From: the human T2T-CHM13v2.0 reference genome, Homo sapiens
NCBI RefSeq assembly: GCF_009914755.1
Contig: NC_060932.1
Length of the DNA stretch: 64,000 nt
Direction: 5' to 3' (one strand)
Position 1 is the first letter of the stretch; every line of letters starts with the position of its first letter. The position numbers were made by a program, and so were the translations under genes. This document shows, one piece after another, positions 1 to 64,000 of this stretch. The notes beneath the pieces were generated by a model, which was given only the letters and a program-made list of their open reading frames with translations, ran no database searches and was not told where the DNA came from.

Positions 1-121
1 TGAAAGTTAAATTTCATTTAGACACAAATCAGTTTTTAAAATAGCAACTGTTCACCGCAAATATTTATGGTATTTGTTTATAATAAATATATTTAAATTT
101 ATTTTTACTAAAAATATACAG

Positions 122-370
122 AGGCATCTACAGACTTGTCATTGCTGCTTTGGACAAGTGGGGATTGTGGAGGAATTGACAATCTAGAAGTGTTTAGAAA
201 GAAAAGTATTGTCAATATCAGCTTCTTTTAACCTTTTGAATAGTTCTGCTAATAAATTATTCTCCATATCTAGTCTAATCTTTCATATTACAGTCATTTT
301 CGTTTTATTCTGCCACGAGTAATAGGCAGCTGATTAATATATTCTGTGAAAGAACTCTTCTCATCTGAAG
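122..370 (+). pseudogene. Relic exon A (249 nt, phase 1->1)
   Basis: tacag|AG...GAAG|gtaatt; reads ASTDLSLLLWTSGDCGGIDNLEVFRKKSIVNISFF*PFE*FC**IILHI*SNLSYYSHFRFILPRVIGS*LIYSVKELFSSE (6 stops). Confidence 0.45.
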
Positions 371-624
371 GTAATTCTCTACTAATCTTTATTACCACAA
401 AGATCCCGTCTTTGTACACATGAAATTAGTAACTGCATTTTCAACATGATGAACCATTTGAAATTTACATTTTCTGTAAAGAAAATAGTGCCTGCACGTT
501 GTTTCACTACCTTTTCCCCTTCAAACCTCCTCCCCGTCAGTCACTGGATTAGTGTTTACTCTAGCAATTATATTTGTGTAATAAGTAATTCAGTGCCTCT
601 TATAGCTGTCTGCCTTAGTTTCAC

Positions 625-916
625 TTTTTTTTTTTTTTTTTGAGACAGTCTCGTTCTGTCACCCAGGCTGGAGTGCAGTGACGTGATCGCAGCTCACTGC
701 AACCTCCTCCCGGGTTCAAGCGATTCTTGTGCCTCAGCCTCTGAGTAGCTGGGACTACAGGCATGTGCCACCATGCCTGGCTAATTTTGTATTTTTAGTA
801 GAGATGGGGTTTCACCATGTTGGCCAGGCTGGTCTGAAACTCCTGGCCTCAAGTGATCTACCCGCCTCAGCCTCCCGAAATGCTGGGATTACAGGCATGA
901 GCCACTGAGCCTGGCC
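625..916 (-). mobile_element. AluS-type SINE (donor of the copy at 4812-4951)
   Basis: Dimeric Alu reverse complement, poly(T) 625-641, TSD-like agtttcacttt / agtatcacttt. Confidence 0.95.
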
Positions 917-1261
917 AGTATCACTTTATTTTTTCAAAATTTTAATAACTTCTTTCCAAGATTTTATATTTGTTAAGCACATTGCCAATCCTTAGTTATT
1001 TATAAACTTCAACTTAAATGTACTGATAATCCCATTACAGCAGGCAGTTGCCTACAGCTATTACCTTTATTTCTTCTTTAGCAGTACCTTAGTTTGATCT
1101 GATAGTGGCAAGGATCCCTCTTCCTCAAAGAGATTAGGACCTTACCCCAACTCCAGAGGTTGCACCTTCATTGATCTGAAACAGAAGTGGTAGTTTAATT
1201 CTGTATAGTCTGATTAGTACGAGGCAGAACTTTTTGCAGTGAAGGAAATCAACCATCCGTT

Positions 1262-1343
1262 CTGTCTCTCTATTGTGGTAGCTACTAACCATATGTGATA
1301 TTGAGTACTTGATATGTGACTACTGCAATTGAGAAATTGAATG
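1262..1343. mobile_element. MER3/MER33-like hAT-Charlie fragment
   Basis: ggtagctactaaccatatgtg...ttgagtacttgatatgtgactactgcaattgagaaattgaat resembles recalled MER3/MER33 consensus. Confidence 0.55.
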
Positions 1344-1379
1344 AAATGAACAGAACCCTACTGAGAAGGGCTTTCCTTT

Positions 1380-1700
1380 CAAATTAAAAAATCAGAGCTT
1401 TGTGTGGTAACAGTCATTGCCTCTTTCTCCTCTTTCTGGCCAACAGCATGCCTAAAGGTGCAGCTGCCATCAAACAACCATGAAACAGCAAATGTGAGAA
1501 TGAAAGTTACATTTCAGAGATAGAACTGAAGGAGGATTAAGGGGATCCTGGGTCCCTGATATGGCATTGTTGAACACCCAAATCAAGATGAGCAATTGCC
1601 AAACTCCCCAATTATTAAATGAGAAAAAATAAACTCCAGATTGTTTAAGACACTGTTTGGTTTCCTGTTACTTTAGCCATGTATGTTTCTGACTAATATA
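1380..1700 (+). mobile_element. Old MLT1-type MaLR LTR remnant
   Basis: gcagctgccatc, cctgggtccctga, and 3' end aaataaac...ttgtttaagacactg...tgactaatata. Confidence 0.55.
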
Positions 1701-3089
1701 TCTGCTTATCTACTCTTCAACATTTTTTAAGTGTAAAACTCTTATTTTAGACATGTCAGGGATGCTATTTCAGAATCTAATCATTTAAAGCAAGGAGATA
1801 ATTCCATATAACGAAAGAAGTAATGTCTTAGTGCAGCTCAGCTCCTAGCATTCTAAGCCAACAGAGGTGAAAAGGGGACATATTTACACAGCTTAACCAT
1901 AAAAATAATACTGATTTGGGGGCACAAGAGGATGTAGAGAAAAATATAAAGGGAAGACCAGTATTTTAGTATGCTGCAAGCATATACTTCAACTTTTTAT
2001 TGACAAATATTTCAATTAATCTTTTTGTCTTATATACTGTAGCCCACATATCATCAAAGTAACTTCATTTTAATTCATTTCATAGAACCATAGGATTTTA
2101 GACAGGACTTTGGAGATGATTTTGTTGTACTTCATTTTAAGATGAGGATATCTGAGGTTCAGATAAATTAACCTCTTGTGTTACAGAGCATGGACCAGAC
2201 CCAGGATGTCAGGGGTTTCCAAGTCAGCATTTTTTCTGGTATCCTCTGCTGCATCTGGCTATCTTGTGATGTTCTAATTTTAGAGTGACAAAAATGAGAA
2301 CCAGTTATATGCAAGGATCATAGCTTGTTAGCAGATCAGGGATTATAATTCAGATGTTCTGATTTGTAAAACAATTTTTAATTAAATAAGGTAAATTATA
2401 TTTTAATTTGAATTGTGTTTAAATTATTTAAGATGTTATTTCATTTACAGTAAATATGAGAACGATTTCAAAATATTTAGAATATAATATAATGCCATTT
2501 TGCTCCCTCCCCCTCTGCCCCCATCATTAAAACTCTTGCTGTTTTCCATTTATTGGCTCTTAACATGGCCTTTGAGGGTCTATATAGTATCAGAATCAAG
2601 GAGAGAATTTAGATTTCTTTAATTGTAAATGATGTCCTTCCACTTTCCCACACTTTGAATTCAGGTACACTTAAAGTCCATGAAGTTGTTATACTTCCTT
2701 CTTCTACAAACATTCAGCATCTACAAAATAATATATGATGAAAGACTAAATGCGTTCCTCTTAAGATTAGGAACAAGATAAGGATATGCACACTCACCAC
2801 TCCTATTCAGTGTAGTACTTGATATCCAGTGCAATAATATAAGAAAAGGGGATAAAAGGCACAGAGATTGGAAATGAAAAAATTAACTTTATATTTGCAT
2901 TTAACATTATTTTCTACATACAAAGTTCTAAGAAATCTCCAAGAACTTACAAGAACTAGTGAATTTAGTAAGATCACAGAATACAAGATCAACCACACAA
3001 AAATCAAATTGTATTTCTATATGCTAATACCATTTACAATTTCAAAATGTAATACTAAGTATAAATCCAACAAAACACCTACAGGACCT

Positions 3090-3492
3090 TGATGAAGAGT
3101 CAAACTCTAAAATATTGAAGAGATTTATTTTGAGCCAAATATGAGTGACTAATGGGCTGTGACACAGCCCTCAAGAGATCCTGAGAACATGTGCCTAAGG
3201 TGATTGGGTTACAACTTGGCTTTATACATTCTAGAGAGACGTAAGACATCAATCAATACAGGTAACATGTACATTGATTTAGCTTAGGAGAGTGGGACAA
3301 CTGGAAGTGGGGACTTCCAGGTCATAGACAAATCCAAAGATTTTCTGATTGGGAGTCGGTTATTATTGATAGAAACTGGTGTCTGGGATATGATAAGGGG
3401 TTGTGGAGACCAAGGTTTTATGCAGATGAATCTTCCAGGTAGCAGTCTTCAGAGAGATAATAGATTGTAAATGTCTAGACTTAAAGAGTCTG
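3090..3492 (-). mobile_element. MER4-family ERV1 LTR (partial)
   Basis: aagagtcaaactct...gaagagatttattttgagccaaatatgagtgac matches the reverse complement of the recalled MER4 LTR 3' end. Confidence 0.8.
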
Positions 3493-4009
3493 AAACATAA
3501 CCATTTATATGGATTGGAAGACAATATATTAACTAAGTTGCCCCCAAGTTGATTTATGGGTTTAATACAAGTCCTATAAAAATCCCAGAAGGATTCTTTG
3601 TTGAATGATTCTGATTCTAAAGAATCGGAATAAAGCTCATTCTAAAATACATTAAAAAGCAAAGGAACTAGAATATCCTAAGCAATTTGAAAACAATGTA
3701 GTTGGAGGAATCACACTACCAGATATTAAGACACATAAGTACAGTAATCGGGACTGTGATATTGGTACTGATTGTGTGGTTTTGGTAGTGATAGACACAT
3801 AGCTCAGTGATAGACGCAGAATAGAGTACAGAAATAGACCTACACAAGTATGAAAAACTAACGTCTGACAAAGGTACATAAGCAATTCAATAGATGAATT
3901 GTGTTAGAAAAATTGAATTTCGAACAAAGGGTGTTGGAACAATTGAATAGTCATAGCTAAGAAAGAAAAACCTCAACCTCAACCTTCTACCTTATAAAAA
4001 CTTTTACTC

Positions 4010-4300
4010 CCTAGGCATGGGGGGCTCGTGCCTATAATTTCAGCTAGTTGGCAGGCTGAGGTGGGAGAACAGCTTGAGGCCAAGAGTTTGAAACTAGGGT
4101 AGGCAACATAGTGAGAACCTCTCTCTAAAATTTTAAGAAATTAGCTGAGCATGGTGGCATGTACTTTCAGTCCCAGCTACTTGGGAGGCTGAGGCAGAAG
4201 GATCACTTGAGACCAGGAGTTTGAGGCTGTGGTGAGCTGTCATCACACCACTGCACTCTAGCCTAGGCAAGAGAGCAAAACCTTGTCTCTAAAACAAAAA
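4010..4300 (+). mobile_element. AluJ-type SINE
   Basis: Diverged dimeric Alu with gaggatcacttgag motif. Confidence 0.9.
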
Positions 4301-4811
4301 TTAACTCAAAATGGGTCATGTTCTTACTGTAACATATAAAACTGAAACTTAGAAGCAAACAGGAAATCTTGAGCAAGGGTTAGGCCAACTGACATTAAAA
4401 TTCCTTAAAAAAACATTGAATTTTGTAAAAAATAAAAACATTTTGTAGAAGACCCTGTTAAAGAGGATGAAAAGGCAAGCCATAAACGGAAAATATTTGC
4501 AAGCACATGTTCAACAGAAAACTTATGTCCAGAATATATAAAGAACTTGCAAAATTTATTAGGAAGAAATAATCCAATTAGAAAATGGGCAAAAGACTTG
4601 AACAGACACTTCATCAAAGAAGCTGTACAGATAATAAGCACATGAAAAGATGTTCAGCATCATTATTAATAGGGAAGTGCAAATTATAACAAGATACCAT
4701 TGAACACCTATTAGAATAGCTGGTAATAACACATGCTGAGATATGCAGAGCCACTTTCAGACATTTTGTCTGAAATTGGAAATTTTACATTTCCACCACA
4801 GGTTTAGCTAC

Positions 4812-4951
4812 CTGGGAGGTGGAGGTTGCAGTGAGCTGAGATCACGCCACTATACTCCAGCCTGGGTGACAGAACGAGGCTGTCTCAAAAAAAAAAAAAA
4901 AAAAAGTGAAACTAAGGCAGACAGCTGTAAGAGTTACTGAATTACTTATTA
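4812..4951 (+). repeat. Inverted copy of ~575-713 (Alu 3' end + A-tail + unique flank) with 15-bp target duplication
   Basis: Reverse complement aligns to 575-713; CACAGGTTTAGCTAC at 4797-4811 and 4952-4966. Confidence 0.92.
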
Positions 4952-5288
4952 CACAGGTTTAGCTACACTGGAAATCAGTTTGTCATACACTTTTATATTA
5001 CAACTGTCATGCACCTTTTATTGGGAGAGTTTATCACTTTAATTATATTTTCAGGTGATTATCTGTCTCTCTTAGTAGATTCTTAAGTTGCATGAGGGCA
5101 GAGACCCTATATGTTTTTGTCCATGTTTACCTTTTTAGTTTCTAGCATGATGCTTGCATATGGTATGTATTTGAATGAATTAAAAATACTGTGCACATTT
5201 AGGTATAGTTTATTTAACAAACCTTACTTCCAGAAGTAGCTTAATTCCACTTCTTCACTTAGTTCCCTACTAAAAGAAACTGCAATCA

Positions 5289-5987
<699 letters not shown>

Positions 5988-6288
5988 TTTCAAATAGACT
6001 GTATTTTGAAAACAATGATTGAAAGAAGCAAATGATTTCATGGAGATCTGCATGTTACTTTGTTTCTTACATTGTGATTGTGTGTGGCATTTTTTAAGTT
6101 ATCCCCTCTTCTGATTTATATGTTTTCCCCCATCTCCTATTCTATTTTTTTGGTGGGGAGCAACAATATTCTCCCTAGATGCTATAGTAAAGAACTGAAT
6201 TACCCATGTTTGTTTTGTATATTGAATATCTTTCTCTTAATAATTTTAAAATTAGTACAGAGAATTATACTATTATTTTCTTTCTCAG

Positions 6289-6364
6289 AAGCCAAGGTGA
6301 ATTCACTTGATTTATATTGACTGCTTTCAACAGCTTTTTAAAAAAACTTATAATTCTTAAGGGA
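6289..6364 (+). pseudogene. Relic exon A3 (76 nt, phase 0->1)
   Basis: Strong acceptor ttttctttctcag|, donor GGGA|gtgaat; KPR*IHLIYIDCFQQLFKKTYNS*G. Confidence 0.4.
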
Positions 6365-6383
6365 GTGAATATGGGCCAGTGGT

Positions 6384-6697
6384 TTGTTTGCTTGTTTTGT
6401 TTTGTTGTTGTTGTTGAGACTGAGTCTAGCTTTGTCACCCAGGTTGGAGTGTAAGTGGTGTGATCTCACCTCACTGCAACCTCCGCCTCCCAGGTTCAAG
6501 CGATTCTCCTGCCTCAGCCTCCTAAGTAGCTGGGATTACAGGCACCCGTCACCACACCCAGCTAATTTTTGTATTTTTAGTAGAGATGGGGTTTCACCAT
6601 GTCGGTCAGGCTGGTTTTGAACACCTGACCTCACATGATCCACCTGCCTCGGCCTCCCAAAGTGCTGGGATTACAGGTGTGAGGCACTGCACCCTGC
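6384..6697 (-). mobile_element. AluS SINE with GTTT/GTT-type tail
   Basis: Full dimer; TSD tgggcc(a/t)gtggt. Confidence 0.95.
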
Positions 6698-6888
6698 TGG
6701 GCCTGTGGTCTTTAGAAAAAGAATTATTTCTTTATACACATATGTTCATATATGCATCTCTCTATGTATATATGCATATTTGTATTTATTTAAGAACCCA
6801 ATTGTAATAACCACAGTGGATACAGAAAGTATGAACTTTGTATTATAGTGAGCATAGTAGAAGACAAGAATAATGTAAATACTTTTAT

Positions 6889-7363
6889 TTACTTATTTTT
6901 TAAATTATACTTTAAGTACTAGGGTACATGTGCACAACGTGCAGGTTTGTTACATATGTATACATGTGCCATGTTGGTGTGCAGCACCCATTAACTCATC
7001 ATTTACATTAGGTATTTCTCTTAATGCTATCCCTCCCTGCTCCCCCACACCCCATGACAGGCCCTAGTGTGTGATGTTCCCCGCCCTGTGTCCAAGTGTT
7101 TTCATTGTTCAGTTCCCACCTATGAGTGAGAACTTGTGGTGTTTGGTTTTCTGTCCTTGCAATAGTTTGCTCAGAATAATGGTTTCCAGCTTCATCCATG
7201 TCCCAACAAAGGACATGAACTCATCTTTTTTTATGGCTGCATAGTATTCCATGGTGTATATGTGCTACATTTTCTTCAGTCTATCACTGATGGACATTTG
7301 GGTTGGTTCCAAGTCTTTGCTATTGTGAATAGTGCCACAATAAACATACGTGTACATGTGTCT
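6889..7363 (-). mobile_element. 5'-truncated L1PA (about PA5/PA6) 3' end
   Basis: L1PA 3'UTR and ORF2 tail; TSD taatgtaaa(t/g)actttt at 6871 and 7364. Confidence 0.92.
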
Positions 7364-7601
7364 TAATGTAAAGACTTTTATACAAATTGTTTTTTAATAT
7401 AAAAAACTGATTAATAATTAGATTTGGATGCCAATAAAAGTTAAATTAGAAGCATATTTCTATAAACCACTTGCAGCCACAAATAAATAGGTGAATTCCA
7501 ATAGGGTCATTACATCTCTACTACTCCATATAATAATATGTAAACATCACAAGTAATACGATTTGTATTCAAATCATTAGAACCCTGAAGAATGTTTTCA
7601 G

Positions 7602-7699
7602 CTCAACAAACTGCTGCCACCAGCAATAAACTTGGAGACATTAATCTTGCAAATAAGTCACTACTGGGGAAACATCTACCTGCAATAGACCAAGTAATG
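7602..7699 (+). pseudogene. Relic exon B (98 nt, phase 1->0, stop-free)
   Basis: gttttcag|CT CAA...ATG|gtgagt; the only open frame (QQTAATSNKLGDINLANKSLLGKHLPAIDQVM) is the one matching neighbouring phases. Confidence 0.65.
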
Positions 7700-7854
7700 G
7701 TGAGTATTTCCAAACAGAATGGATTCATAACTGAAGAAATCTGAGCTCGTGCATAACTAATTGGAGAGATATAATTAGGCAACTTAAATATTACATGAAA
7801 ACATGGGTAAGAATTATGTGAAAATGTATGCATATCATCTTTTGAAAACCCTAG

Positions 7855-8527
7855 GTAAAAATGTGTACTATCAACATCATATCTGTTTGAAATGAAATTG
7901 GAGGTCTCCAGAGTGGTAACAGTAGCCAGTGATTTCAAGAGTTGTACTCAAATGACAGCTGATTTTGGATTTAGTTTCACTATACTGATCTATCTGTCAT
8001 ACATAGTATGCCAGAGAACATAGGAGACAACACAGCCCCATTGGCTGGCAGTTTTCTAATAGCCCACCTACTCTGACCAAAACCAAACTGCACAGATAAA
8101 TATGTCTCTAGTTCTTATGAGAGGAATAAAAATTGGTTAGTTCCAAATAGAGGCATTGGGAAAGACTGTATAAGAATGTCTTACTAAAACAAACTTCAAA
8201 TAGCACCACTGATACGATGATTTAAGAAGAGTAATAGCAGTTGGGACATAGACATGGTACCAAACAAATGGTTGCCTCTTAAGTGGTACCCAGGAGTCAG
8301 AGCTGTACTTAGAAACAGGCCCTGTGGTATCAGCTGGCTCCGGGGAGAGTAATCTGATGGTCACCTGGCAGATTTAACGTTGCTATCTTTTTATGTATGC
8401 AGAATTGTTCTCAAATATTAAGGGCAATGAAATACATATATTTGGAAAGGACTTCAATGCCTACACAAACACAGTCTTTCAAATACTAGAAAGAGAAGGA
8501 ATTTCTGAAAATACAAATGTTAAAGAT
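7855..8527 (+). pseudogene. Large relic exon B2 (673 nt; needs a net frameshift to be phase 0->0)
   Basis: cctag|GTA AAA...AAA GAT|gtaaaa; non-repeat and less AT-rich than flanks; last 50 codons (8378-8527) open: RCYLFMYAELFSNIKGNEIHIFGKDFNAYTNTVFQILEREGISENTNVKD. Confidence 0.5.
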
Positions 8528-8725
8528 GTAAAAATAGTTTAAAACAATATTCTTTTTATTTGGGGTGTATACTGCTAAATATTTCATTGTTTTACTTTAT
8601 TATTCTCTAAATAATAAAGATTTCCCCACAAGGAAATATTTACTAGTCTAAAAAGACTCATAATGAGGTATTTTGTGGCTTAAATTATGGCCTAATTTTG
8701 TTTAATGGCTTTGAATTTGTACTTA

Positions 8726-9043
8726 GTTTTTTCTTTTTATCTTTTTTTTTTTCTTTTTTTTTTGAGTCTTGCTCTGTCGCCCAAGCTGGAGTACAGTGGC
8801 ACGATCTGGGCTCACTGCAACCTCCGCCTCCCAGGTTCAGGTGATTCTCCCACCTCAGCCTCCCAAGTAGTAGCTGGGGTTACAGGCATGCACTACCACA
8901 CCTGGCTAATTTTTAAATTTTTAGTAGAGAGGGGGTTTCACCATGTTGGCCAGGCTGGTCTCAAACACCTGACCTCAGGTAATCTGCTTGCCTCAGCCTC
9001 CCAGAGTGCTGGGATTACAGGGGTGAGCCACCATGCCCGGCCA
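8726..9043 (-). mobile_element. AluS SINE
   Basis: Full dimer; TSD tga(a/g)tttgtactta. Confidence 0.95.
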
Positions 9044-9607
9044 TGAGTTTGTACTTAATTTTTTCTATTAACAAACCTCAAATGTCAGTGGACAAATTTT
9101 CAATTCAAAGTTTTAACAGTCATTGATTAGAAATAATAATAAAGTTTGATTTTTCAATTGGATAATTTTCCTCCTACAAGCTTGTAGAAGTACGCCACCT
9201 AGAGTTTTAAATTTTTTAAATTATAAAAACTGCAGGCTGGTTTTTTCTTACTTTTTTTTTTTTTTTGGTCTGTTATTTTAAACTAAAAGTAGGCATATTT
9301 TAATCAAAATCAAGCCAAATATTATAATAATCGTGGAATTTTATCATAAATTTTATCATAAATCGTGGAATTTTATCATTCTTGGTTTTTACATGTAACT
9401 TTCTCGAGATTGCTATATAGGGGATAGAATATTTTTGTTCAATATTTCCGGATTAAACAATTCACCTGTATGCCCACATAAGATGGATAATAAATCATGC
9501 TCAGGAATTGTAAAGTCTGATTCAATGATATTAGGACTAATTTTAATATGTTATTATCTGTACCAATTCAAATATATATAAATACTTGAAAGATATAAAT
9601 AGATCAT

Positions 9608-9641
<34 letters not shown>

Positions 9642-9703
9642 CACAATCACAGTGTATGTTAACCTTGTTGTGTTCAATGGATTTTTAAAAAGTTTAATTG
9701 CAG

Positions 9704-9753
9704 ATGACATAGCCATTGAGTAAGCTTAAATACTGGAGATGCGAACATTACCA
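9704..9753 (+). pseudogene. Relic exon C (50 nt, phase 0->2)
   Basis: ttgcag|ATG...CCA|gtaagt; MT*PLSKLKYWRCEHY; followed by a 74-nt GT-AG intron. Confidence 0.65.
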
Positions 9754-9827
9754 GTAAGTAACGTTTTTCAAATGCTAATAAACTGTGGATGAAAATAACT
9801 TTTTATTTGGCTTCTTATGGTTTTCAG

Positions 9828-10068
9828 GTGGACATGATACATGCGTATTTCTTGGGAAAAAATCTAGAAAGAATTGGTTTTATAATTTATCCATAGACCT
9901 AAATATCTTTATTGAAAAGATAATGAATAAGATGTTGAAGCCTATAGGCTTCTTCAACTAGGCAGTGTCAAAAAGCATTGAGATGTTATAGTGCTTATGA
10001 TGGAGAAAGATATCATTGAAAAAATTGTAAAACTTTGTTTGGATTTAAAACCAAAGCTATTTGCAGAG
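9828..10068 (+). pseudogene. Relic exon D (241 nt, phase 2->0)
   Basis: ttttcag|G...GAG|gtaaac; WT*YMRISWEKI*KELVL*FIHRPKYLY*KDNE*DVEAYRLLQLGSVKKH*DVIVLMMEKDIIEKIVKLCLDLKPKLFAE. Confidence 0.65.
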
Positions 10069-10164
10069 GTAAACAGCCTTTATCTTATTCCTGCTTTAAA
10101 AGATTCTGTTCTCTTCTGGTTTTTATATCTGTTGATATGTAATGCTTGAAATTTTTACTTTTAG

Positions 10165-10243
10165 ATGTTTAGACTTTAGAACAATTATAGGCAAAGGTTG
10201 TTTTCTGCAAGATGGCCCACGAGAAATCAGATTATCTAAGGAA
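10165..10243 (+). pseudogene. Relic exon E (79 nt; one extra T in the run at 10168-10170)
   Basis: tttttacttttag| acceptor 96 nt after the exon D donor; removing one T gives MLDFRTIIGKGCFLQDGPREIRLSKE|gtactg, stop-free. Confidence 0.55.
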
Positions 10244-10568
10244 GTACTGCTTTGATTTATTGGTGTCCTGAATTAATAATTTCTAAAAGCTAAACGAAAA
10301 ATTCCTGTACACGAGGGGAACTTGTCTTCAATTTCCTTTTCCTTTCCCATACAACATCTAACATATATTGAGCCCACAGTGAATGCTTATGAATATTTGT
10401 TGATTTCATATTTTGTCTCCAAGCCAGCTAATGGTGAGGAGCTAAATGTCATTCAATTGCTAAACTTTAACACTCAAATTAGGTTATCAGACTATGAATT
10501 TGGTTAGTAAAGTTGGAAAGCTGTTTGTGGTTTTGTTTTTTAATTGAATGTGGCCAATTTTATTTAAG

Positions 10569-10682
10569 GCTCAGCAGGAACTTTGTGATAGCAGTTATCT
10601 ATTCCAGCAGTTCAGAATGAAAGACTTGGGAAATTTCTCAGTCCATTAAGAATATGAAGCAGACAGAAAAATTACCCATTGG
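10569..10682 (+). pseudogene. Relic exon F (114 nt, phase 0->0)
   Basis: ttttatttaag|GCT...TGG|gtaaca; AQQELCDSSYLFQQFRMKDLGNFSVH*EYEADRKITHW. Confidence 0.55.
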
Positions 10683-10905
10683 GTAACAGTAAATGTTGGT
10701 GTTAAACAAAAAACAAAAAATGTATTTTTCAGTTTTAAGGGATGCATAAATTTTATTTATAGTATAGCCTCAGGACTGAATATGCTGCCTAGAATGTCTT
10801 CCAGTTGCTATGGGGAGTTCTGTTATTTGTCAATGTAGGGTTTCCTACTTGGCAGCATTATGTATTTATGATGGCATCTGTGTTTTCTGGTTGTTGCATT
10901 TGCAG

Positions 10906-11077
10906 TGAAACTTGTATTTTGACCAGTTGAAGAGAGAGGGGAAAAGAAAGCAAATTAAACTTGACTTCTTGGTAACGAAGCAGTAGCTTCTTGTTACTTG
11001 CATCATTATATTCCAAGAACACCAAATGCAACTGCAGTTGTGTGCCATACTTACTCTAGATATAACTGACTACATTT
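10906..11077 (+). pseudogene. Relic exon G (end uncertain: donor after 10971 or 11077)
   Basis: ttgcatttgcag|; *NLYFDQLKREGKRKQIKLDFL(VTKQ*LLVTCIIIFQEHQMQLQLCAILTLDITDYI); the longer form is phase 0->1 but has a weak donor (gtagta). Confidence 0.45.
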
Positions 11078-11390
11078 GTAGTATAATAAAATTTTATAAT
11101 AATATTAAAACCCAAAAGTTAAAAAGAGTATTATGCTTTGTCAGTTTACATGGCATTTTTTCAAGTGGAATTTTAATATGGGAAATTAAACTATGTAGAA
11201 TGATGTTTTTTGTTTTCTTTTTAGTTAAAGAAAAACTATCATCACCTATACCATTGTGTAAGTTTTATTAGAACAAGTGAAAATCTAAATGAACTAGTTT
11301 AAAAATTGTTTCCCTTCAAATTTTATGAGAGAAATAGAATAAAAAGTGAACTCATAAGTATCTGGTATTTCTTCTTAAAAATTTTTTCAG

Positions 11391-11556
11391 TATACGTTTT
11401 AGATTTCGTTTTACTACACACTTAGCTCAAGCTTGTCTTCTAAATTAATCTGCATCTACTACATTGACCTATAATGCTTGATGATGTTCATAAAGATTAT
11501 CTTCAGTCATCCTAAGAGTGCCTTTTTAATATTAAGGACATAGAAGCACCCTCTTA
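11391..11556 (+). pseudogene. Relic exon H (166 nt, phase 1->2)
   Basis: attttttcag|; ends PIMLDDVHKDYLQSS*ECLFNIKDIEAPS then TA|gtattg; 4 stops. Confidence 0.45.
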
Positions 11557-11972
11557 GTATTGGTTCTAAATATGAGGAATGAACTCTCAAATGCTCATAT
11601 ATTAAATTATATTCTCCATAATTTGTAGATTTGCAGATTATGTTCATTGTAATTTGTGTATTTCTTTTTATCTGTTGAATAATGGCAGTCTCAGAGGCAA
11701 AGTTTAGTTAAATATCTACTAACTTAATGTAAAGCATTGTATATACTCTAACTATGGTACACAATTATATTCCCTGGTTTCTGGAAGCTTATAAAATGAA
11801 TATACCAGTGGTCCTGGTATGTACAAAACAGAAGGCTGCATGGAGACAAAAATCTGATGCTTAGATCTTGCCTTCAAGGAGCTTGTAATTTAGTTTGTAG
11901 ATAATGCATAAGAATGAAAATTATTTCCATATAATCAGACTATGGCTTTCCAGTAGGTCAGTATAAAAGTGA

Positions 11973-12210
<238 letters not shown>

Positions 12211-12281
12211 AAGAGTGACTTTTAATTGCCTAGTGAATTAATATGTTTGTGATGTATATCTTCAGATGAAGATGCCACTAA

Positions 12282-12763
<482 letters not shown>

Positions 12764-12959
12764 TAAGTTTTAGGGTACATGTGCACAACGTGCAGGTTTG
12801 TTACATATGTATACATCTGCCATGTTGGTGTGCTGCACCCATTAACTCATCATTTAGCATTAGGTATATCTCCTAATGCTATCCCTCCCCCCTCCCCCCA
12901 CCCCACAACAGTCCCCAGTGTGTGATGTTCCCCTTCCTGTGTCCACGTGTTCTCATTGT

Positions 12960-16799
<3,840 letters not shown>

Positions 16800-16847
16800 T
16801 TATTTTTCTCATTAGTTGATGCAGTTCCTTCCTAGCCTTGATGGTCT

Positions 16848-17863
16848 TTACAATTTGGCATGTTTTTCCAGTGGCTGGTACCGGTTGTTCCTTTCCATGT
16901 TTAGTGCTTCCTTCAGGAGCTCTTTTAGGGCAGGCCTGGTGGTGACAAAATCTCTCAGCATTTGTTTATCTGTAAAGTATTTTATTTCTCCTTCACTTAT
17001 GAAGCTTAGTTTGGCTGGATATGAAATTCTGGGTTGAAAATTCTTTTCTTTAAAATGTTGAATATTGGCCCCCACTCTCTTCTGGCTTGTAGACTTTCTG
17101 CCAAGAGATCAGCTGTTAGTCTGATGGGCTTCCCTTTGTGGGTAACCCGACCTTTCTCTCTGGCTGCCCTTAACATTTTTTCCTTCATTTCAACTTTGGT
17201 GAATCTGACAATTACGTGTCTTGGAGTTGCTCTTCTTGAGGAGTATCTTTGTGGCGTTCTCTGTATTTCCTGAATTTGAATGTTGGCCTGCCTTGCTAGA
17301 TTGGGGAAGTTCTCCTGGATAATATCCTGCCGAGTGTTTTCCAACTTGGTTCTGTTCTCCCCGTCACTTTCAGGTACACCAATCAGACGTAGATTTGGTC
17401 TTTTCACATAGTCCCATATTTCTTGGAGGCTTTGTTCATTTCCTTTTATTCTTTTTTCTCTAAACTTCTCTTCTCGCTTCATTTCATTCATTTCATCTTC
17501 CATCACTGATACCCTTTCTTCCAGTTGATCGCATCAGCTACTGAGGCTTGTGCATTTGTCACGTAGTTCTCGTGCCGTGGTTTTCAGCTTCATCAGGTCC
17601 TTTAAGGACTTCTCTGCATTGGTTATTCTAGGTATCCATTCATCTAATTTTTTTTCAAGGTTTTTAACTTCTTTGCCATTGGTTCGAACTTCCTCCTTTA
17701 GCTCGGAGTAGTTTGATCGTCTGAAGCCTTCTTCTTTCAACTCGTCGAAGTCATTCTCCGTCCAGCTTTGTTCCATTGCTGGTGAGGAGCTGTGTTCCTT
17801 TGGAGGAGGAGAGGCGCTCTGATTTTTAGAGTTTCTGGTGTTTCTGCTCTGTTTTTTCCCCAT
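16848..17863 (-). pseudogene. L1 ORF1, disrupted
   Basis: MGKKQSRN...RYQPLEKHAKL split by a stop at 17534-17536 and a frameshift near 17050. Confidence 0.95.
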
Positions 17864-18438
17864 CTTTGTGGTTTTATCTACCTTTGGTCTTTGATGATGG
17901 TGACGTACAGATGGGTTTTTGGTGTGGATTTCCTTTCTGTTTGTTAGTTTTCCTTCTAACAGTCAGGACCCTCAGCTGCAGGTCTGTTGGAGTTTGCTGG
18001 AGGTCCACTCCAGACCCTGTTTGCCTGTGTATCAGCAGCGGTGGCTGCAGAACAGCGGATATTGGTGAACCACAAATGCTGCTGCCTGATCGTTCCTCTG
18101 GAAGTTTTGTCTCAGAGGAGTACCCGGCCGTGTGAGGTGTCAGTCCACCCCTACCGGGGGGTGCCTTGCAGTTAGTCTACTCGGGGGTCAGGGACCCACT
18201 TGAGGAGGCAGTCTGCCCGTTCTCAGATCTCAGGCTGCGTGCTGGGAGAACCACTACTCTCTTCAAAGCTGTCAGACAGGGACATTTAAGTCTGCAGAGG
18301 TTACTGCTGCCTTTTGTTTGCCTGTGCCCTGCCCCCAGAGGTGGAGCCTACAGAGGCAGGCAGGTGTCCTTGAGCTGTGGTGGGCTCCACCCAGTTTGAG
18401 CTTCCTGGCCACTTTGTTTACCTACTCAAGCCTGGGCA

Positions 18439-18702
18439 ATGGCGGGCACCCCTCCCCCAGCCTTGCTGCCGTCTTGCAGTTTGATCGCAGACTGCTGTGC
18501 TAGCAATGAGCAAGGCTCCGTGGGCGTAGGACCCTCTGAGCCAGGTGCAGGATATAATCTCCTGGTGTGCCATTTGTTAAGCCCATTGGAAAAGCGCAGT
18601 ATTAGGGTGGGAGTGACCCGATTTTCCAGGTGCCATCTGTCACCTCTTTCTTTGACTAGGAAAGGGAATTCCCTGCCCCCTTGCGCTTCCCCGGTGAGGT
18701 GA
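18439..18702 (+). CDS. L1 ORF0 homologue (antisense ORF in the L1 5'UTR), open, 87 aa; expression unknown
   Basis: MAGTPPPALLPSCSLIADCCASNEQGSVGVGPSEPG... matches the recalled primate L1 ORF0p N-terminus; GT donors after 18544 and 18629. Confidence 0.7.
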   Translation: MAGTPPPALLPSCSLIADCCASNEQGSVGVGPSEPGAGYNLLVCHLLSPLEKRSIRVGVTRFSRCHLSPLSLTRKGNSLPPCASPVR

Positions 18703-18869
18703 TGCCTCGCCCTACTTCGGCTCATGCACGGTGCACTGCACCCACTGTCCTGCACCCACTGTCCAGTACTACCCAGTGAGATGAACCTGGTACCTCAGTT
18801 GGAAATGCAGAAATCACCCATCTTCTGTGTCACTCATGCTGGGAGCTGTAGACTGGAGCTGTTCTTATT

Positions 18870-18880
18870 CGGCCATCTTG
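18870..18880 (-). promoter_or_regulatory. Intact YY1 site at the L1 5' end
   Basis: cggccatcttg = CAAGATGGCCG on the minus strand, at its canonical position. Confidence 0.8.
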
Positions 18881-19339
18881 GCTCCACCCCCTGAGAAAAC
18901 AATATTTTTTAGAGGCACAGTGAGTAGATTTTTCTTACTAGGATGGAGAATTTTAAAAAGCAAGTAGAGAGAAGGAAGGGTGGGAGGTATTACTATATTA
19001 GAACAAATATTTATCTAGCACTTTACAATTTATAAGAGATTTCTATGTAATTCCCATTTGATCTAAATACCTGTGATCCAGTATTTTTATTAATCCTATG
19101 TAAAAAATAAATATAGCACTGAAGCAGTTGGGAATTATTGTTATAAAATATAAATGAGCAAAACATAAATTTAACCTTTGATGAGCTAAAGATAAAAATA
19201 TAACAAAAATTAGGGTGGGGTAGAGGGTAGGTGCAAGGTAGAGTGTGATAATTTAATCTTTCATTACAAAGAGGCTGATTAAAGTTAAGACACATGGTTT
19301 CAAAAGTGACATCAAAGATTCTTAACATTTTTTTCTCAG

Positions 19340-19382
19340 CCTTAGAGAGATGCTTTATTTAGCAACCATATCTTCTGTGGAG
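19340..19382 (+). pseudogene. Relic exon I (43 nt, phase 2->0, stop-free)
   Basis: Branch-like ttaac plus tttttttctcag|C CTT...GAG|gtgaaa; LREMLYLATISSVE. Confidence 0.6.
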
Positions 19383-20102
19383 GTGAAACTTTATCTGAAT
19401 TTCAGTATTGTTTTCCATTTATTTTTAAATTTTATTTTTACAATAATCATGATTATTCAATTTTCCTTAAATTATATCTGCTCATCTGAGGTTTCCTTTT
19501 ACAAATTATGTATTTGTAAAGATGCTTAATAAAAGTTGGCAATGGCTATATTTGGGTGATGGGATATTTGTAGATTGTTAGGGTTTTTTCTTGGCACTTT
19601 TTAGTGTACTTTCTAAACTGAATGTGCATCATTTTTTCCTAAAACAATAAAGACATTATTCTTAAAATAAGAACTTCATGCAACTGATGTTCTGAGGAGT
19701 ATACTTTGGGGACCACTGATATTTATCATTATTTTCCAACCTTTTTGGATGAATGATCTCTTTCACAATAATGTATGATCCTGCCAAATAAAAATAAAAA
19801 TTATTTTCCAATTTTTATATGGCATGTAATAAAGTGATTTAGGAAAAAAGTTTTTATAATTATTATACTTTATTAAACATTAAATCATATTGGGTATTAT
19901 TGTCACTATAGTTTATCTTATTAATATTGTTTTCCGGGGGGGGGGGAGTACAGGAAATATTGATACACTTTTAAAGAATTATAATCAGGCAAATTAAACT
20001 AATGGGTCCGAGGAAGGTCATTTTGAGGCAAATTTGCATTTATCCTATTTCTACCCTCATTATCCTATATTTCAACATTTTCTCATATTTCTTCATTCAT
20101 TG

Positions 20103-20160
20103 ACTGATTATGGACACAAATTATGTCTTAAGGGACCAGAAATAGATGATTTAAAACGAA
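20103..20160 (+). pseudogene. Relic exon J (58 nt, phase 0->1, stop-free) with apparently mutated acceptor (AG->TG)
   Basis: Long pyrimidine tract ending cattcattg|; TDYGHKLCLKGPEIDDLKR then A|gtaatg. Confidence 0.5.
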
Positions 20161-20537
20161 GTAATGATATGAAGTTGTGACCAGCAGTGCTCTGTTGAGT
20201 CTGTCAGTGACTGCACCTGGAGCACCTTCCTTTGATTTCTGATGATTACTGTTATTTTCACTGTGCTTCCACTCCCAGGCTCTCCAAATGCTCCATTTGA
20301 GATTAACATTTTAAAAATAATTTTTATTTACATTAAAAAATAAGTACTGAAACAGTTACTATTATTAACTTTAATATCATGATCCCCTAGGAGAACTTCA
20401 TGAGCCCTTAAGGATTACTATTTGGAAAATGCCTAAATAGGAGCTGATGAAGGCATCGGCTTCCATGCAATTCTTAAGGAAAAGAGGGAATGTAGAGGGA
20501 GAAGAGCAGGTTAAGGGGCTAAAGTATCAGGCTTCTT

Positions 20538-20843
<306 letters not shown>

Positions 20844-22127
20844 CTAAATAAATATAATAATTGAGAGGTCTGCATTAGATGTGGCAGGGAGAACAAGCAA
20901 AAAGAGATTTCAGAGAAGATCACTGGAATTGGCAGAGGCCTTGAAGGGTAGAGTCTAGCATACAGAAGATGTAAAGCCACATTCTGTGAAGGTAAGTAGA
21001 TGTGTTTACCTCTTTTGCACTGTACTGGTGCATTATGGGGTAAATGTGTATTACTTTTCCTTGTATTGTTTAGCACAGAGTTTTGCCTATAGCAGGCACC
21101 AGACTGTGGGCTTGGTAGTACATGACTATTGGTGATTACAGATCAAAAAGGACTTGAAATGATCAGTTTAAGGTCTTGATGGGTATTGAAGACTCAAAGG
21201 ATGATGGCACCCTGGGAGTGATCCACAGAAGGACAGATTATTTGAAGATGTTAATAACTAAAGACAACATGGATGTTAAATGATGAAAAAAAGTTGGATG
21301 GAAAATAAACCATTGGATCTGCCTCTGGAGTCCAAGAAGAATATTATTCTTCCTACCTCCCCCTTACTCTGGCTCTTCCTATTGTAGCCACATGGGTCAG
21401 TAATGCCATTGAAAAACACAATTTTAGACTAAGTGGGGTCGCAGAAATTTTGGTCTATCTTAAATTGATGACATCTTATTAAAGAATTTATTGTATAAAG
21501 TGTGCTTATTCTGGCATTTTTTTAATGAAGAAAAAGTCAGTGTAATTCAGTGCACATTTATGAATTTCAAAGATCAATAAAAATGGGCAAAGTATATGAA
21601 CGCATAATCCATAGAAGAAGATATCTGACAAATGCAGTTCAATAAATATTTTTTTAAATAAAAATTAGCCTGTGGTAAGAATTGAAATGGAGAAAGAAAT
21701 AGAAGGTAGCCAGGTTACCTACAGCTTTGTATATGACACTACAGAGCTAGGACTTTATTCCATAGATGAGGGAAGTCTGCTAAAGTGTCTACATTGAACC
21801 CATTATTTTGCTAGCATTGTAGTTGATGTACCTAAAACAGACTTGAGCCGGTAGAGTAAGTAGGCAGACTTGTCCAAGTGAGAAAAAGATGAAACTGTGG
21901 TGAGGATAAAGAGAGAAAAGGAGCAGATTTAAGAAATATTAAAACTTGAAAGTACTAAGACTTGATGATGAACTAGATGTGTTAGATAAGAGATAGCATG
22001 GAGTCTAGTAAAAGTTCTGTTTTTCTCACTCGTGTGACTGCCTCAATAACACAAAGCTTGATAGGAAATAAACATGAGATAGCACATGGATCTATTACAA
22101 GTTTTTGAAATTGAGCTTGAAAAGCTA

Positions 22128-22630
<503 letters not shown>

Positions 22631-22993
22631 ATTAAAAAAAAAAAAAAATCAAAATGTATTTGTTTTTCAAATTGGTGCTACATGGAGTTAGGAAGTTTTG
22701 TATTAGTCAATTAGTTGTATATGGAATGGCATCCATCCTCCAAACTGAAATCACAAAATAAAATTTGGAGACAATTTTAAAAATAGCTTGAGGGAGTAAA
22801 TGTTGATTAATTATCTATAGTAATAATAGACATGGTAAAATATTTTCCTCAAGTGTGATTAAATACAGTTATTGTAAGGCTCTAGCCATTCAGTTCCAGT
22901 TAGTGTCTAAAATAAGAAAAATATTTATTTATATCTTACTTAGAGAACTTAGAAGGGGTACATATCTCATTTAACATTTCCATTTTGTATTAG

Positions 22994-23041
22994 CAAACAC
23001 AGTTTTAAATTTAGAGATTCTAATAAAGAAGCTCATTTCAG
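22994..23041 (+). pseudogene. Relic exon K (48 nt, phase 1->1, stop-free)
   Basis: ttccattttgtattag|...TCAG|gtatgt; NTVLNLEILIKKLIS; followed by a 72-nt intron containing ctaac. Confidence 0.65.
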
Positions 23042-23113
23042 GTATGTAAATGTTATCCCATGTAAAAACATTCTAACATTCAGTTTTCGTGGCATATGGA
23101 AATGCTCTTTCAG

Positions 23114-23296
23114 AAAGCTATGTAAAACATTTTGAAAAATCCATTTAATAACATGAAAATATATGCTGAAAAGTGATTGATGTCTTCTACTTTGGCACTG
23201 CTGCTTACTCAGAGTCAATTGATATAAATTCTATCTGTGAACATTCAAGTTTAACTTCATTTGGAATACTATCAAATAGATTAGACTGAATAAAAG
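23114..23296 (+). pseudogene. Relic exon L (183 nt, phase 1->1)
   Basis: ctctttcag|...AAAG|gtagga; SYVKHFEKSI**HENIC*KVIDVFYFGTAAYSESIDINSICEHSSLTSFGILSNRLD*IK. Confidence 0.65.
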
Positions 23297-23388
23297 GTAG
23301 GAAACAATACCAATGTGCAAAGCAGTGGCACATCTGTAAATGATGACATTATATTACAGGCTTAATAAACCGTTTCATTTCATTTTAG

Positions 23389-23483
23389 CTTTAGATGCAA
23401 TACTTCATATGGCTCAAAGTAAATTATTGAATCCTGGTAACAAGGAAATGAATAAGATTATTAGCATTGCAACAAAGCTCTGA
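23389..23483 (+). pseudogene. Relic exon M, probable last coding exon
   Basis: tttcatttcattttag|CT TTA GAT...; LDAILHMAQSKLLNPGNKEMNKIISIATKL then TGA; AATAAA at 23582-23587. Confidence 0.6.
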
Positions 23484-26400
23484 AACAAAATATAATTTGG
23501 AAAACACAAAGCTGATTATATGCAGGATAAGGAAAAAAATTAGAAACACTTTGTTCAATCAGAGCCTTGCTTTTGAAAATGAATAAAAGGAGTCAATATA
23601 TTACCATATAAAATATTGTACTTATGAGACCTTCATTTCTAAAGAACGAAGGATAATGTAAGATCTGTATTTTTATAGAGTGGGAGTAGGACCTAGTGCC
23701 TCCTTTCCATTTTAAATATGCATGTGCCCTGTCTTAATACTTTAATCTAAGACTGATTCTTTTTGCATTAAAATTCAGGTAGACTAAAGGAAAAAATTAC
23801 ATCTAAGGGAATCTGGAACAGATAAATGTCTTTTAGTACCTGAGTTACATATTACATGTTCCAAAATACTTGTCTTCCACTTTTACATAAACCCAGAGCC
23901 TCATGTTTTCCATAAGCAACAGGGCAGAAAACTTTTGTAAGTTAGAACTGCAGAGTAAATGAAGTAAAGTAAAACACTGAAATTATGCACAACCTCACTT
24001 TCCCATATGGCAAAATAAAATATATTGTTCTATAACAGAAATTGTAGTGCTTATAGAAAATATTCTATACCACAAAGCATTATATTTTTAATAACGTTAA
24101 TTCCCAGTGAACAAAGATATTAGTAGGAAAGGAATTCCAAAATTATTTTCCTACTAAAATTCTTTAAGGTTCCAAAATTCTTTGAACCTGAGATATGAAG
24201 TAGAATCTGATTTGTACCTATGGTGAAAGATGACCTCCTTAGCTTACCAAGTGTTCTAAGTGTTACTGATCATTTCCTCTTCCTGAATCACTAAGTACCT
24301 CTCTGATTAGCTATGGTGTTTACTGAATTCTTAGCATTATTCAGCTTCCCTTTAATCAAGTGGAGCCTTGTTACAAATCCAGTCAGTTTTTTCTTTGACA
24401 TGAGTCAGTAACTAGTTCTTGCATCTGTAAAGCTAAAAATCCTGTTCTGCCATTTGCTTGCCTGGCAGTTTAGTACTGAGTATGATTTAGTTAGAAGGAT
24501 GTTTAATGTTAGGGATGATTTGGATTGCATGAAATAAGATAGTCAGCTGGTGGAAGCCAACTCAGGCCACACATATTTAAGACTGAAGTGCTGAACCTGC
24601 ATGGTGCATGTAGCTGTTTGGAAAGTTGCCAGAAAGGAGTCACACAGCCTATGTGCAGCAGACTGGGTGTGGTCTAAAATGGCCTGAAGTTTCCAAATCT
24701 CCTGGCGTTTTTCCTCTTTGGATAACACCAAAACAATTTTCTTCATTATTGAAGCATCTGGCTAGCTCTACATTTTCTTTTTCTTATGATTAACTCAGGG
24801 AGAAAAATTTATTGAGGGGGAAGAAAGTTACAGCCTAATCCAAAATTTTTGCAGAAGATAAAGCTTAGTGGTACTAGAATGCACAAGTCTGTGTTTGTGT
24901 AGCTCTAAGATGAGGAAAATAGCAGTATCTTACTGTGTTCAGAAAGTAGAAAAATTTGAGTATAGTAAATCCATCAATCTCTCTAATATTTTCAGTAGAG
25001 GCTGAGTTCTTGCTTCAATTGCATTGCTACTTCATTTCTTTAACACCCATGAATTTACTAGCTTGTATCAAATCTAACTTTACTTTGAATGCAGTATATA
25101 AGTAGTAATAAGTTTTCCTTTGTAAAGCCTGAGCTACTCAACAAAAGTGTATTCTTTTACTTCTTAGGCAGTTGATCAGAGCTGTTAGCTCATGTTTCTG
25201 TAGATTGAACTTTAAAAAAAAGTTATTCCCTAATTCCACGCTACTATTTTATTTATCTCACAGTGTGAGTGAGGAGACCTATCTATTAGCTAGCTGGATT
25301 TTTAAAGTAATTCTTTACTCCGTATCTGGGAAAATCATCCCATCTTACTCTGTGTGAAAAATAAAGCTTCTCCATACCCATGTTGATAGAGTTATTACCA
25401 CACTCTAGGTCAATTACTGCTGCTTTTGGTGTTGTGAAGAACCACATCATATTTCTCAAGTGGCAGGTGTCTCCTTTTTCTCTTTCCAATTTTAATTCCC
25501 TTCCAGATGCATATCCCTCCTAATCTTTAACCTTGCCTTAATTATAAGAATTAAAATTATGTTTGTTGACTGAACTTAGTTCTTTTAGTGAAATAAAAGT
25601 CGTCACAAATTGACACATCCCTTTGGACATATATAGGTGTATTTACTGATGAACATCAGTTATTATCATCAAACTGATGCAACTGCTTTCAAATAAAGAA
25701 GCCATTTTATGTTAACTATATACAGAACCCCAGTTTTTGAAATTGTTTATGCGCAGTGTTGTTTTTTTTTATCCCAAACCAGCCTTCTAACAACATTGAG
25801 CATCTGAATAAACACTGTCTCAGGAAATAAAGAAAGGCATTGTATACTTCAGAGATCCCTGAAAGTTCTTTTGTTCCACACTAGATATAGCAACCCTTGG
25901 TTTCTTAAAGGTTTTCTACTGTATTTTTACTGTATTCTTTTTTCCAGAAACCTGAAACAATACTCCTGTACACATGAAAAGTCAGATTAGCCATGTAGGC
26001 CTAGTTCAGCTGTATGTATTTAATGAAATAAGTTTTTCCTTTCACTGTAGAAAAGAAGCACAGTAGAGAACTGGAGACTCTACATCAGAGATCCATAAGC
26101 AGTAGAACAGAGTTAAAACAAGAAGATATTATACAATATGGGAAGAAAGAAAATTGAGTTGACTACTAAAGAAAGCTGGACATCGGGATGTATATTTTTG
26201 GAGATTAGGTACCCAAATTACCCTTTAAAGCAGATTTAAAAAATACTACATAAAATAAAACATTTACATATTTTTAAATGGCATTGATGGGTTGGCAAAA
26301 AAAAAAAAAAAAGCCATGTCTAAAAAGAAACCAGGAACCATAAAAGATAATGTGGTATGTACTTTTGTTCTGAGAACTTCTGCTGAATCCTGGAATACTG

Positions 26401-26573
26401 GCTTTCCATTTTGACAGCTTCTTGGGACATGGAGAATACTAATGAAAACTCAGGGTCCATCGATGGTAGGAAGCCTAACAGGATACCCCTACACAAAGCT
26501 GAAGATGTGTAAAGGTGAAAGAAAGAAGGAAACACTAGAGACATTTGCCTGCATTAACAATAATGCTAGATAA

Positions 26574-26872
26574 GGCCAGGTGCAGCGGCTCATGTCTGTA
26601 ATTCTAGCACTTTGGGAGGCCAAGGTGAGTGGATCAACTGAACCCAGGAGTGTGAGACCAGCCTGGACAATATGGTGAAACCTCACCTCTACAAAAAATA
26701 TAAAAATTAGCTGGGCATGGTGGTGTGCATCTGTAGTCCCAGCTACTTGGAGGGAGGCCTGCCAAGGCAGGAGGATGGCTTGAGCCAGGAAGGTCAAGGC
26801 TGCTGTGATTGCACCACTGCACTCCAGCCTGGGTGACAGAGAGCCTATCTCTAAATAAATAAAAATTTAAAA
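26574..26872 (+). mobile_element. AluJ SINE
   Basis: Full dimer; flanking aatgctagata duplication. Confidence 0.93.
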
Positions 26873-27632
26873 ATAACAGCAATGCTAGATAAGTGGTGGA
26901 AGAAAGTAAAAACTTTTTTGAAAATATAACAGTAATGCCTGATAAGTGACGGAAAAAAGTAAAAACTTCCTTGAAAATATATAAGCACAAGTTCGCCCTC
27001 AATGGGTCTGAAAAAAACTTGAGAATTTAGCCTAGAATGTTCCTGGCTAATTGTGCACCCAGGGGACTGGCAGAAACAAGGAATTTAGTTTCCATCTAGG
27101 CCTCAACCACATTCTATCTACAGACATAATTCCAAGGAAGATATTTGCAGTCAAAAATCAACACCCAAGGATGTCATAAGTAAGAAAGCAATAGACCCCA
27201 AAACCATAAACATTGGGATTCTCAGGCAGAATATACAACCATATTTAATGTGATTAAAGAAATAAAAGAGAACCTTGAAAACACAGGTAACGTGGATTTT
27301 AAAAATAACTACTAGAAATAGAACTTTTAGAAACTATTAATAATTAAAATTCAAAACTCTGTGGGAAGATTAACCAGAAGACTATATGTGGCAGAAGACA
27401 GAACTGGTGAAGTAATTTCTGAAGAAAATGTAAAACACAGTCCAGAGAAACAAATGAAGACTATGATACAGAAGTTAATAGTTGTGGAGAACGGAGGGAG
27501 AAGGTCTAAAATACTTTTAGTTGGAGTTCTAAAAGGAAACTATAGAACCAATGGGGAAGAGAGAGTAGAATTCAAAAAGAACCCCCTAAGTTGTTGAAAA
27601 ACATTAGTCCTCAGATCAAGAAAGCTAAACAA

Positions 27633-27806
27633 TAGCCGGGTGTGGTGACATGCACCTGTAGTTCTAGCTATTTGGGAAGCTGAGGCAGGAGGATTCCTGG
27701 AGCTTGGGAGTTCAAGGTTTCAGTGAGCTATGATTGTGCCACTGCACTCCAGCCTAGGTGACAGAACAAGACCCTGTCTCCAAAAAAAAAAAAAAAAAAA
27801 GAAAAA
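27633..27806 (+). mobile_element. Alu right monomer (FRAM or truncated AluJ)
   Basis: Single right arm with A-tail. Confidence 0.88.
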
Positions 27807-30534
27807 CGAAAGTCAAATAAATTCTAAGATTAAGATTAAGAACTTCCCTTCATCAAAAATCACCATAAAGTGAAAAGATAAACCACTGGGAGATGATACT
27901 TGCAATATATATAACAAACAAGTGATTAGTGTCTCTCTAGAATATATATATGTATATAATGTGTATAATGTATATAATATATACATAAAATATATAATTA
28001 TGCATAAATGTAATACATATAACTTGCAATATATATAACCAAGGTATTAGTGTCTCTCTCCAATTAATACATACATATTTTATATATATAATGTATATAT
28101 GCACAAAAATATATAATTATACATAAAAATGTTATATAATCATATGTAACATTTTTCTTATGAATTAAAATAGAGAAATGGACAAATTCAACTTATTTCA
28201 AACTGAACTTACTATCTTCTTCCAGAGAGCAGCTCCACCTACTAACTCAGGTGAAAAAACCTCCAAATTATCTTAAACATCCTTCTAAATTATCTTAAAC
28301 ATCTTCCTTTGCATGCCTGTAGCCAATTAATCTCCAACTTTTGGTGATTCTATATCTGAATTGTTTCCTAAATTGTCCCCTTTTCTTCTAGTTCCACTGA
28401 CACTAACTTGGTTCAAATCTTCGGATACATATTCCCTTTAGCCTAGGGAAATACAATTCTAATTGATTTCCCTCTTCTTCCTTCATTATTCATTCTTTTT
28501 GCAGTGCCAACAGAAAGTTGTTTTTTGTTTTTTTAACACAGAACAAGCTTGTCATTCTTCTATTCAAAAATTCACCATGGTCTATAAATTTTGACTCTTC
28601 ATTTTTCAGTTTTATCAAATTATGCATACATATAGCTTAAAGAGTCATGGCCACTACTATTACTACTGCTATAACCATTTGGGTTCTCATAATGAATTTC
28701 CTTAGGGGTTTCCAGTGTCTTCTGATCAAACGAAAGAGATAGATAAAGATTTTCACAGTCCATTTTAAAATTTTTCATGAGAATTTCCTTGTCTGTTTAT
28801 CTTGGTCTGCTATTTGAAGGGCTTAGGATGCCTTTCCTTGTCTTCTCTATTCTGCCTCAGGGACAACTTAAGTCCTATGTAATTAGTTTTGATAATACTT
28901 TATATCAAAGCATATAACTATATGACTTAATTTATTACATACTTGGCTTTATTTAACTATTTCATATTTATTATTATTATCTCTTCAGCGACTTCCCAGG
29001 CCTATAAAATGCCATCTGAAGTAACTGCTTTCAAAATTTTCTTTCTGAATATTTTTATAATGTCCAGCACCATGGGTTAATCCAGTAACATGAATTATAG
29101 ATACTTAAATAACATATTAATTGGTCTAAATTTTAGGTGAATACATAAAGGAAGGAAGAAACTCAATCTTCCAGTAATATATACAGTTTTTGGAAATATA
29201 AATGCTGCATGGCTGATCATGCTATTTTTCTACTCATCCTTTCTTCCCTCCTCAAGACATTTTCTCCAAGAAGTCTTTTTCAAAACTTCGCTTTATGGTG
29301 GTTTTGGAAAAAATAAAATAAAGCAGGTTGACTCAGGGGTGGCAGAAAAGAAACCTTTAGCCAGCCAAAAAAAAAAAAAAGTCTCCCTTACTCCCTCAGC
29401 AGAGTTGGATTCCCAAATAGTCACAAATCAACAACAGTTAATGAGGCTGTTCTTACCACTAATAGTGCTTTACATTGCAGGGATTTCTGGTGGATCATTT
29501 GGCATTTTCATTTCCTTGACATATGCAGAAGGCATTTAAAGTTGTCAGATTAAAGATATTTCTATTACTTTAGACTTCTTGGAAATCTCAAGTGAAAAAG
29601 TACCATCATGGCACATGGAGGAAAACTAAATCTCTCCCTTTCCTAGTTTAGCTAATTTTTGTTGTTGTTATTGTTTCAACTTCAGATATAGTTGGGAAAA
29701 TATGTGTTTATTTTAAAATTAGCAATATGTGTTTATTTTAAAATTTGAAACAATTACTTTAAATATGGATTATTTAAAAGTTTTGCTAATTAAAATAAGG
29801 TATCAACACAGTGAATTTTCAGTATTTAAAAAATTAAGGTATTAACTGTACCCACATTCAAGATAAAAAAGGAAGAGATTCTGCTAAAATGTAGAATTTC
29901 GACTGATGGATAAAAACATCAGAAAACACTCTGGAATAAAATTCTGTTCATAGGCTGTGGTTACAAGTGCCTATTTTTAAACAACTTTATTGAGATATAA
30001 CTGATACACAAAAAACTGCACATATTTCATATACACAATTTAATGAGTTTGGACAAACGCATATACCCTTGAAATCATCACTACAGTCAAAGTAGTTATC
30101 ACATCCATCACCTCCAAAAGTTTCCCTATGCTCTTTTTTGTTTGTTTTTGTAGTAAGCACACTTAACCTGTGATCTACCCTCTTAACAAAATTTTTACGT
30201 GCACAACACAGTATTGTTAGTTGTAGGCACTGTGTTGTAGAGCACATCTCTATAACTTATTCATCTTGCATAACTGAAACTTTATACTCATTGACAACTC
30301 CCAATTTCCTCCTAACCCCATCCCCTGTCAACTACCATTCTACTCTCTTTCTTTGAGATTATTTTAGAAACCTTATATAAGTGGAATCATGTAGTATTTG
30401 TCCTTCCGTGACTGACTTCTTTCACTTATCATAGTGTCCTCAAAGTCATCTAAATTTGTTGCATTTGGCAGATTTCCTTCTTTTTAAAGGCTGAATTGTA
30501 TTCCATTGTATGTATTAAATATATACCACAATTT

Positions 30535-30801
30535 CTTTTTTTAATTATTTTTTAAAAGGTTTTAAGTTCAGCAGTACATGTTCAGGTTTGTTACATAGAT
30601 AAACTTGTGTTATGGGGGTTTGTTTACAGATTATTTCGTCACCCAGGTATTAAGCCTAGTAAACATTAGTTATTATTCCTGATCCTCCCCCCTCCTCCCA
30701 ACCTCCACCTTCTGATGGGCCTCAATGTGCATTGTTCTCCTCTATGTGTCCATATATTCTCATCATTTAGCTCTCACTTACAAGTGAGAACACGTGGTAT
30801 T
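30535..30801 (-). mobile_element. Short older-L1PA (about PA13-16) 3' end nested in the older L1
   Basis: gtttgttacatagataaacttgtgttatggggg...cacccaggtattaagcctagt. Confidence 0.75.
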
Positions 30802-32152
30802 TTATATGCCATATTTTCTTTATCCATTCATCTATCAATTTACATTTAGGTTGTTTCCACATCTATGCTATTGTGAATAATGACGCAGTGAACATAGGAG
30901 TGCAGATAATCTGTCTGAGATCCTGACTTCATTTTTGTGTGTGTATATACCTGGAAGTGGAAATTTCTGGATTGTATAGCAGTTCAATTTTTAATTTTTA
31001 GAGGCACTTCTATATTGTTTTCCATAGTAGCTACACTGTTTTCTATTCCCACCAACAGTGTAAAAGGATTTTGATTTTTCCCTGGTGATTAGTGATGTTG
31101 AGCATGCCTATTGGTAATTTGTATGTCTTCTTTAAATAAATGATTATTCAAGTCCTTTGCCCAATTGTTAATCAGGATACTTGTTTTTAAATTCGATTTG
31201 TTTTTGTGAGTTCCTTATGTGTTTTGGATATTTACTCTCTATCAGATATATTGTTTCCAAATACTTTCTTCATTCCATAGGGAGCCTTTTTATTCTGTTG
31301 CTTTCTTTGCTGCACAGAAAGCTTTTTCATTTGATGTAGTCCCACTTGTCTATTTTTCCTTTTGTTGCCTGTGCTTTAGGTGTCATATCCAAGATGTCAT
31401 TTCCAAGACCAATGTCAAGAAGCTTTTCCTTTATGTTTTCTTCTAGGGGTTGTACAGTTTTGGATCTTAGATTTAAGACTTTAAATCCATTTTGAGTTTA
31501 TTCGTGTGTGTGGTGTAAAGTAGGGGTCCAATTTCATTCCTTTGCATGTAGATATCCAGTTTTCTCACCACCATTTGTTGAAGAAGATTCTTTCCCCATT
31601 GTGTATTCTTGGCACCATTGTCAAAGATTAGTTGACCATATATGTGTGAGTTTATTTCATCACTCTCCATTATGTCCCACTGGTCTATACATCTGTCTTT
31701 ATGCCAGTACCGTACTGTTTTAATTATTGTAGCTTTGTAATATATTTTGAAATCAAAACATGTGATGCCTTCAACTTTGTTCTGCTTTCTCAAGACTATC
31801 AAGGTCTTTTGTAGTTCCATATTAATTTTAGGATTGTTTATCCTATTTCTGGAAAAAAAGTCTTTGGAATTTTGATTGTGATAGCATTGAATTCATAGAT
31901 CATTTGGGGGTAGTGTAGATATTTTAACAACACTAAAACTTCCAATTCATTAATGTGGGATGTCTTTCCATTTATTTGCATCTTCTTTAATATATTTCAT
32001 CAATGCTTTGTGGTTTTCAGTGTACAAGTCTTTTACCTCCTTGGTTAGGTTTAATTCCTGAGCAAATTATTCTTTTTGATACTGCTATTAATGGGATTTT
32101 TTTCTTAATTTCCTTTACATAGTTCGTTATTCGTGTATAAAAATGCAACTAG

Positions 32153-32451
32153 GGCTAGGTGCAGTGTTTCACATTTGTATTCCCAACACTTTGGGAGGCT
32201 GAGGTGAGAGGATCATTTGAGCCTAGGAGATCAAGACCAGCCTGGGCAACATAGGGAGACCTTGTCTCAAAAAAAAATTTAAAAACTAGCTAGGCATGGT
32301 GGCACATGCTTGTGGTCTCAGCTACTTCGGAGGCTGAGGTGGGAGGATCGCTTGAGCCTGAAGGTCAAGGCTGCAGTGAGCCATGATCATGCCACTGCAC
32401 TCCAGCCTGGGTGATGGCGTGAGACCTTGTCTCAAAAAAAAAAAAAAAAAA
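32153..32451 (+). mobile_element. AluJ SINE nested in L1
   Basis: Full dimer with A-tail. Confidence 0.93.
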
Positions 32452-35400
32452 GACAATTTTTACACATTGATTTTATGTCCTGCAACTTTACTGAATTCAC
32501 TTATCAGTTTTAAAAGGTTGGTGTGTCTCGTGTGTGTGTGTGTGTGTGTGTGTCTAGTTTTTAGGGTTTTCTACACATAAGATCATGTCATTGGCAAACA
32601 GAGATAGTTTTACTTCATCTTTCCTATTTGAATGCCTTTTATTTCTTTTTCTTGCCTAATTGCTCTGGCTAGGACTTCCAGTACTATATTGAATAGAAGT
32701 GGTGAGAAAGAGCACCCTTGTCTTATTCCTGATCTACAAGAAAAGCTTTCAATTTTTCACTTTTGAGTATGAAGCTGTGAACTTGTCATATGCAGCTTGT
32801 ATTATTTTGAAGTAAATTCCTTCTATACCTAGTTGGTTGAGAATTTCCTTTTTAATCATGAAAGGCTGTTGAATTTTGTTAATTTCATTTTCAAACTATT
32901 GAGAGTAATATGTGATTTTTACCCTAATTTCTTTTAATGTGGTGTATCACATTTATTGATTTGCATATATTGAATCATCCTTGACATATCAAAGATAAAT
33001 CCCACTTGTTCATGGTGTATGATCCTTTTAACATCCCATTGAATTCAGTTTGCTAGTATTTTACTGAGGATTTTTGAATCTATGTGCATCAAGAGTATTG
33101 GACTGTGGGTTTTTTTTATTGTAATGTCTTTGGCTTTGGTATCAGGGTAATGCTGACTTCATAAATGAGTTGAAAGTATTCCCTTCTCTTCAGTTTTTGG
33201 TAAGAGTTTGAGAAGGATTGGCATTCATTCTTTATATATTTGGCAGAATTCACCAGTGAAGCCATTTGGTTCTGGAATTTTCTTTGTTGGGAGATTTGTG
33301 ATTACTGGTTTAATTTCCTTAGTTGTTATTTGTCTGTTCAAATTTTCTATTTCTTTATGAGTCAGTCTTGGTAGGTTGTATATTTCTAGGAATTTCTTCA
33401 TTTCTTGTAGGTTTTACAATTTGTCAGCATATAATGGCTCATAATAGTCTCTTATGTCCTTTATGTTTCTTGGCTTTAGTTATAATTTTTCCCCTTCATT
33501 TCTAATTTTATTTATTTGAGTCTTATCTGCTTTTTTTGGTTAACCTAGCTAAAGGTTTATCAATTTTGTTTAAGTTTTCAAAAAACAAACTCAGTTTTAT
33601 TAATTTTTAAAAATATTCTCTATTTAACTTATTTCTGCTCTAATCTATTATTTTATTGCTCTGCTAACTTTGGGCTTAGTTTGTTCTTCTTTTTCTAGTT
33701 CACTCCCTTTGTGGTTGGAAAAGATACATGATATGATTTCACTTTAAAATAATTTTTCAGACTTGTTTCCTGATCTAACATGTGATCTGTTCCGGAGAAT
33801 GTTCCATGTGCATTTGATAAGCACATGTATTCTGCTGCTGTTGGCTGATATACTGTCTACATGCCTATTAGATCCAGTTGGTCTATAGTATTATTCAGGT
33901 CCATTATTCGCTTATTGATTTGCTGTCTGGCTGTTCTACCTGTTATTGACGGTAGGGTTATGAAGCCTCCTATTATTATTGTATTGCTGTCTATTTCTCC
34001 TTCAGTTATGTCAATATTGGCTTCATATATTTATGTACCCCAATGTTGGTGCATATATATTTATAATTTATATATAATCCTGATGAATTGATCCTTTTAC
34101 CATAATATAATGTCCTTCTTTTTCTCTTGTAAAAGTTTTTGACTGGAAGTCTATTTTGTCTGATACAAGTTTAGCCATTCCAGCTTCCCAATCAAATTCA
34201 TCATTTTTTCCATCATATCTGTGTTCTGTTTCTTGGTTAATTGATTTACTAGTCTTTTAGTCACCAAAGTATAAAACTTGGACTCCTTTCTCTCCTTCAT
34301 GGTCATTAGTTCTGCAGTTCTGTCTCTGAAAGGCCTCTTCAATTTCCTTTCTCCATTCACTTTTCATTTTCTTGATTCAGAGCTTTACTAGCCCATTGCA
34401 TTATGCTCCTAATTGGTCTTCTACTCTCTCGAGCTTCTCAATGTGCCTTTCAATAACTTTGAGTATTTTGCATTAAGAACTTTGATTATTTTGCACTTGT
34501 TATGACATTAACTCTAACTTTATTAATAGAGCAATTAAGGTTCTTTCTAGCCTCAGTATTGTTATTGTTGGTGGTCAAGGGTAGGGCTTTAAAGCACACA
34601 GACCTGGATGAAAACTCCATTTTCACCACTTCCTGTGTAACTTACTCAGACAGATTTCCTAACTTTACTAAGACTAGTTTCCGTATCCACAAAGTGGTAA
34701 TTATGAGAGCAATAATAATTTCCATTTCCTAGAATTTACGTAGGGATTAAATAAGCTATAATCCACTTAAAGTGCCCAGCATGTAGCATACACTTAATAA
34801 GTTAGCTTTCATTTTTATTTTTCTACCATTTCATCCACCATTCCTATTGCCTTGTATGCTATGAGTTTTTCAGATTTCGTCAGTCTTTCTTCCTATGTTT
34901 CCCCTTCTCTAACTGATAAACTTGTTTACTTGTTTTCAAAGTCCGACTTAAATGCCACTTCTTCAGTGAAGGTTTCCTTGGCTGAACTGACTTAATTAAT
35001 CACTCTTTCTTCTGAGTTTCCTGTTGCATATTCATACTAACAATTGGGTTCATAACATTGTAACATAGCTGTATATTTGAAAAGGCTCTTCCCCTTATAC
35101 ATTGTATACATGCTCAAAGGTTGAGACCATATCTGGTCCATCCTTATATCCTCAGTACCTAACAAAGTGTTGAATGAAAGAAAATGCAAATACTTCCATT
35201 TCTATCCTGATTTTAAGCTCTGTTCACCTTGAACTAGTTACCTGAAAATATTGACAGCTGAAGGTCTTTCTCAAGGATAATTTAAAAAATAGTAAATTGA
35301 CAACACACTACTAATTTAGCAGTACTTTAGAAAGTTTGGAAAATGAAAGTAAAAATTTACCCACAATCATGCAGTTGTCACAGAATTTCTATTTTTTTTT

Positions 35401-37073
35401 TGGTGTTTTTCTTTTAATAGTTTAGCTGTATATTTGCATAGCTATAATTCCAGTACATATTTAATTTCTTGTTATGCTTTTTTAAAACACCATTATGTTT
35501 TAGATACTTCATATGCTATTATGGAGCATTTATAACCATTGTTTTAAAAAGCTACTTAAATCTTCAAGTGAGTATTGAACAATTTGAAATTTATTGTTGT
35601 ATATTCCCATCTACCATTTTTCCTCTTTTTGCTAGTATAAATAATGCTGTAGTAAAAAATTGCATGACAGTAGCATTTTATATATGCTGGATTGATTCTC
35701 TGATATACATTTCTCAAAGTGAGATTAATGATTTAAAAGTGATTCACTTCAGTTATATGCCATGCTAGGATTGTAACTACAGTATTTAAACAGACCATTA
35801 ATGAAATTGGAATATATTAGGGTGGAAGGACGAGGAGGGAAATGTCTTTTCAATAAAATTATATATTCTTTAAGAAAAGATACTTTGCCTTACAGTTTTT
35901 TGCTATCTCCTCTTGTAAGAAAGCAATGTTTATTTATTAATATTTATTTACAATTTATTTATTGAGTACTTTAAGTGCTGGGCATATTCAAAAGGATAAA
36001 GCCAGCTCTCAAAAAACTTACAGTTGACTGGGAGGAACAGACATGTAAACAGGCAACTAGACTATACAGAAGTAAAGACTTCAATGAGTGTAAGTGCATC
36101 CATGTATTAAGAAACACACAGAAAGAACAACCAAACATAATGGAGGGTTCAGAGAATTCATTCAGAAAATCCTGGGCTAGTCACGAGAGACACAGTACTG
36201 AAGTTCAGGGAGCTCCAAGTCTGAGAGAAAAGACCGACACATATTTCCAATGGAAACTTATTTTTGTAATGACAATCTTGAAGTACTTAGAAAATACTTT
36301 CCAAATCACTAAGAAAATAGTGAGCCATTAGCAAGTACTTATTGATCATCTATGATGTCCCAACAACCAAGTAAGCTTGGTATGTTTAGCTCTGTTTTAG
36401 AGATGAGAGAACTCAGGTGCAGTACATTTCAAGAATGTGCTCAAGATCACACAACTAGTAAATGATGAAGGAAGTAGTTGTACCAAAGTTTGGAAAGTTT
36501 AGAAAGTTTGGAAAATAAAAGTAAATTTTTTTTTTTAACCCAGAGTTTAACTTTTTTCAAGGAGTTGACAATCTGGATGGAAGGATGACTAATACAGTTT
36601 AAAAATAGAGAATAATTAAACTCAGAATGCTATGCTATAGTAGGGACTATGGGTACAATATTTAGAGGATAGTTTAATGGAGGTACTAATAATTAGACTT
36701 CAAGCAGAGTGTTAGATTTGAGTTAGGTCCTGAGGAAATTTCATAGACAAAGTGGAGAGAAAATACTTGGTCATGGAGTAGCAGAGCAAAATAATGCAGG
36801 GATAAAAAGCAGAATGGTAAGTTCAGGGTATTTTCAATGTTGCATATATTTAACTTCTTCAAATTTAGTAACCCATTTCCAACCATTATGAGCAAATAGA
36901 CTTTATTATGAAAATCTATTTTAGATTTTTGGAGACTTAAAAAAAATCTGTCCTGAAAATTTGGGCACAGTGAGGGTATGCAGTTGATCGAAAGTTCTGG
37001 AATCCAATATGCTTTCTCTACTACCACACTGCTCTGGGCAGGTGAGGTGAGGGTAATGGGGGTGGGAAGAGAG

Positions 37074-37153
37074 AAAGCCTAGAGTACTGGGTATTCTCAA
37101 ACTGTCTCCTTTCCAAGCATGAAGCAGACCCAATTCTGCTTAGCTTCCCAGAT
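37074..37153 (-). pseudogene. Decayed 5S rRNA pseudogene (3' two-thirds)
   Basis: aaagcctagagtactgggtattctcaaactgtctcctttccaagcatgaagcagacccaattctgcttagcttcccagat aligns ungapped to the reverse complement of 5S rRNA (AAAGCCTACAGCACCCGGTATTCCCAGGCGGTCTCCC...CTGCTTAGCTTCCGAGAT). Confidence 0.85.
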
Positions 37154-37797
37154 TGCAGGGCTGTCAGATGGAAAGGAAAAACAAAGTATGTGAAGTTTCT
37201 TTTAAGGTACACACATGTGGATTGGTGTTTCCTTTCTTGGCTGTGGGAAGGCGCCTTCATCACAGTACAAAGGAATGTTCTTGATACTGTGGGGATTTGC
37301 TGGCACAAGTTATAATGTGCCACAGAAGCACCTTTTTTCTCTTTGCAGAGTTCTGTAGGATAGGTGACAGGACAAACACACAATAGGCTTCTGAGATATG
37401 ATGTACAGAGCCTGAAAAGGAAGGGAGATAAATTTGCTCTTTTATCTCAATCATGCTCTTATAATGAAATCATATTGTTAAAAAAAAGCATTTTATAGTT
37501 CATAGACATTAGCTTTTTGGCTAGGATATGAGGGCCGCTCTTTTAGCAGACAGGTAGGCCAGAAGGTGTAGAAAATGAAGCTTAAAGAACTGCTTGATTC
37601 CAAGAGGATTCTTGGAAGGTCATTCAGTAAATGTCCTTAAAATCTATTTGGGAGGTCTTTAAAAATAGGAGTGATAAATTTGTATATTCTTTGACACTTT
37701 TTCACATGTTTCTGCCTACAAATGGATGCAGAGAACTAGATTAGATAACTTCTACTCCAGCCCTGCAAATCTATGCTTACATTTATATCGTTTAGCC

Positions 37798-38017
37798 TCG
37801 GGGTGTCTAATCTTTTGGCTTCCTTGGGCCACACTGGAAGAAGAATTGTCTTGGTCCACACATAAAATACACTAACACTAACACTAACTGATGAGCTAAA
37901 AATAAAATTGCAATAAAATTTAATGTGTTTTAAGAAAGTTTAAAAATTTGTGTTGGGCTGCAATCAAAACCTTCCTGATCCACATGTGGCTCATAGACCA
38001 CAGGTTGGACAAGCTTG
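37798..38017 (+). mobile_element. MER30 hAT-Charlie element
   Basis: ggggtgtctaatcttttggcttcc...ggttggacaagcttg; 8-bp TSD (g/t)tttagcc. Confidence 0.85.
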
Positions 38018-38619
38018 TTTTAGCCCAAAGGAACTGGCCTTTAGATATTTACAAATATTTAGTAGAAAAACATTGAAAGTCTGCCTTGTAAAAATAAAAT
38101 TTCACAATTATTAACATGTTTAAAAATTGGATTCCTAGGATGGAAGTTTTAGAAATTCCTGAAGGGCTTGTTAATTGATACAAACATACCTAAATAATCT
38201 TGTTTCTTTGCAGTAGTGGGGGTACCTTGAGATATTTTGCACTTGAAACCTACATATAAAAACAAAGTCTGCCAATGAGGGCTATGTTCCTTATTATGCC
38301 TCTGCCTTGCATTTGTATTTTGGGCTTGCATCCCTAAATAAATGAGCAACTAATCTTCACAAAACTTGGGTCTTCTGCCAAGTATAGATATTATACGTAA
38401 GTATAGATGTTATGCTTAAAGAGTCATTGCATGCTACTACAATGTTTATGAAGCCTTTACATTCTCTGGTTGTGGTTTCTAAATGCCTCTAGTTAAAGTG
38501 CTGAAATTTCAAGCAAATTGGAAATTGTTACTTCCATATAGGTCTCTTGGGCTCCATTCATTAAGTAAACACCTGCTATGTGCCAGGCACAATTCAAAGC
38601 ATTAAGAATACAATGAGAA

Positions 38620-38751
38620 GGCCGGGCGCGGTGGCTCACACCTGCAATCCTAGCTACTCAGGAGTCTGAGGCAGGAGAATCCCTTGAACCCAGGCGGCGG
38701 AGGTTGCGGTGCCTGCGCAACAAGAGTGAAACTCTGTCTTAAAAAAAAAGA
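38620..38751 (+). mobile_element. Internally deleted AluS (monomer-sized)
   Basis: Left-arm head fused to right-arm body; TSD aagaatac(a/t)atgagaa. Confidence 0.88.
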
Positions 38752-40159
38752 AAGAATACTATGAGAATATGAAAGACATTGTCCTTGTCACTAAATATTT
38801 ATTATCTGAACTCCTAAGCTCTTTAGACAATCCAGTAATAATTTAACATAATTAGAAGAAATTTCCTCAGTAAAAAGCTAAATTGTTTTCAGAATTATTG
38901 TAATACAGTAGAAAATTTGGAAATTGGAAAGGACCAGTGAATGTTTCCTTTTGAGTCAAGAATACATTTTAAAATGACTAGTAGTTCTAGATAAATCAGG
39001 TTTTCCAACTTATTCATAATGTGGAAGAATAGAGTATATTTTCATAGATCTGCAACAGCAGCTTTGGTAAGGGAAGTATGCAACTAAAACCAATTTCAAA
39101 TTTTGTTTCTGATTTCCAGAATGGTTTTCTGTCATAACTCTGGAAAACCAGCGCCATGAATTTTTAAAATTATCATTAGGCAGCTCTGGCATAATTTATG
39201 TTAAGAGGTTTTGGCCTGTTTATGTACCCTGGAATTTGCCAAAATTAGTAATGTGATATTCCATATTTCACAAACCTATAGAGCAATATAAATAAGGACA
39301 CATGCCTATTGGGGAGCACTGTTTGTTTAAATTCTTGTTTTGTGGCATTCATGAAATGCAGGGGACTTCCAATTCAAATTCTACAATATTAGGCAGCAAG
39401 TTGTACTGTGAACCAAACCAGATGGTGATCAGCTCTATTCCTATTATCAATTCAGTGCAGCGATGGTTACCAGATCTTACTTGTGACGTTAACATTTGGA
39501 ACAGATTAGCAGCAGTTAGCCTGAAATAAGAAACCTCCATTTTGCTAAAAGGTTCAGAACATATCATGTTGTAAAATCAGAAAGACTGGTAAGAAAACTT
39601 ATGGAGGAAAGAGTTCACTGTCTACCTTGGTTTTCCCCTGCAGGACGTGTTATTTCCCTTTTATGAGTGTCTATTCAATGGAAATTTAATGTGGGGTATT
39701 GAGAGGATTAGGGCCTATTAGTCTATCACCCTCCTGAGGTGCTCTGTCCCTCAGCTTGTCGAATTTATTTCACTGTAGCCACGATCAGTCTAGGCCTTGG
39801 GACAAGAGGGATTGTCTGCATTTTCGGAGGTTTCCTTTGCAAGAAGTTTATGCACACACATACATACACACAGCCCTTACAAGTTCAGAGTTTCATCCAG
39901 GCTCTGAAATTCATGAAACATTTGAGCTGCCTAGATCTGGCCTGTGGATTTGTATGTAATTGGCTAACTGCTTTGCTTGATCTGTCAATGCCATGTGCTG
40001 TCTACTTCTCACAAATTTTTTTTTCTCTTGGCATCTCTTGGTCAAATCAATTCCCAGGGCTTTTATAGGACCAGGAGAAACCAGGGTGTGTCCAGCATTT
40101 CCAATTTTGTACACAGGTGAAAGCAAGTCAAGGTGAACACTAAAGGGCAGCAAGTTTTA

Positions 40160-40356
40160 TTTATTTATTTGTTTATTTTTTATTATACTTTAAGTTCTAT
40201 GGTACATGTGCACAATGTGCAGGTTAGTTACATATGTATACATGTGCCATGTTGGTGTGCTGCATCCATTAACTCGTCATTTACATTAGGTATATCTCCT
40301 AATGCTCTCCCTCCCCCCTCCCCCTACCCCACAACAGGCCCCAGTGTGTGATGTTC
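40160..40356 (-). mobile_element. Very short 5'-truncated L1PA (about PA4)
   Basis: L1PA 3'UTR; perfect 17-bp TSD aagggcagcaagtttta at 40143-40159 and 40357-40373. Confidence 0.93.
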
Positions 40357-41143
40357 AAGGGCAGCAAGTTTTAGAGTACAGCTATCAGAAAGAAATGTTG
40401 AAATAGACATATGACTGAGTTCAACTTCTATTCTACAGTATAGAAAACTGAGGTACTGAGAGGTTAAAGGATTTTCCCCAAAACACACAGATGATGTGAG
40501 TGGTAGAGGTGATGGGAAAAGGCTGTGAATGTTGCTAATATATCAGCATTCTTTTATGACCATGATTCAGAGACAGATAGGAAAAGGTAGACCCTCTACT
40601 TTCTATACCCAAATGGTGGCAACCCTGCTCTTGTTCTGGTAAGCCAAACAGCCTACCAGAGAAACCATTCAGAGAGACAGCTACCTCTGTGCATTTCTGT
40701 TTATTCTTTAGCCAAGACTTTGCTTCAGGGTTGATTGAAAAGCCTTTTGCCTGCTTCTAGGTGTGATAGGAAATATAAATTCCTCTTTAGGGATGGATTT
40801 TTGAAACCTCTTGCACTGTGCAGAGTTAGGGAGGACAAAAACAATGCCTATTTCCAAGAGGATAAGAATACTTCACCTGGTCTACTTGAACTGAATTTTG
40901 GGATGCGGTTGTTAGGAAAGCAGATAATGAAGTTAAGAGATCTGGAGGAGAGTGACAAGAAGAGGTGAGAGTCGGGAAGGAGAGAGAGAGAGAACCAGGC
41001 AAGGAACAAGTACTACAAGAAGAAGATTGTTCTTTATCATAAAAGTAGAAGAAACATTTTTAAGCATTTCTAACTAAGAATAAATGACATGATAGGATTT
41101 ACATTTTGGAACTATGTGGCTGCAGTCTAGAAGAAGGATTCTT

Positions 41144-42789
<1,646 letters not shown>

Positions 42790-43905
42790 CTGTCAAGAGT
42801 AGATGAAGACTAGTTAGGAGGTTAACACAGGAGGAAATTACATACTTCAGATGGATGAAAACTGAATGAGCTGCTCCTTCAAGTCTTTGTTCTACTCATT
42901 ATCTATATCTACCCATTTCTAAAGCTATATTTTTTAAAATAAAATTTGTTATACCATATATATTAAACTCTGAATTTTTAACTTAACAATTTATTGTGAA
43001 CATTTTCATCATTTTTTCTGTTATTTTTTAATGACCACATAATATTTCCTCATGTGAGAACATCATAATTTATTGAATCATCCCCTATTGATAGATATCA
43101 AAATTCTTAATTTTTCAATGGACACTACTGTAATGACTATCTTTGTAAATATATCTTGCCTATATTCATGATTATTTCATTGGGATAACTTCCTAGAAAT
43201 AACATTTCTGGGACAAAGAGCAATCAAAAGTCTTAAATTTGCTGGACATTGCCACATTGTATAATACATGGCAGCAATTCAAGTTCCTTTGGCAGTACCC
43301 AAGAGACTGCATGTGAGTTGTACCCAAGAGCTGATCTCCAAGAGGCTGCATGTGAGTTGTATGTGTTGTGCAGATCTCCACACTGCATGTGTTGTGATAC
43401 TTTCTTATTGTGTGACATACCTTTTAAATAATCAATGCACCAGTTACTTCTCTTGTACCAGATATTAAAGTTAAAATTTGGAATTGGAAATGAATTGTAA
43501 AATTTGAATTAAAAACCTATTTTTTTAATTAGTGGTAGATCTAGACTGATCAGATTCTCCAACTAATTTATTATGTGATAGAATAGATAAAAGTTTATCT
43601 ATCCATATCCAACAAATACATTTGCTAGCTATCAGTAAATATAATCCCTGCCTGCAAGCAATAAAAAAAAATAGACTTTTAAAGAGCCGTTTTGGTTTCA
43701 TAGCATAATGCAGGTATTTTATAATTATAAAAAAAAAAAGAAAAAAATCAGGGACATAAATATATACGTACTTTTGAAGTGAAAAAATATTTTTCTTTAA
43801 ACTTTTTATAAGGTAATATTATAATTGGTTAATAATTGGAAGTACCTACAATAAGGAACTATTATTTAGTAGTAGCCACAAATATGGTGAAGGTAAATGA
43901 AATTA

Positions 43906-44307
<402 letters not shown>

Positions 44308-44996
44308 TCAATATTCATGAGAATTTGCCCTGATGGAGAAAAGATTTTCAGTGTATTGGCTACCAGAGAATTTTTATTCTTACTGTGGCATTTATGTTTC
44401 TAATAAGATGAACATATGGCAGACTTGAAAGAAAATAATTTCTGTTTAATACAATTACTTTTTGCATGTTTACATGCCACAAACTTTTTAATTAAAATAA
44501 TACCTTACTCTGATTCTTCTTTTTTCTAACTTCAAACACAATTCTGTTAAATACTAGATACATAGTAGGTGCTTGGTAAATGCTTGATTAACTCATTGAC
44601 CTGGAAAGCAGCTGTTAATAGGTTGAAGATTCTCATCATGGATCTGCCTTGCTGTGAAAAGTAGTAGGCATATAACAAAATACTCTTTCTTGGGGCCAGA
44701 AGAGCATGTTTTATATAATCAAAGTGAATGCAATAATTTAAGATTTTATTGATATTGTAGGTAGCAACAGCAACTGTTAACATCTCAGTAACATCACCAG
44801 TTACTATGTGTTTTAAGAAGTCCACTTCTACTACATATTTAAATTTTCTTAACTATCCTGTTTTCTCATAAAAAAATTAATAACATTTTGGCAGAGCCAG
44901 CCAACACAAAAACAATCTAAACATGATTCTAACCAAATCATCAAATAGGAGGCATATATATACGTATATATACATACATATATGTATATATATATG

Positions 44997-45329
<333 letters not shown>

Positions 45330-46842
45330 TAATAGGCCCTTTCCTCTTTCCTACTTGCCGAACACCAAGACGCCTTTGGTGTCTCATTAGACACAACATT
45401 TTCTCTGTTAAATCCTTGTCAACTAACACTTCAGAGGGAGAGTTTAAGATATTACTATTTTCAGGAGTAATTGCATTTTATTAAGAAGATCCTTGAAAAG
45501 AAAAAAAACTTTATGACTTAAAATAGCAATGTATAGCAGGAAGAATTTTAGATAATAAACTATGGGTGCCATGTGGAAAGTTCTTTTTACCTTTGGCAGT
45601 GTTTTCCCAGCATCTCTCAAATCATACCTGATAAGCTGATACCAAGTTGATTGACATCATCTCTCCTTTTTGTCAGGATTTTAAGTTTTTTTTTTTCCAT
45701 AATCTGCCTTTTGTATCTACTGTTCTCCTTTCTCTCCTAAATAAAGAAAAAGCTGGCTTTTTTTCTGTGATCTGCCTTCTGATCCTACTATTTACATGAG
45801 ATTTGTGATGACCCAAAGGCCAAATCCAATGGGTACTTTTTAGTTCCCATCCAGTTTAACAACTTGCTAATGACTTTCCCTTTTGAATTTTTTTTCATTG
45901 CAGCATATCATTCTCTTAGTTCCCTTTCCCCCTCTTCCAATATATATTTTTTCCAAGCACCTTCATTAGCTTTTTCTCTTCTTCCCACATGGCATGTTGG
46001 TACTTCCCACATATTGGCAAGCCTCTTCTCATTTTATCCTAGAGTTTCTCCTTGGGTGATTTCTTTCACTCTCTTGTCTTTAGCTCTTCTCTCAATGCCC
46101 ACTACTCGCTGACAGCCTACTCTTTCTCTGGAGCTCCTGAACATTGCCACGTGTATCCTCTTGAGATGTAAATGAAACAAGCTCAACATCAAGCTCATTA
46201 TCTCCTATTTTTGTCTTCTTTTGCATTTTCTATCTCAATTAGTGGCATCACCATTTGTTCAACAACTCTCCCCTCCCAAATCTGCTAGATAATTCATATT
46301 TATCCTTGAACTCTCACTTCTACATCCAGTTGACCACTGGATTATTTTGTTGGTCCTTCTAAATTTATTTAACAGCTTCTCTCAATCTTCAGTGCTCATC
46401 CTTTAGTTTTTTAGACTTTCACCTCCCCTAACCTGTCTTACTACAAAAGTCTTCTAACTGTAGGCAAAGTACCTACATTGTTCTCTTTCAACAGTAGGGT
46501 TTTGTCACTGCTGCTGGATGTGTTCATTAAATGCCTCTTTATTTAAAATTATGATAGCTCCCCATGCTTACAAGCAAATCTTTCCTTCTTTCATTCATTC
46601 AATTAAAATAATGAATACCTACCAAAAGGCTGAGACTGGGTAAATATTGGTGAACAAAGACTAATACTCTATATTGTTTTCTCTATTCAATGATCTAATT
46701 CCAACTTAATTCTATAATACCCCTTCTCCATACCCCTCCTCACTGCCTCCACCTCACACTGCTTCATTCTTTAAAAGGTATTCTTTACTTCAAGTATTCA
46801 GATGTGTTATACATTCTGCTAAAATATCATGCTCTACCATCC

Positions 46843-47259
46843 TGAAGGCAGTCTTTCAACCCCTTCTTGCTTCATAAGAACAGATCTTGGACCTGGAACA
46901 CTATTTTACCAAGGGTTAAAGAGTTTTCACAGCCTGTGCTGGTCTTGTCATCTTGTGGGGGAATAACCTTCCTGTTTCAGACTTCATGTGCATTCCTTTG
47001 TTCTGCTTAAGCATGTGTGTCATGGCACCTCACCAACCCCACAAGTATATATCTGTCCACTGTGGGGAGGTGACAAGTTCCTTCTGCAATAGCACAAGAG
47101 GGGTGCATCAGGCCAATTGCTTTTCATCAGCTGCTAGGAGGGACCAGCTGGCCATGGGACACTGACACCCACTACTGAAGCCGATCTTGCTGTGTCTCAT
47201 CTCTGTGGAAGGAAAGTAGTATTCCATCCAGTGCTTGACAACTGCAATACCAAGACACA
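46843..47259 (+). mobile_element. Probable old ERV solo LTR (LTR40-like; family uncertain)
   Basis: TG...CA-bounded GC-richer block interrupting L2-like DNA; cattcctttgttctgcttaag and ttccatccagtgcttgac recalled from ERVL-type LTRs. Confidence 0.45.
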
Positions 47260-49941
47260 GTGGGCAGAAGTGCTTGGATTTCTACTCTTTATAATAGGCA
47301 ACAGATGCCACTTGCTCAACACATAACAAGTTCCAGTTACCTGGTAGCATTTCTAGAACGCACATTACAGTATTCAGTTAACATTGAGTACTTAATGAAT
47401 GCAGTTCTCCTTTTCCTGACTTCCTTCCAGTCAGCCTCATCTTCTTTCTAATATCTGAAGTGTGAAGGAATTTTTAAAAATTTCCCTTTTAAAGCACATC
47501 TATTGTTAAAAATCATCCTCGTTGTAGTCTCACTCTATAACCACTGGAAGAGATGATTTCCTCTACTTGCTCTAGCACAGTCAGAAATTTCCCCACCATG
47601 GAAATGTGTGCATGTTTGTATTGCTTTCTTATTTTTGATGTATGGCAAAATTTTCATGAATTAGAAAATATTTTGTTATTGAACATCTGTAGTTCCAACA
47701 TTTTATATAAAAGTGGCTTTATCATATTTTATATATCCTTGTGCCTAAATGAAATCACAGTGTTAAAACATTTGCAATTGCTTTTAAACCCTTAAGATAT
47801 AAACCCCAGCTTGGCATTGACTGAATGAATGTGTTCTTGTCCAATTTGTGATATGGAGAATCACACTATGTTTTCGTTGATGCTGTTAATAATTATTGAT
47901 CAGACTGTTTTCGTTGATGTTGTTAACTATTCTTTGAGCTTTCCACCATTCAGCCTTTATTATTCAGGTCAACTTTTCTATGATACCAGCTATTATCCAA
48001 CTATCTTTTAGAGCTGGACATAAAAAGAGTAAGAAAACCATATTTAGGAGAGTGGTGGAGAAGACAGAAAGAAACAAGTTTGAGTATTAATCAAGGTAGA
48101 ACAAGCCTACACTTCACAGCAAACAGACCTCTAGATCTCTTTGGCTTAACTCAGTGGGCCCAGGTGACTCTCTAGGAAAGTTTCTTCCATATATTAACTT
48201 GACCATTGATGCTACTTGGGTCCTGTGGTTTCACTGTCTCTTCACAACAGTAAGACACCTTGGTAGAAGAATAGAGTGAATGGAGGGTTCATAACCTTCA
48301 AATCCTACTGGCCAGAGCTTATAAGGCCCCACCAAATTGCAAAGGCTGAGAGTGGTAGTCAGTATTGCCAGTGAAAACATACCTAGATTTGTCTAAATTT
48401 TGAGGAGGGGGTCAATCATGAGAAAGAACTTGAAGTCTAAGAGGAAACTAACATTTATTGGGTAGCTTTCTGTAGAAGTTCCCAAACCTTTTTTATTTAT
48501 GGCATTAAATATCTCAGTATTTTTCTGAATGGATTCCTCAGCCGAAATAACTAACTAACAGTGCCATGGATTGAGTGATTAGGTCCAAACAACTTAAAAT
48601 GTATTTATACACTAACTTAGTAGCTGTTTGAAAATAATACACATACGTTGAAAGAAAGATAATAATTTTTATTTCAGGCTTAACCACAGATATTTACTCA
48701 CTAATGAGATGTGTGGGTTTCTTGGACACTGCGCACCTCTCAGACCTTGGAATCATATTGGATCCCACCATCTTCATTTCCTGTTCCGAACTGATTTTCA
48801 TGTTTACTGGCTTTTTATCCAGCCACCACCAAAACTTAGCTCAGCAGAGATATGACATCAATGAAAGAAATGTAGTATGATCTAATGTTGAAACTCTACA
48901 CTACCTTGAGCTAGTAGTTCACACGGTGGCTGACAGGTTTCAAGTATTGCAATATTTTCCTCAACACTTTAAAATATCCCATGGCTCCCATGTAAGCAGG
49001 CTGCAGTGCCCTCGGGTGCTTCAGTGCATGATTTGGGAAGCATACGTCTGTTGGCCTAGGTACTATATATAAATCACCTACTTATTAACAGTTTGGAAGG
49101 TAGGTACTATGATTTTCAAGTTGGATGTGGAAACTAAAGTTTGAAAGGGGGCATGCATTCTACCCTAAACCTCCTAGTTAGTAATTAGCAGAGCAGAGGC
49201 TTGAACCCAAACCTTCTGGCTTTAAACCCCATTGCATCATGCCGTGTGTCATGAGATTTGCAGGATTAAGGTTTTCACAGCTCCCTCTCCCCATGACCTT
49301 TCCCTGGTTTCAAGCAACATTGAAATTAGTATTTTTTTAAAACATGTGGAAATGCTTGAAACTCATGGAAATGATTTTAAGTCATGTCTACTTTTTAGCT
49401 TTAAGGCACACCTGCTAGAAAATAAATTTTGCTGAGCAGAGATTAAAGAAGTTTACAATGGCCTTAAAATGGCCCCAAGAAAGATTGTTTAAGATTTGAA
49501 ATCAAGACGGTAAATTTCTAATTAACTTGTAATTATTTTACTGCTAATTTTTAATGTGACATTTAGTAAGAACCACATATCACTTTTCTCCAGCTGTCAG
49601 GACAGGTCCTATAAACTAAACCTTCTTCACCAGCTGTTGCCTAATGCAGTATGGTCCATGTTGGAATTTTTTCAACTCCGCCTGAACCTTATTGCTAAGT
49701 CTCAGCAGACCCATGCAAAAGTGAACCATAACTATAATCTTTCATGTTACTCATAGCTCTATTTAATTATCTGAAATACTACCTGATAAATAGTGCAATC
49801 AGAAGAATTTCAGTTTAACAGTAACTACTTCCACCTCACTTTTCTGCTCTCATCTGATTTGAAACAGGTTTTGGATTACTACCTCTAAATTATGTAAACT
49901 CTTAATCAATGATTAATTTAAGAATCTTCGAGCTGCTGGTT

Positions 49942-49967
49942 TGTGTGTGTGTGTGTGTGTGTGTGTG

Positions 49968-50009
<42 letters not shown>
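49942..50009. repeat. (TG)n microsatellite, 68 bp with one CA interruption
   Basis: Read directly. Confidence 0.97.
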
Positions 50010-50010
<1 letters not shown>

Positions 50011-51270
50011 TTCTTATGTGTCAATAAATTCAGCCCTAGTAAAACACTCTTTTTTTCTTCCCTAGACTTTTTAGGCCTTTGTTTTCTCCTCAGCTTGTTG
50101 AGGGGATAAAGGATAAGTAGATGGAACCAAGGAATAGTAAATCCTTGCAAAAGAAATTTGTTTTCAAAGAAATTTCACTTCACATATAACTAAATGTATA
50201 TTTGCATTAAATGCCCCTAACACAGGTTATAATTCAGAGAAACATCTGAATAGTGGAAAAACTGTTCTCTACTTAAAAACAAATTCATCAGCAAATGGGA
50301 ATAGACTAACATTTATTAAGCACCCTGTAAATGCAAGGCATTTTACATCTATTACTTTGTTTGAACCTAAATATAACACTGAGAGCTCAATTTTATGACC
50401 TTCATTTTGCAGAGGAGGAAACTGAAGGCCGAGAGTTTTAGGAAATCTTCCAAGTTTATAAGTGAATAAATGTTAGTGTTTGCATTCAAAGTCAGGTGGG
50501 TCTCACTTCACAGCCATGGCTTTTGCCTACAGGACTGTGCTGCCTTCAGATCATTTATGTTTTATAATGGTGATTGTATATGAAAACAGGGTATTAATTT
50601 TTTATTTATCAAATATTTATTTGGTAAATAAAATGTGACCAGCACATTTATAGGAGTGAATTAATGGAAATTATGATTATTGACATTTATTAAAGCTATA
50701 TATATGTATTTTCTAAAAGCCAGTGATTTATTTTCAGCCTTTTTGTAATTTTTCATTAAGGATCTCAGAAAATCCCAGTGTGTTGGTGAGGATCTGCAAT
50801 ATTGAAAAAATGTTGGACCGCATCCCAGGAGACCTGTGTTTGCCTCTTCCACTTGCTACCTCTGTGGTCAAAAGAGTCAGTTTCTGTATTTGTGGCTCAG
50901 TTTCTTTATTTGTATAATGAAGGGATTGGAATATATAATCTCTGAGATTCTTCTGAGTACTACAATTCAATGATTTTACTAAACACACTCAACTTTTATA
51001 GGTCGTTCCCAAAAATCCATATGAGTAAACTGAAATGCTGGTGGTGTATATAATTCAGAGCTGATGAAACACCTTCAGATTTGGCTTTGGAAAGTATAAA
51101 TGAAGTACAGTGAATAAAACTTTTAAAACACGATACGAATTATATTAGTTTTTTACCACTTAGAACAAATTACCACTCATTTTGTATCTTAAAACATTAT
51201 ACCTTTGTTATCTCCCATCCATGGTTTAGATGGGTCCTCTATTCAGGGTCTCACAAGGGTACAATTAAAG

Positions 51271-51618
51271 TGATATGGCTTGGCTATGTCCCCACCCAAA
51301 TCTCACCTTGAATTGTAATAATCCCCACATGTCAAGGGCAGGGCCAGGTGGAGATAATTGAATCATGGGGGCAGTTTCCCCATACTGTTCCTGTGGTAGT
51401 GAATAAGTCTCACGAGATCTGATGGTTTTATAAATGGGAGTTCTCCCACACAAGCTCTGTTGCCTGTTGCCATGTAAGATGTGACTTTGCTCCTCATTCC
51501 ACCATGATTGTGAGGCCTCCCCAGCGATGTGGAACTGTGAGTCATTAAACCTCTTTCCTTTATAAATTACCCAGTCTTGGGCATGTTTTTATTAGCAGCA
51601 TGAGAACAGACTAGTACA
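51271..51618 (+). mobile_element. THE1 (about THE1C) MaLR solo LTR
   Basis: tgatatggcttggctatgtccccacccaaatctc...gagaacagactagtaca. Confidence 0.9.
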
Positions 51619-51897
51619 CAAGGTGTCAGTGAACTGAATTTATTTCTGGAGCTTGGTCTTTTCCAAGCTGAGGTCAATGGCAGAATTCATCTTTTTGTGG
51701 TTGTAGAATGGAGGTCCCTGGTTTTTTTTTTTTTAGCTGTCATCCAGGAGCAGACAGTGTTCAGCTCTTATAGGTTGCCTGCAATTTCTTGCTGTTTAGT
51801 CCCCTCACAAGCCTTCTTAAAGTCAAGATATTTACTTTTTCAAACTTAACAAGGGATAGTCTCTCCCTCTGTCTGTTAAGACAGAGCCTTATATAAC

Positions 51898-52347
51898 TCT
51901 CCTGGGTTGAATACTGTCTCCCCAAATTCATGTCCACCTGGAACCTCACAATGTGATTATATTTGGAAATAAGGTCTTTGCAGATGTAATTGGTTAAGGT
52001 AAGATGAGGTTACACAGGAGTACATAGGCCTGATCCAGTGACTGATGTCCTTATAAAAGAAAACAGATACACACAGACACAGAGGGAAGATGGCCATATG
52101 ACAATGGAGGCAGAGATTGGAGTTACGCTGGTACAAACCAAGGAACACTAAGCTTTGTTGGAAACCACCAAAAGCTGAAAGAAGCAAGGAAGGATTCTTT
52201 CCCTAGACCCTTCAGGAAGAGCATGGGCCTATATGCACTTTGACTTCAGGTTTTGTGCCTCCAGAACTGTGAGAGAATAAATCTGTATTGTTTTAGGAGG
52301 CCAAATCTATGTTAACTTTGTTTCAGCAGCCTGAGGAACCTGATGTA
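51898..52347 (+). mobile_element. MLT1B/C MaLR solo LTR
   Basis: gggttgaat...atttggaaataaggtctttgcagatgtaatt...ccagaactgtgagagaataaat. Confidence 0.85.
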
Positions 52348-54829
52348 ATAATGTAATGAAATCATGAGGATAACATTCTATTAACTTTCACAGATACCAG
52401 TAACCAAATCAAGAGAGCATTTGTCATATTCTGTCCATGGGAAGCAAGTCACAGCTTCCTCCCACCCTATAGGGGAAAGGACTGACTGGGGATCACCTTA
52501 GGATATGTCTGCCACAACAATGCAAGGTTATAGTGTTTTATCTTATGAAAGTGGGCCTCTTTATTGTGTAAGAATTCAGCAGCTCTATCTAATTCCCTTC
52601 ACAATCTCTAGTTATTTCAAAGTTATATACACAGGTATTTGTTTTATTGAAAAGTTTCAGCATAACTGTTATCTTCTTAAATGATTGCTCTGTTCTTCAG
52701 AGTCCATCTATCTTGACATTTAATTGTGCTCTTGTCTTTTAAAAATTGATTTGATGATATATTAGCTGTAGGTTGTTTTAAATATGGAAGTTAGCTGATC
52801 ATTTGAAAATATAAAGCAGAGAAACAGAGAAGTTTATTAGCTAAACTCTGCCCTCTTAAAAGCATCATTAGCCCTCCAAGAGATGTTCGTCAGTTGACTC
52901 AATTTCATTAAGGACCTACCATATATTCAGCATTGCACAAGCTTATTAAGTGTATTTTAGTACATCCTCCCTATTTTAAATGATAAAATGATATGGTTAA
53001 AGGAAAGTTGAGACTTGTCAGCCAGCAAAATCACTGCCTTCAGATTACTCTAGGATATACTTATACAAAACATTAGTAGATTCCGCCCATATTCTTAGAT
53101 TTCACAGAACTGCAGGCCAGGGTTAGCGAGGACCAACAAAGCGAAGCAGTGACTCTATTTAACTATGGATATCCTGTGGTTTTTATATTGATTCGTGAAT
53201 CCAAACATTTACTGATACTATAAACTGCAGTCAGATTTGTAAACTAATGTTCCAGACACATGTTTCATAATTTCAGGTGGATTTCTTTGTGGGATGTCAG
53301 ACAAACATGTGTTTTTCTTTGGGTACTGCCATAGAGCTCCCTTATAGGATAAATTTCAGCCCTTATTCAGTCTTGGAGAAAAATAAATGTTTCCCAATAT
53401 ATGAACTTAGTGCATATCATGTTGCATAACTATTCTGGGTGCACAGTCCCTGTATATTTTGAATATTCTCAAAGATTCAAACTTTCCATTCAGAGATAGT
53501 TTGTTTGAAACTCTATTCAGTTTTGTCAGAGATAGAGGTTTACATACTTTCTTATATGATGCGGTCAAAATCCAGTCCCTAAACTATCCTTGATTTTATA
53601 AAGACCATAATTAAAAGTCTTTCTTCTTGCCAAATTCCTAATCTTTAACACTGCATGAATAATCCTTTAGGGTAATGGTATTTAATACTGTTAGAAAGAG
53701 GTATAAAATGCTATAATTTCAGAAAGATTATTTAGGCAATATCAAACAGGAAAAAATAAGCACACTTTGGGTCCCTAAACTTAGAATTGCCAGGTAATGT
53801 GAAAAGAAGTTCATATGGTCAAGTTCCCTGGCTCTGGATTTTAGCAAACTGAAGTAGTGTTCTATAGGCCCCTGACGAAATTTAGATGATCAAAGGCAGC
53901 ATTTCTCATCTGCACTTTCTGGATTGGGTCTCTCAATGAGAGAGATCAAAATCTATAGATAAAATTACAAGCTCTGGAGTCAGTTGGCATGTGTTCAAAA
54001 TTCAAGCTCTAGCAGTGTTTAGCTGTAAAATGGGATCGTATAATAGAGAATTTGTAGTGATTAAATAATGAATGTAAATTCATAGCATGAAGCCTAATGG
54101 ATAGGAATTGCTACCTATATGTTAGCTAAAAAGAAGCAATAAAATAAAATTTTCACTCAACACTCACTTCCAAGTGTCTGTGAAACAAACTTAAACTATG
54201 GCTAAATTTACAAATGATCTTGGGGTTTTCTTTGGCATAGAATACTTTGGCACCACCCATATAGGTAGAAAGAAAAAAAAAACATTCATTGGCTACTTGC
54301 TGTATGTCAGGTGATATGCTAGACTCTTTGCATTAAACTCATCAAATTCTCAAAATAAATTTATGAGATGTCTTCATTTTAAAATAAATTGAGGCTAAAA
54401 CAGTAATAATAATTGCAGACCTGTGATTTCAGTCCACATTGGTATGACTCCTTAATCTGAGCTCTTCTTGTTCTACCATACTGTTCTCAAAAGGCAAAGT
54501 CCTGTGTAGTTCATGACTTCTGTGGACCATACAGAGATAAAAATAAGAATGGAAAGTGATGAGATTTCTATCATACAATTGTCATTTCCTGTGAAAAGGC
54601 AAAGATGATTTCAAATAGTGAACAAGCCTAGAAAGTTTTTAAGGGGCTTTGGAACATGATAGAGACACACAATCAGACATGTTCTCAGACTAGTTCATGT
54701 AAGTCTTTCCTTTGTCCTCCCTCCCACATAGAAATGCAGTCACAGTCACCTAGACCAGTTTGTGTCTATTGGCAATCTTGGGATCATTTAGATGGGATGA
54801 AGGTAGCTGGGAATGGTGGATTGGAAGTA

Positions 54830-55700
54830 ATTACATTTGCATTTTGAAAAAAATCACATGAACTGCCGTGCAAAGAACAGATTAGAGAAAGGCCAGAGAG
54901 ATGAACATGGGGAGATAGGTTAGGAAGCTATTGTCATAGTCCAGGTAAAAAATTGTTATTCTTAGAGTAGACCAGAAATAAGAGGATGAGAAGTTAATGG
55001 ATTTGTGTTAGAGGTTAGTGGGACTTTGTGAAGGACTGAGTATGCATGGTGAAGTTAGGAAGGTTCAAAAGAACTCTTAGTTCTGCAAAGTTCATTGAGA
55101 TAGGGGAAACGGAAGTAGAATCACATTTTAGGGGATAGATCAATACACTAGTTTTTGTATATGATCAGTTTGGCTAGGCTGAGTTTGGATATGCTGAGTT
55201 TGAGACTTCCAAATGGAGATGTAGGATAGGACATTGAAAATAAAGATGTAAAGCTCAGAGAATAGTTCTGGCTAGAGACATGCATTTGGGAGGGTGACCA
55301 TAGCGCTGTATGTATGGTGATGGAAGCTATGGACATGGATGTTATTTTCTCAGAAAAGCATAGAGGGTGAGACAGAAAGATTTTCTGTGAACTAGGCTTG
55401 TGGAAGTCCAACCCTGTGATGGTTGGGTGGATGAGGATGAACCTGCAGAGGAAACAGAGGATCAGAGATAGAGAAGCAAAACCAAGTGACTGGGGTAAGA
55501 AGTATTGCAAAAGAAGACATGATTAAGGCATGTGGCAGTAGATGAGGACTGGAACATGTCCACAGATTTTGTAACATGGAATGAATTAGTGACCTTAGCA
55601 AGAGCTCTTTTGGTGAAGTGATGAAGGAATTTTAGAGGTTAGAGGAATAAACAGTAGATAAAGAATTGAAATAATGTATAGAAAAAACCCAACCAACCAA
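54830..55700 (-). mobile_element. L2 LINE remnant; boundaries approximate
   Basis: Purine-rich L2 motifs (gttaggaagctattgtcatagtccaggt; gagtttggatatgctgagtttgag). Confidence 0.7.
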
Positions 55701-56313
55701 CCAAACAAAAAACCTTTTGAGAAGAAGTTTAGTTGGGCTTTTAGAACCCAGGAAAAGCAGTTAGGCTTTCTCTTTCTTAGGTCAACTTCTTTGTTGTAAC
55801 CTAACAAAAAAGGAAAAAGAGAGAGAGAGAGAAATTCAAGCCAAGGGAAAATATTCATAACTTTTTAAAGTAGCCTGATTCTTCCACCTAGAGATTTTGA
55901 ACTAAAATGTGGAATGTGGATCTATTCCAGGCCAATACAGAGGAACCTTCTTACTTGAGGAGGGGCAGACAGGCAGCAGGGCACAGTTATGCTGGTGGTG
56001 GGTATTCTAGTTGGATGAGACAAAAATCCAGTTTAGCTAAACTACCCTAGAAATTCCCTCATTGTCAGAGCTTGAGTTCTTGATGTTCCCAAGCCAGAGG
56101 AGAAAAATCCTTAGTACAAAGCAGAGCAGCATAAAAACTCTATTTCTTAGCAGAGAGAGAATAAGTAATTTTGTTTGAGTCAAATACATGTATGATATGT
56201 TTCTCCTTCATTAGTTTTTGAGTACCAACTTGGTAGAAAGCATATTACCAGTGTTTTGATTACTCTTCAACATATTTCTGCCTATAAGCTTTTTGAGGTG
56301 AAAGAGCTTATTC

Positions 56314-56612
56314 TTTTTTTTTTTTTTCATTTGGATACAGAGTATCACTGTGTCTCCCAGGATGAGTGCAGTGGTGTGATCATGGCTTACTTCAGTCTCA
56401 AACTCCGAGGCTCAGATGATCCTCCCACCTCAGCCTCCTGAGTAGCTGGGACCACAGGCAGGTACTACCACATCTGGCTAATTTTTTATTTGTAGAGATG
56501 TGGGTCTTGCTATGTTGCCTGGGCTAGTCTCAAACTCCTGGACTCAAGTGATCTGTTCACCTCAGCCTCCCAAAGTGCTGAGATTACAGGCATGAGCCAC
56601 TATGCCTGCCCA
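56314..56612 (-). mobile_element. AluJ SINE
   Basis: Diverged full dimer. Confidence 0.9.
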
Positions 56613-56865
56613 TAATTTTATTCTCAATTCTTAAAAATCATATTTTGAAACTTAATATACAGTAATGTTGGCTTTCTTTTGGTGTGCAAGTCTGTGAAGT
56701 TTAACACATGCATAGATTCCTAAGCTATCACTGCAACCAGAGTACAAAATCATTCTATCATCCCAAGAATCTTCCTCAAGCCAGTTGTAACCTCTTCCCA
56801 CCTAAGTTTTTGTAACCATTGATCTATTCTGTGACACTATAGTTTTATCCTTTTGAGATTGCCTC

Positions 56866-57604
56866 AGCTACTATGAAGAACAGTATGGAGGTTCCTCAAA
56901 AAAACCAAAAATAGAACTGCCATAAGATCTAGAGATCCTACTGCTGGGTATATGTCTAAAAGAAAAGAAGTCAGTATATCAAAGAGATAACTGCACTTTC
57001 ATGTTTATTACAGAAGTATTCACAATAGCCAGGATGTGAAAGCAACTTAAGTGTCCACCAACAGATGAATGGGTAAAGAAAATGTGGTACATGTACACAA
57101 TGGAGTACTATTTGGCCATAAAAAAGAATAAAATTCTATCATTTGCAACAACATGCATGGAACTGGAGGACATTATGTTAAATGAAATGAATTGGGTACA
57201 GAAAGACAAATATTGCATGTTCTGATTCATACATGGGAACTAAAAGAAATTAAACTTATGGAGAGAGTGGAATGATGGTTGCCAGAAGCTAAGAAAGGTA
57301 GCAGGGAGAGAGCGATAAAATAGGGTGGTTAATGAGTACAAAAACACATTTAGATGGAATGAATAAGATCTAGTATTTGGTAGCACACTAAAGTGACTAT
57401 AGCTAATAATAATTCTCTGCATTTTTTTTAATAACCAAAAGAGTGGAATTGGAATATTCCTAACACAAAGAAGTCATAAAGGCTTGAGGTGATGGATATC
57501 CCAATTATCTTGATTTGATCATTACACATTGTAAGCCTGTATCAAAATATCACCAGTACTCCCTAAGTATATATAACTAGTAGGTACCCATAATAATTAA
57601 AAAT
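56866..57604 (+). mobile_element. L1MA-type 3' end inserted in an older opposite-strand L1M
   Basis: aacagtatggaggttcctcaaaaaa...gatggatatcccaattatcttgatttgatcattacacattg. Confidence 0.82.
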
Positions 57605-58127
57605 TTTAGAAAATTGAATCATAGAGTATATAACTTTTTGAGACTGGCTTCTTTTACTGAGACTAACACCTTTAAGATTCATTCATGTCATTGCATATAT
57701 AAATAATTCATTCCTTTTATTGCTGAATAATATTCCACTATATAAATGTATCACAATTTGTTTACCCATTCACCTATTCAAGGACCACAGTTGTTTCCAA
57801 TTTTAGCAGCTATAAACATTTGTGTACAGGTTTTTGTATGAATATAAGTTTCCTTTCTCTAAAGCAAATAGGAGTAGAATTTCTAGACCTTATTCTAAGT
57901 GTGTATTTAACTTTATAAAACACTGTCAAACTTTTCCAGGGCAGCTATACTTTGTATCTTTGTTTTAAAATTAAAATGAGATATACATCTATGATAATGG
58001 CTACAATTAAAATGCTGACAATTTCAAGTGCTGACAAAGATGTGGAGCAACTGGAACTCTCATATTGCGAGTGAGAATACAAAATGACACAGCTGGGTGA
58101 AAAAAATGGGAATCTCAATTCAATTAA

Positions 58128-58422
<295 letters not shown>

Positions 58423-58470
58423 TGATAACTTAATCACGGAAGTGAGATTTCTTCATTTTGCCATATTCTA

Positions 58471-58749
58471 CAAGTTGAGCATCCCTTATCTGAACTGTTT
58501 GGGATCAGAAGTGTTTCAAATTTCAGTATATTTTTTGATTTTGGAATATTTGCCTATACATAATGAGATATTATGGAGATGGCACCCGAGTCTAAACACG
58601 AAATAATTTTGCTCATGAAACAAAGTTTTGACTGCAACCCATCACATCAGGTGTGGAATTTTCCACTTGTGGCATCATGTTGGCACTCAAAATTTCAAAT
58701 TTTGGACCATTTCAGATTTTGAGTTTTCAGATTAGGGATGCTCAAGCTG
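58471..58749. mobile_element. MER2 (TcMar-Tigger) element
   Basis: TIRs caagttgagcatccct / agggatgctcaagctg. Confidence 0.85.
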
Positions 58750-61700
58750 TGTTTGTTAGAATCAAGTTATTAGGTTTAGTCCACACTCAAGGAAAGGGAT
58801 TTACACAAGGGCATGAATACCAGTAAGGATGGACCACATTGGGAGCCACTTGAGAAGGCTTACGACAATAATAATGTAAAGAACATGAGAAGAAAAAATA
58901 ATATATTCACATATAATAATATGTTTGCATAGATATTTATCATTTCTATTGCTCTTCCTTTATTACTGATGGTTCCAAATTTCCTTCTGTTATCATTTTA
59001 CTTTCTGTCAGTGAAATATCTGTTATCAATTATTTCAGAATGGATATGCTGATAATGTATTCTCTTAATTTGTCTTCTATTGGGAAAGCATTTTCTTCAC
59101 CTTTTTTTTCTGAAGGCTATTTCACTGCGTACAGTAGAGCAGTCTGGGTTAACAGTTGTAGTTCTTTAAAATGTATTCAATTGCATCTGACCTCCATGTT
59201 TTCCAATTAATCTGAAGTGTTTTCTTATAAATAATATGTCATCTACTCTGATTACTTTCAGATTTTTTGTCTTAATTTTTAGCGGTTTAATTATGATAGA
59301 TTTCTTTGAGTTTCTCTTGTTTAGGATTCCTGGGCTTCTTGAATCTGTACATCTACATATTTCACCATATTTTCAAAGTTACAGCCATCATATCTTCAAA
59401 AAAATTTTAGCACTGGACTCTTTCTCTTCTTTGGTATTCTAATGGCACAAGTATTAGATCTTTTGACATATTACTATAAAATGAGGCTCTGTTATCTTTC
59501 TCCCAGTATCTTCTTCCCTTTTTTGTTGTTGAGAATTTTAATCTTTTCTTTGATTCCTAGAGTGCTCTCCTTTATTTATTATAAGGTCTTTGTAAGATAA
59601 TTTCAACATCTGTGTCACTTCAGTGTTGCTGTCTATTGGTTGTCTTTTTCCATACAGATTGAGATTTACTAGTTCTTTATATGACAAATAATTTTAGATT
59701 GTAGGCTGGATATTTTGAATGTTACATTATGCAACCCTTGGTTTTGTTTAAATCCTATGGAGAATGTTGATATTTTTTGTTTTAGCAGGCAATTGGCCCA
59801 ATTTTATCTAGCTCACAAGTTCTGTCCAGCCTTCTGTGAATTGCAGTTCCAATGTAAGCTTCATTCTCAAAGCCTTTGTAAGTACTTTTCTGATCTGTCC
59901 AATGTACACACCACCCAATGGCCATTCTAGAACCTATCTCATAGTTCAGTTCTCATAGTGTTTGTTAAGCTGTTTAGGATCCAATCGATGCATATACAAC
60001 TTGAGAAAAAGCCTAGGAGTTCATAAATAATTTTATGGGGTTACTTTCCCAAGATCCTTCCTGTTCCTAGCACTTTCTAGTTTCCTGATGTTCCCAAAGT
60101 TGATCTTCTGGCTAGGATGATGGAGCTTTATTTAACCTGCTTTGCTTCCCACTTGTCATAAATGCACCTACAATGGGACCCCTTGTTGAGAGGAGAGATA
60201 GAGAAAAGGGCAATGGGGTTTCATCCCACCCTAACTGAATCTGAGTTTCCTTACTCACTGTGCATTAAAACACATTTTATTGTTAACATTATATTATTTT
60301 TAAACTTCTTTGAAATGAGTTTGGAAGGGAAAGTCATTTTGCTGAAAGCTTGCACCTTTCTCATTTGAATCAAAGGACCGTACTCTGTCTGTTACCAAGC
60401 ATCGGAAACACATGGTGGGGCCAGCTGCCTCAGGTAAGTACCGTGTACTAAGGGAATTCTTTGCAGAAGGAGAGATCTGAAATCAACTGCCAGATGAGGA
60501 ATCAGACAACAGGGGGAAAAAAAAGAGAGAGAGAAGAGTACAAGAAAGAAATGGTTAGGGCATCTGATAGATATTGGTCTTGGTGTGATGACCTGATGTT
60601 GAAGTTAAAACACCACCACCAGCCCTAAAGTTAGGTTCATGTAATTTTTAGTTGTGTTCAGTCTTTATGGGACAAATTCCAAATCCTACAATGGCTTCAG
60701 TTTGACAGGCCTTTTGTCTATTCAAACCATATTTCTTTCTACTACAGGTTAATATTATTGAAAGATCATATTTTGATGTTTCTGGTTTCTGGAAAGTTTG
60801 TGAGATCAAAGTAAATGAAAACCAGGACTTTTAGCTATGTTCTTACCACCTTTTCAAGGTAAGGGCACAAAGGAATTCTATTCATAGACAAATAAATACT
60901 TTAAAGATTTAGTTTTATGTGAATAAAATCTTTAATAAGTATTGTCCATTTTAGACTCTGAACTGGGCACTTAAAACCATGTGATTGGTTATTAGAATAA
61001 AAATAAAATGATTTTTAAAAATAAATAAAACCTCCTAAGTGGGGCAGAAAAATGATGTCATTGAAATCTGAAAACTGTCTTTAACAGTTTATGTTTATAC
61101 AGTGATATCCTGCTGATGTCTGATGTAAAAGAAAAAGAAAAAAAACTTCTTAGAGAAAATTAGCTACTTGAACTAAGGCTGCCGAATGCATTTAAATCCT
61201 GCAATTTTGGCAGAATATCACATCATCTAAATGGGGGGAGATAAACTCGAGGTGTAAAGGATATGAAATGCAGTTTGCATTCTTGACTTCCCAGACAGTA
61301 GATTGCAGAAGGTGATAAGTTAAAGCTTCTGAGGAAAAAGGTAAACTAATTCTGGAGCTGCCAGTGATATATCCTGGCTGGACTAAAATCAAAGTATTTT
61401 CATTAGCCTAGGCAGCCTAAAAGACATAGTGTTATTTTATTTTTTAAAATATAATTTCCACCTTGTAAATACATCATGATATTTCTTATTGGAGAACTTG
61501 CAGTTGGGTATAATTTTAAAATGGCTCATGTTTTTAGCAATGAGGAAAAAATAACCTTGAGCATAAATAACATGAATATTAATAATGTTTAACTAAAGAA
61601 TGAAGAATTACATCTTAAAATAATTCCTGTACTCTCTTCATAATCATGCATTATGTATGAGAGGCAAAGTGCTCTGAGCATCTCTGAGGATAAAAAGTGA

Positions 61701-64000
61701 TTTGTTATGTGAAAAATACCAAAGTTCTTTAGCCAATCTAGGTACAAGTAGACTGTTAGGGAGAAAGAGCATTGTACTATTACCACTAACTGCAAGAATG
61801 TATCATACTCATTTAGTCTGTGCTAAATTTTGTCATGTAGATATCTTTAGGGCGTTCTGGGGTAGTGGATAAGGGCTTAACCCCTACTGTTAGCCTCTCT
61901 AGGTGCCAATCCTGGCTTCACCATTTGCTTTAGGCCATTGTCTGTTTTCTCTTCAGCTTCATGTACCCCATCACAAAATGGGACTATTAGTGTCTATTTT
62001 ATAGATTTGTTGTGAGCATTAAATCATCTCATGTAAAATGCTTAGCTCAAGAATCTGGCACTCACTAAACATGCCATAAATGTTAGCTACTACAATGAAT
62101 GACATAAAGATTCTATAGAACAAATCATTCAGTAAAAGCTCTTTCCATGAGAAAAAAAAAGTCCTATGAAAGAATTCTACCTTGGATAACATTTGGTCCA
62201 GCATGTTTAGGATTGCTGGACTCTGGTGTTTCAAAATCTGGCATACAATCAATGGATTTTTACTATAATTAAAAAAGTTATTTAGATTGTATTTATAAAA
62301 TTAAGTTCTATTTAAACATTTACAGAAACTGGGAAATCTGCCCATGGACTCTTGGGTTTCTTAAAAACTCAGCTTAAAAATCGTGAGTTATTTTTGCTCT
62401 TTTCCACTTTCCCTATACATAGGAGAGATTCATGTACAAAATTTAGTAACATTTCACTGCTTACTCCAGAATCAGGATATTTATCTTATTCTAATGAGAC
62501 TGTTGTCTCAGATGGAAGACTTAAAACAAAATCTTTCTGAATATTTTGAATTAATTTTTTATTCTTTCCATTGAATCTAATAATCAGCGTTTCAGCTATG
62601 CACTTTTTTTTGTATATCGAGATGGCGGAGTAGAACACATAGCTTAAATAAGAGTTGCATGTTTAAATGTGAAAGTCATCAAGAAGGGATTGACCATTGG
62701 CTTCCTCTGACAAACTCTTAGGATTAAAAAAGAATACGTTGTTCTCCCTGCTTCATACTCCCATGATGCTTGGTCATAATGGTGGTCAGTACATATTTTA
62801 TAATGATTGAATTCAATTCAGTTTTGCCTGTACTTGCCTTTATTTTTCCTCTCACTGATAACACAGGCTCTTCTTCTGTGTACACTTCAAGGCTTGGCTC
62901 AGTTTCTTTCTCTTTTCCTGAGAAACTTGCCACAGTGTTGATCTTTATAGTATCCATGGCTCCTTCTATACAAGTACGGTATCCTTTATAGTAGTTCTAT
63001 ATGTCTTTCCAACTAGGTGAGGGCATATAATGCATCACTGATTCTTTTTTCCCCTGGCCCACACTACTGAATATGTTATATGATCTCACTAAGCATTTAT
63101 TTGTTTGTTCATTATACATGAGTGATTCAAATGTGTGACTCTAAGCCTAGATTTCTGCAGATACTTTGTTAGTTGTGAATTAGGACTGATATTTCTGGAA
63201 GTTTATAGATGAGATACTTTGAATATAAAGATGCAATAGTTTTGTTCCATCAAGTTTAGCCAAGCTTTCATAAGCATAGCTTAAGGCTCCATGGAAGTCT
63301 GGGATTTTTGTATCTGCAGCTGTTACTAGGGTGTTATTTTCATCTTGGGATGAGTAGCAGAAATGCTACTTTACTTCATTAACTCTGAAATACTGAGGGC
63401 TTAGTCTATGTTTACTAAAAGTTTTTCAATGCCAATTGGAGGCCATAAGAAGTTCTTGGGTTCTGTTTTCCATAATTAACTAATTATGTGCCTCGCCTCT
63501 CTGTTTTATAGGAATCACAGCTATTGTTCAACTCACTGGAATTTGGTGGAAGTTGGAAGAGTTTACATATCATAGTAATCTACAATTCAATAAATGTAAT
63601 AATTGCATGACAGGAGCTGCTTCCTCAACAGTGAGGTAAAAAAGAGGCATAAAGGAGGCCAAGAAGACCACCGTGGTGAAGCATGAAAGTAAAGGAGATT
63701 TTTAGCAATGAAGACAGAGTGTCCTGAGGTTTTATTCTTATGCACGAGACCCAGATTTCCTGGAAGAGCCCCTCCTAAAGGTTTGGCTCTGCACAAGCTC
63801 CAATATTCCTACTAAATTATATCACAGGAGCAGAGACTGGAAGATTGTTTGGATCTCATTGAGTGAGTTGCTTCTATTGCCCATTCCACAAATTATCTGC
63901 TTCCTGCTAATCCCCTCATTTGCAGATTCGGCAAACAAACACGGCTTCTGTGTGGATTTCCAAAAAAGTAGGCAGAAGAGAAAAGAGTAGGACTCATGAC

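What the first reader, a model, noticed from the sequence alone, without database searches (positions are those of the whole stretch)
4797..4966. Local inverted copy of an Alu 3' end plus about 47 bp of unique flank, with a 15-bp target duplication
Seen: 4812-4955 is the reverse complement of 575-713. It includes the unique flank beyond the donor Alu's tail (gtgaaactaaggcagacagct...gaattacttattacaca) and shares non-consensus Alu features with the donor (gagacag(t/c)ctcgttctg). It sits between perfect CACAGGTTTAGCTAC repeats and has no new poly(A). There is CACA microhomology at the right junction and about 2 bp (AC) at the left. Inference: either a microhomology-primed reverse-transcribed Alu read-through (a 3'-transduction-like event, considered rare for Alu), or a templated insertion from nearby DNA/RNA during break repair. 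The 4.2-kb distance favours local templating. Several mismatches show the event is old.
Basis: partly seen in the sequence, partly recalled or inferred. Interest (0 to 1): 0.7.

Follow-up and report, generated by a model that had tools for sequence, protein, structure and literature searches.

The report
Local inverted templated insertion mimicking retrotransposition
A 140-base piece of DNA (the end of an Alu repeat plus its unique neighbouring sequence) was copied backwards into a site 4 kb away millions of years ago, most likely by a DNA polymerase that briefly switched templates, which is an ordinary though tidy example of a known mutation type.

Summary
Window 4810-4955 (+) is the reverse complement of 575-715, with 132 of 141 aligned bases identical, one 3-nt gap and one 2-nt gap. 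It holds the last ~73 nt of a minus-strand Alu, its A-run, and 46-50 nt of unique flank, including that Alu's own target-site duplication. The flank occurs only at these two places in the whole T2T genome. The insert lies between perfect 15-bp direct repeats. It sits in an old L1 fragment that becomes colinear with its paralogues only when 4812-4966 is removed.

The direction is donor to copy. The age is roughly 15-33 Myr.

It has no terminal poly(A) and no L1 endonuclease motif in either orientation. It stops about 90 nt short of the donor's first Pol III terminator. No other offspring exist. The junctions carry 2-nt and 4-nt microhomologies.

Best reading (about 0.7): a two-step microhomology-mediated template switch (MMBIR/FoSTeS-like or synthesis-dependent end joining) that copied nearby DNA. 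An RNA/L1 "internal priming" Alu transduction is not excluded (about 0.15). This is a known kind of event and I expect no function. Interest is low to moderate.

The parts
642..916 (-). Donor: full-length Alu in antisense orientation inside the EMC2 3'UTR. Only its last ~73 nt (642-715) were copied.
   Evidence: EMC2 last exon reaches 1653 (hub annotation). The AluS-like label is my recollection and was not tested.
625..641 (-). Donor Alu A-tail (T17 on the + strand), copied as A19.
575..624 (-). Donor unique 3' flank that was copied. Positions 617-624 are the donor Alu's 3' target-site duplication. Homology to the copy stops at 575-578 (the CACA is ambiguous).
917..927 (-). Donor Alu's 5' target-site duplication copy (AAAGTGATACT, against AAAGTGAAACT after the tail).
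4797..4811 (+). Left copy of the 15-bp duplication CACAGGTTTAGCTAC. Its last 2 nt (AC) are also homologous to the donor.
4812..4886 (+). Copied Alu 3' end, starting at about position 204 of the 275-nt Alu body.
4887..4905 (+). Copied internal A-run (A19). It is not terminal.
4906..4955 (+). Copied unique flank: 46 nt unambiguous, plus CACA shared with the right duplication copy.
4952..4966 (+). Right copy of the 15-bp duplication.
4436..4985 (+). Old L1 (3' part of ORF2) fragment that was the target, interrupted by 4812-4966.

Best explanation
A DNA-templated insertion made by two microhomology-mediated template switches. This is MMBIR/FoSTeS-like replication, or equivalently synthesis-dependent microhomology end joining at a break.

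Inferred steps:
1. A growing or resected + strand 3' end, ending ...GGTTTAGCTAC, left its template inside an old L1 fragment.
2. Its terminal AC paired with GT at 714-715 on the + strand 4.1 kb upstream. That strand could be the same strand folded back, the lagging-strand template or the sister chromatid. A polymerase then copied leftwards from 713 to about 575. This synthesised the Alu 3' end, the A-run and the unique flank in inverted orientation.
3. The new end ...TTATTACACA re-annealed through CACA to the original template 15 nt behind the departure point. Synthesis resumed there, so GGTTTAGCTAC was copied a second time.

The net gain is 155 bp. The event is old (about 15-33 Myr) and I expect it to be functionless.

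Shown: the anatomy, the direction, the uniqueness of the flank, the microhomologies and the absence of retrotransposition hallmarks. Inferred: that the template was DNA, and the order of the steps.
For: - The donor is retained and lies only 4,094 nt away in inverted orientation. Inverted orientation is what copying the opposite or folded-back strand produces.
- The junction microhomologies are 2 nt and 4 nt. Under a simple random-junction formula of my own, the joint chance is about 0.0024. MMBIR junctions are described as 2-5 bp, with inverted segments and nearby inverted repeats (PMC2621351, abstract and passages read).
- There is no terminal poly(A). None of the 8 possible first-strand nick positions resembles 5'-TTTT/A-3', and the primers carry only 2-4 T in their last 10 nt.
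- The copy ends 46-50 nt past the A-tail, whereas the first T4 Pol III terminator is 139 nt past it.
- The copy begins at Alu position ~204. In the truncation table of PMC4666360 (passages read) the classes end at 171 bp from the Alu start.
- No other copy of the donor flank exists in the genome, so the donor shows no sign of being a transducing source.
- 0 of 118,489 full-length AluY showed a confirmed transduction (preprint 10.1101/2024.04.29.591526, parts 1-2 of 3 read).
- A retrocopy landing within +/-5 kb of its source by chance has probability of about 3e-6 (my arithmetic).
- Inverted templated insertions with microhomology are known as germline variants, about 100 per person (PMC8421209, passages read).
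- Inverted Alu pairs flank the site, for example 785-916 against 5317-5448 at 86%. These could bring donor and target together; this last point is inference.
Against: - A 15-bp flanking duplication falls within the TSD range reported for L1/Alu insertions (5-45 bp, median 11, in the preprint read). A template-switch model explains that length only as happenstance.
- The insert has the polarity expected of a 5'-truncated cDNA of the Alu's Pol III read-through transcript (Alu 3' end, A-run, flank).
- Operationally defined MMB-TI events have templates within 100 bp (PMC8421209), not 4.1 kb.
- No hairpin stands out at the breakpoints: the best DNA fold, for 4765-4811, has z -1.23, and 20 of 200 shuffles fold as well.
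- Nothing in the sequence directly distinguishes a DNA template from an RNA template.
Confidence: 0.7

Rival explanations
1. RNA-mediated insertion by L1 ORF2p (or another reverse transcriptase) through internal priming. A staggered break or off-consensus nick exposed a bottom-strand 3' end ...CCTGTG. That end annealed to CACA in the unique 3' region of the donor Alu's Pol III read-through transcript. Reverse transcription ran through the flank and A-run and stopped about 73 nt into the Alu. The 5' end was joined by AC microhomology. This would amount to an Alu 3' transduction without a new poly(A). A variant uses EMC2 3'UTR RNA, primed from the opposite side.
For: - The 15-bp duplication is like a TSD.
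- The polarity of the insert fits a 5'-truncated cDNA of the read-through transcript.
- Alu RNA normally extends into its flank up to a T4 run (preprint).
- A class of TSD-flanked, tail-less Alu insertions without an endonuclease site, attributed to internal priming at staggered breaks, is described in PMC5402677 (passages read), citing Srikanta et al. 2009, which I could not read.
- The donor lies in an expressed 3'UTR (hub annotation).
Against: - Donor and copy are 4.1 kb apart. For a trans-acting RNA this has a chance of about 3e-6 (my arithmetic), and no cis mechanism is established.
- No 5'-TTTT/A-3'-like site exists at any of 8 candidate nicks.
- Priming would be internal, about 90 nt from the predicted RNA 3' end.
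- The truncation point (~204) lies outside the classes listed in PMC4666360.
- No other offspring carry this flank.
- 0 confirmed transductions among 118,489 AluY.
- There is no cluster of A-to-G changes that would suggest an edited RNA template: 2 of the 9 mismatches are copy-G against donor-A in Alu sense.
Confidence: 0.15
2. Capture of a free double-stranded DNA fragment by microhomology-mediated end joining at a break with 15-nt staggered ends. The fragment would be about 140 bp, released from the EMC2 3'UTR region, for example as a replication or repair by-product or a small extrachromosomal piece. The overhangs were then filled in.
For: Microhomology at both junctions and a flanking duplication. 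No retrotransposition hallmarks. DNA patches at breaks are documented (PMC5110952, parts 1-2 of 4 read).
Against: It needs both a free fragment and an independent 15-nt staggered break. The donor is intact, so the fragment would itself have to be a copy. Class 2 patch insertions are described as lacking duplications (PMC5110952). Proximity is not required by this model, so the 4.1-kb distance goes unexplained.
Confidence: 0.1
3. Remnant of a larger inverted segmental duplication later trimmed by deletions, or an assembly artefact.
For: None found.
Against: Homology stops exactly at 575 and 715 and is bounded by a perfect 15-bp duplication. A self-comparison of the window shows no further unique-sequence homology around either arm. 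The 961-bp region around the copy has no paralogous locus in the genome apart from L1 and Alu family hits. A divergence of 6.4% rules out an assembly duplicate.
Confidence: 0.02

Closest known systems
Microhomology-mediated templated insertions (MMBIR/FoSTeS; MMB-TI of Osia et al., PMC8421209; MMBIR model, PMC2621351)
   Same: The donor is retained and the template is nearby and inverted. Junction microhomologies are 2 and 4 nt. Synthesis returns to the original template. There is no poly(A) or endonuclease motif. Such events occur as germline or evolutionary variants.
   Different: The template is 4.1 kb away, not within 100 bp as in the MMB-TI search definition. The insert is longer (140 nt). 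The return behind the departure point gives a 15-bp duplication that looks like a TSD.
Internal-priming Alu/L1 insertions (as described in PMC5402677, citing Srikanta et al. 2009)
   Same: Flanking duplication, no 3' poly(A), no L1 endonuclease site, short complementarity between the target and an internal site of the template.
   Different: The described cases prime inside or just upstream of the A-tail of the element. Here priming would be in unique sequence downstream of the tail. The source is 4.1 kb away. An RNA intermediate is not shown.
L1/SVA-type 3' transduction and class 1 templated sequence insertion polymorphisms (PMC5110952)
   Same: Source-flank sequence is carried with the element. 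A duplication of at least 5 bp is present. The source locus is identifiable.
   Different: There is no terminal poly(A), no polyadenylation or termination signal at the end of the carried flank, and no 5'-TTTT/A-3' site. The donor is local, not distant.
Short-range template switch mutations (PMC5453318, PMC7954356; search listings and abstract starts only)
   Same: A transient switch to the opposite strand nearby, then a return, giving inverted templated sequence.
   Different: By the titles and abstract starts these are short-range events that produce mutation clusters. They are not described there as a 140-nt insertion from 4 kb away.

Membership tests
Classical L1 ORF2p TPRT insertion / Alu 3' transduction | Target-site duplication flanking the insert | tested here: met
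   Perfect 15-bp direct repeat 4797-4811 / 4952-4966. It is 9-15 bp if the junction microhomologies are assigned to the template.
Classical L1 ORF2p TPRT insertion / Alu 3' transduction | Poly(A) at the 3' end of the insert, next to the 3' duplication copy | tested here: not met
   The insert ends ...TTATTACACA. The only A-run (4887-4905) is internal and corresponds to the donor's own tail.
Classical L1 ORF2p TPRT insertion / Alu 3' transduction | First-strand nick at a 5'-TTTT/A-3'-like site (consensus as given in PMC5110952 and PMC3649969 abstracts) | tested here: not met
   All 5 candidate nicks for the Alu-sense orientation and all 3 for the opposite orientation read TGTG/GT, CTGT/GG, CCTG/TG, ACCT/GT, AACC/TG, AGCT/AC, GCTA/CA, CTAC/AC. 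By contrast the donor Alu's own site is A-rich and has a proper TSD.
Classical L1 ORF2p TPRT insertion / Alu 3' transduction | The transduced flank ends at the source's transcription termination signal (T4 or longer for Pol III; criterion of preprint 10.1101/2024.04.29.591526) | tested here: not met
   The first T4 on the Alu strand is 139 nt beyond the tail (+ strand 482-485). The copy stops at 46-50 nt.
Internal-priming retro-insertion | TSD present, poly(A) absent, complementarity between target end and an internal template site | tested here: met
   15-bp duplication, no tail, 4-nt CACA overlap. These features are equally predicted by DNA template switching.
Internal-priming retro-insertion | The template was RNA (reverse transcription) | not testable with these tools
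   The copied segment contains no intron, splice junction, non-templated tail or editing cluster that could tell RNA from DNA.
Microhomology-mediated templated insertion (MMBIR/FoSTeS-like) | The inserted sequence is a copy of nearby sequence and the donor is retained | tested here: met
   The donor is intact at 575-715, 4,094 nt from the copy. These are the only two occurrences in the genome.
Microhomology-mediated templated insertion (MMBIR/FoSTeS-like) | Microhomology (2-5 bp) at each switch junction | tested here: met
   AC (2 nt) on the left, CACA (4 nt) on the right. The lengths are approximate because both copies have since diverged by 6.4%.
Microhomology-mediated templated insertion (MMBIR/FoSTeS-like) | Template within 100 bp of the insertion (operational MMB-TI definition, PMC8421209) | tested here: not met
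   The distance is 4.1 kb. So I file it with the broader MMBIR/FoSTeS kind, not as an MMB-TI in the strict sense.
Class 2 templated sequence insertion (break patch, PMC5110952) | No target-site duplication | tested here: not met
   A 15-bp duplication is present.

The most novel reading that the evidence does not exclude
The insert is a true retrocopy of the donor Alu's Pol III read-through transcript. ORF2p, or another reverse transcriptase acting at a staggered break, primed by 4-nt microhomology in the unique region downstream of the A-tail. That would make it a fixed, datable example of Alu-driven 3' transduction without a new poly(A). A systematic screen found none of this class among 118,489 AluY, and its design (full-length AluY, a gap of more than 70 nt, a poly(A) tract) would have missed this case. 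The 4-kb proximity would then imply reuse of a locally retained nascent RNA.
Probability: 0.12. Interest if true: 0.6.

Novelty: new member of a known kind. Interest (0 to 1): 0.28.

Why it matters
The locus shows that a local template-switch copy can carry nearly all the marks used to call a retrotransposon transduction. It has an element 3' end, an A-run, source flank and a TSD-length duplication. Screens for Alu or SVA transduction, and classifiers of insertion mechanism, should therefore check donor distance, orientation, the terminal tail and the nick motif before calling an event RNA-mediated.

It also adds a mid-range example (140 nt copied from 4 kb away) to a class mostly catalogued at 100 bp or less, or at kilobase-to-megabase scale. 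I expect no effect on EMC2 or any other gene, because the copy is intergenic, 3.1 kb beyond the annotated gene end.

Tried and rejected
- **Empty site from L1 paralogues.** BLAST of the right flank against 10 L1 paralogues gave nothing colinear; its only match was one stray 51-column hit at E 0.002. A profile of those 10 gave only a weak colinear hit (E 0.56) across the insert. After in-silico excision of 4812-4966 the alignment ran through (241.1 to 248.4 bits). In the scan of excision offsets and lengths, only the exact 155-bp excision, or its 15-bp-shifted equivalent, reached the maximum. The gain is modest (about 7 bits), so this is supporting evidence, not proof.
- **Hairpins at the breakpoints.** None of 4 stretches folded better than shuffles at a notable level; the best was z -1.23. 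Rejected as evidence.
- **RNA-editing signature.** There is no cluster.
- **Larger duplication or paralogous locus.** None found.
- **Srikanta et al. 2009 on internal priming.** Not held, so I know it only through PMC5402677 and recollection.
- **Other primate genomes.** None were available (state that the genome has no relatives here), so the orthologous empty-site test could not be run.
- **Repeat library.** No RepeatMasker or Dfam library was available, so the Alu subfamily and L1 subfamily names are untested.
- **My own error.** One search's divergence figures used 10 mismatches by miscount; (9 mismatches) replaces them.

Full report
**1. Observation**

- The repeat finder on 1-6000 reports inverted pairs 625-710/4818-4903 (86 nt, 93%) and 575-641/4889-4955 (67 nt, 96%). 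It also reports a perfect 15-nt direct repeat at 4797-4811 and 4952-4966.
- A gapped local alignment merges the two inverted pairs into one segment: copy 4810-4955 (+) against donor 715-575 (-). It has 141 aligned pairs, 9 mismatches (93.6%), a 3-nt gap and a 2-nt A-run difference, A19 against T17. One search used 10 mismatches by my miscount, and one search replaces its divergence figures.
- The 50-nt flank with up to 3 mismatches occurs twice in the window, against 0.00 expected in 100 shuffles.
- The 15-mer with up to 2 mismatches occurs twice, against 0.09 expected; 1 of 100 shuffles reached two.

**2. Is the flank a common repeat?**

It is not.

- Searching the whole 3.1-Gb assembly with 4897-4966 returns 2 matches, the copy itself and the donor.
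- Searching with the donor side, 470-626, also returns 2 matches, itself and the copy. The homology ends at query position 106, which is window 575.

A self-comparison of the 64-kb window produced 419 non-self HSPs. The only one in which unique sequence beside an Alu is duplicated is this one. The other single-partner HSPs are L1-sized matches and one short tandem pair.

**3. Direction and anatomy**

The donor is a full-length minus-strand Alu (body 642-916, T17 at 625-641). It has its own target-site duplication, AAAGTGATACT upstream (917-927) against AAAGTGAAACT after the tail. According to the hub's annotation it lies inside the last exon (3'UTR) of EMC2, antisense to the gene.

The copy holds the last ~73 nt of the Alu body (from about position 204 of 275), the A-run, the donor's 3' TSD and a further ~40 nt of unique sequence. 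Because the copy contains the donor's TSD and adjoining unique DNA, the donor arrangement must have existed first. The second refutation condition is therefore not met.

I compared the donor and copy with 15 other Alu 3' ends from the window (15 of the Alu hits, chosen because they reach the 3' end).

- Donor and copy share an A that only 2 of 14 others have, and a 2-nt deletion seen in none of the others.
- Of the 6 mismatches in the Alu part, 2 substitutions and the 3-nt deletion are derived in the donor. Three substitutions are derived in the copy. One, a CpG site, is ambiguous (my reading).

Both copies have thus drifted about equally, as expected for neutral sequence.

**4. Target**

The insert sits in an old L1 fragment (3' part of ORF2).

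- Many L1 copies in the genome match 4400-4738 at 70-76% identity.
- A profile from 10 of them aligns to 4436-4722, and weakly (E 0.56) to 4956-4985 at a colinear position.
- When 4812-4966 is removed in silico, the alignment runs continuously to 4985 and the score rises from 241.1 to 248.4 bits.
- In a scan of 13 excision offsets and 9 excision lengths, only the exact 155-bp excision, or its equivalent shifted by the 15-bp repeat, gives the maximum.

This works as a proxy for the empty site: the L1 family has one copy of the duplicated 15-mer region. The gain is modest, so I treat it as supporting evidence only.

**5. Age**

The divergence is 9/141 = 6.4% (Jukes-Cantor 6.7%). Using substitution rates that I recall as the usual bracket (1.0-2.2e-9 per site per year), the event dates to about 15-33 Myr. 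The Poisson range is about 7-61 Myr. A 15-bp duplication remaining perfect at this divergence has probability 0.37, so it is unremarkable.

**6. Tests of the retrotransposition reading**

- There is no A-run at the 3' end of the insert.
- None of the 8 possible first-strand nick positions resembles 5'-TTTT/A-3' (5 for an Alu-sense RNA, 3 for an EMC2-sense RNA, allowing for the microhomology ambiguity). The would-be primers carry only 2-4 T in their last 10 nt. L1 RNPs prime efficiently with at least 4 matching terminal T, or need compensating T-richness (PMC3649969, abstract read).
- The first T4 Pol III terminator on the Alu strand is 139 nt past the tail, but the copy stops at 46-50 nt. Priming would therefore have been internal, about 90 nt from the RNA end.
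- The truncation point (~204) lies beyond the classes listed for 566 AluYa5/Yb8 insertions, which are 1-5, 7-45 and 55-171 bp from the start (PMC4666360, passages read).
- A systematic screen confirmed 0 Alu transductions among 118,489 full-length AluY in this same assembly (preprint 10.1101/2024.04.29.591526, parts 1-2 of 3 read). That screen's design would not have seen a truncated, tail-less AluS-type copy with a flank under 70 nt.
- A trans-acting RNA landing within +/-5 kb of its source has a chance of about 3e-6 (my arithmetic).

**7. What fits**

The features that fit the microhomology-mediated template-switch family are these:

- the donor is retained;
- the template is inverted and only 4,094 nt away;
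- the microhomologies are 2 nt (AC) and 4 nt (CACA), with a joint chance of about 0.0024 under a simple random-junction formula;
- synthesis returned to the original template 15 nt behind the departure point.

The MMBIR model describes 2-5-bp junction microhomology, inverted segments, and facilitation by nearby inverted repeats (PMC2621351, abstract and passages). Inverted templated insertions of at least 25 bp occur as roughly 100 germline variants per person, but there the template is searched only within 100 bp (PMC8421209, passages).

Here the target lies between two plus-strand Alus (4023-4320 and 5317-5630), both inverted relative to the donor Alu. The pair 785-916 / 5317-5448 is 86% complementary. 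Pairing of such Alus in single-stranded DNA could bring donor and target together, but that is inference.

Whether the switching 3' end came from a stalled fork or a resected break cannot be told from the sequence.

**8. Rivals**

- **Internal-priming retro-insertion.** This class is TSD-flanked, tail-less and has no endonuclease site. It is thought to act at staggered breaks (PMC5402677, passages). It predicts the same junction anatomy and cannot be excluded. I give it about 0.15, mainly because of the proximity argument and the lack of any other offspring.
- **Capture of a free DNA fragment at a staggered break.** About 0.1.
- **A trimmed segmental duplication or an assembly artefact.** Effectively excluded.

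In the TSIP scheme (PMC5110952, parts 1-2 of 4 read) the locus is a hybrid. It has the duplication of class 1, but the missing tail, missing motif and microhomology of class 2.

**9. Verdict**

It is a new example of a known kind of mutation. It is useful mainly as a caution for transduction screens. I expect no function: it lies 3.1 kb beyond the annotated end of EMC2.

I did not find this locus described in print. My literature searches were for mechanisms, not for the locus, so I make no claim that it is absent from the literature.

Noticed in passing
window 4436-4985: An old L1 fragment (3' part of ORF2, 70-76% identical to many genomic L1 copies) is not in the hub's list of masked stretches of 100 bases or more. 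It is the target of the insertion and appears to carry an internal deletion relative to its paralogues (profile positions about 313-330 are skipped).
   Followed up: partly
window 680-715 (donor Alu): After the copy was made, the donor Alu lost 3 nt between two GGAGG repeats and gained 2 substitutions. The copy keeps the older state, so the copy is a small 'fossil' of the donor at the time of the event.
   Followed up: yes
window 614-917 vs 4023-4320 and 5317-5630: The donor Alu is inverted relative to two Alus that bracket the insertion site. The best pair is 785-916 / 5317-5448, 86% complementary. This is a possible structural facilitator of the template switch, but it was not tested.
   Followed up: no
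window 27898-28008 and 28022-28127: Two adjacent ~110-nt stretches are about 80% identical in direct orientation, a local tandem duplication with no other partner in the window.
   Followed up: no
window 12738-14021 and 41148-42441: Two ~1.3-kb stretches inside masked repeats are 94.6% identical in the same orientation. They are presumably two copies of one fairly young L1 subfamily.
   Followed up: no
window 4777-4795: A 7-bp-stem hairpin (GGAAATT...) lies just left of the duplicated 15-mer. It is not better than shuffled sequence (z -1.23; 20 of 200 shuffles fold as well).
   Followed up: yes

What the first reader, a model, noticed from the sequence alone, without database searches (positions are those of the whole stretch)
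9704..11556. Reconstructed product looks like a repeated-RGS-domain protein (RGS22/RGSL1-like)
Seen: LKYWRCEHYQ, VIVLMMEKDIIEKIV, FLQDGPREIRLSKEAQQEL, YFDQLKREG...LDFL and IMLDDVHKDYLQS; later exons give KVIDVFYFGTAAYSESIDI and LHMAQSKLL. Established: RGS domains carry ENxxFWLACExYK, IYxxFIxxxAPKEVNID and LMEKDSYPRFLKS motifs, and RGS22 has several divergent RGS domains. Inference: a lost, divergent multi-RGS gene. The similarity is by eye and weak.
Basis: inference. Interest (0 to 1): 0.7.

Follow-up and report, generated by a model that had tools for sequence, protein, structure and literature searches.

The report
Possible ancient RGSL1-like pseudogene relic
An unannotated, single-copy stretch just downstream of human EMC2 has splice-site-bounded pieces full of stops and frameshifts, one of which weakly resembles part of the protein RGSL1, so it is possibly the long-dead remnant of an RGSL1-like gene that likely makes no protein today, though chance resemblance is almost as likely.

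Summary
They sit in nine AG…GT-bounded pieces (9704-11556, 23114-23436) with 10 stops in 295 codons and at least four frameshifts. The repeated-RGS reading found no statistical support: Pfam RGS, a canonical RGS profile and RGS22 profiles scored at shuffle level, with limited power. One piece does stand out. Exon B (9828-10068) aligns to RGSL1 residues 881-935, its C-terminal RGS-like domain, and ends at a phase-0 donor two codons from RGSL1's own intron. Corrected p lies between about 0.015 and 0.16, depending on the test. The cluster is no more gene-like than background DNA in an unbiased exon-chain test. No intact orthologue turned up among 1.84 billion proteins. Four chance ORFs from presumably mammalian orthologous DNA show no exon-over-intron conservation and carry frameshifts in exon E. 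Verdict: about 45% a relic of an RGSL1-related gene that died long ago, 35% no gene at all. A syntenic search in marsupial, bird or reptile genomes would settle it.

The parts
9704..9753 (+). candidate pseudo-exon A (50 nt, stop at 9710, one base short of frame with B)
   Evidence: AG…GT borders, strong donor, weak acceptor; no family similarity
9828..10068 (+). candidate pseudo-exon B (241 nt; two frame changes that can be placed in A-runs near 9857 and 9915; stops at 9928 and 9979); the 3' two-thirds aligns to RGSL1 881-935
   Evidence: strong acceptor and donor; RGSL1 match; donor two codons from RGSL1's phase-0 intron
10165..10243 (+). candidate pseudo-exon C (79 nt, out of phase with B by an indel)
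   Evidence: register after the shared intron is best of 12 offsets, but 341 of 5000 shuffles reach it
10569..10682 (+). candidate pseudo-exon D (114 nt, stop at 10647; reading frame of the second half uncertain)
10906..10971 (+). candidate pseudo-exon E (66 nt, first codon TGA); frameshifted relative to human in 3 of the 4 orthologous-looking ORFs
11225..11257 (+). candidate pseudo-exon F (33 nt, open)
11391..11556 (+). candidate pseudo-exon G (166 nt, weak sites, needs a frame change; least reliable piece)
23114..23296 (+). candidate pseudo-exon H (183 nt, 4 stops), separated from G by 11.5 kb that includes a long masked repeat block
   Evidence: no family similarity
23389..23436 (+). candidate pseudo-exon I (48 nt, open, phase-compatible with H)

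Best explanation
This single-copy stretch holds splice-bounded pieces broken by stops and frameshifts and is likely the decayed relic of an old gene related to RGSL1, which likely died before the sampled mammal lineages split and so would make no protein today. Shown: the pieces, their disablements, single copy in the genome, and a borderline match of exon B to RGSL1's C-terminal RGS-like domain with a nearby intron of the same phase. Inferred: that the pieces were once spliced together, and that B, C and D made up one RGS-fold domain (helices 4-5 in B, helices 6-9 in C and D). Also inferred: that the ancestral protein worked like RGS22, as a non-GAP RGS-fold scaffold of sperm tails or motile cilia (RGS22's role from PMC13443885; extending it to this gene is analogy only). 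How many RGS domains it had is unknown.
For: RGSL1 family profile (19 eutherian proteins) against the read-through fixed beforehand: best hit is exon B, and 6 of 1000 shuffles reach the score. Against 8,706 real genomic translation chunks the exon B chunk ranks 2nd with the domain profile (10.9 bits, between two true RGS22 exons at 20.6 and 10.4; next 8.0) and 5th with the full-length profile. Frameshift-aware alignment to 10 domain profiles: RGSL1 last domain z 4.3, and 5 of 400 GC-matched null sets reach that maximum. Of 54 exon x frame x family tests only this one stands out (z 5.5, next 1.8). All 8 RGSL1 proteins tested place the best hit in the same domain. RGSL1's exon ends at a phase-0 donor two codons from B's donor; a G|GTR site within two codons arises by chance at 1.7% of positions, any GT at 25%. 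Single copy in the genome. The human stop opening exon E reads as a sense codon in the four orthologous-looking ORFs (inferred).
Against: The match is weak in absolute terms: SW 63, E about 1.8 had a whole proteome been searched; hhalign probability 0.85%, E 0.065; unedited frame reached by 3 of 1000 shuffles, which is about 0.16 after 54 tests. With 50-residue chunks and 11 profiles the best focal rank is 8 of 18,772, about what chance gives. The RGSL1 exon does not find the locus genome-wide. No other exon matches RGSL1 or RGS22, and a combined RGS profile misses B-C-D (960 of 2000 shuffles). The cluster is not above background in an exon-chain test. Orthologous-looking ORFs are no better conserved in exons than introns (57 of 82 against 191 of 308 identical, p 0.25; frameshifts 3 against 10, p 0.74). 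No intact orthologue found. Only 8 kb, much of it repeats, lies between EMC2 and exon A, too little for an RGSL1-sized 5' part.
Confidence: 0.45

Rival explanations
1. No gene ever existed here: this is ordinary, old, AT-rich unique DNA in which AG…GT pairs, short open frames and a weak RGSL1 likeness occur by chance.
For: Exon-chain score no higher than background; exons and introns equally conserved and equally frameshifted in four orthologous-looking ORFs; no intact orthologue; the RGSL1 match has whole-proteome E about 1.8; pieces and frames were chosen by eye.
Against: The hit fell on one of the two proteins named in advance, survives correction in two of the tests, and coincides with a strong donor near RGSL1's intron. 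The negative tests lose power at 25% decay.
Confidence: 0.35
2. It is a relic of a real multi-exon gene unrelated to RGS proteins; the RGSL1 likeness reflects only a helical, amphipathic sequence.
For: Seven AG…GT pieces in 1.9 kb, most scoring nearer coding DNA than the introns between them (by-eye selection applies); the only PDB hit for exon B is a designed helical repeat protein at E 0.043.
Against: No Pfam family for any piece beyond E 0.14; no protein hit in a coding frame.
Confidence: 0.12
3. It is an old, unprocessed, partial duplicate of the 3' end of RGSL1 itself rather than a gene with its own history.
For: The only match is to RGSL1's last domain, and there is no room for a long 5' part after EMC2.
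Against: Divergence is far beyond that among eutherian RGSL1 proteins (62-93% identical to each other, against 22 identities over the 81 codons of exon B); RGSL1 has an intron inside the span that B covers as one exon; neighbouring exons do not match RGSL1's next exons.
Confidence: 0.08

Closest known systems
RGSL1 (regulator of G-protein signaling protein-like; P0125-P0198)
   Same: Exon B aligns to residues 881-935 with matching spacing of the LQ, DVI, II.K and PKL motifs, and has a phase-0 donor at nearly the same place.
   Different: Only about 55 of 1076 residues match; the other exons do not; exon sizes differ; this locus is broken and unannotated.
RGS22 (four RGS domains; radial-spoke component that lacks G-alpha contact residues, PMC13443885)
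   Same: Same chromosome arm, AT-rich small exons; its last domain is homologous to the RGSL1 domain that B resembles.
   Different: No significant similarity at protein or genomic level; exon sizes do not correspond.
Human unitary pseudogenes lost early in mammals (Mudge et al. 2019, PMC6886504, Data S3)
   Same: Untranslated multi-exon relics with stops, frameshifts and worn splice sites; that list includes cases dated to placental mammals.
   Different: Those have an identified intact orthologue; none is known here, and this locus is not among the 44 rows.
Canonical RGS domain (Pfam PF00615)
   Same: By-eye echoes of helix motifs only.
   Different: No hit by Pfam or by a local profile.

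Membership tests
RGS domain (PF00615) | Match to the RGS profile above cut-off | tested here: inconclusive
   0 of 10 pieces hit RGS; no row for this locus among 57 genome matches, which also had no row in the RGS22 region; local profile 1.2 bits, 190 of 2000 shuffles. Decayed RGS22 domains at 50% identity exceed 4.5 bits in only 12, 16 and 3 of 50 trials.
RGS domain (PF00615) | Nine-helix RGS fold | not testable with these tools
   No intact orthologue to fold, and the folding tool takes no spliced read-through.
RGS domain (PF00615) | G-alpha contact residues / GAP activity | not tested
   The alignment register outside exon B is too uncertain to place these residues.
RGSL1-like proteins | Sequence homology to an RGSL1 domain | tested here: inconclusive
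   Exon B against the last domain: corrected p about 0.015 to 0.16; hhalign E 0.065.
RGSL1-like proteins | Shared intron positions | tested here: inconclusive
   One phase-0 donor two codons away from RGSL1's; RGSL1's intron before residue 890 has no clear counterpart; other RGSL1 introns known only approximately.
RGS22/RGSL1-type multi-RGS proteins | Several tandem RGS-like domains | tested here: inconclusive
RGS22 | Homology to the RGS22 family profile | tested here: not met
   -3.2 bits, 184 of 1000 shuffles; four-domain profile 713 of 1000; no tblastn match.
Unitary pseudogene | Disabled reading frame | tested here: met
   10 stops in 295 codons and at least four frame changes in the working model.
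Unitary pseudogene | No close functional parent copy in the genome | tested here: met
   DNA and exon B protein searches find only the locus itself; both searches score only first-look candidates.
Unitary pseudogene | Exon-intron structure beyond chance | tested here: inconclusive
   not above null, and the 25%-decay positive control is not above null either.
Unitary pseudogene | Intact syntenic orthologue in another species | not testable with these tools
   No other vertebrate genome can be read here. Protein searches found none; simulated detection 19 of 20 at 60% identity, 9 of 20 at 50%, 1 of 20 at 40%.

The most novel reading that the evidence does not exclude
A third, unnamed member of the RGS22/RGSL1 family of ciliary RGS-fold scaffolds sits between EMC2 and TMEM74, is still intact in non-placental vertebrates (perhaps the 74-78 residue chordate 'RGSL protein (Fragment)' clusters that match exactly the RGSL1 span of exon B), and was lost at or before the root of placental mammals.
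Probability: 0.28. Interest if true: 0.55.

Novelty: new member of a known kind. Interest (0 to 1): 0.3.

Why it matters
If real, it is an uncatalogued ancient gene loss in a family just shown to build the animal-specific part of the ciliary radial spoke (RGS22, PMC13443885). It would point to an unstudied sperm or cilia protein in birds, reptiles or marsupials, and it would show that relics too decayed for conservation-based screens can still be read from one genome. It has no evident present-day function in humans. If it is chance, it is a caution about reading motifs by eye in AT-rich DNA.

Tried and rejected
Pfam on 10 pieces: no RGS; only two hits at E 0.14-0.16 on one alternative frame. 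Word-based homologue search with the 46-residue exon B stretch, proteins of 82-2000 residues only: 15 candidates, none at E <= 10; proteins under 82 residues were never searched with this stretch. Exhaustive phmmer with one frame read through 9704-11557: 4 hits, all running through intron D-E in mixed frames, rejected as chance ORFs on orthologous DNA; that frame leaves out the RGSL1-like part of B. tblastn against 180 kb around RGS22 and 10 kb of RGSL1: nothing. Canonical, RGS22-domain, combined and hhalign RGS profiles: all at shuffle level (hhalign 55 of 150). First exon-chain test was confounded by GC content and was replaced (then 52). Strict splice scan listed none of the nine pieces. 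Rfam: 0 matches in the window. PDB sequences: one designed helical protein, not informative. The Atlas gave no result for window sequence, so no language-model evidence exists for the relic itself. Repeat origin: not in the listed mask and single copy, so rejected.

Full report
Observation. Seven of the eight quoted peptides translate exactly on the + strand; the eighth is a splice join of two pieces. Reading the DNA and fixing borders gives nine AG…GT-bounded pieces: A 9704-9753, B 9828-10068, C 10165-10243, D 10569-10682, E 10906-10971, F 11225-11257, G 11391-11556, H 23114-23296, I 23389-23436. The working model carries 10 stops in 295 codons and at least four frame changes. Two of these fall in exon B and can be placed in A-runs, which would make B 243 nt. 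The region lies 8 kb past the end of EMC2 on the same strand, is outside the listed repeat mask, is single-copy, and has no Rfam match.

Is it more than chance? Not shown. B has strong sites (top 1-3% of the window), others are middling and G's are poor (site weights are recalled frequencies). The chosen frames score around zero per base under a coding model, against about -0.01 to -0.05 for the introns' best frames and +0.03 for real exons decayed by 25%, but these frames were picked by eye. An unbiased exon-chain search gave 1.7, 9.5 and 21.6 under three penalty settings, reached by 107, 132 and 144 of 186 null windows. Real RGS22 exons had medians of 5.8, 19.9 and 37.5 at 15% decay and 0.9, 12.5 and 28.2 at 25% decay. 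So a recently dead gene is unlikely, and an old one cannot be told from background by this test.

Orthologues. The word-indexed protein database holds vertebrate RefSeq and UniRef entries. A word search with the 46-residue B stretch found nothing among proteins of 82-2000 residues. An exhaustive phmmer search with one frame read through 9704-11557 returned 4 proteins; simulation gave it 19 of 20 detections at 60% identity, 9 of 20 at 50% and 1 of 20 at 40%. That library carries no names, so its vertebrate coverage is assumed. All four hits run through intron D-E in mixed frames, so they are chance ORFs on orthologous DNA, probably mammalian (inference). They are equally conserved in exon and intron (57 of 82 against 191 of 308 residues, p 0.25), and three have a frameshift inside exon E relative to human (3 in 82 against 10 in 308 codons, p 0.74). 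This fits a gene already dead in the common ancestor, or no gene. Their being ORFs may bias the indel count.

RGS claim as stated. Pfam RGS hits none of 10 pieces and not this locus genome-wide (where the RGS22 region is also absent from the 57 rows). A local profile of 21 human RGS rows scores the read-through 1.2 bits, reached by 190 of 2000 shuffles. With H and I added, 133 of 1000 reach it; RGS22 family (15 of 120 listed proteins) 184 of 1000; RGS22 domains 713 of 1000, mixed set 107 of 1000, hhalign 55 of 150. Power is good at 70% retained identity (47 and 46 of 50), poor at 50% (12 and 16 of 50), and nil for an RGS22-domain-2-like sequence. The repeated-RGS reading is therefore unsupported, not excluded.

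The one positive signal. A profile of 19 of the 74 RGSL1 proteins found aligns exon B to RGSL1 881-935; 6 of 1000 shuffles score as high. That RGSL1 segment is RGS-like because its profile picks RGS22's last-domain exons first (20.6 and 10.4 bits); Pfam itself marks only residues 646-753 of P0126. The exon B chunk scores 10.9 bits, second of 8,706 genomic chunks with the domain profile (chosen after the hit) and fifth with the full-length profile. A frameshift-aware alignment to 10 domain profiles gives z 4.3 for this domain; 5 of 400 GC-matched null sets reach that maximum, while the sum over profiles is reached by 55 of 400. Of 54 exon, frame and family tests only this one stands out (z 5.5, next 1.8), but the unedited frame is reached by 3 of 1000 shuffles, about 0.16 after correction. 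With 50-residue chunks that cut the match in two, the best focal rank is 8 of 18,772 over 11 profiles. hhalign gives probability 0.85%, E 0.065.

Intron position. RGSL1's exon for this segment ends at a phase-0 donor right after the PKLR motif. B's donor is phase 0 and two codons further on. A G|GTR site that close arises at 1.7% of positions, any GT at 25%; the two-codon window was set after seeing the result.

A lead. The Atlas, queried with RGSL1 859-936 (the span that B covers), returns two chordate clusters named 'RGSL protein (Fragment)', 74 and 78 residues, 61 and 56 members, score 0.93 (0.87-0.88 with 860-985). They may simply be RGSL1's best-conserved part in non-mammals, or exon B of an intact paralogue. 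I could not see their sequences, and proteins of that length were outside.

Mechanism. Today: most likely nothing; no frame is open. Ancestrally, if real: an RGS-fold protein nearer RGSL1 than RGS22. RGS22 lacks G-alpha contact residues in all four domains and is a radial-spoke component in cilia and sperm (PMC13443885: abstract, outline and nine passages seen). A structural role in sperm tails or cilia is thus the likeliest by analogy, and is untested.

Print. Not found by searches for EMC2+TMEM74+RGS (2 papers, listing only), RGS22+RGSL1+pseudogene (1, listing only), or (0 each). Mudge 2019 (PMC6886504): three passages seen; Data S3 read whole, no row here; Data S1 searched, no chr8 row at 108.4-108.5 Mb (hg38 position recalled); Data S6 is held cut to about half and I saw 12 of 22 and 4 of 4 places, none on chr8. 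Wen 2023 (PMC10195156): abstract and outline seen, one supplement searched, 0 occurrences. Kuraku and Kuratani 2011 (PMC3296468): listing only; its supplements could not be read and may list a chicken gene here. Current GENCODE could not be checked.

Verdict. RGSL1-related old relic 0.45, chance 0.35, relic of an unrelated gene 0.12, partial RGSL1 duplicate 0.08. If real it is a new member of a known kind. Interest 0.3.

Noticed in passing
window 40761-40964 (+): Strong acceptor and donor around a 204-nt stretch with one fully open frame; its 2-kb block is among the top-scoring background windows in all three exon-chain settings. Unannotated.
   Followed up: no
window 60748-60858 (+): Strong AG…GT pair, 111 nt, one stop in the best frame.
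   Followed up: no
window 22994-23041 (+): 48-nt open AG…GT piece with a strong donor 72 nt before exon H; may be a further piece of the same relic.
   Followed up: partly
window 12707-18900: Long masked block that looks by eye like an L1 on the minus strand (label recalled); it lies between G and H and could hide or have displaced exons. Older unmasked L1-like stretches at about 2700-4800 and 30000-34200.
   Followed up: no
window 10971-10973 versus P0001, P0004: The translations of two orthologous-looking ORFs imply GC where human has the GT donor of exon E (inferred).
   Followed up: partly
L006 (G000:C13:20512397-20512750) and G000:C13:40212100-40212249: RGS-domain matches each with one TGA inside, the first intronless over the whole domain; they look like pseudogene copies.
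   Followed up: no
window 9331-9380: Short imperfect tandem duplication of an 18-nt unit seen in the sequence.
   Followed up: no
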